The notes under the pieces are model-generated. The model saw only the letters and a program-made list of their open reading frames with translations, did no database searches and was not told the DNA's origin. A stretch of DNA of 22,668 nucleotides, taken from positions 1 to 22,668 of the forward strand of contig CAVQGX010000068.1 of NCBI GenBank assembly GCA_963712115.1. The letters are read 5' to 3'. Shown here piece after piece: positions 1 to 22,668 of this stretch (positions are counted from its first letter, which is position 1; the number at the start of each line of letters is the position of its first letter). A program made the position numbers and the translations under genes. Source of the stretch: an uncultured delta proteobacterium. Its GTDB lineage: Bacteria; Desulfobacterota; Syntrophobacteria; BM002.

Positions 1-179
1 TCCCTTAATCTACACTTGGCTAGAATTTTATCTGGCACAATATGTTGAGGGTTGTCAAAGCAGGGGCGCTGGAGGAGATGGAGCTTTTGTCTCCAACACG
101 GCGGAGATACATCGTCTTATCACGATGTAATGAAGATAGGTTGAATCCTCAGACCGATTGATCTAAGAAGGCCTTCCAC

Positions 180-2642
180 TCACTGTTGTTCACCCCATCC
201 CACTCTCAAAGCCAAGACCACTGCCAATAAATATGCCATAACCGCCAGAGTCAGGACCAGTCGGAAGCCCAGAGACATTGCCAGCAGTACAGTGAGCGGG
301 GCGGCGGCTACAGAGGCAAAGCCGTTTATGCCCCAGGCCCAGGGAAGCAGTCCTGGTGACCACTTTTTCAGAAGCAGCATGCCGGCCGGAAACGGCCAGC
401 CCATTAGAAAAGCCAGCGGTGCCAGAAGAGAGAGGGTAAAAAGAAATCTACCCGCGGTGTTCCAGGTGGAGACTATACCAAGAAGAGCATGGCTCAGCCA
501 AAGGACCAAAGGGGCAACCAGGGCAATACCGACTCCTGCAACGATGATCGCCTGGAGCGGCGAACGGGTCCATTGCTGGCTGCAAAGGCTGCCGCAGCCT
601 GAGAAAAAGAGAAAGCCGCTCAGCACTGCTGCCGCTGCAAGTAGCGGATCGCCCATAAGTAAGGTAAAGCGTTGCATAAGGCTCATTTCCAGGGCCAGGA
701 AACCAAAGCCAAGGAGGAGGAAGTAAAACAAAGCAAGACTAAAGGGTGTGGTCTTCTGTCGGGCCCAAATAAAAAGTGGCAAAAGGAGCAGGAGTATGGC
801 GGCAGCCACTATCTGCACCAAAGAAATAACCAGTACCACGTAACCCAGTTCGAGACGCTGAAACCATAAATTACCGTAACTCTGAATGAACTTGGGCAGG
901 GAGCGCCAACGAAAGAAGTCAAAGAAATAAGGACGGTCATCGGTGGCAGGTTTTACATTATAGGCCCAATCCTTGAAGAACTCTTCCCTATCTGCCGAGA
1001 AGATTTTGTCTGCTGCGAGCTGAAAGAAGGATGCTTTACTACCTGGAGGGGTCAAAAGCTGATTAAAGGGTTTTCTGCTGCTGGGGTCAAACCCGGCAAG
1101 AGTGTCAATGTCCAACCAGAGCTCGTCGCTGATTTCTACCAACGCTTGAACCTGCGTGGGCTGAAAAGGCTGGCGCGACGCTAGGGTGCAGACTGCCAGA
1201 TGGTTGCGCAATTGGGCGAGGGAGTCCGGTGGCTGACGAATTCCAACTTTTTCCATGGCCTCCGCCAAGGTGGCGAGAATCTTGATATTGTCCCTCGGCG
1301 GAGACTGAAGCCCCCTGGTAATGGTTAGAAGGCCAAGGGGGGTCAGGTGTTCCAGGCAGCGGGCCATGCCTTCAACGGTTAACAGATAGTTTTCGTGGAG
1401 CGAAAGCAGGCCGCTTATCCCGGCGGCCATAGACTCAGCACTGGCCAGCTGAATGATGTCGAAATGTTCATTGGAGTACTCGAGATAATGCCGGGGTGAG
1501 GCTAGGTGAATTTCCAGGTCACTGCCTTTTAAACTCTGCCCGCCAAGGTTTACCAGAGGACCTTTGAAAAGATCAAGTATTTGAGGGTTTTCCAGAACCA
1601 TGGTAATTTGGCTCGCGCCATAGCGCCTGGCCAGCCAAATATTCACACCGCTGGTCTCACCCAAGAGCAAGACCTTGGCGCCAGGGAGAAGCCTATATGC
1701 GACTGACATTGGGGTGTGGTCCAAAATAGCGGCTCCGGTTTGATCTTTAATACGGAAAATGGGGCCGGCAGTGTCGCCGTCCACCAACAAGAGAGCCTGA
1801 GTGGGGGGAAGAGTCGTGGCTGTAAGGCCGGCAAAAAGAGTATAGTGCAGGCGAGGAGAACTAAATACGTCAAGTCTCCCTCTTGGGCTGTGACGAGTGA
1901 CCAGATGTTGCGCGTCGCCCTGCTGCTCCCAGCGTTGAAGCTCTGCCAGCATCTTATGCGGGTCTATTCGCATGGGCATTGATAAGGTAGTGAGATCGAG
2001 AACTAGGAATAGACCGACAAGCAAAGGGATGACTACTTGTCGCCATAGGTTTTTGTCTTCTGCCTCCGTCCTCCAGAGGAAGACCGAGGCCCAGATCAGA
2101 AGTCCAGCCGCCTGAATGATTCGTGCCGGTGGCAACCACATCATTAACCCTAAGGCGATGACAGGTCCTACACCGCTGCCTAGTAGGTTGGCCCCGTAGA
2201 CCAGGTGAATCGAGGAAGAAAAACGAATAAGGGCCAGACCTATGAGGACACCGGCAAAGAGGAAGGGCAGAAAAATCAGGGCCTGGTAACAAAGGAGATA
2301 GAAAAGTTGCTCTCCACTGAACATGACGTACTGCATGTTGAGAGGAAGGACTTCGGCCAGACGGAAACAGAGGGTAACACTGCTAGCCAGTCCAAGAGTA
2401 AGGCCACGGCACCACGGAAGAAAACGGGGGAGCAGACGAGAGGAGAATAGACCCAACCAGGTTCCGCTGGCTCCAAAACCGAGAAGAGCCAAGCCCACCA
2501 CAAGGTAAGCAAAGTGATGCCAGCGGGAGATGGCAAGGGTTCTCATAAGGGCCACTTGCAGGCCCAACACCGAAGCAGAAATGACCGCCACAGCTAGCAG
2601 TTCCCGCATTTTTGGCTTGTCAGTCGACGAAAAGTGACTCAT
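180..2642 (-). CDS. Large polytopic membrane protein with central spermidine-synthase/class I SAM-methyltransferase-like domain
   Basis: 820-aa ORF with hydrophobic helix bundles at both ends flanking a soluble domain. The domain has segments typical of fused membrane/spermidine-synthase-like proteins: SPRGRLDV, KVLLLGETSG, FDIIQL, ENYLLTVEG..LEHLTPLGLL, PATDDRPYFF and WAWGINGFASV. RBS-like AAGGGAG precedes the ATG. Confidence 0.75.
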   Translation of the reverse strand: MSHFSSTDKPKMRELLAVAVISASVLGLQVALMRTLAISRWHHFAYLVVGLALLGFGASGTWLGLFSSRLLPRFLPWCRGLTLGLASSVTLCFRLAEVLPLNMQYVMFSGEQLFYLLCYQALIFLPFLFAGVLIGLALIRFSSSIHLVYGANLLGSGVGPVIALGLMMWLPPARIIQAAGLLIWASVFLWRTEAEDKNLWRQVVIPLLVGLFLVLDLTTLSMPMRIDPHKMLAELQRWEQQGDAQHLVTRHSPRGRLDVFSSPRLHYTLFAGLTATTLPPTQALLLVDGDTAGPIFRIKDQTGAAILDHTPMSVAYRLLPGAKVLLLGETSGVNIWLARRYGASQITMVLENPQILDLFKGPLVNLGGQSLKGSDLEIHLASPRHYLEYSNEHFDIIQLASAESMAAGISGLLSLHENYLLTVEGMARCLEHLTPLGLLTITRGLQSPPRDNIKILATLAEAMEKVGIRQPPDSLAQLRNHLAVCTLASRQPFQPTQVQALVEISDELWLDIDTLAGFDPSSRKPFNQLLTPPGSKASFFQLAADKIFSADREEFFKDWAYNVKPATDDRPYFFDFFRWRSLPKFIQSYGNLWFQRLELGYVVLVISLVQIVAAAILLLLLPLFIWARQKTTPFSLALFYFLLLGFGFLALEMSLMQRFTLLMGDPLLAAAAVLSGFLFFSGCGSLCSQQWTRSPLQAIIVAGVGIALVAPLVLWLSHALLGIVSTWNTAGRFLFTLSLLAPLAFLMGWPFPAGMLLLKKWSPGLLPWAWGINGFASVAAAPLTVLLAMSLGFRLVLTLAVMAYLLAVVLALRVGWGEQQ

Positions 2643-2696
2643 GGAGCTCCCTTATCTGGGAGAAAGAATATCCACGAAGGGCCCAAAGGATTCAGT

Positions 2697-2817
2697 GATG
2701 TGGGATGTGTGATATGGGATATGGGATGTGAGAAGAGACAAGAGTGTATTTCCGCACATCTCAAATCTCACATCGCACATCTGTTATCTCTCTGTGATCT
2801 CTGCGTACTCTGTGGTT
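2697..2817. repeat. Degenerate 7-mer tandem tracts in inverted arrangement plus a 9-mer tract
   Basis: Left arm GATGTGG-GATGTGT-GATATGG-GATATGG-GATGTGA (2697-2731) is complementary to right arm CGCACAT-CTCAAAT-CTCACAT-CGCACAT (2753-2780). A 9-mer tract CTCTGTGAT-CTCTGCGTA-CTCTGTGGT follows. Confidence 0.8.
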
Positions 2818-2830
2818 AATCCCCCGGCCG

Positions 2831-3643
2831 TCATCGCTGTTCCCGAATGGCGCCGGTCATTGGGACGAAGCGGACCGGAAGTAGTTCGTTGGTGAGAACT
2901 CTTCCCTCCTTGTCTTTGGTCACCACCATCAGCCGCTGGACCTCATAGACACCTCCAACTGGGATCACCATGCGGCCTCCTTGTCGAAGTTGGGCAATCA
3001 AAGGGGGCGGAATGTGTCCGGCAGCACAGGTAACAATGATCCCATCGAAAGGACCCTCTTCAGGCCAGCCGAAATAGCCGTCACCTATTCTCACCTTTAC
3101 CGTCTGGTAGCCCAGCTCTTGCAGCCTTTCTCTGGCTTCGTTAGCCAAAGGGGTGATGATTTCCATGGTTAAAACCTGGGGGGTAATCTCAGAGAGCACT
3201 GCCGCCTGGTAGCCACTACCCGTACCTATCTCTAACACCTTCGAATTTGGTTTCAGTTGGAGAGCTTCGGTCATAAGGGCGACAATGTAAGGCTGAGAGA
3301 TGGTCTGGCCGTGGCCTATGGGAAGAGGGTGATCCTCATGGGCCATAAGCTTTAATGACCAGGGGACGAAGAGGTGACGGGGCACCTGGCGCATGGCCTC
3401 CAAGACCTCGCTGTCACGGATTGAGGGGCTCCGCTGAACCATCTGGGTCTGGACCATGTGGGCCCGTTCTTCCCCAAACTCTGAAAAGCGAGGCCGTGTC
3501 CAGCTATTCTCGGCAGACCCTGAAGATTGAATTTTTTCATCGGCTTGACTGAACGCACGGGTCCGTGGTGAACAAATCAAGAGGAAGAAGCCCCCTAGGA
3601 TCACAGTGACTGTGGTGAACCGGATCAACTTACTCAGCTTCAT
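2831..3643 (-). CDS. pcm: Protein-L-isoaspartate(D-aspartate) O-methyltransferase with N-terminal signal/transmembrane extension
   Basis: PIMT motifs VPRHLFVP, PLPIGHGQTISQPYIVALMT, VLEIGTGSGYQAAVL, GDGYFGWPEEGPFDGIIVT, GGRMVIPVG and VRFVPMTG. About 55 extra N-terminal residues start with basic residues followed by a hydrophobic stretch. Confidence 0.95.
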   Translation of the reverse strand: MKLSKLIRFTTVTVILGGFFLLICSPRTRAFSQADEKIQSSGSAENSWTRPRFSEFGEERAHMVQTQMVQRSPSIRDSEVLEAMRQVPRHLFVPWSLKLMAHEDHPLPIGHGQTISQPYIVALMTEALQLKPNSKVLEIGTGSGYQAAVLSEITPQVLTMEIITPLANEARERLQELGYQTVKVRIGDGYFGWPEEGPFDGIIVTCAAGHIPPPLIAQLRQGGRMVIPVGGVYEVQRLMVVTKDKEGRVLTNELLPVRFVPMTGAIREQR

Positions 3644-3698
3644 GGTACTAAAGTGGTTGTGGCAGGTTATTAAAGGTTATTTTCTCTTTGTATAAGGC

Positions 3699-3728
3699 AA
3701 GATAACAGAGGCTCTTCAAGCGGGTCAA
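3699..3728 (-). promoter_or_regulatory. Putative sigma70 promoter for pcm
   Basis: Minus strand reads TTGACC-N18-TATCTT with a TGn extended -10 motif. Confidence 0.45.
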
Positions 3729-3745
3729 GGAGATGTAGTTGGGGT

Positions 3746-3842
3746 GATGGCGTAATGGAGTAATGGAGTAATGAAAAATCAGAGAGTTGATAGACTTAAA
3801 AATTATCCCAATACTCCAACACTCCAGTACTCCAATACTCCA
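3746..3842. repeat. Inverted 8-mer tandem tracts
   Basis: (TAATGGAG)-type units at 3746-3773 and complementary (ATACTCCA)-type units at 3808-3842. Confidence 0.8.
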
Positions 3843-3860
3843 GACAAATAGCTCTGAGAT

Positions 3861-3889
3861 TTGACTGATGCTCAGCGAGTGGTTAACTT
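3861..3889 (+). promoter_or_regulatory. Putative sigma70 promoter for the small Cys-rich ORF
   Basis: TTGACT (3861-3866)-N17-TAACTT (3884-3889), about 30 nt upstream of the ATG. Confidence 0.55.
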
Positions 3890-3921
3890 AACTACTAATA
3901 AAGACTGAGGAGGTGAAGCGC

Positions 3922-4056
3922 ATGGAAAGCGATTTTACTCGTTCTCCTTTGGCCCACGAGGAGGATTGTGACTGTTGTTGCGGCTGTGATAGCTTTGCTG
4001 AAAAAGAAGACTATCCCAAGGATGAGGAGGGAAATCCCATTTACCGGCCATTTTGA
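3922..4056 (+). CDS. Small acidic Cys-rich protein, 44 aa (MESDFTRSPLAHEEDCDCCCGCDSFAEKEDYPKDEEGNPIYRPF)
   Basis: Translated by hand; it is shorter than anything in the ORF track. A strong Shine-Dalgarno AGGAGGTGA lies 5 nt before the ATG, with a promoter upstream and an intrinsic terminator 22 nt after the TGA. Confidence 0.75.
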   Translation: MESDFTRSPLAHEEDCDCCCGCDSFAEKEDYPKDEEGNPIYRPF

Positions 4057-4078
4057 ACGAGAATATACCTGACAACGC

Positions 4079-4106
4079 AAAAGGCCCGCTTAGGCGGGCC
4101 TTTTTT
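4079..4106. terminator. Bidirectional rho-independent terminator
   Basis: AAAAGGCCCGC-TTAG-GCGGGCCTTTTTT: a perfect GC stem with T6 on the + strand and T4 on the - strand. Confidence 0.9.
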
Positions 4107-4122
4107 CCTCACTTCTCACCCC

Positions 4123-4198
4123 AAAAAGCAGCGGACCCGAGTAACCCCTGCTACCGCATGATGACTATCACAGCAGCGTGCGAGCTTCTCGGGTCCAC
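4123..4198 (-). ncRNA. Candidate small rod-like hairpin RNA of unknown family
   Basis: Minus strand reads GUGGACCCGAG-AAGCUCGCACGCUGCUGUGAUAGUCAUCAUGCGGUAGCAGGGGUUA-CUCGGGUCCGC-UGC-UUUUU. It has an 11-bp closing stem and G-U-rich inner helices that favour this strand. A promoter sits exactly upstream and a U5 tract ends it. Confidence 0.5.
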
Positions 4199-4204
4199 TT
4201 CTTT

Positions 4205-4234
4205 AGACTAATGCATATGAGCTGTCTGAGTCAA
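4205..4234 (-). promoter_or_regulatory. Putative sigma70 promoter for the candidate ncRNA
   Basis: Minus strand reads TTGACT-N18-TAGTCT. The predicted start (~4198-4199) coincides with the first base of the hairpin. Confidence 0.5.
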
Positions 4235-4272
4235 GGAGAAAGTCTGCCTTGGCTCGAGCCTTGAAACCTGGC

Positions 4273-6123
4273 CTAAAATACTGTTCTTGCCAATTCCCAC
4301 ACTTTGGGCGATCGCCACAATCTGGATTTAAACAGTTCCCGGTGATGAATAAATTCTTTGGGCAATCGATCGAAAAACTTGTCAAAAAGCTCTTCATGTG
4401 ATCTGGCCTCAATCACTGATTGCTCACGATCAACAGCCATGATTTCATAGAATATCTCTGGATTGTAATCCAACCCTTCCCAATGGATGTCTTCATGACG
4501 TGGCATATAGCCCAGGGGACTCTCTACCCCACGAGCACGACCATGAACCCGGTCCACAATCCACTTGAGAACCCGCATGTTCTCGCCAAACCCGGGCCAG
4601 AGAAATTTACCTTTTTCATCCTTCCGAAACCAATTGACTCGAAAAATCCGAGGGTGGTTGGACAGAAGTCGACCCATGTTCAGCCAGTGATTCCAGTAGG
4701 CTGCCATGTTGTAGCCACAAAACGGCAACATCGCCATGGGATCTCTCCTCATGGGTGGGAGAGCATCTTCAGCCGCTGCGGTTGCCTCGGATCCCATGGT
4801 AGCGGCCAGATAAACTCCATGTGCCCAATTAAAGGCTTGAAAGACGAGAGGAACATTTCTGCTCATTCGTCCACCGAAGATGAATGCACCAACCGGTACT
4901 CCGTCTGGGTCATCCCAGGCGGGATCGAAACTTGGGCACTGGGCAATTGGCGCTGTGAACCTGGCATTTGGATGAGCCGCCGGCCTGCCGCTATCCGGAG
5001 TCCAATCCTGTCCCGTCCAGTCAATCAGGTGGGCCGGAACCTCATCAGTCATGCCCTCCCACCACACATCACCTTCATCTGTGAGGGCCACGTTAGTGAA
5101 AATGCAATTTTCGGTCAGGGTCAACATGGCATTGGGGTTGGAGTTCATCGAAGTACCTGGGGCCACGCCAAAAAATCCGGCCTCAGGGTTGATGGCCCGC
5201 AAGGTCCCATCTGGCCCGGGTTTAATCCAGGCGATGTCGTCACCAACGGTGGTAATCTTCCAGCCTTCGAATCCTTTCGGTGGAACCAGCATGGCGAAGT
5301 TAGTTTTGCCGCAGGCGCTGGGGAAAGCCCCGGTCACATAGGTTTTTTCCCCCTCGGGGCTTTCCACTCCCACAATCAACATGTGTTCAGCCAACCATCC
5401 TTCATCTCTGGCCATGACAGAAGCAATTCTGAGAGCGAAACATTTCTTGCCTAAAAGAGCATTGCCACCATAACCGCTACCAAAGGAGTAAATGGACCGC
5501 TCTTCAGGAAAGTGGCTGATGTAGGTGTTTTCCGGATTACATGGCCAGGGCACATCCTTTTGACCCGGTTCCAGAGGAGCGCCCACAGAATGCAGGCAGC
5601 GGACAAAGGCTCCTCGGTCTCCGAGAACCTTAAGCGCAGCATTTCCCATTCGCGTCATAATGCGCATATTAACCACCACGTAAGGGGAATCGGTGATCTC
5701 CACGCCGATATGGGCAATTGGTGAGCCCAGAGGCCCCATGCTAAAGGGAATGACATACATGGTGCGCCCGCGCATGCAGCCGTCAAAAAGAGAATGCAAT
5801 TTTTCCTTCATTTCAGTTGGAGGCATCCAGTTATTCGTGGGGCCCGCGTCAGACTTATTGGTGGGGCATACGAAGGTGCGACTTTCCATTCTGGCCACAT
5901 CTTTCGGGTCCGAACGGCAGAGAAAACTGTTGGGACGCTTTTCTTCATTGAGGCGAATAAACGTTCCGCTTTCAACCATTTGGTTACATAGCTCGTCGTA
6001 TTCCTCCTGGGAACCGTCACAGATATAAACCTGATCCGGTTTACAAAGAGAAGCGATTGTTTGAATCCAGTTGAGGAGGTTCTCGTTGTAGGTTTTTGCC
6101 CCGTCGACTTGTATGTCGTTCAT
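4273..6123 (-). CDS. pckG: Phosphoenolpyruvate carboxykinase (GTP)
   Basis: 616 aa with the signature FPSACGKTN plus [52 protein letters not shown] and VNWFRKD. GGAGG RBS. Confidence 0.97.
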
Positions 6124-6258
6124 GTTATTCCTCCAATACCAAAGTCTCCTGATAATAACCGAGTCGTTAATAATAATTCACTTTGGCTTTAAAGGCCATG
6201 GCGATTTGCTAATGAGCTTTTTCTCTAGAAAAAAATTATTATTTGTGGGAGGCTCTTG

Positions 6259-6335
6259 GGCAGCAGGCAGCAGGCAGCAGGCAGCAGGCAGCAGGCAGCA
6301 GGCAGCAGGCAGCAGGCAGCAGGCAGCAGGCAGCA
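6259..6335 (+). repeat. Perfect heptamer microsatellite (GGCAGCA)x11
   Basis: 77 bp, counted directly as 11 identical units. Confidence 0.95.
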
Positions 6336-6344
6336 TGGCATCCA

Positions 6345-6645
6345 TGTGAGACGGCGAAACGGCGAGAGGGGGACTAGGGGTCAGATGTCAGAAGTCAGAC
6401 GACAGAGGACAGATGGTTCAAAGTACTGAATACCCGCCCGCCTCGCCTGAGCGGCTCGCGATGGCGGGCAGGTCGAACAGCAGAACAAGGAACCGCAGAA
6501 TGATGAAGTGATCACTTCGATATTCGAAGTTCCTTGTTCGACATTCTGCGGTTCAAAGAGGGGGTAGCTCAGATGAAGTCAATTTTGATTGCTTTGCTTC
6601 TGGATTCTGACTCATGGCTCCTTACTCTATGCCCCATGCCCAGTG
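6345..6645. repeat. Mosaic of degenerate short-period tracts, including an inverted pair
   Basis: GAGACGGCG-type units, GTCAGA(T/A)-type heptamers, inverted arms GAACCGCAGAATG (6490-6502) / CATTCTGCGGTTC (6542-6554) and GAACAAGGAAC / GTTCCTTGTTC, and CTATGCC-type heptamers. Confidence 0.7.
6433..6472 (+). repeat. REP/MITE-like GC-rich palindromic element, copy 1
   Basis: CCCGCCCGCCTCGCCTGAGCGGCTCGCGATGGCGGGCAGG with imperfect terminal inverted repeats. Homologous to 15483-15523 and 19891-19969. Confidence 0.85.
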
Positions 6646-6698
6646 CTGAGTCGCGACTCTATTCTAACTAAAATCAACACCAAGTGGAGGATAGGGAG

Positions 6699-7271
6699 GT
6701 GGAGCTATACAAATCCATAAGAGAGAGGAGAAGTATCCGCAAGTTCAAAAAGAGTCCAGTGGCGAAAGATCTCCTGGAGAAGATCTTTGATATTGCCCTG
6801 TGGGCGCCTTCGGGGATGAACAGGCAGAACTGGAAATTCTTCGTTTTGGCGGGGGAGCGTAAAGAAGAGCTCGTATCCATTGCTGCCGTCAGTTTCGAAT
6901 ACCTGGAGCCACAGCTTCAGGAGCGTTTTGCTGACAAACCAAAAATCGTCGAGGCCACCCGCAGGTTCTTCAAGCGGTTGGGTGGAGCACCGGTGGTGGT
7001 CTGCGCCTACTTTGAACCGGCCAATATGGAGGATGTGACCAGTTTTCAGAATGTGGCTGCTGCCATCCAGAATTTGCTATTGGTGGCCAATGCAGAAGGA
7101 TTGGGAAGTTGCTGGATGACGGGCCCGGTAACGGTGAGCGAGGAAATCAGCCGCTTCCTGGGCGTGAAGAATATGACCCTGGTGGCGGTAATACCCATGG
7201 GATATCCGGACGAAACCCCAAAGATACCACCCCGCCGAACGGATCGGGTGGTCTACCAGGGCTTCGAGTAG
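6699..7271 (+). CDS. Nitroreductase family protein
   Basis: Motifs IRERRSIRKF, ALWAPSGMNRQNWKF, AAAIQNLLLVANAEGLGSCW and IPMGYP. I moved the start from 6684 to the GTG at 6699 because GGAGG lies 8 nt upstream of it. Confidence 0.92.
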   Translation: MELYKSIRERRSIRKFKKSPVAKDLLEKIFDIALWAPSGMNRQNWKFFVLAGERKEELVSIAAVSFEYLEPQLQERFADKPKIVEATRRFFKRLGGAPVVVCAYFEPANMEDVTSFQNVAAAIQNLLLVANAEGLGSCWMTGPVTVSEEISRFLGVKNMTLVAVIPMGYPDETPKIPPRRTDRVVYQGFE

Positions 7272-7297
7272 GCGGAAAGGCATCCTTATTTGCCATC

Positions 7298-7741
7298 CTA
7301 CTCTACCTGCTGTGCCTCCAAGAAAAGACCTTTGGAGAGAGCAGCAAAGAATTGTTGGTAAGGTTCAGGATCTTCTACTGTTTGCAGATTATACTGTGCA
7401 TTGCAACGTACAATCATTTGCAGGTCTCCCCTGGGCCTGACAGATACAGTTACCCGCAACACGTACCTTTTGAGTTTTGTAGCGGTCACAGTTCCGAGAG
7501 TCTCCTCGGCATCGTCAATGACGAACCCCAAATCCTGCAAGGTAGCTATGATGGTGCGCAGGAGAAACTGGCGATCATTAGTATCGTATACCCGGCTCTG
7601 TATGCTCCGGAGTTTTACCTGAGATTCCTGCGCCTGAAGAATGTCTTTTTGTTTCGCTGCACAAGAACAAATGCTCATCGCAACAATTAGACTGGATATG
7701 ACAGCCACGTATCTAATCATAGCCATACCCCTATATTTCAT
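7298..7741 (-). CDS. Hypothetical lipoprotein, paralogue of the adjacent 7731-8267 gene
   Basis: Hydrophobic N-terminus ending in SICSC (lipobox-like). It shares LRxxQxRx(Y/F)xTND, LQDxG(F/Y)xI and DPxxYQxFFAxLSKxxFLxA with its neighbour. The true start may be the ATG at 7720. Confidence 0.75.
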   Translation of the reverse strand: MKYRGMAMIRYVAVISSLIVAMSICSCAAKQKDILQAQESQVKLRSIQSRVYDTNDRQFLLRTIIATLQDLGFVIDDAEETLGTVTATKLKRYVLRVTVSVRPRGDLQMIVRCNAQYNLQTVEDPEPYQQFFAALSKGLFLEAQQVE

Positions 7742-8267
7742 GTGCTGTCAGAAAGATAGACTTGGAAAGTTTAGCGAAAAACTCCTGATAGATTTGAGGA
7801 TCGTTAAGTTGCTCGCATTTCGACACCTGATTATGATTGTTCCAGACGACGTGCTGGAAAGTGACACGAACGGCGATCCTTTGGTCGTCGATGGGCTTTG
7901 TCGCTAATGATGCTTCCACTCTTTGTCTCTTATCCCAGGGGACCGGAGCGCCAAGGCACACTCCCAATACAATCGAGCCAGCAACCTGACCAGGGTTTGT
8001 GACATCCCTGTCCCGTGAACTCACTATGACGCCGCATGAAATTTCACTCTCTTCGATGGTGTAGCCCGAATCTTGGAGTACTGCCGCAGACGCGGTAAGT
8101 AACATCTTTTCATCATTTGTCTCAAATATCCGCGTTTGCAACTGTCTGTCTCTGAGAGAGTCGGGTGATAACGCCATCGCATCTCTCGGAATCTTGTGTA
8201 CGCAAGCTACAAGAAAGAAGATTAACAAGGCCATAATGAGGCCAGTTGCAGCTGCCTTACGTGACAT
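7731..8267 (-). CDS. Hypothetical lipoprotein
   Basis: Signal peptide MSRKAAATGLIMALLIFFLVAC with a canonical LVAC lipobox. GAAGGA RBS. Paralogous to the downstream gene. Confidence 0.8.
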   Translation of the reverse strand: MSRKAAATGLIMALLIFFLVACVHKIPRDAMALSPDSLRDRQLQTRIFETNDEKMLLTASAAVLQDSGYTIEESEISCGVIVSSRDRDVTNPGQVAGSIVLGVCLGAPVPWDKRQRVEASLATKPIDDQRIAVRVTFQHVVWNNHNQVSKCEQLNDPQIYQEFFAKLSKSIFLTAHEI

Positions 8268-8285
8268 GGTCCTTCATGTCCTTTG

Positions 8286-8753
8286 CTAGAACCTGCTTGA
8301 ATGGTATGCGAAGTCTCGTACCATCTTTTGTTCATCAAATTTGATCAAGACCGTGAGAGTCCTTTGTGTCTTGGATTCAGCACCGGCAGATTTGCCGTAA
8401 CTACCGCCTGCTCCACCTCCCGCAAGAACATCACCTGATAAACCACCAACCAGAAGGCCAACAATTACTCCTCCCGAGCTTCTCGAGTAGGTGACGTCGG
8501 TAGATATCTTGTCGTAGATCCAGACCTCTCGACCTTCAGCATCCGTGGTAACTATGTTCGGTGATCCCAATACTTCCGCGACTTCAGCCCCTGGCATACC
8601 TTTTCGTATCTCCCTTTGCACCGTCCCCACTGTCATCTGACGTTCTTGGGCACCGTGGGTGTCTTGGTAATGTTGCTGCGCGGTCATACATCCGTTTAAC
8701 CAGACACCTATCCAGATTACTGAAAGTATTTGCGCTATTCTTAAATTTTGCAT
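8286..8753 (-). CDS. SmpA/OmlA (BamE)-like lipoprotein
   Basis: LNGC lipobox, then IRKGMPGAEVAEVLGSP...WIY and C-terminal TLTVLIKFDEQKMV, which fits the SmpA/OmlA/BLIP-like pattern. It has a Gly-rich hydrophobic insert. I moved the start from 8852 to the ATG at 8753 (AGAGGA RBS, gives a proper signal peptide). Confidence 0.7.
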   Translation of the reverse strand: MQNLRIAQILSVIWIGVWLNGCMTAQQHYQDTHGAQERQMTVGTVQREIRKGMPGAEVAEVLGSPNIVTTDAEGREVWIYDKISTDVTYSRSSGGVIVGLLVGGLSGDVLAGGGAGGSYGKSAGAESKTQRTLTVLIKFDEQKMVRDFAYHSSRF

Positions 8754-8898
8754 TGCAGATCCTCTGCCATAAGGGTGGAAAGTGAAATTGCAAAAATAAC
8801 CAGATTCTTTTTTCCACATCTTACGCAAAGGTCGTTCCAAATAAACCGCCAACCCGCCACTTATAAAATCACACGGTTTATCAGGGGCTGGATGCTGC

Positions 8899-8912
8899 TT
8901 GGTTTAGATCAA
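8899..8912. promoter_or_regulatory. Possible FNR/Crp-family binding site
   Basis: TTGGT-TTAG-ATCAA matches TTGAT-N4-ATCAA at 9 of 10 positions, upstream of the lipoprotein operon. Confidence 0.3.
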
Positions 8913-9201
8913 TATGCTGAACAATGTTAAATGCTTATACGAGAGTACATAATAGGGAAGGTAGGCCCTATACCGTTTGAATATGCAGACTCAGCTAAAA
9001 GAGAGCGGTTCCAAAGGGTGCAATAAGCGTTTACACTTTCCCAATTCGAACGCAGAAAAATATTACATATCAGCAAGTTAGGGTTGAGCAAGGAATGTTT
9101 ACAAAGAAAGAAAGGTTGCAACCTTGTCTCCCCGTAGGCACACTAGGTCAGGATTTTATTCTGAACAACATGTTGCAGAGGAAGGTGTAAAGACCTGCAG
9201 G

Positions 9202-10506
9202 TTAAGCGGGAATGGCCACCAGACGATTTCCTTCTAGTCTGTCGAGTCTGGCCAAAACGTTTTGATTTTCCAGGGGTGTGTCAGCTTGGACCAACACTGG
9301 CAGGTAATTGTCAGAAAAGCCGCAAGGCAAGCCGGTTGCTGCATCCCGCCGATTCTCCACCAGAACGGGCCGTACTTTTCCAAGAAATCGATTTAGGAAA
9401 GTCAAACGTTTGCTCTTGTCCAAGTCTCTCAGTAACCGGCAGCGCTGGCTGATCAAAGCCGGAGATATCTGTTCCCCCATGGCAGCCGCAGGGGTACCAG
9501 GGCGGGGTGAGAAGGGAAAGATATGTAAGTAGGCTACCGGCAGAGATTCGATCAAGCGATAGGTATTCTGGAACCGTTCATCGGTCTCACCGGGGAAACC
9601 CACCATTACATCGACTCCCACAGCCAGATCGGGAATGCGGTGAATGGCCTCTAGGACGATTTCGCTGCAGAAATGGGGGTGATAGTGGCGATTCATCCGG
9701 CCGAGTATGTTAGCATCACCACTCTGGAGGGGGATGTGCAAGTGGGGGCAGAGTTTGGGCTCGGAAGCTATGAGCTCCAATAAATCAGAAAAGATCTCTC
9801 CCGGTTCCAGAGAACTGAGCCGGAGGCGAGGGGGTGGGAAGTGTCCAAGAATGGACCGGAGGAGCCCAATTAGTTCCTGTTTTGGCTTTAAGTCAGAGCC
9901 CCACTGCCCCAAATGAATGCCGGTGAGGACAATCTCTTGATAACCGTGATTAAGAAACTTTTCCACCTGTTCGATAATGGGCAGCAGGGGTATACTTCGG
10001 CTACGACCGCGGGCATAGGGGACGATGCAATATGAACAGAAACTGTCGCAGCCGTCCTGGACTTTGAGAAAGGCCCGAGTTCTGTTGGAAAAGGCTGAGA
10101 AGACTAAAGGGGTTGGGTCGGGTGCATTGCGAGCATTTTTGAGGTGGATACAAGGAGAAGTATTTTCCTCTCCTCGAGAGATATAGTCCAAGAGTGCCAA
10201 CTTTTCGTTGGTTCCAAGTATATGAGTAACCCCGGGGATAGTGGCGATTTCCTCCGCGGCAACCTGAGAATAACAGCCCATGACCACTATTCTTGCTGCA
10301 CCGTTCAGACGGACGGCCCGTCTGATGAGCTGACGCGATTGCATGGCGGCCTTGCTGGTGACGGCACAAGTGTTGATGCAGTAAAGGTCGGCCTCTTCGC
10401 TAAAGGGGAGGATGTCGAAGTTACTCTGTAAAAGTTTCTCTTCGAGGTAGGCCGATTCGCACTGATTGACCTTGCAGCCTAAAGTTGCCAATGCTGCTTT
10501 ACTCAT
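9202..10506 (-). CDS. mtaB: tRNA t6A37 methylthiotransferase MtaB (radical SAM)
   Basis: UPF0004 N-terminal Cys motifs TLGCKVNQ, INTCAVT and MGCY. Radical SAM motif RTRAFLKVQDGCDSFCSYC. Also EIVLTGIHLG, CPHLHIPLQSG and LHIFPFSPRPGT, which are typical of MtaB rather than MiaB/RimO. Confidence 0.92.
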   Translation of the reverse strand: MSKAALATLGCKVNQCESAYLEEKLLQSNFDILPFSEEADLYCINTCAVTSKAAMQSRQLIRRAVRLNGAARIVVMGCYSQVAAEEIATIPGVTHILGTNEKLALLDYISRGEENTSPCIHLKNARNAPDPTPLVFSAFSNRTRAFLKVQDGCDSFCSYCIVPYARGRSRSIPLLPIIEQVEKFLNHGYQEIVLTGIHLGQWGSDLKPKQELIGLLRSILGHFPPPRLRLSSLEPGEIFSDLLELIASEPKLCPHLHIPLQSGDANILGRMNRHYHPHFCSEIVLEAIHRIPDLAVGVDVMVGFPGETDERFQNTYRLIESLPVAYLHIFPFSPRPGTPAAAMGEQISPALISQRCRLLRDLDKSKRLTFLNRFLGKVRPVLVENRRDAATGLPCGFSDNYLPVLVQADTPLENQNVLARLDRLEGNRLVAIPA

Positions 10507-11585
10507 GCAATCACCCGCTCAATGATGCCACCCCCCAAAACCTCCTCATCCCGATAAAAGACAGCGGACTGTCCGGGAGTTATGGCCTCTTGGGGTTCTA
10601 GAAAACTGACTATAGACTCCTCTTCTCCTGTCTCTACTATGGCCGGCGCTTGTTGATGACGAGAGCGCACCTGCACCAATGCCTCAAAGCTCGATGAGGG
10701 TGGAGACATGGCAATCCAGTTGACATTTCTCAGCAGTAGTTCTTTGCGGCGAAGATCACTCTTGCAACCAACCCTTACAATGTTTGAGTCAGGCTCCAAG
10801 CCAACTACATAATAAGGGGCGGAAGCGGGAATGCCAATTCCACGTCGTTGGCCGATGGTATAACGGTGTATTCCTTCATGTTTCCCTAGTTGACGGTCCT
10901 TAAGATCTAGGACGGGTCCAGGTCCGGGCAGATCTGGCCCTAGGTGCTGTTCAAGGAAGTCCCTGTAGTCTCTAGCTGAAATGAAGCAGATTTCCTGGCT
11001 TTCCGGTCGGTAATATCCACCCATGCCAGCTCCTGCGGCGAGTTGTTTTACTTCGCTTTTAAGATAATCCCCGAGGGGAAAAAAGGTCCGGGCCAATTGG
11101 ACTTGATTGAGACCGTAGAGAAAGTAAGATTGGTCTTTAGCCCGGTCTCGCCCGCGGAAAAGTCGCAAACTCCCATTAGAGCTATCAGAAAGAATTCTCG
11201 CATAATGGCCGGTGGCAAGATTGTTGGCGCCCAGTTCCGCAGCTTTTTCTTGTAGCAGTGAAAACTTGATTCTTGGATTGCAGACCACGCAGGGGTTAGG
11301 GGTTTTACCTTTCCTGTATGCATCAACAAATGGTTCGATCACTTGCTTTTGGAAGGCACGCCGGAGATCCACCAGGTGGAGAGCAACACCAAGTCGGGCC
11401 GTGAGCTCCCTGATCTGCTTGCCGGGCTCCGGCGGATCTTCGGGGCGCAGTATCATGTGCAAGGCCAACACGGGGTGACCGTGCTGTTTGAGCAGCAAGG
11501 CGGTAACCAAGCTGTCCACGCCACCGCTGACTGCCACGGCCACGGTTTCTTTTGTTCTGGGTTTGTGAGGTCGCAAACTCCTCAT
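10503..11585 (-). CDS. mnmA: tRNA 2-thiouridine(34) synthase MnmA
   Basis: PP-loop SGGVDS plus TPNPCVVCN, ATGHYAR, KDQSYFL, ESQEICF, YTIGQRRG and TPGQSAVFY. Start set at the ATG at 11585 (ATGA overlap with the upstream gene) rather than 11645. Confidence 0.96.
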   Translation of the reverse strand: MRSLRPHKPRTKETVAVAVSGGVDSLVTALLLKQHGHPVLALHMILRPEDPPEPGKQIRELTARLGVALHLVDLRRAFQKQVIEPFVDAYRKGKTPNPCVVCNPRIKFSLLQEKAAELGANNLATGHYARILSDSSNGSLRLFRGRDRAKDQSYFLYGLNQVQLARTFFPLGDYLKSEVKQLAAGAGMGGYYRPESQEICFISARDYRDFLEQHLGPDLPGPGPVLDLKDRQLGKHEGIHRYTIGQRRGIGIPASAPYYVVGLEPDSNIVRVGCKSDLRRKELLLRNVNWIAMSPPSSSFEALVQVRSRHQQAPAIVETGEEESIVSFLEPQEAITPGQSAVFYRDEEVLGGGIIERVIA

Positions 11586-12010
11586 AAAGCCTCGGCCCGA
11601 TCGATGCTCACGATCATGGCCCTTACGGGACAGGTGTTTACGCATAGTTCACAACCGCTGCATTTCTCTGGGTCGAAGAGCACATACATGCTAGGCCGTT
11701 CGATGTGGAGTGCTCCTGTGGGACAAACAGCAGTGCAGGCGCCACACTCGAAACACTTGTCCATGTCTCGCTGAATGTCCTGCGCCACAGTGTCCACGAT
11801 TACTCCCCTCCGCTCAAGGTAGCGGATACCACGGTTGTAATCTTTGCGGCTCTGTCCTTGAAGTTCCATAACCACCATACCTTCGCGTCGAGGGTAGACG
11901 GTGGCCTTAAGGATATTGAAGGTCAAGTCGTAGTCGCGCACCAAATTGGCGATGATGGGTTCATTTACTATGTCTTTGGGAAACCTCAGCACAAGCATTT
12001 TGGAATACAT
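11582..12010 (-). CDS. NIL domain + 2[4Fe-4S] ferredoxin protein
   Basis: N-terminal NIL-like domain (LRFP..V.EPII..L...YDLTFNILKA...EG.VVMEL.G) and two CxxCxxCxxxCP motifs (CFECGACTAVCP, CSGCELCVNTCP). AAAGGA RBS. Confidence 0.9.
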   Translation of the reverse strand: MYSKMLVLRFPKDIVNEPIIANLVRDYDLTFNILKATVYPRREGMVVMELQGQSRKDYNRGIRYLERRGVIVDTVAQDIQRDMDKCFECGACTAVCPTGALHIERPSMYVLFDPEKCSGCELCVNTCPVRAMIVSIDRAEAL

Positions 12011-12103
12011 GATAATCCTTTCTAAACCTTGTCCATCCAGAAATATGGCTTCCGGAAGACCACTTTCAAAATAACAAAGTTCAGTCCTTGATCAGCATTT
12101 TTG

Positions 12104-12132
12104 GGTATAAAAGATATAATCCGCCTTGTCAA
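12104..12132 (-). promoter_or_regulatory. Putative sigma70 promoter of the ferredoxin-mnmA-mtaB operon
   Basis: Minus strand reads TTGACA-N17-TATACC, with an A-tract just upstream of the -35. Confidence 0.55.
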
Positions 12133-12524
12133 TTTTTTCTAGAGAACCCGTCCATTGTTAGTTGTTAGTGGTGCCCGAGTTGTCCCTCCCCAAGAGAAGT
12201 GTGGCTCTGATGCTTATAGTATGATCAATAGGGAAAGATGCTCAGGAGTTTTTCGAGAAATGTTTTTATGACATAGGCCACGGGAAAGCTACTCCACAAC
12301 GATCATATTCACGCCATTTATTGGCAGAGTTCCTGTTTAGGAAGCACCACATCTTCATGCAGGCCGTTTCGAGGCTGAGGTTCGTAAAGACAGGTTGCTC
12401 AGATGCTCGTTGTTTCGCAGCTTTCCCTTTTGGCCTTTGCTGATGTCTCTTCTAAGTGACTGCGGAAACACAGGTTAGAAGAATCACCCACTCATTTTGG
12501 GAAAACTCTTGAAAGATGCTTTGG

Positions 12525-12553
12525 TTGTACCGCTTGTCCATATCTAGTATGAT
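12525..12553 (+). promoter_or_regulatory. Putative sigma70 promoter of the peptidase gene
   Basis: TTGTAC-N17-TATGAT. Confidence 0.45.
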
Positions 12554-12605
12554 TTAAACTTTGTTAAGGTTGAGGAAATAATACGGGGCAAAATTGGAGT
12601 GACCC

Positions 12606-13721
12606 ATGACTAATTCGACACCATTTCAACGACGCTTGCACAAGGTGAAGCAATTGCTAACCGATAAGCCCTTTGATACCTTCCTGGTCTCGGAACCATG
12701 GAATCGGGCTTATCTAAGCGGTTTTTGGGCAGAGGACATGCAACTTACCGAGTCCTCGGGCTTTATTTTTGTCAGCGAAAAGGCTCAAGTGCTGGCCACG
12801 GATTTTCGCTATCAGGAGCAAGCCGAAAAAGAAGCCCCGGACTTTCACGTAGTGATCTACAGAGAGAATCTTGCCAGTATTCTGCCGGAGATCTTTGCCA
12901 GTCTGTCCACTAGAAATCTCGGGTTTGAAGACCACCATCTGACTTATGATCGGTTTGTAAAGATCAAGGAATCGATGCATGAATGGAGACCAAAAGGGGA
13001 ATTGCTCCCTGCGGGCGAGCTGGTGGAGGAATTGCGCAGCATAAAAGAGGTGGAAGAAATTGAGGCAATCAGAGAGTCCCTGGCACTGACCGAGTCCGTG
13101 CTTGAGACCACTGTGGCCGAAGCAGCAGTGGGAAAAACAGAGAAAGAACTGGCCTGGCGTATAGAACTACTCATGCGAGAGGCGGGTGCGGAAGCGGTCT
13201 CTTTCCCCCCCATTGTTGCCTCCGGGCCCTTGGCGGCCAGGCCACACGCTGTGGTCAGCGATCGGCAGCTCCAGAAGTCAGAGACTATAATCATTGACTT
13301 GGGAGCCAGGTTGGAGCACTACTGCTCGGATATGACTAGGACACTTGTACTCGGAGAACCAGACGATAAGACACGTAGGATCTATTCCACTGTCCGGGAA
13401 GCTCAATTGCGCGCTATTGCGGCAGTGCGGTCCGGAATCTCGTCTTTTGAGGTAGATCGGGTGGCCCGCGATTATATCACCTCGGCAGGATATGGTGATC
13501 ACTTTGGCCACGGCCTAGGCCATGGGGTTGGTCTCGCAGTGCACGAGAAGCCGGGTTTCGGCAAAAGCAGCTCAATGATACTCGAGGAGAACATGGTGGT
13601 TACCATTGAGCCGGGCATCTATCTTCCTGGCTGGGGTGGGGTACGGTTGGAAAACATGGTGCGAGTGACCGCGGATGGCTGTGAGGTGCTTAATAAAAAC
13701 GAATTTTTCTATTCATTTTGA
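12606..13721 (+). CDS. Xaa-Pro aminopeptidase/dipeptidase (M24B family)
   Basis: Creatinase-like N-domain (YLSGF, TDFRY) and metal-ligand motifs IDLGA, YCSDMTRT, FGHGLGHGVGLAVHE, TIEPGIY and GGVRLEN. Confidence 0.93.
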   Translation: MTNSTPFQRRLHKVKQLLTDKPFDTFLVSEPWNRAYLSGFWAEDMQLTESSGFIFVSEKAQVLATDFRYQEQAEKEAPDFHVVIYRENLASILPEIFASLSTRNLGFEDHHLTYDRFVKIKESMHEWRPKGELLPAGELVEELRSIKEVEEIEAIRESLALTESVLETTVAEAAVGKTEKELAWRIELLMREAGAEAVSFPPIVASGPLAARPHAVVSDRQLQKSETIIIDLGARLEHYCSDMTRTLVLGEPDDKTRRIYSTVREAQLRAIAAVRSGISSFEVDRVARDYITSAGYGDHFGHGLGHGVGLAVHEKPGFGKSSSMILEENMVVTIEPGIYLPGWGGVRLENMVRVTADGCEVLNKNEFFYSF

Positions 13722-13723
13722 AA

Positions 13724-13815
13724 AGGGCACAGGGCTTAAGGCAAAAGGCGCAAGGCAAAGATAAAGCGATTCAATAGTGAGTTACCTTGCGCCCTGAGCC
13801 CTTGTGCCTTGAGCC
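13724..13815. repeat. Inverted degenerate heptamer tracts
   Basis: AGGGCAC-AGGGCTT-AAGGCAA-AAGGCGC-AAGGCAA, followed by the complementary CCTTGCG-CCCTGAG-CCCTTGT-GCCTTGA-GCC. Confidence 0.8.
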
Positions 13816-13865
13816 GCTATGCCAATAGCAAATGAGCGATGACTAAAGAACTGGAGGATAGGGTA

Positions 13866-15287
13866 ATGCAGCAGGAATATAGAGTTGAAACCGACTCGAT
13901 GGGTGAAGTGCAGGTTCCGGCGTCAGCCTATTACGGCGCCCAGACCCAACGGGCGGTGCAAAACTTCCCCATCAGTGGTTTGAGGTTCCCCCGGGAATTT
14001 ATTAGGTCGCTGGGTTTGGTTAAAGGAACAGCGGCTAAAGTTAATCTGGAGTTGGGCTTTATCTCCCGAGAGGTGGCCGAGGCAATCAGCCAGGCAGCAG
14101 GGGAGGTGGCAGAGGGGAAGCTCGATGATCAGTTCCCTGTTGATATCTTTCAGACCGGATCAGGGACCTCTACCAATATGAATGCAAACGAGGTCATTGC
14201 CAACCGTGCCATTGAACTCCTCGGAGGCGAAATAGGTAGCAAGTCGCCGGTGCACCCCAATGACCACGTAAATCGGGGGCAGTCCAGCAATGATGTCATC
14301 CCCACGGCTATTCATGTTTCTGTAGCGGAAAGTATCAATGGTGGGCTAATGGAAGCTCTCAAAAGGTGCGAGCATGAACTGGAAGCAAAAAGCAAGCAGT
14401 TCGACCTTATCGTCAAAATAGGACGCACCCATCTTCAGGATGCCACGCCCGTGCGTCTAGGACAGGAGTTCAGCGGTTACGCCCGGCAAATGGCTCTGGC
14501 TCGCGAGCGAATTGAACTGGCATTGGCAGGTCTTATGGAGCTGGCTCTTGGGGGGACAGCTACGGGGACCGGGCTGAATGCGCCAACCGGCTTTGCCTCC
14601 AAAGTAATTGGACTATTGGCAGAGGAAACGGGCCTTCCCTTTGTTGAGGCCAAAGATCATTTTGCCGCCCAGGGAGGTCAAGACGGACTGGTTGCAGCAA
14701 GTGCTGCCCTGAGAGGTCTTGCTGTTACCCTTACTAAGATTGGCAACGACATACGCTGGATGGCTTCTGGCCCAAGATGCGGGTTGGGGGAACTTGAACT
14801 GCCTCCGGTACAGCCGGGCTCCTCTATTATGCCGGGCAAGGTCAATCCAGTAATTATTGAATCTCTTCTCCAAGTGGCGGTGCAAGTCATGGCCAATGAT
14901 TGGGCTGTGGCTATGGGTGGGCAGGCTGGGAACCTGGAACTCAACGTCATGCTGCCGGTGATGGCATACAACCTGTTGCAATCAGTGGGGTTGCTCAAGA
15001 CCTCTATTGAGAACTTTACGGAGAAATGTCTGAAAGGGCTTGAGGTAAATGAACAGCGTTGCCAGGAATTGGTGGAACAAAGTTTGGCACTCTGTACACC
15101 ACTGGCGGTTGAGATTGGCTATGACAAGGCAGCAGAGCTTGCCCACATGGCTTATGAAAGTGGAAAGACAGTGCGAGAAGTGGCACTGGAGTTGGATATC
15201 CTGCCTAAAGAAAAGCTCGCCAAGATACTAGATGCTAGAGAGATGACGCGACCGGGCATTCCCGGCCGCGGTGATAAAGTGGAGTAG
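13866..15287 (+). CDS. fumC: Class II fumarate hydratase
   Basis: Motifs YYGAQTQRA, QTGSGTSTNMNANEVIANRA, HPNDHVN, GRTHLQDATP (His as in fumarase, not the Gln typical of aspartase) and GSSIMPGKVNP. Start set at the ATG at 13866 with a GGAGG RBS; the ORF track starts at 13839. Confidence 0.95.
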   Translation: MQQEYRVETDSMGEVQVPASAYYGAQTQRAVQNFPISGLRFPREFIRSLGLVKGTAAKVNLELGFISREVAEAISQAAGEVAEGKLDDQFPVDIFQTGSGTSTNMNANEVIANRAIELLGGEIGSKSPVHPNDHVNRGQSSNDVIPTAIHVSVAESINGGLMEALKRCEHELEAKSKQFDLIVKIGRTHLQDATPVRLGQEFSGYARQMALARERIELALAGLMELALGGTATGTGLNAPTGFASKVIGLLAEETGLPFVEAKDHFAAQGGQDGLVAASAALRGLAVTLTKIGNDIRWMASGPRCGLGELELPPVQPGSSIMPGKVNPVIIESLLQVAVQVMANDWAVAMGGQAGNLELNVMLPVMAYNLLQSVGLLKTSIENFTEKCLKGLEVNEQRCQELVEQSLALCTPLAVEIGYDKAAELAHMAYESGKTVREVALELDILPKEKLAKILDAREMTRPGIPGRGDKVE

Positions 15288-15292
15288 GTACT

Positions 15293-15545
15293 AGGCATGG
15301 AGCATAGACATAGGGTAAGGAGCCAGAAGCCAGCTTGTAGCTGACAGCAGACAGCAGACAGCTCGCGGCGTGCAGCAATAATTCTGTAGAGAGGATATCT
15401 GTTTCCTGCCAGCTGCCAGTTGCAATCTGCTTGCTGTGGTCTGACTTCTGACCTCGGATCTCCGTCTCGCTCTTTCTCCCCGCCTGCCCGCCATCGGCTT
15501 CGCCCTCAAGCGAGGCGGGCGGGTCCCCGAATCGTATCGCTATGC
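15293..15545. repeat. Mosaic of degenerate short-period tracts downstream of fumC
   Basis: GCATGGA/GCATAGA units, ACAGCAG repeats with complementary CTGCCAG units, TCTGACT units and CTCCGTCTC-type units. Confidence 0.7.
15483..15523 (-). repeat. REP/MITE-like palindromic element, copy 2
   Basis: Reverse complement reads CCCGCCCGCCTCGCTTGAGGGCGAAGCCGATGGCGGGCAGG. The ends match copy 1 and the centre differs. Confidence 0.85.
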
Positions 15546-15575
15546 CTGGTGCCCAGTCTGAGGTAAGCAGTGGTT

Positions 15576-15603
15576 TTGCACATTTCGCTACATCTGGTAT
15601 AGT
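15576..15603 (+). promoter_or_regulatory. Putative sigma70 promoter
   Basis: TTGCAC-N16-TATAGT with a TGn extended -10. Confidence 0.55.
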
Positions 15604-15633
15604 GCCTATATTACAAGAAGACCTGAGAGCCTA

Positions 15634-16239
15634 ATGGCCAAGATCATTGATTTTGAAGACAGCCGTAAGGGTGACGACAATCTCATCTGTCGTAAACCCC
15701 TGGAGTTTAGGCGTGGAGATTGGCGCCAAGGTCACATACTGCAATGTCTAAAAAGCGAGGCGGAGAAATACCAAAACCACCGGCGCCAGGCAATCAGCAC
15801 CGGCCATCGCCACATTAAGTTTGTACCTGAACACTTCAGTTTGGTGGGTGGCTGTGACTACACCGCCATGGGACTTTTTCGTTGGCGAGAGAATGAGGAG
15901 CTGGCAAGGGAGTTCTACCGGCTGGCGGGTCTTATGGAGTGTGTGGTTAACAGCACTTCTCCTTTATTGCGTACCGATCTCCTGCGGAGTCTCTATAAGA
16001 CTATACTGCAATTGAGGAAGAGCCTCAATTTCTCCTGGAAAGGTGACTCAAGTCAGTTTCTCTTGCCCTTGCATCAGAACTTTTACCATCGTAGCGATTT
16101 TTTTGATCAGATACTCCATGCAAGTACTCTCAAGGCCTTGTATAAAACAGTAGACCGTGAAACTGGGGTGCAGTTTGACTTGCTAGCGGCTGAATATGTC
16201 TTTTATCTCCCCAAGAGGATGGTCGACGAACCCGCCTAG
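15634..16239 (+). CDS. Hypothetical protein (201 aa, soluble)
   Basis: Fills the gap between a promoter and the next gene, with protein-like composition and a MAKIIDF N-terminus. No family motif recognised. Confidence 0.75.
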   Translation: MAKIIDFEDSRKGDDNLICRKPLEFRRGDWRQGHILQCLKSEAEKYQNHRRQAISTGHRHIKFVPEHFSLVGGCDYTAMGLFRWRENEELAREFYRLAGLMECVVNSTSPLLRTDLLRSLYKTILQLRKSLNFSWKGDSSQFLLPLHQNFYHRSDFFDQILHASTLKALYKTVDRETGVQFDLLAAEYVFYLPKRMVDEPA

Positions 16240-16270
16240 CCCATTACACAAGAAAGACAAGAGAAATGGA

Positions 16271-16298
16271 TTGACAAAAAGCCACTTTTAGATAGAAT
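16271..16298 (+). promoter_or_regulatory. Near-consensus sigma70 promoter
   Basis: TTGACA-N16-TAGAAT. Confidence 0.7.
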
Positions 16299-16389
16299 TA
16301 ACAGCAAGTTATCCAGGATGTTTCCTCTGAGAAACTATGATACTCACTTTGTGCATTTAGCGCCACAAGGAATTTTGAGGAGCTAGAGC

Positions 16390-17481
16390 ATGCCTACATG
16401 GCCATATCGATACCAACTGAGTCTACAAGACCGATTGCGGCGCTCGGTCTACGAAGTGCTCAGAGACCAAATGGACGTGTACCTGATTCAGCACGCTCTG
16501 GTCGATTCATACTGGAAATTCTGCGAGGCCGGAGAAGCTTATCCTTTCGTGCCTAAGAGAGAGCTTAAACCCCGGGCCAGGGTTATGGAAAAAGAGCACG
16601 TGAACCACAACCACTTTCTGGTGATGTTCTGTGAAGGGACCATTCCGGGTCGTTACAAGAAATATATTCGTTTTTTCGATTCCAATAAGGTTACCAAGGA
16701 AGGAATCTTGGAGTTCCCTCAGGTTCGGTTGCACAAAAAATACACGAAAAACCTCAGATATTTCGAGAATCCCAGTTTTGAGAGTTTTGTACTGGGCCTC
16801 TTGCCGGTGGATTATGCCCTGCTCATTCAGAGGGATCCGTCCATCAAGACCCGAACCCGCTATGCCATGACCCATTTCCGCGTGAAGATAGACTGGCCCA
16901 TTGACAACGCCACTGAAGAGATGGGGCAGCAACTTCGCTATATCGGCAAGGATCTATACGAGATGGGTGAGAAGTACGCCGAGAGCATGAATAACAAGCT
17001 TTTCGAAAACTATGCATTCCATTATGCCGTGGGTGGACGCCGCACCGCTGCGGTGGTTGCTGCCCAGTTTCTCAAGAAGATGGAATTCATCTCGACGGTT
17101 TACGTCGCCAGTTCAGAGTCACGCACTCTTACGCGCCTTAGCGAACGTGGTGTGAGTAGATTTGTGCTGATTAAGCTGCCCATGGAGGAGGTTTTGCGGC
17201 TGGCGGCGGAAAGTCACATGCAGTTTGACAATTTCGTGGAACGTTTCCTGATCAACCTTGAGGATGACTATGGGGTGGGCGTCTTCCAGGTGGTATATAG
17301 CAATACGATCCATTCAAAGCCACCCGAGGATGGCAAGTTGCGAGAGCTGAAGCCAGATTTTCAGTGGCTGACTGTGAGTGATCAGCTAATCGTTCCGCTA
17401 CGTGGCATCACAGACATATATCCCATCCCTTACAGCACCATCTACACTCCTGAGATAGGTGATACCGAACACTCCTTGTAA
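16390..17481 (+). CDS. Hypothetical protein (363 aa, soluble)
   Basis: Long ORF with a GAGGAG RBS and a strong upstream promoter. No family motif recognised. Confidence 0.85.
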   Translation: MPTWPYRYQLSLQDRLRRSVYEVLRDQMDVYLIQHALVDSYWKFCEAGEAYPFVPKRELKPRARVMEKEHVNHNHFLVMFCEGTIPGRYKKYIRFFDSNKVTKEGILEFPQVRLHKKYTKNLRYFENPSFESFVLGLLPVDYALLIQRDPSIKTRTRYAMTHFRVKIDWPIDNATEEMGQQLRYIGKDLYEMGEKYAESMNNKLFENYAFHYAVGGRRTAAVVAAQFLKKMEFISTVYVASSESRTLTRLSERGVSRFVLIKLPMEEVLRLAAESHMQFDNFVERFLINLEDDYGVGVFQVVYSNTIHSKPPEDGKLRELKPDFQWLTVSDQLIVPLRGITDIYPIPYSTIYTPEIGDTEHSL

Positions 17482-17610
17482 CCCCTATTTAAGTCAGCTT
17501 TCGCTGGCATTTCATCTCTCTAGTGAAGAGTATTGACTAATCCCCTACTTCTGTATTACCTATGAGTGCCTAATGCAAGGGCTGCCCCCTATTCCAAGAG
17601 ACAGAAACTG

Positions 17611-18993
17611 ATGGCGAATCCGATGAAAATCCGGCGGAGCCGGTTAATTACTCCAGTTAATCTACCGATCCTTAGCTTTGCTGGCCTGATCCTAATTGGT
17701 GCCCTCCTGTTAATGCTACCGGCCGCAGCCAACGGACCCCGACTCGGCTTTGTGGATGGGCTTTTTACTGCCACCTCGGCAACCTGTGTTACCGGCCTGG
17801 TTGTGGTTGATACCGGTAGCAAATTGAGCCTCTTTGGTCAGTGGGTGGTGTTGGTGCTCATCCAGTGCGGCGGCCTGGGCATAATGACCTTCTCCACCGT
17901 GCTTATACTGGTTGTGACCGGCAGGTTTTCCTTCATGCAGCGGAGCGTGGTTCAGGACTCCTTCACCCATGGCCCCGATACCGGACTCCCTTCCTTGGTC
18001 CGCCACGTGGTGCTGTTCACCCTGCTCCTGGAAGCTGCTGGCGCTGCCATACTCTTCCTTCGATTTTCTGAGATCTACCATCCGGCCAGGGCCCTTTACT
18101 TTGCCGTTTTCCATGCAATAAGCGCTTTCTGCAACGCCGGATTCTGCTTATATGCACAGAGCCTTATGGACTTCAGCGGGGATCCACTGGTAAGTCTGAC
18201 CGTGGCTTTCTTGATCATTTTCGGCGGCATAGGGTTCTTGGTCCTTCTGGAGTTGAAGAGGCTCTTTTCCAGTCGCAACCGAACCAGGCACTCCAGGCGG
18301 GTGTCAGTCCATTCCAAGTTGGTCCTGACCCTGACAGTCATCCTACTTGCAGGCGGCACAGCGGGATTTTTATTCTCTGAGTGGAACCACTCCATGGCTG
18401 GCCTGGCAGTGCCCAGCAAAGTTCTGGCGGCTTTTTTTCAATCAGTTACCGCTAGGACCGCGGGATTCAATACCCTGGATTTTGGCAAAATGGCGAATTT
18501 CACCCTGCTCTTCACTATCCTGCTCATGTTCATAGGAGCGGCTTCGGGATCTACCGCCGGAGGTATTAAAGTTAACACCCTGGGAGTTCTCTTCGCCATC
18601 AGCCGTTCACGGTTAAGGGGTGAGGAAGGGACAAGCATATTTCGCCGGTCCTTGTCACCAGAGACAGTTGGTCGAGCCATTTCGGTTTTCGTTTTAGCGG
18701 TTGTGTTAATCTACGCTGCCACCATGGCTCTGACAGTTAGTGAGTTGGGTACTACCATACACCAGGAGAGCAGGGGACTTTTCCTTGAACTCCTTTTTGA
18801 GGTAGTCTCTGCCTTCGGTACTGTGGGACTGAGTGTGGGGATTACCCCGCAGTTAAGCAGTGTTGGCAAGCTCATCATCGTCCTGGTGATGTTTTTAGGA
18901 AGGCTGGGACCATTATCCATTGCCGTGGCTTTGACCGGAAAAGAACCCAGGTCCCGATTTCAGTACGCGGAAGAAAATGTCATGATCGGTTGA
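17611..18993 (+). CDS. ktrB: Ktr/Trk potassium uptake system membrane subunit (KtrB/TrkH family)
   Basis: Four pore-loop motifs (ATSATCVTGL, AISAFCNAGF, SVTARTAGF, VVSAFGTVGLS), GSTAGGIKV, MFLGRLGP and C-terminal EENVMIG. The start is uncertain (17566 GTG, 17611 ATG or 17623 ATG). Confidence 0.92.
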   Translation: MANPMKIRRSRLITPVNLPILSFAGLILIGALLLMLPAAANGPRLGFVDGLFTATSATCVTGLVVVDTGSKLSLFGQWVVLVLIQCGGLGIMTFSTVLILVVTGRFSFMQRSVVQDSFTHGPDTGLPSLVRHVVLFTLLLEAAGAAILFLRFSEIYHPARALYFAVFHAISAFCNAGFCLYAQSLMDFSGDPLVSLTVAFLIIFGGIGFLVLLELKRLFSSRNRTRHSRRVSVHSKLVLTLTVILLAGGTAGFLFSEWNHSMAGLAVPSKVLAAFFQSVTARTAGFNTLDFGKMANFTLLFTILLMFIGAASGSTAGGIKVNTLGVLFAISRSRLRGEEGTSIFRRSLSPETVGRAISVFVLAVVLIYAATMALTVSELGTTIHQESRGLFLELLFEVVSAFGTVGLSVGITPQLSSVGKLIIVLVMFLGRLGPLSIAVALTGKEPRSRFQYAEENVMIG

Positions 18994-19060
18994 GCACAGT
19001 AGGGCTAGCCCGGATAAGGTCCACACCTGCCAGATAAACGTCTTATAGGGGATATACATC

Positions 19061-19714
19061 ATGAAACAATTTGCTGTCATCGGCATTGGCAATTTTGGCT
19101 ACTATCTTGGGCGTCATCTCTACGAGAAAGGGCATGAAGTTCTGGCCCTGGACATCAACAAAGGCCAGGTGCAAAAGATCAAAGAAGTGGTGAGCCAGGC
19201 CGTGATCGTCGACGCCACCGATCGGGAAGCCCTGGAGGCGCTGGGAATCAGCCAGGTGGACGCGGCAGTCGTCTGTATAGGCACTAGGATGCAGGCGAGT
19301 ATCCTGGCAACATTGCACCTGAAAGATCTTGGCATAAAAAGAATCCTCGCCAAGGCAACCAGTGAAGAGCACGGACGCATATTGAGGAAAGTCGGTGCCA
19401 CCGAGATCCTTTTTCCCGAGAAAGACCTGGCCATAGGGGTTGCAAGTCGATTGGACAATCCGAATATGTTGGACTATCTGCCCTTCATCGAAGGTTACAG
19501 CATTGTGGAACTTGCTCCTCCCAAGGATTTTGTGGGTAAAAAACTTAAAGAGCTTGATCTGATCAATCGCTTCTCTGTTCAGGTACTGGCCGTCAAGGAG
19601 ATTCTGCCAAAGGGGTTGGTTCTCATACCAAAGGCTGATTTTGTAATAAAAGACAGCGACGCCCTCATTGTTTTGGGCCCTGATGAGACCCTCAAAGAGT
19701 TACAGGAGGCATAG
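19061..19714 (+). CDS. ktrA: Ktr/Trk potassium uptake regulatory subunit (KtrA/TrkA family, RCK_N + RCK_C)
   Basis: Rossmann motif MKQFAVIGIGNFG, AKA...HGRILRKVGA..I.FPE and a C-terminal RCK_C domain. Directly follows ktrB. Confidence 0.93.
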   Translation: MKQFAVIGIGNFGYYLGRHLYEKGHEVLALDINKGQVQKIKEVVSQAVIVDATDREALEALGISQVDAAVVCIGTRMQASILATLHLKDLGIKRILAKATSEEHGRILRKVGATEILFPEKDLAIGVASRLDNPNMLDYLPFIEGYSIVELAPPKDFVGKKLKELDLINRFSVQVLAVKEILPKGLVLIPKADFVIKDSDALIVLGPDETLKELQEA

Positions 19715-19725
19715 GGTATATTCAG

Positions 19726-20101
19726 CTAGCAGCAGGCAGCTGTTTCAACTAGGCACCACTGCTTAGCTCTGGTAGAGCTTCACGTCATTTTGGCTTCGCC
19801 GTCATTAGGTCACTACGCTTCGCTGTCATTCGTTGTAATAGGTAGGAGCCTTCAAATCGGAAGTGAGTCTTGCGAATTGAACGGTTTCAACCCGCCCGCC
19901 TCGCCTGAGCGGCCCGTCCACCTAGGCTGAAGCCTCGCAATGCCGATAGGGCTCGCGATGGCGGGCAGGCGACTTCAACGGTTTTAACGCTTTTAACGAA
20001 TTAACTAATTCTCTAATCAACTAATTGACAAAACTCTATGCCCCATTCACCAAGCCCTATGCTTTTTTAAATCCGCGATTCGAAATCCGAAATCCGAAAT
20101 T
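19726..20101. repeat. Mosaic of short-period degenerate repeats between convergent ktrA and mltD
   Basis: GCTTCGC(C/T)GTCATT direct repeats, 9-mers of the AACGGTTTC/AACGACTTC/AACGGTTTT/AACGCTTTT type, AACTAATT units, CTATGC units and AAATCCG heptamers. Confidence 0.7.
19891..19969 (+). repeat. REP/MITE-like palindromic element, copy 3, with internal insertion
   Basis: Identical to copy 1 except for 39 extra bp in the centre. Confidence 0.85.
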
Positions 20102-20125
20102 ACAAAAGTGCCTAGTTGTTTTAAT

Positions 20126-21784
20126 CTAGCGGGTGTTGGTTTGGACAAGGATCATCTGGCCTGTTTGGAGTAGATTGGATTGGATTTGGTTTAGAGCCTT
20201 GATCTTGGCCACAGTGGTGTTGAAACGCTGGGCAATAAGCCAAAGCGAATCTCCTCTCTTGACCGTGTAGTTGATGGTAGATTCTGGGTTGGAGGGGGGG
20301 GTGTTGCTCGCCAAAATAATCTGACCACGAAGTGGTATCTTCAAGCGCTGGCCCGTCCTGATGCGACTGGCACTGCGCAAATCATTGGCGTGCACAATGT
20401 GCCTGACCGGCACCCGATATTTCAAGGCGATTCCCGAAAGGGTCTCACCAAAGCGTACCCGGTGGACCACGTAAGCGCGTTGAGGTGGTTTCCACTGGGG
20501 AATCTGCTCTAGATTTGCCAGAAACATCTCGCTGGTCTCTAGAGGTAAATTGAGCATGAATGGGTAATTTGGTGTAGCCTTGTAGCGCAAAGAAGGATTA
20601 AGGTCCTCTAAGGTCTTTTGCGGTATATCCAGAGTCCGGGCGACGTCGCTTAACCTCATCTGTTTGTTGACTTGGACCTTTTCGCTCTTCAAGGGCTCAT
20701 CTTGCTCCAATTCAGTAAAACCGTACTTCTCAGGATCCTTGATAATATGGAGTGCCGCGAGAAAACGGGGCACATAACGGGCGGTCTCCAACGGCAGCCT
20801 GGGGTAAAGATCCCAGAAATCATCCAAATAGTTTACATGCTGCTGGCGAATCACCCGCAGCACGTTCCCCTCGCCACAGTTGTAAGCTGCCAGCACGGTA
20901 GTCCAGTCGCCGAAGAGATCGTGGAGAACCTTGAGGTAAGTAATGGCGGCCTGGGTTGAACGCTCGGGGTCCATGCGATCATCCACCCAGCGATCGCGAC
21001 GCAGATCATAACGGTAGGCGGTGGAGGCGATGAATTGCCAAAGTCCCAAAGCTCTGGCCTTGGAGAAGGCCTTGGTTTTAAAACCGCTTTCGATTAGTGG
21101 CAGCCAGGAGAGACCTACAGGAAGACCAGCCTTCTGCATCTCTTCCACGATATAAGGCCTGTACCTGCCTGAGAGTCGGTAGGAGTCGATGAAGAAGTTT
21201 CTTTCGGATGTCTGAAAGCGTTTTATTTCCCTGTCCACATACTGGTTCATGGCCAAAGGAATTTCCCTGCTGCGGCCCATTTGGGGGTGGGACCTGGAGG
21301 CGTAGATCTCCAGAATTCGTTTGGAGATGAGTAAGCGGAGGTCCTCCTTTTGCTGGGTGATCTCAGGGTTCTCTTCGTTCTGGATTGAGCAGATGATTAG
21401 GTAACTCTGATCAAGAGACTCTATCGCTTTATCCGGTTCCCCACTATTCCAGGATTCCAGTGCTTCCTGATAGTAGTACAAGGCGTCGTCAATGCGCTTC
21501 TGGTCAGTGTATGGCTCCTCTTCGGGGTCGACTCCTTCCACCTCTTTGGCAAGCATATCCACTGGCGATGCCCCATTTGCCGGACTATCCTCTTGGGCAA
21601 CCGATGAAGCCAGAAGATTCACCTCCCCGTCGGTGGAATTGGAAAGCTTGTCTTTTTCCAGATAGGATGTTTCTTGGTTTGTAGGTTGGGAACCCTCCCC
21701 GGGCCTTTGAATAAGTCCAGACGGAGTGCAAGAGAGGATGTAGAATAACAGGCCAAACAGAGCTAGGCAAACAGCGCGTGGCAT
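20126..21784 (-). CDS. mltD: Membrane-bound lytic murein transglycosylase D-like lipoprotein (SLT + LysM domains)
   Basis: ILSC lipobox. SLT motifs LPLIESGF, ALGLWQFI, LAAYNCGEG and LPLETARYVP. LysM repeats HRVRFGETLSGIA and YTVKRGDSLWLIA. Confidence 0.88.
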   Translation of the reverse strand: MPRAVCLALFGLLFYILSCTPSGLIQRPGEGSQPTNQETSYLEKDKLSNSTDGEVNLLASSVAQEDSPANGASPVDMLAKEVEGVDPEEEPYTDQKRIDDALYYYQEALESWNSGEPDKAIESLDQSYLIICSIQNEENPEITQQKEDLRLLISKRILEIYASRSHPQMGRSREIPLAMNQYVDREIKRFQTSERNFFIDSYRLSGRYRPYIVEEMQKAGLPVGLSWLPLIESGFKTKAFSKARALGLWQFIASTAYRYDLRRDRWVDDRMDPERSTQAAITYLKVLHDLFGDWTTVLAAYNCGEGNVLRVIRQQHVNYLDDFWDLYPRLPLETARYVPRFLAALHIIKDPEKYGFTELEQDEPLKSEKVQVNKQMRLSDVARTLDIPQKTLEDLNPSLRYKATPNYPFMLNLPLETSEMFLANLEQIPQWKPPQRAYVVHRVRFGETLSGIALKYRVPVRHIVHANDLRSASRIRTGQRLKIPLRGQIILASNTPPSNPESTINYTVKRGDSLWLIAQRFNTTVAKIKALNQIQSNLLQTGQMILVQTNTR

Positions 21785-22092
21785 AGGAAAAAGACCTCTT
21801 CATCGAGAGTTTTTAATGATCGCGAAGGGATTTGGCGACCAGATGATGCATGATTAATGCCAAATTTCTGGCTGTGCTCGAGTAGGGCTTTGCTTTGAAA
21901 CAGCGGCCACTTTAGCAAAAATCTTGCGAAAATTCTACAAGAAATACTTTTTCGTGGCATTGATTAGACTGCCGTTTTTTTTCACCATCTGACACTTTTG
22001 GACCGCGAATGAGCTGGATTGTAGCACCTGTCATGTAGGTCTCCAAGCCTTAACTGCATAAAAATAAAAAGAAAAATTTCTAATTTCTTAAA

Positions 22093-22109
22093 TTGGCACG
22101 ATCCTTTCA
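22093..22109 (+). promoter_or_regulatory. Putative sigma54 (-24/-12) promoter
   Basis: TTGGCACG-ATCC-TTTCA: a perfect -24 element with correct spacing and a variant -12 (TTTC for TTGC), preceded by an A/T-rich tract. Confidence 0.55.
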
Positions 22110-22208
22110 ATTGAAACAAGCTGGGGGAGGCGCATAGAGATTGCCATAACAGCAGGTGATCCTGTAAATTACCCCAGGGAGGTTTTCTCTGGAAGGCAGG
22201 AGGATGAA

Positions 22209-22556
22209 ATGAGCTCCCCCAACTTTGCCCAGCGCCGTAAATACCGGAGAGTCGAAGTGCAATGGCCCGTCACCATGATGACCCCTGAAGGGGATATGGA
22301 CGGCACTATAGAGAATATAAGTGCTGGTGGTGCCTATATCCGCTGTGGCACCCTATTGTCCAAAAATGACCTCTTCATACTCTCCATCATGATTAAAGAC
22401 CGAGAAGAGTCGTGGCTAGGGGCAGAGGTAGTGTGGGTAGATATTCCCCTCTCGCCCGACACAGAAGCAATACCCATTGGCATGGGAATTCGCTTTACAA
22501 ACCTCACAGCAGAGGATTTCCGGTTTTTGACCGATGCAGTTGCTAAACACAGTTAA
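22209..22556 (+). CDS. Single-domain PilZ protein (c-di-GMP receptor)
   Basis: RxxxR motif (QRRKYRR), NxSxGG motif (ENISAGGA), AEVVW and GMGIRF. AGGAGG RBS. Confidence 0.9.
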   Translation: MSSPNFAQRRKYRRVEVQWPVTMMTPEGDMDGTIENISAGGAYIRCGTLLSKNDLFILSIMIKDREESWLGAEVVWVDIPLSPDTEAIPIGMGIRFTNLTAEDFRFLTDAVAKHS

Positions 22557-22668
22557 TCCGGAGGAGTCAGAATTATCGGCTTTGCAAATTGCGGGGGGGT
22601 GAGAACTGCAGCCGTCCAATAAAATAAATTGTAAAGAGACAAGCTCTCACTTTTCTACAAACTTGCCA

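What the first reader, a model, noticed from the sequence alone, without database searches (positions are those of the whole stretch)
3861..4106. 44-aa acidic peptide with a CDCCCGC cluster, missing from the ORF track, forming a complete transcription unit
Seen: promoter TTGACT-N17-TAACTT, SD AGGAGGTGA, ORF MESDFTRSPLAHEEDCDCCCGCDSFAEKEDYPKDEEGNPIYRPF, then a strong terminator. Five Cys fall within seven residues, preceded by a His, and 13 of 44 residues are Asp/Glu. Inference: a metallothionein-like metal or Fe-S binding miniprotein, or a sulfur carrier. A RiPP precursor is an alternative, since it is divergent from pcm and some PIMT homologues modify Asp in RiPPs. However, this Pcm looks canonical and lacks a long C-terminal extension, which weakens that idea.
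Basis: partly seen in the sequence, partly recalled or inferred. Interest (0 to 1): 0.75.

Follow-up and report, generated by a model that had tools for sequence, protein, structure and literature searches.

The report
Conserved 44-residue cysteine-cluster miniprotein gene
A tiny stand-alone gene encodes a 44-residue acidic protein with five clustered cysteines; it is kept under strong selection in one uncultured group of sediment sulfate reducers, belongs to no known family, and most likely binds metal.

Summary

It is a real protein-coding gene. Across 50 distinct coding sequences pN/pS is 0.156, and 42 of 44 third codon positions vary against 23 first and 16 second. The other five frames are broken or unconstrained. 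All 39 distinct peptides are 44 aa, with H12, C16, C19, C20 and C22 unchanged in that set.

It is single-copy in 18 of 22 genomes of its order (Syntrophobacteria BM002), including 8 of 8 high-quality ones, and in 0 of 100 genomes of sister families. Searches of 5.8 and 1.84 billion proteins, Pfam, NCBIfam, PDB and the ESM Atlas found no outside relative.

Function is inferred. The best reading is a new family of disordered, thiolate-rich, metal-binding miniprotein, like a metallothionein or metallochaperone, with a conserved C-terminal docking motif. Its neighbours are housekeeping genes and no maturase lies nearby, so a RiPP reading is weak.

In passing: a conserved, unannotated hairpin sRNA gene with its own promoter lies convergent at 4123-4199 (-).

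The parts
3861..3866 (+). -35 hexamer TTGACT of the peptide gene's promoter
   Evidence: Read. In the alignment of 17 relatives, two of which are N-masked at this place, TTGAC is the same in all 15 readable rows and the sixth base is T in 14.
3878..3889 (+). Conserved spacer block AGTGGT followed by the -10 hexamer TAACTT (TAnnTT in most relatives)
   Evidence: The combination TTGAC[TA]-N9-13-AGTGGTTA occurs once in the 4.9-Mb genome, so no regulon was found. By my count the hexamer matches TATAAT at 3 of 6 positions.
3908..3916 (+). Shine-Dalgarno sequence AGGAGGTGA, 5 nt before the ATG
   Evidence: G(A/G)GGTG at this place is kept in all 17 aligned relatives.
3922..4056 (+). Coding sequence of the 44-aa Cys5-His acidic miniprotein (stop TGA 4054-4056)
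   Evidence: Over 50 distinct CDS pN/pS is 0.156 and variable columns by codon position are 23/16/42 of 44; the other five frames give a ratio above 1.3 or carry stops in 49 of 50. There are 39 distinct peptides, all 44 aa.
4079..4106 (+). Intrinsic terminator: 11-bp stem, 4-nt loop, T-run
   Evidence: Folds at -20.5 kcal/mol, z = -3.42. The same hairpin, with loop changes, is kept in 16 of 17 aligned relatives, and L011 has a different G+C-rich hairpin plus T-run at the same place.
2831..3643 (-). Divergent neighbour: second pcm paralogue (protein-L-isoaspartate O-methyltransferase) with an N-terminal hydrophobic segment. This is context, not shown to be functionally linked.
   Evidence: PF01135 at 6.3e-61 and NF001453 at 244.7 bits against a cut-off of 188. 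The genome holds two PCMT genes. It lies upstream of the peptide gene in 44 of 44 assessable loci.

Best explanation
SHOWN: 3922-4056 (+) is a genuine, monocistronic protein-coding gene. It has its own sigma-70-type promoter, a strong ribosome-binding site and an intrinsic terminator. Its product is a 44-residue, very acidic protein (pI about 4.1) with no signal peptide. The gene is single-copy and is found in nearly all genomes of one uncultured order of sediment sulfate reducers (Syntrophobacteria BM002), and nowhere else in the collections searched.

INFERRED mechanism: the peptide is disordered on its own. It uses the block P-L-A-H-x3-C-D-C-C-C-G-C-D to bind one or a few thiophilic metal ions in a thiolate, or thiolate plus imidazole, site. 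H12, C16, C19 and C20 never change in any sequence seen; C18 and C22 are nearly invariant. Candidate metals are Zn(II), Cu(I), Ni(II) or Fe. Binding could occur alone or as a small oligomer, so the peptide would act as a cytoplasmic metal buffer or metallochaperone, in the manner of a metallothionein.

The second conserved block, D-Y-P-K-D-E-E-G-x-P-I-Y/H-R-P-L/F at the C-terminus, would be a short docking motif for an unidentified partner that receives or delivers the metal.

The metal identity, the stoichiometry and the partner are not shown.
For: Real gene:
- pN/pS is 0.143 over 17 CDS and 0.156 over 50 distinct CDS.
- 42 of 44 third codon positions vary, against 23 first and 16 second positions.
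- The other five frames give pN/pS above 1.3, or carry stops in 49 of 50 sequences.
- Length is fixed at 44 aa in all 39 distinct peptides taken from 77 of 78 loci.
- The promoter hexamers, the Shine-Dalgarno sequence and the terminator are conserved while the flanks diverge. One relative has a terminator of different sequence at the same place.

Distribution:
- 18 of 22 genomes of the order have one copy, including 8 of 8 high-quality genomes.
- 0 of 100 genomes of other families of the class have it.

Transcription (weak support): contigs from RNA libraries of 3 studies cover the gene, namely X1 3811-4025, X2 3646-3956 and X4 3865-4146.

Ligand-like conservation:
- H12, C16, C19 and C20 are invariant in every sequence seen.
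- C18 is replaced by F or G in 2 of 39 distinct peptides, and C22 by S in 1 further database sequence.
- Cys codons switch between TGT and TGC.

Disordered apo state, as expected of metallothionein-like peptides: the AlphaFold2 model has mean pLDDT 60.2 and pTM 0.23 with no helix, and only residues 31-40 reach about 79.

Precedents read in papers:
- MymT is a 4.9-kDa Cys-rich Cu(I) protein found as a non-annotated small ORF, and metallothioneins fold only on metal binding (PMC7558416, passages).
- The disordered HypB N-terminal CxxCGC motif binds Ni(II) with picomolar affinity (PMC12284835, passages).
Against: - No metal-related evidence of any kind was obtained. There is no hit to any metallothionein, Cox17, rubredoxin or zinc-finger model at E <= 1, and no PDB relative.
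- None of the eleven neighbour proteins compared has a metal-transport or metalloregulator domain. Five of them match no family, and ORFs other than those eleven were not scanned.
- No operator-like motif is shared with other promoters of the genome.
- Five Cys and one His are few for a metallothionein.
- From my own knowledge, classical metallothioneins are Lys-rich. A net charge of about -9 is more typical of ferredoxin-like electron carriers or of docking peptides.
- The -10 hexamer matches the consensus at only 3 of 6 positions, so 'strong promoter' is not established.
- RNA-library contigs can derive from contaminating DNA, and the neighbouring genes are covered to a similar extent.
Confidence: 0.5

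Rival explanations
1. Partner-binding regulatory or adaptor miniprotein. One structural or redox-sensing Zn site would be built from H12-x3-C16-x2-C19 plus C20 or C22, the same spacing as the HxxxCxxC zinc motif of ZAS anti-sigma factors. The conserved acidic C-terminal motif would bind and modulate a specific protein. In this reading the metal only shapes or switches the peptide and is not cargo.
For: - The never-changing set is exactly H12, C16, C19 and C20, while C18 tolerates F or G.
- The second strictly conserved block (P32, D34, E35, P39, R42, P43) has no Cys and looks like a short linear motif.
- It is the only part of the model with moderate confidence.
- The peptide is strongly acidic.
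Against: - No anti-sigma or zinc-finger domain model matches at E <= 1.
- No sigma factor or regulator was matched among the neighbours in the 59 loci.
- 44 residues are too few for an anti-sigma domain.
- No partner was identified.
Confidence: 0.2
2. Fe-S cluster or persulfide sulfur carrier that serves the nearby tRNA thiolation enzymes MtaB and MnmA. The Cys cluster would carry a labile Fe-S cluster or sulfane sulfur, to rebuild MtaB's auxiliary cluster or to feed MnmA.
For: - In 8 of 46 assessable loci the peptide gene lies directly next to, and convergent with, mtaB-mnmA. These include the more divergent peptides ending in HRPL.
- Elsewhere only pckG and/or a nitroreductase gene lie in between.
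- MtaB is an equivalog-level match: TIGR01579 at 401.3 bits against a cut-off of 357.
- An acidic small protein resembles ferredoxin-type carriers (my own knowledge).
Against: - The orientation is convergent, never co-transcribed.
- The whole region is syntenic among close relatives, so adjacency carries little weight.
- mtaB and mnmA are near-universal, but the peptide is confined to one order.
- From my own knowledge, known sulfur relays use single catalytic Cys residues, and directly adjacent Cys residues are poor ligands for one cubane.
Confidence: 0.12
3. Precursor of a ribosomally made, post-translationally modified peptide or peptide-derived cofactor. The Cys/Asp block would be modified by enzymes encoded elsewhere, or by the adjacent Pcm paralogue and its 820-aa membrane partner. 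Possible changes are thioether links, aspartimide or isoaspartate, or methylation.
For: - The peptide has the size and Cys density of known precursors.
- It contains a C19-x3-D23 spacing. From recall, a CxxxD motif is used in ranthipeptides.
- pcm lies upstream and divergent in 44 of 44 assessable loci.
- That pcm is an extra paralogue with an N-terminal hydrophobic extension.
Against: - No precursor family matches.
- None of the neighbour proteins compared is a peptide-modifying radical-SAM/SPASM, lanthipeptide, ATP-grasp, YcaO or peptidase-transporter enzyme, and no such gene was matched next to the peptide gene in 59 loci. The only radical-SAM neighbour is MtaB. ORFs other than the window's own eleven were not scanned.
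- Pcm scores above the canonical cut-off (244.7 against 188) and far below the RiPP-linked PIMT families (142.6 against 320; 127.8 against 380).
- In 5 sister-family loci read, pcm sits next to and co-oriented with the 820-aa membrane protein gene, with no peptide match in the stretch.
- The gene behaves as a vertically inherited, single-copy core gene at a fixed locus, and both ends of the peptide are conserved, unlike a leader-core pattern.
- The Pcm hydrophobic N-terminus suggests a different compartment from the signal-less peptide (inference).
Confidence: 0.1
4. Not a protein. The conservation would come from an RNA element or from the antisense 61-codon ORF (3895-4080, minus strand), and the Cys cluster would be a chance reading.
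For: - Twelve similar Cys clusters occur by chance in six-frame translations of this genome.
- A hydrophobic antisense ORF exists.
Against: - Third-position-biased variation (23/16/42) and pN/pS of 0.156 occur only in the sense frame.
- The three antisense frames carry stops in 20, 49 and 14 of 50 sequences, and pN/pS is above 1.4 in the two that are mostly open.
- No Rfam match reaches a gathering score.
Confidence: 0.02

Closest known systems
MymT, the mycobacterial Cu(I) metallothionein
   Same: It is a protein of about 5 kDa, Cys-rich and cytoplasmic. It is encoded by a small ORF that annotation had missed (PMC7558416, passages). Its restriction to one bacterial lineage is from recall.
   Different: No sequence similarity to anything outside BM002 was found in searches of 5.8 and 1.84 billion proteins. 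The peptide here has only five Cys and one His and is far more acidic. No copper induction or copper genes were seen nearby.
SmtA/BmtA bacterial metallothioneins (Pfam PF02069)
   Same: They are small cytoplasmic bacterial proteins that bind Zn or Cu through Cys and His (PMC7558416, passages).
   Different: No Pfam match at E <= 1. No zinc-finger-like fold is predicted. The ligands here are fewer and packed into 11 residues.
High-affinity Ni(II) site CxxCGC in the disordered N-terminal extension of E. coli HypB
   Same: Both are intrinsically disordered segments containing Cys-Gly-Cys with a further Cys just upstream and nearby acidic residues. In HypB three thiolates give picomolar Ni(II) binding (PMC12284835, passages).
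   Different: The spacing is CxCCCGC, not CxxCGC. The peptide is free-standing. HypB is short throughout the class, in families with and without the peptide, so the peptide does not stand in for a lost HypB extension.
Cox17 CCxC Cu(I) motif (recalled, not tested)
   Same: C19-C20-G21-C22 has the CCxC spacing that binds Cu(I) in the eukaryotic copper chaperone Cox17 (my own knowledge).
   Different: No Pfam match. Cox17 is stated to be absent from prokaryotes (PMC7558416, passage). The fold differs, since Cox17 is a helical hairpin (recalled).
SCIFF and ranthipeptide precursors (six cysteines in about 45 residues)
   Same: They are about 45 aa, Cys-dense, acidic peptides of anaerobes (recalled).
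   Different: No NCBIfam match. No adjacent radical-SAM/SPASM maturase was matched in 59 loci. The gene sits at a fixed core-genome locus rather than in a mobile cluster.

Membership tests
Bacterial metallothionein SmtA/BmtA (PF02069) | Match to the family profile (Cys/His pattern of the Zn4 cluster, zinc-finger-like fold) | tested here: not met
   hmmscan against Pfam-A gave 0 families at E <= 1. The AF2 model shows no folded core.
Metallothionein in the broad functional sense | Small, Cys-rich, binds several metal ions in thiolate clusters and folds on binding | not testable with these tools
   Small size, 5 Cys in 7 residues and predicted disorder are met. Metal binding needs the bench.
RiPP precursor (SCIFF/ranthipeptide, lanthipeptide, graspetide and others) | Precursor family match and a modifying enzyme or transporter encoded beside it | tested here: not met
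   NCBIfam gave 0 families for the peptide. In 59 loci the matched neighbours are MEM820, Pcm, PckG, nitroreductase, MtaB, MnmA, an M24 peptidase and fumarase only. ORFs other than the window's own eleven were not scanned.
PIMT-dependent RiPP systems (FxLD, ATP-grasp-associated methyltransferases) | PIMT homologue of the specialised subfamily, clustered with the maturase | tested here: not met
   Pcm scores 142.6 bits against a cut-off of 320 for TIGR04364, and 127.8 against 380 for TIGR04188. It scores 244.7 against 188 for the canonical NF001453. In 5 sister-family loci pcm and MEM820 are adjacent with no peptide match.
ZAS anti-sigma factors (HxxxCxxC) | HxxxCxxC motif inside an anti-sigma domain, next to an ECF sigma gene | tested here: not met
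   The motif spacing H12-x3-C16-x2-C19 is present and invariant. No domain matches, and no sigma gene was matched next to it.
Rubredoxin/desulforedoxin | Two CxxC (or CxxC plus CC) knuckles in a family-matching fold | tested here: not met
   No Pfam match at E <= 1. Only one Cys block is present.
Genuine protein-coding small ORF | Purifying selection in frame, conserved start, ribosome-binding site and length across species | tested here: met
   pN/pS is 0.156 and variable columns are 23/16/42 by codon position. The ATG and the 44-aa length are the same in all 39 distinct peptides. The Shine-Dalgarno sequence is conserved.

The most novel reading that the evidence does not exclude
The peptide arose in the ancestor of the BM002 order and has been retained in nearly all its members since. 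It would not be a simple metal buffer. It would be either the ribosomal precursor of a sulfur-rich, peptide-derived metal cofactor, or a free-standing, trans-acting metal site (Cys-x-Cys-Cys-Cys-Gly-Cys) handed to an enzyme through its C-terminal docking motif. No 44-residue stand-alone protein of that kind has been described, to my knowledge. The convergent, equally lineage-restricted hairpin sRNA beside it could belong to the same module.
Probability: 0.1. Interest if true: 0.8.

Novelty: new variant of a known kind. Interest (0 to 1): 0.55.

Why it matters
Small proteins are under-annotated, and bacterial metallothionein-like proteins are known from very few lineages. This is a cleanly validated, order-specific, single-copy miniprotein with an unusually dense CxCCCxC-His site. 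It comes from uncultured sulfate reducers that live in sulfidic, metal-rich sediments.

If it binds metal, it adds a new family of bacterial thiolate metalloproteins and a 44-residue scaffold that is easy to synthesise and study. If it does not, its strict conservation demands another explanation.

It is also a tidy case of a taxonomically restricted gene with a complete, conserved transcription unit, which is useful for studying how new genes arise.

Tried and rejected
- Homodimer test. Complex prediction with 2 copies and 2 Zn scored 0.02 against a mark of 0.42, with verdict 'no answer'. This counts neither for nor against.
- Protein atlas. The ESM Atlas gave no usable hit and holds no model of the peptide.
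- Solved structures. The PDB profile search returned only a designed ankyrin with no matching stretch, and the acidic bc1 hinge protein at E = 0.16. Neither is meaningful.
- RNA families. The Rfam scan of 3600-4300 found nothing near a gathering score.
- Regulon search. The conserved promoter spacer motif gave 1 hit, the gene itself.
- Nickel complementarity. The idea was that the peptide replaces a missing HypB CxxCGC extension. HypB is short in this genome, and its open frames are about 224-245 aa in nearly all of the 82 matching genomes of the class, in families with and without the peptide. N-termini other than G000's were not read one by one. There is no complementarity, so the idea was dropped.
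- Link to pcm and the 820-aa membrane protein. Homologues of the membrane protein occur in 34 of 100 sister-family genomes. In the 5 such loci read, pcm lies beside it, co-oriented. tblastn found no peptide match there, and the listed small Cys-containing ORFs do not resemble the peptide. An obligatory link is therefore not supported.
- RNA-library contigs. They cannot give transcript ends or levels. Run X7 had no contig across the CDS. The high depth at 3712-3939 comes from the dispersed octamer repeat.
- Earlier notes of this scan. Two look-ups found nothing.
- Literature. A full-text search for the motif string CDCCCGC found 0 papers. This claims only that the motif is absent from that library.

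Full report
**1. Observation**

- TTGACT lies at 3861-3866 and TAACTT at 3884-3889, 17 nt apart.
- AGGAGGTGA lies at 3908-3916 and the ATG at 3922.
- A 44-codon frame ends at TGA 4054-4056.
- A hairpin at 4079-4104 with a T-run folds at -20.5 kcal/mol, z = -3.42, and 0 of 200 shuffles fold as well.

The ORF listing shows the frame from an upstream GTG (3913..4056, 47 aa). That GTG lies inside the Shine-Dalgarno sequence, and relatives all keep the ATG. The peptide has 5 Cys at positions 16, 18, 19, 20 and 22, plus His12. It has 13 Asp/Glu against 4 Lys/Arg, a pI of 4.08 and a GRAVY score of -1.07.

Two cautions apply. The tool's consensus scan listed neither the promoter nor the terminator, and by my count the -10 hexamer matches TATAAT at only 3 of 6 positions. 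Also, Cys clusters of this density turn up 12 times in six-frame translations of this genome, so the motif alone proves nothing.

**2. It is a real gene**

A protein search of 61 related genomes found intact homologues in 17 of 21 other genomes of the same family. Genomes of other families gave only noise, with E >= 0.057.

With 17 coding sequences, summed pairwise pN/pS was 0.143, and variable alignment columns numbered 14, 10 and 40 of 44 for codon positions 1, 2 and 3. The two shifted sense frames gave ratios of 1.77 and 1.29.

After adding public genome and metagenome contigs, 77 of 78 loci yielded the ORF. L048 did not match my pattern. This gave 50 distinct coding sequences and 39 distinct peptides, every one exactly 44 aa.
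- Sense-frame pN/pS is 0.156, with variable columns 23/16/42.
- The shifted sense frames give 1.41 and 1.34.
- The three antisense frames give 1.40 (stops in 20 of 50), 0.28 (stops in 49 of 50) and 2.19 (stops in 14 of 50).
- The antisense 61-codon ORF seen is therefore not conserved.

At the DNA level the -35 hexamer, an AGTGGT block plus TAnnTT, the Shine-Dalgarno sequence and the terminator hairpin are conserved while the surrounding sequence diverges. In L011 a hairpin of different sequence plus a T-run occupies the terminator's place.

Contigs assembled from RNA libraries of three studies cover the gene: X1 3811-4025, X2 3646-3956 and X4 3865-4146. X7 has none across the CDS. This is weak support only, because such libraries can hold DNA and contigs cannot show transcript ends or levels.

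**3. Conservation pattern**

Among the 39 distinct peptides, these residues never change: M1, P9, L10, H12, C16, D17, C19, C20, C22, A26, P32, D34, E35, P39, R42 and P43.
- C18 is F once and G once.
- In other database sequences D17 is G or E, G21 is A or D, and C22 is S once.
- The ligand-like residues that never change in any sequence seen are therefore H12, C16, C19 and C20.
- Residues 1-8 and 24-29 are variable.
- The C-terminal block D-Y-P-K-D-E-E-G-x-P-I-Y-R-P-[LF] is as conserved as the Cys block.
- Tyr31 and Tyr41 are each replaced by His in part of the family.

**4. Distribution and relatives**

A profile of the family found one copy in 18 of 22 genomes of the order, including 8 of 8 that are at least 90% complete and at most 5% contaminated. 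The four genomes without it are 61-86% complete. It found 0 of 100 in the other five families of the class.

Record titles and one paper place the lineage in Syntrophobacteria BM002, uncultured presumed sulfate reducers of salt-marsh and other sediments (PMC10686091, one passage).

Wider searches returned only this family:
- The word-indexed search of 5.8 billion proteins returned 15 proteins with the single sequence and 30 with the profile. All are this family, and a few are frameshifted or chimeric.
- phmmer over 1.84 billion representatives, with no length limit, returned 5 family members and 2 unrelated repeat proteins. No fused or larger form was found.
- Pfam and NCBIfam gave nothing at E <= 1. 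The PDB gave nothing meaningful, and the ESM Atlas gave nothing.
- A full-text search for the motif string found 0 papers.

**5. Context**

The gene is always its own transcription unit.

Upstream and divergent lies a pcm gene in 44 of 44 loci with at least 900 readable upstream bases. Fifteen of the 59 loci were too short or N-masked there. The gap is 230-2422 nt, median 313.

Downstream and convergent lie pckG (32 loci), mtaB (8) or a nitroreductase gene (5), with no match in 1, of 46 assessable loci. These loci are close relatives, and some are the same genome seen in two collections, so they are not independent.

About the pcm neighbour:
- It scores as a canonical equivalog and below the cut-offs of the RiPP-linked PIMT families.
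- It is the second pcm of the genome.
- It carries an N-terminal hydrophobic segment.
- It lies directly upstream of, and co-oriented with, an 820-aa polytopic membrane protein gene that has no family match.
- Homologues of that membrane protein occur in 34 of 100 sister-family genomes. In the 5 such loci read, pcm lies beside it with no peptide match.

The peptide gene is thus an order-specific gene sitting beside an older gene pair. MtaB is an equivalog-level tRNA methylthiotransferase next to mnmA. The conserved promoter spacer motif occurs nowhere else in the genome.

**6. Structure**

AlphaFold2 with 15 sequences gave mean pLDDT 60.2 and pTM 0.23, with no helix or sheet beyond a two-residue bridge. 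The best-defined stretch is residues 31-40, at about 79. This fits a peptide that is disordered without a ligand or partner.

**7. Mechanism**

Shown: a translated, strongly constrained, cytoplasmic acidic 44-mer with a His-Cys5 block and a second conserved motif.

Inferred: thiolate coordination of a soft metal, with the C-terminal motif docking to a partner. The reasons are as follows.
- The density and invariance of Cys and His in an otherwise disordered peptide.
- Precedent from MymT and from metallothioneins that fold only on metal binding (PMC7558416, passages).
- Precedent from the disordered CxxCGC Ni(II) site of HypB (PMC12284835, passages).

I put this at about 0.5. The main rivals are:
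- a partner-binding adaptor with one structural or redox Zn site, HxxxCxxC spacing (0.2);
- an Fe-S or sulfur carrier linked to MtaB and MnmA (0.12);
- a RiPP or cofactor precursor (0.1);
- a non-coding reading (about 0.02).

The metal cannot be named from sequence. A nickel-specific idea was tested and dropped, because HypB lacks an N-terminal extension in the whole class, in families with and without the peptide.

**8. Comparison and novelty**

The peptide fails every family membership test that could be run: SmtA/BmtA, RiPP precursors, PIMT-RiPP systems, ZAS factors and rubredoxins. It should be filed as a new family. Functionally it most resembles small bacterial metallothioneins or metallochaperones, so I rate it a new variant of a known kind, with function unproven. 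Interest is moderate to good (0.55): the gene is validated cleanly and the site is unusual, but there is no functional evidence yet.

**9. Limits**

The one complex-prediction job gave no verdict. Expression evidence rests on contigs only. Neighbour genes in the 59 loci were identified only by similarity to eleven proteins of this window, so genes unlike those would not have been seen.

Noticed in passing
window 4123-4199 (-), promoter -35 at 4229-4234 and -10 at 4205-4210: A conserved, unannotated hairpin sRNA candidate of about 77 nt lies convergent to the peptide gene. An alignment of 15 relatives shows an invariant TTGAC and an invariant TAnnnT 17-18 nt apart on the minus strand. These are followed by a long hairpin (GGACCCGAG...CUCGGGUCC) and a U-run. 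RNAalifold predicts 23 pairs, 4 of them with compensatory changes, and the many G-U pairs fit only the minus strand. The minus strand folds at -67 kcal/mol, z = -6.1. The element is single-copy in the genome. It is found in 16 of 22 genomes of the order, in genera g1 and g2 only; in the loci read it lies within about 400 nt downstream of the peptide gene. There is no Rfam match. The terminator at 4079-4104 could serve both genes.
   Followed up: partly
window 3747-3773 and 3808-3842; also 2697-2730/2755-2782, 6259-6340 and 13738-13815: The intergenic regions carry short tandem arrays of 7-8-nt units, often as two arrays of opposite orientation. Between pcm and the peptide gene the units are ATGGAGTA x3.4 and CCAATACT x4.4. 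A 15-nt stretch of that octamer array has 108 matches (at most 1 mismatch) across the genome. It attracts many unrelated RNA-library contigs. Two 'complete' relatives have 100-N gaps exactly there. Relatives carry different repeat units at the same place.
   Followed up: partly
window 180-3643 (-): Two co-oriented adjacent genes: a second pcm paralogue with an N-terminal hydrophobic segment (2831-3643), then an 820-aa polytopic membrane protein with no Pfam or NCBIfam match (180-2642). Homologues of the membrane protein occur in 52 of 121 other genomes of the class, at about 28-36% identity outside the order. pcm lies directly beside it in all 5 sister-family loci read. A SAM-dependent repair methyltransferase tied to a large membrane protein is unexplained.
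   Followed up: partly
window 7298-8852 (-): Three consecutive small ORFs of 147, 178 and 188 aa have no Pfam or NCBIfam match. The first two are distant paralogues of each other, at about 24-26% identity by tblastn. They are present in only some relatives, between the nitroreductase gene and mtaB.
   Followed up: no
G000 contig C19, about 23107 (+): A 71-codon open frame contains MPIYEYLCCCCNSCFETLV. From recall, it looks like an FmdB-type zinc-ribbon regulatory protein in which the usual CxxC knuckle is replaced by CCCCxxC.
   Followed up: no
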